From Prasinococcaceae sp. CCMP 1430 (taxonomy: Eukaryota > Plantae > Prasinodermophyta): DNA of 5,454 nt. The stretch lies in NCBI GenBank assembly GCA_013416795.1, contig RQSC01000579.1, forward strand, positions 39,992 to 45,445. The letters are read 5' to 3'. The translations under genes were made by a program, and so were the position numbers. Below the pieces are notes generated by a model, which was not told the origin of the DNA, ran no database searches, and saw nothing but the letters and a program-made list of their open reading frames with translations. This document shows, piece by piece, positions 1 to 5,454 of this stretch (position 1 is its first letter; each line of letters begins with the position of its first letter).

Positions 1-5
1 GGAGC

Positions 6-575
6 TTGCATGAGCAAAAAGAGCAGCTGTTTGGAGTTCCTGCTACTGTTGATCAGCTCTTTGAAGGCTTGAAGAGGCAATTTCAACCTATTGCACCCGA
101 GGCTACCGCTCGAGATCTATTGGTGCGCCTTCGTCAACGAGCAAGCGTTCAAGAGTATGTATCGCGCTTCAACGAGCTGGTGCTTCAATGTCCATCCATG
201 CACGAGTCGGAGATGATGGACAAGTTCAAGAGGGGACTCAAGCCAACTGTGGCCAAGGAAGTGGCGCTCAAGGACCCTACCAGTCTTGGAGAAATGATGG
301 CATTGGCAACAAGGGTCGACGCTGTGGAGTATAGTCAGAGGCAGTGGGGCAGCCACAACTTTGGAGGATATCGACACTTTGGATCTCAAGCGCCAAGCAC
401 GAGTGTTCAAGGTCCAGTACCCATGGAGTTGGGACTTGTGCAGTACCAGCGCAGGCAGCAGAATTTCAAGCCGAGAGGACCCTGCTATAATTGCGGCAAG
501 CTTGGACATCTGGCTCGAGACTGTCATGTGAAGGCGAAGCAACCTCAACAGCAGGAAAAAGGAGGACGCCAGTAA
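6..575 (+). CDS. gag: Gag, 5'-truncated by the window edge (copy 1): capsid C-terminal part and nucleocapsid
   Basis: [17 protein letters not shown] and FKRGLKP retrotransposon-gag motifs, PVPMELG linker, CCHC knuckle [14 protein letters not shown] (483-524), stop TAA 573-575. The TTG at 6 is not a real start, because the homologous sequence continues upstream in copy 2. Confidence 0.95.
483..524 (+). other. CCHC zinc knuckle of the Gag nucleocapsid
   Basis: C-X2-C-X4-H-X4-C: [14 protein letters not shown]. Confidence 0.97.
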
Positions 576-3500
576 GTCGTTCTGGGGTGTCTACTGGCGT
601 GAAGACGAGAACTCACAAGGAGGTTATCCCCAGGAGCCTGCCGAGAAGCAAAGGACGAGACGTTGACAAGCCTATCATCGTGGAAGGAGTGGTCGACGGC
701 AACAAGGCGAAGTGTATGGTCGACAGTGGCGCAAGTGCAAACTTTGTGCACAAGAAGCTGGTGAAAGAGTGGCGAATCCCTGTGCAGAAGCATTATGAGC
801 CTAAGGAGGCAATTTTGGCGAATGGGCAGAGACTCAAGTGTGGTGCACCTACGGAAGCTATTCACGTGGAAGTAGCGGGGCACCGGAGTAAGGAAGTTAT
901 GGAGCAGGCAGAGTTGGGTCACCATGAGGTGATATTGGGCCGACCATGGCTAAGGAAAGCCAACCCTCAAGTGCACTGGAGCACAGGACAAGTGAAAGTC
1001 CAAGGGCGTGATGGTCGAATGGAGACAGCGAAACAGGTGGAGGTAGATACGACCACAAGTAACTGTCTTCTGTCGAGCCTGCAAGTTAAGAAGCTATGCA
1101 GGGCGAATCAGGTGAAGGAGATGTACCTTGTTTCGGTGGCCCTGGCCAGGTCATCAGATGGAGCAAGCGTGAATCCTAACAGCCTGGGCGAATGTACATC
1201 GCCGGAGGAGCAAGTAGTGGTGTCTGATCCCCTTGCTCAGAAGGAGCAGAGCCCAACTGCTCAAGAGAAGAAGCCTGCTGAGATGCCTGCCCAAATTAAG
1301 GCGCTGTTGGAGGAGTTCAAGTGCGTGTTTCCTGAGGAGCTACCTGCAGGATTACCTCCACAGAGAGCTATGGAGCACAAGATTGAGTTGGAACCAGGGA
1401 GCAAGCCACCAGTGAGACCCGCCTATCGACAATCGTTTGCGGAGTTGGATGAGTTGAAGAAGCAGCTGACAGAGTTGTTGGAGAAGGGATTCATCCGACC
1501 CAGCGAGTCTCCATTTGCAGCGCCAGTCTTATTTGTGAAGAAGAAGGATGGGACTATGAGGATGTGTGTCGACTACCGGGCACTCAACAAGGTCACCATC
1601 AAGAACAGGTACCCACTTCCACGAGTGGACGAGTTGATTGACAGGCTTGTCGGGGCGAAGTATTTCTCGAAGATCGATTTGAGGAGTGGCTATCACCAGG
1701 TACGGATTGCGGAAGGAGACGTTCAGAAGACTGCTTTCAGGACTCGCTATGGTTTGTTCGAGTTCACAGTCATGCCTTTTGGATTGACTAATGCACCTGC
1801 TACATTCATGGGACTCATGAATAGTATCTTCAGACCCTACTTGGACCAGTTTGTGGTGGTATTTTTGGACGACATCCTGATCTATTCGAAGACCTTGGAA
1901 GAGCATGTGGAGCATCTGAGGAAGGTGTTGGAGGTCTTGAGAGATCAAAAGCTGTATGGGAAGATGAGCAAGTGCGACTTCTGTCTCAAGGAGGTCGAGT
2001 TTCTTGGACACATAGTGGGAGCTGAAGGAGTCAAGGTGGAGCAGAAGAAGGTGCAAGCAGTCAGAGATTGGCCGGTACCTGCTGATATTCATCAACTCAG
2101 GAGTTTCCTCGGCATGGCGAATTATTATCGACGTTTCATTGAAGGATTTGCCAAGGTGTGTGCACCGCTCACGGACATGTTGAAGAAGCAGGAGAAGTGG
2201 CTATGGGGTGACAAGGAGCAGCAAGCCTTTGAGAAGATTAAGGAGCTGTTGACACAGGCACCTGTGTTGGCAATTGCAAGTCCAGAGCTTCCTTTCACCA
2301 TCATCACGGACGCATCAAATTTCGCAGTGGGAGCCATTCTTCTCCAGGACCAGGGCAAAGGATTGCAGCCTGTGGCATATGAGAGCAGGAAGTTGAGTCC
2401 TGCTGAGCAAAACTATGCAGCACACGAGCGGGAGATGTTGGCTATTATCCAGGCTTTGAGGATTTGGCGATGTTATGTGGACGGCCGGAAGGTGTTCATC
2501 AAGACCGACCACAAGAGCTTGGAGAAGTTTATGACGCAGCCAACGTTGACACCAAGACAGGCAAGGTGGATGGAGTTTCTGCAACAGTTCGACCACAAGA
2601 TTGAGTACTTACCTGGGAAGATCAACCCTGCAGACGCTTTATCCAGGAGGTGTGACCTTGCAGCTGTCTCAGTCATCAAGGAGAATATGGACTTCAAGGA
2701 GAAGCTTCAGAGAGGTTATGAGGAGGACCCAGAGTTTGCTGATGGTGGAGCAGCTGAGTCCAACTCGAGTATGCAGAAGAAGGACGGCATATGGTATTAT
2801 GGTGATTCCAAGAGAGTGGTGGTACCTGACATCAAGGAGCTACGAGACTTACTACTTGCGGAGCATCATGACTGCTTATATGCTGGACACTTTGGAAGCG
2901 AGAAGACGGCAAGCGTGCTGAAGCGGGAATACTACTGGAGAAATATGGACAAGGACATCGAGGAGTGGATCAGGAGTTGCGATGCGTGCCAGAGAAACAA
3001 GACACCAAATCAAAAGAAGGGAGGTACATTGCAGCCCCTGCCTATTCCAGAGTATCCTTGGGAGCAGATTGCTATGGACTTCATCACATCGTTACCAGTC
3101 AGTGGTCAAGGGCACGATGCAGTATGGGTTGTGTCTGACAGACTCAGCAAGATGGCTCACTTCATTCCCATGAAGGAGACTTCTACGGCAGCAGATGTGG
3201 CACGGCTATTCTTTGATCATATTTTCAGGCTACATGGGTTGCCGAAGGTGATTGTTTCAGATCGGGATCCAAGGTTTACTAGCAACTTTTGGCGGTCATT
3301 GTTTACTTTGATGGGGACCAAGCTGAGTATGAGCACTTCCTATCACCCTCAGACAGATGGGCAGAGTGAGAGGCTCAACAGAACTCTGCAAGAGGTGCTC
3401 AGGAGTTTCACTATGGAAGACCCTTCAGAGTGGGACAAGAAGCTGCCAGGATTGGAGTTTGCCTACAACAACAGCATGCAGGGATCGACCAAGCAGTCAC

Positions 3501-4174
3501 CATTCGCTATGGTTTATGGGAGAGAAGTATATCATCCAGGGAACATCTTGTTGGAGAAGGCCAAGGAGACTCAGGTTCCTACTACACAAGCTTTTATGGA
3601 GCAGATGGCCAAGACTTGGGATATGGCGAAGACGTGTATTCGGAAGGCACAGGAAGAGCAGGTCAAGCATGCTAACAAGCACAGGAGGGAAGTGACATTC
3701 CATGTGGGCGACAAAGTACTCTTGTCCACAGAGAACCTACCTTTCACAGGCAAGAGGAAACTGCGGGCACGGTTTACAGGTCCCTTTGTAGTGCTCAAGC
3801 AGGTGAATCCAGTGGCCTACAAGTTGGAACTTCCTTCAGGCTGGCGTATCCATGATGTGTTCCATGTCAGTTGTCTGCGGCCATACGTTGACCCGAATGA
3901 AGGACATCCAGGACGACTACCTACACCGCCACCACCGGTCGAGATCGATGATGTATTGGAGTATGAAGTGGAGGCGATTGTCGGCGATCGACGAGTCAAG
4001 CGAGGTCAACGACTTGTTCAAGAGTATCTGGTCAAGTGGAAAGGCTACCATGCGGACGACAACACTTGGGAGCCAGAGGCCAACTTGACTCATTGTAAGA
4101 GTAAGTTGAGACGTTATCTGCAGAATGCGTCGAGGACGTCGCATCTTGAGGAGGGGGATGATGTAAGGTCATAG
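491..4174 (+). CDS. pol: Pol polyprotein (PR-RT-RNaseH-IN-chromodomain). The open frame runs from 491; it is probably entered by frameshift near 555-560 as a Gag-Pol fusion
   Basis: 1227 uninterrupted codons with all catalytic motifs present. The TTG at 491 is unlikely to be a true start. Confidence 0.97.
554..600 (+). promoter_or_regulatory. Putative -1 programmed ribosomal frameshift signal (slippery G GAA AAA, 5-nt spacer, 9-bp stem-loop)
   Basis: pol lies in the -1 frame relative to gag, and its first ATG (716) is inside the protease. G_GAA_AAA is at 554-560. ACGCCAGTA (566-574) is the exact reverse complement of TACTGGCGT (592-600). Confidence 0.7.
671..979 (+). other. Retropepsin aspartic protease domain
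   Basis: [10 protein letters not shown] (catalytic DSG at 722-730) and C-terminal ILGRPWL. Boundaries approximate. Confidence 0.93.
1382..2017 (+). other. Reverse transcriptase core
   Basis: [51 protein letters not shown] (FLDD at 1862-1873), FLGHIV. Boundaries approximate. Confidence 0.97.
2294..2647 (+). other. RNase H domain (Ty3/Gypsy type)
   Basis: [12 protein letters not shown] (D at 2309), SRKL..AEQNY...EREMLA, TDHKSL, RQARW, ADALSR. Confidence 0.95.
2813..3886 (+). other. Integrase: HHCC zinc-binding domain, DD(35)E core, GPY/F module
   Basis: H..YAGH....CDAC (2864-2989); D at 3077 (AMDF), D at 3260 (SDRD) and E at 3368 (SER), giving 35 residues between the second D and E; GPF at 3779-3787; HDVFHVSCL. 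Confidence 0.96.
3959..4117 (+). other. Chromodomain at the integrase C-terminus (canonical, group I type)
   Basis: EYEVEAIV...EYLVKWKGY...NTWEPEANL, with aromatic residues Y (3962), W (4037) and Y (4046). Confidence 0.95.
4148..4158 (+). other. Polypurine tract (plus-strand primer)
   Basis: GAGGAGGGGGA directly before TGATGTAAGG, at the end of pol. Confidence 0.9.
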
Positions 4175-4404
4175 GTTTATAAAGTGCATTTTTGAGTTTC
4201 ATGAAAGTATGTTTTGATTGTATAGTAGTGTAGAGTGCATTTTTGTGGTCATTTTGATATAAAGTTCATCGAATTTGGTCAAGTATTGAGAGAGTTATGG
4301 ATTTCCGAAGTTTAATTAGTTTTGAGGTCGGTTGACGACTGTCCTTAATTCGCGGTGAGCGCGACCGTCGGATTGACCGACAGCGTCGAGCGATCTGGCC
4401 CGTT

Positions 4405-4434
4405 AGAATGAACTCGAACCTTCACGTAAGTTCG
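4405..4434 (+). promoter_or_regulatory. Putative heat-shock element array (six in-phase pentamers, four perfect)
   Basis: aGAAt gAACt cGAAc cTTCa cGTAa gTTCg. Confidence 0.6.
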
Positions 4435-4468
4435 GCTGACGCGGAGTGCCGACTAGGTCGATTTACCT

Positions 4469-4478
4469 AGAAGTTTCG
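4469..4478 (+). promoter_or_regulatory. Two-unit HSE core
   Basis: aGAAg tTTCg. Confidence 0.4.
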
Positions 4479-4500
4479 GTTTAGCCTAGCGCGTCTAAGA

Positions 4501-4516
4501 TAGAATATTCTAGTAA
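4501..4516 (+). promoter_or_regulatory. HSE core within a 12-bp palindrome, plus an imperfect third unit
   Basis: TAGAATATTCTA palindrome (4501-4512); aGAAt aTTCt aGTAa. Confidence 0.5.
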
Positions 4517-4583
4517 TGTCGATGCATGTATGTGGACGTCAATTCGGCCCGACACGTCAGATTAGACTGATCTGGCTTACTCA

Positions 4584-4598
4584 CGAATATTCTGGAAG
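4584..4598 (+). promoter_or_regulatory. Perfect three-unit heat-shock element
   Basis: cGAAt aTTCt gGAAg matches nGAAn nTTCn nGAAn, ~70 bp upstream of the TATA box. Confidence 0.7.
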
Positions 4599-4666
4599 GG
4601 ACGATTTGACGAACACTTAGGAAAATCCGTAGCTTCCTCCTAGGGAGGAGCACTTAGGCAGAAAAT

Positions 4667-4703
4667 TATAAATAGGCATAACTTCTTTGTTTCTTATCAG
4701 TTT
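4667..4703 (+). promoter_or_regulatory. Putative LTR core promoter: TATA box and initiator
   Basis: TATAAATA at 4667-4674. TCAGTTT (4697-4703) fits YYANWYY, with A4699 lying 32 nt after the first T of the TATA box. Confidence 0.7.
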
Positions 4704-4964
4704 TCACTTCTGTAAATTTCTACGGGTTTGTAATGACAAGGCCTTTCATCCTACATCATTTGTGAGCAGTTTCTTGCCACTCAAAATGTCAAGTAATTTT
4801 CCTAAGCTTTCTTAGCAATATGCCGCTGCACTCTTGAGTATGATTGCAACTAGCTTTGTTCCTCGTGAGTCACTACGCTTCCACTAGGGCACTCTGCCCC
4901 TTTCACCCGTGAAGATGGAGGCACGGAGCAGACGGCACCACCTTTGTCAAGGGAGCAACAAGAG

Positions 4965-5454
4965 ATGCAGGCGATATCGAGGCAGACGGCAAACGCAATT
5001 GGAGGAGAAGTCTGCACATAGTTTCAACAAAATATGCGCCAGGAGGTGGAGAGAATGGTGCGAGTTGTTATGGGGAACGCCGCTTCGACGAGTTTGGCAC
5101 CTGCACCTGTTGTACCACCAATTCATGTTAACCCAGTGGTGCAACCAGTTATTCCACCCGCATCAGGAGTGCGTGCACCTAAGCCTGAAGTTTATACTGG
5201 AGAGCGTGGATCGCCGCCTGTTCATCAATGGATTTTTGGAGTGAAGAAGTTTATGGAGTATTCTGCGCTCACGCCCGACAGGCAAGTCGCCTTTGTCATA
5301 ACTTTGCTGCAGAAGAGTGCTGGAGCTTGGTATGAACGAGAAGAGCAGCTGTCTGGAGTTCCTGCTACTGTTGATCAGCTATTTGAAGGCTTGAAGAGGC
5401 AATTTCAACCTATTGCACCCGAGGCTACTGCTCGAGATCTATTGGTGCGCCTAC
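4965..5454 (+). CDS. gag: Gag N-terminal half (copy 2), 3'-truncated by the window. In-frame TAG at 5019-5021; next in-frame ATG at 5034
   Basis: The frame reads ...PAPVVPPIHVNPVVQPVIPPASGVRAPKPEVYTGERGSPPVHQWIFGVKKFMEY...[28 protein letters not shown] and overlaps the protein of 6..575. The true start (4915 with an indel, 4965 or 5034) is uncertain, and the copy may be a pseudogene. It is absent from the supplied ORF track, probably because the frame reaches the window edge without a stop. Confidence 0.88.
5322..5454 (+). repeat. Direct repeat of window positions 1-132 (gag segment)
   Basis: Hand alignment gives 8 substitutions and 1 indel over 133 positions (~93% identity); unit period 5321-5322 bp. 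Confidence 0.97.

Follow-up and report, generated by a model that had tools for sequence, protein, structure and literature searches.

Clustered heat-shock-element-like sites in the LTR of a Ty3/Gypsy chromovirus, a candidate heat-inducible retrotransposon

In the retrotransposon ONSEN, HSFA2 binds a cluster of nGAAn units, and heat-shock elements (HSEs) of the 3P and 4P types correlate with the response to heat in several Copia families (PMC5059998). ONSEN (ATCOPIA78), TERESTRA, COPIA37 and ROMANIAT5, all Copia families of the Brassicaceae, have nGAAn clusters in the LTR upstream of the transcription start, in which strong elements (3P/4P) are mixed with weak ones (gap, step and 'proto'); the gains of HSEs among these families have been lineage-specific and recurrent (PMC5059998). 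The LTR described here is similar in its mixture of clustered units, which would also lie upstream of the predicted transcription start. It lies in a stretch of 5454 bases, which is the whole of the DNA analysed and is referred to below as the window. By the classification applied to elements of the ONSEN type (PMC5059998), it contains a single 3P element, a gap-type element and a pair of 'proto' sites but lacks 4P elements, which the ONSEN group includes. The two also differ in that the ONSEN group belongs to Ty1/Copia and has no chromodomain, and in that HSFA2 binding and heat induction are experimental results there.

A second group of described elements comes from the flatworm Macrostomum lignano. 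Canonical HSEs were found in 6 of 137 LTR families in that animal; for four of the six, all of them Ty3/Mdg4, the induction exceeded 250-fold, and the response to heat was shown to require the HSEs (PMC12801592). The other two HSE-bearing families were not heat-induced, and a canonical HSE therefore does not guarantee a response (PMC12801592). The Ty3/Mdg4 families, from the Mag, CsRN1 and Gmr1/Osvaldo clades, belong to the same superfamily as the element in the window, and each of their LTRs has between one and four canonical HSEs ahead of the transcription start, acquired by independent gains in lineages far apart (PMC12801592). The original prediction for this DNA had implied a first heat-responsive Gypsy counterpart of ONSEN. 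That priority is lost, as Ty3/Mdg4 families with HSEs in their LTRs have already been documented experimentally (PMC12801592). The Macrostomum families represent animal clades without chromodomains and their heat induction is experimental, whereas the element in the window is a chromovirus with its nearest named relatives in the green lineage, and its heat response is a prediction. No description of a chromovirus with canonical heat-shock elements in its LTR was found in a limited literature search.

MAGGY of Magnaporthe is a Ty3/Gypsy element that has a chromodomain. Its activation by heat shock has been reported (Ikeda et al. 2001, as cited in PMC3978060). A statement that this response uses canonical HSEs was not found in the literature. 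MAGGY, which is fungal, was not among the named matches of the protein searches described below, so that its likeness to the element in the window is drawn from the literature. In Moso bamboo, the LTRs of the Ty3/Gypsy elements PHRE1 and PHRE2 have been studied under heat and TGACG was noted in them; the paper describes no heat-shock element, unlike the LTR in the window (PMC8656106). Helitron1_CE of Caenorhabditis is a further mobile element with HSEs, which are tied to the HSF-1 response (PMC6927752, PMC12801592), but it is a rolling-circle DNA transposon and not an LTR element. Set beside these systems, the element in the window is plausibly heat-inducible, and would then join a class of retrotransposons that has precedents in plants, fungi and flatworms.

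The window contains the greater part of one Ty3/Gypsy chromovirus, a single LTR and the first portion of a further copy (Table 1). The class of the element had been correctly recognised from the sequence, as Pfam matched the protease, reverse transcriptase, RNase H, integrase, SH3 and chromodomain. These lie in a single frame, with protease, reverse transcriptase, RNase H and integrase following each other as expected for a Ty3/Gypsy chromovirus. The features of a chromovirus are present, ie a chromodomain at the C-terminus of the integrase, and a gag with a capsid-like region and a CCHC knuckle upstream of pol. The pol frame overlaps that of gag by 85 nt and is in the -1 frame relative to it, which is the usual layout in retroelements. 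Neither stops, frameshifts nor insertions were found inside pol or inside the two gag pieces. When compared to PDB sequences, the chromodomain matched CDYL, CBX1 and HP1 (E 6e-12 to 4e-10), and in the alignment to CDYL it has aromatic residues at the matched positions. According to a review, the 'group I' chromodomain (HP1/CDY type) prevails in the elements of non-seed plants (PMC12786077). The earlier description of the chromovirus as intact can be kept for pol and for both gag pieces, which are open. It does not extend to the element as a whole, since neither copy is fully contained in the window, the LTR is the only one there, and the sequence after the LTR differs from the primer-binding site common to the relatives L050, L065 and L071.

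The boundaries of the LTR were inferred, not proven, because the window has just one LTR. Its termini are similar to those of the relative L050 (TTGATATG...ACATCA), and the purine tract of L050 is similar too. The GC content of the LTR is 0.42, compared to 0.51 in the coding DNA. Judged by the position of the predicted TATA box, transcription would start near 4695-4700. The LTR is both the 3' LTR of the upstream copy and the 5' LTR of the downstream copy. Bases 5323-5453 match bases 1-131 at 118 of 131 positions, with 37 of the 42 codons identical, and the layout is therefore internal region - LTR - internal region, with two diverged copies. The arrangement predicted originally, with the LTR directly upstream of a second copy, was thus borne out by the 275-base leader, the gag ATG and this match. 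A direct-repeat pair was also present in 34 of 80 related metagenome contigs, many of which had exact terminal overlaps of 106-183 nt. Assemblers typically leave such exact overlaps when they close a one-LTR cycle. The overlap in the window is only 90% identical and is therefore not a simple k-mer closure. The tandem layout may be a chimeric assembly of two family members. An open reading frame at 4909..5244 was taken to be spurious; it has no Pfam match, its frame differs from that of gag, and gag starts at the ATG at 5034. Known RNA families and tRNAs were not found in the window.

Table 1. Features of the 5454-base window. Coordinates are those of the window; + = forward strand,. = no strand assigned.
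Feature	Coordinates	Strand	Basis
gag of upstream copy, 3' part	1..575 (open frame 6..575)	+	Pfam Retrotrans_gag, Ty3_capsid, zf-CCHC; ORF list
pol, 1227 codons, uninterrupted	491..4174	+	ORF list, translation, Pfam
Aspartic protease	680..955	+	Pfam gag-asp_proteas/Asp_protease_2, pol residues 64-155
Reverse transcriptase	1535..2017	+	Pfam RVT_1, E 9.9e-39, pol residues 349-509
RNase H	2204..2590	+	Pfam RT_RNaseH / RT_RNaseH_2, pol residues 572-700
Integrase: H2C2 zinc domain, catalytic core, Tf2-1-like SH3	2834..3889	+	Pfam Integrase_H2C2, rve, SH3_Tf2-1, residues 782-1133
C-terminal chromodomain, HP1/CDY-like	3962..4123	+	Pfam Chromo, E 4e-18, residues 1158-1211, after SH3
Polypurine tract GAGGAGGGGGA, adjoins LTR start	4148..4158	+	Read directly; purine-run-then-TG layout also in relatives L050, L071, L057
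LTR, 600 bp, imperfect inverted termini TGATGTA...TACATCA	4159..4758	+	Sequence; boundaries predicted
CpG-rich U3 core with HSE-like cluster and TGACG, RCCGAC, ACGT motifs	4321..4625	.	CpG o/e 1.68 vs 0.56 in pol
HSE-like array 1, six in-phase pentamers, gap-type; includes GAACCTTC at 4416	4405..4434	.	Four or more perfect units in six, P = 0.002
HSE-like site 2, two-unit GAAGTTTC only (proto-HSE)	4469..4478	.	Motif scan
HSE-like site 3, GAATATTC and imperfect third unit GTA; also perfect P1BS GNATATNC	4502..4516	.	Motif scan
HSE 4 of 3P type, all three units of nGAAnnTTCnnGAAn perfect; predicted TATA box 69 bp further downstream; GAATATTC core also fits P1BS	4584..4598	.	Motif scan
Predicted TATA box TATAAATA	4667..4674	+	Prediction
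Leader of downstream copy, 275 bases	4759..5033	+	Primer-binding-site position directly after LTR
gag start of downstream copy, ATG 5034, first 140 codons	5034..5454	+	Open to window end

Four copies of GAAnnTTC, at 4416, 4470, 4503 and 4585, lie within 180 bp in the U3 of the LTR, about 70-260 bp upstream of the predicted TATA box TATAAATA. The only other copy in the window is at 2701, in pol. All four coordinates had been given correctly in the original prediction, as had the perfect three-unit element at 4584-4598, which was confirmed as nGAAnnTTCnnGAAn, and the in-phase array of six pentamers at 4405-4434. Four units of that array are perfect (GAA 4406, GAA 4416, TTC 4421 and TTC 4431); of the other two, GTA at 4426 departs at a single base and the remaining one shows no match. 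The earlier observation that GTA recurs as an imperfect third unit also holds, for the arrays at 4416 and 4503. The LTR has adjacent nGAAn units that alternate in runs of three or more, both in the trimer and, with four perfect units, in the gap-type array. Calling the whole a cluster of heat-shock elements is justified to the extent that the motifs are real, non-random and placed close upstream of the predicted TATA box, but only one of the four sites is of the canonical three-unit form.

The number of sites expected by chance had been put at 0.15 per 600 bp, which is correct at equal base frequencies; dinucleotide-preserving shuffles of the LTR gave 0.29. In the shuffle test, which had been proposed together with the prediction, the probability of at least four sites in the LTR was 2e-4. 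For the interval 4400-4600 the shuffle mean was 0.077, and four sites were reached in 0 of 20000 shuffles. A perfect trimer appeared somewhere in the shuffled LTR with P = 0.012, and an in-phase array with at least four of six perfect units with P = 0.002, while dimers of either polarity numbered six compared to 0.56 expected. All 448 palindromic 3+gap+3 motifs were counted as a guard against motif picking. GAAnnTTC ranks first among them in the LTR with its four occurrences, the others having two at most. The family-wise P that any of the 448 motifs reaches four copies is 0.046, most of which is contributed by A/T-only triplets; for triplets containing G/C it is about 0.014. The correction for the motif family thus leaves P at 0.01-0.05. 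The cluster is real and chance is an unlikely cause of it, though not overwhelmingly so given the search space.

A part of the cluster may have been produced by duplication. The upstream flanks of the sites at 4416 and 4585 are alike (P = 0.003, shuffle test), and these two sites may descend from one internal duplication. The remaining sub-repeat comparisons around the sites were not significant in shuffle tests, and no repeat was found by Tandem Repeats Finder. Three sub-repeats of about 85 bp, each containing one HSE, were rejected as a general explanation, as the Tandem Repeats Finder result was negative, the MAFFT alignment was weak, and the shuffles supported only the upstream flanks of 4416 and 4585. 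The contribution of internal duplication to the cluster is accordingly limited.

It could be argued from these figures that the motifs are due to chance or are neutral, that they were partly multiplied by internal duplication in an A/T-leaning U3, and that the promoter does not respond to HSF. The family-wise P of 0.046 is compatible with this, as is the possibility that 4416 and 4585 count as a single event. Canonical sites make up only one in four, the motif is a famous one that was searched for after the fact, and perfect trimers are also found inside the coding DNA of relatives (9 in 380 kb). We nevertheless regard a chance or neutral origin as rather unlikely. The family-wise value derives mostly from the A/T-only triplets, the crowding of the sites into 180 bp just upstream of the TATA box was not reproduced by shuffling, and further evidence, independent of the site count, comes from the match at the third unit and from the in-phase array. 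The density of sites was equalled in only 2 of 80 relatives, and both of those are obvious HSE arrays.

The cores at 4503 and 4585 are identical (GAATATTC) and can be read in another way. Both fit GNATATNC, the definition of the P1BS site to which PHR factors bind in plants (PMC13044247, PMC2936532). If these cores are sites for PHR1-type GARP/MYB-CC factors, the LTR would answer phosphate or nutrient starvation and not heat. GNATATNC occurs twice in the LTR, perfectly in both cases, compared to 0.13 expected (P = 0.01), and is found nowhere else in the window; the nearest named relatives of the element also belong to the green lineage. The other two GAAnnTTC sites, GAACCTTC and GAAGTTTC, do not match P1BS, however, and neither the in-register third unit at 4595 nor the array at 4405-4434 would have any meaning for it. 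A starvation response through P1BS therefore appears highly improbable.

The heat reading is not unique, because the same U3 is enriched for TGACG and RCCGAC as well as for GNATATNC. Five copies of TGACG were counted against 1.24 expected (P = 0.01), and three of RCCGAC against 0.43 (P = 0.007), all in the same 300 bp, which also stand out from pol in CpG content. CCGAC is the CRT/DRE core in a reported cold-responsive element (PMC5059998), DREB/CBF motifs mark stress-activated transposons in maize (PMC11656987), and TGACG is present in the heat-tested Gypsy LTRs PHRE1 and PHRE2 (PMC8656106). With these precedents, the CpG-rich core at 4321-4625 might be a composite multi-stress enhancer, in which the HSE-like sites would be one input beside DRE/CRT-like RCCGAC, TGACG and ACGT-core bZIP sites, and heat would not be the main trigger. 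This also seems improbable, as the additional motifs are just 5-6 bases long and individually of weak significance, whereas the signal of GAAnnTTC is far stronger than theirs (P = 2e-4) and none of the others forms higher-order arrays.

The reading we prefer is that the cluster at 4405-4598 acts as an HSF-responsive enhancer in the U3 of the chromovirus LTR. Activation of this type has been demonstrated for ONSEN and for the four induced Ty3/Mdg4 families of Macrostomum. Its probability is put at roughly 0.45, and is held there because two of the six HSE-bearing families in Macrostomum were unresponsive to heat. The scheme that we infer covers the transcription start, HSF binding, heat induction and a link to chromodomain-guided targeting. 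Under heat or proteotoxic stress, trimers of the host HSF would bind to the three-unit element at 4584-4598 and to the gap-type array at 4405-4434, and binding at the two-unit sites at 4470 and 4503 would be weaker, or cooperative. The bound HSF would then make transcription start more often from the TATA-driven promoter, which lies about 100 bp further on, and the resulting genomic RNA would run through the leader, gag and pol. That heat-triggered activity might be coupled with chromodomain-guided insertion is a reasonable thought.

Relatives of the element were sought at the protein level by word-indexed searches with the full pol and with its C-terminal 330 residues, a query that would catch fragments on short contigs. 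The best relatives were 50-55% identical and comprised Closterium species, some Asteraceae and Solanum entries, and many metagenome proteins; the nearest named ones are those of the streptophyte alga Closterium, at about 50% identity. Exact-product look-ups of pol with two possible starts gave no match, and contigs from viruses, metagenomes and bacterial or archaeal genomes yielded no close copy when scanned with protein patterns. An exact 24-mer of the LTR was absent from the viral contigs. Comparison of the LTR and leader with 80 distant loci by blastn showed no LTR DNA in common, the two matches obtained (26-30 nt) being at chance level.

These 80 loci, which are distant chromoviruses from metagenomes with 35-54% identity (567 kb, alignment-based scan), were used as the background set. 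GAAnnTTC has a density of 0.36 per kb across them. The maximum number of copies per 200 bp was 0 in 15 loci, 1 in 53, 2 in 10 and 4 in 2. In L039 and L064, the two loci that equal the density in the window, the HSE arrays are unmistakable. Those of L039, at 40-150 bp before a TATA box, consist of one array of four units, one of three units and two dimers, and in L064 three perfect trimers are crowded into 100 bp directly 5' of the gag ATG. In L014 a perfect trimer is located in the LTR 8 bp before TATAAATA, and in L066 the same perfect trimer is found in both LTRs, which differ from each other at 11 other positions. Canonical HSEs in promoter-like positions were thus present in about 4 of the 80 loci, and this rate (~5%) is close to the ~4% of families in Macrostomum (PMC12801592).

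The pol proteins of L014, L039, L064, L066 and the window are 38-51% identical, both among the four loci and to the window. Clusters of this kind were absent from the nearest relatives of the window in the set (L001, L002, L006, L009 and L045). As the HSE-bearing lineages are distant from one another and the nearest relatives of the window have no cluster, the pattern fits repeated independent gain of HSEs in chromovirus lineages and not inheritance. A broader proposal is that chromodomain Ty3/Gypsy elements in the green lineage and in other microbial eukaryotes have captured the heat-shock regulon repeatedly and convergently, with promoter-proximal HSE arrays gained independently here and in L014, L039, L064 and L066, and with stress-timed transcription paired with the chromodomain-guided choice of insertion site. 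In this general form the proposal is doubtful.

Activation of LTRs by HSEs has so far been proven in Brassicaceae Copia elements and in flatworm Ty3/Mdg4 elements. If the cluster works as predicted, it would extend such activation to a chromovirus, probably in a host of the green lineage. Recurrence of HSE gains across the tree of life is expected (PMC12801592), and the element in the window, if the prediction is true, would support that expectation together with its parallel metagenomic relatives (PMC12801592). It would also be a natural case in which to ask whether stress-timed transcription and heterochromatin-directed insertion co-evolve. The present value of the result is modest, being that of a motif-level prediction for a single LTR.

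The composition of the background set showed two further trends. In the 80 loci, the density of perfect arrays in non-coding DNA (14 in 187 kb) was about three times that in coding DNA (9 in 380 kb). In the non-coding DNA, the GAA and TTC trimers were the commonest X..rc..X arrays among triplets containing G/C, with 10 and 6 occurrences, the next having 4.

The middle of U3, in which the heat-shock-element-like (HSE) cluster lies, differs in base composition from its surroundings. It forms a CpG island with an observed/expected CpG ratio of 1.68 and a GC content of 0.50; CpG is depleted in gag and pol (o/e 0.56-0.62), and the LTR outside the island is A/T-rich. The island may be protected from decay driven by methylation, or factor sites that contain CpG may be under selection. 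Two further short motifs of the stress type show a modest enrichment in this core of U3, within 4327-4611: TGACG/CGTCA occurs five times (expected 1.24, P = 0.01) and RCCGAC three times (expected 0.43, P = 0.007). Downstream of the last HSE and ahead of the predicted TATA box there is a perfect palindrome, flanked on both sides by a copy of CACTTAGG, and this region may be a further factor site.

Coordinates of the features described (window positions unless a related locus is named)
Feature	Sequence	Position
gag/pol overlap		491-575
CpG island, mid-U3		4321-4625
Short motif, U3 core	TGACG/CGTCA	4333, 4437, 4537, 4555, 4607
Palindrome region		4614-4658
Flanking repeat	CACTTAGG	4614-4621, 4651-4658
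Palindrome	TCCTCC-TAG-GGAGGA	4635-4649
Candidate poly(A) motifs	TGTAA	4711-4715, 4729-4733
Directly 3' of LTR		4759-4780
L014, integrase C-terminal end		4399-4854
L039, HSE arrays		4856-4975
L064, HSE trimers		69-170
L066, decayed copy		6177-7379

TGTAA is present twice, a short way 3' of the predicted transcription start and ahead of the LTR end, and AATAAA is absent. The main poly(A) signal in many green algae is UGUAA (PMC1868727, PMC4025486). The TGTAA pair, unaccompanied by AATAAA, points weakly to a host of the chlorophyte type.

Three of the related chromovirus loci (L050, L065 and L071) share a common primer-binding site 2-7 nt past their LTRs. The sequence directly 3' of the LTR in the window does not match that site, nor does it start with TGG, and the downstream copy may use a different primer or carry a decayed primer-binding site. 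In the coding region pol is in the -1 frame relative to gag, with an overlap of 85 nt in which no canonical slippery heptamer was seen on inspection by eye.

Among the HSE-bearing relatives, the arrays of two loci are far stronger than that of the window. In L039 two dimers and two longer arrays, one of four units and one of three, precede a TATA box. In L064 three perfect trimers lie only 50-150 nt 5' of the gag ATG, which gives R, U5 and the primer-binding site little space. In L066 the two LTRs are 95.8% identical and each contains the same HSE; despite this the copy is decayed, since the longest open stretch of its pol is only 401 codons. In L014, another HSE-bearing relative, the integrase carries a chromodomain and then a PHD finger at its C-terminal end (Pfam Chromo E 3e-8, PHD E 8e-13), a tail which would be a double chromatin-reader.

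In many of the related metagenome contigs, 4.6-7.4 kb in length, the two ends overlap exactly over about 106-183 nt (L011, L019, L020, L025, L045, L048, L059, L062, L076 and others). Such overlaps are what an assembler characteristically leaves when it closes a cycle via a single LTR, and the contigs that carry them risk being taken for circular genomes.
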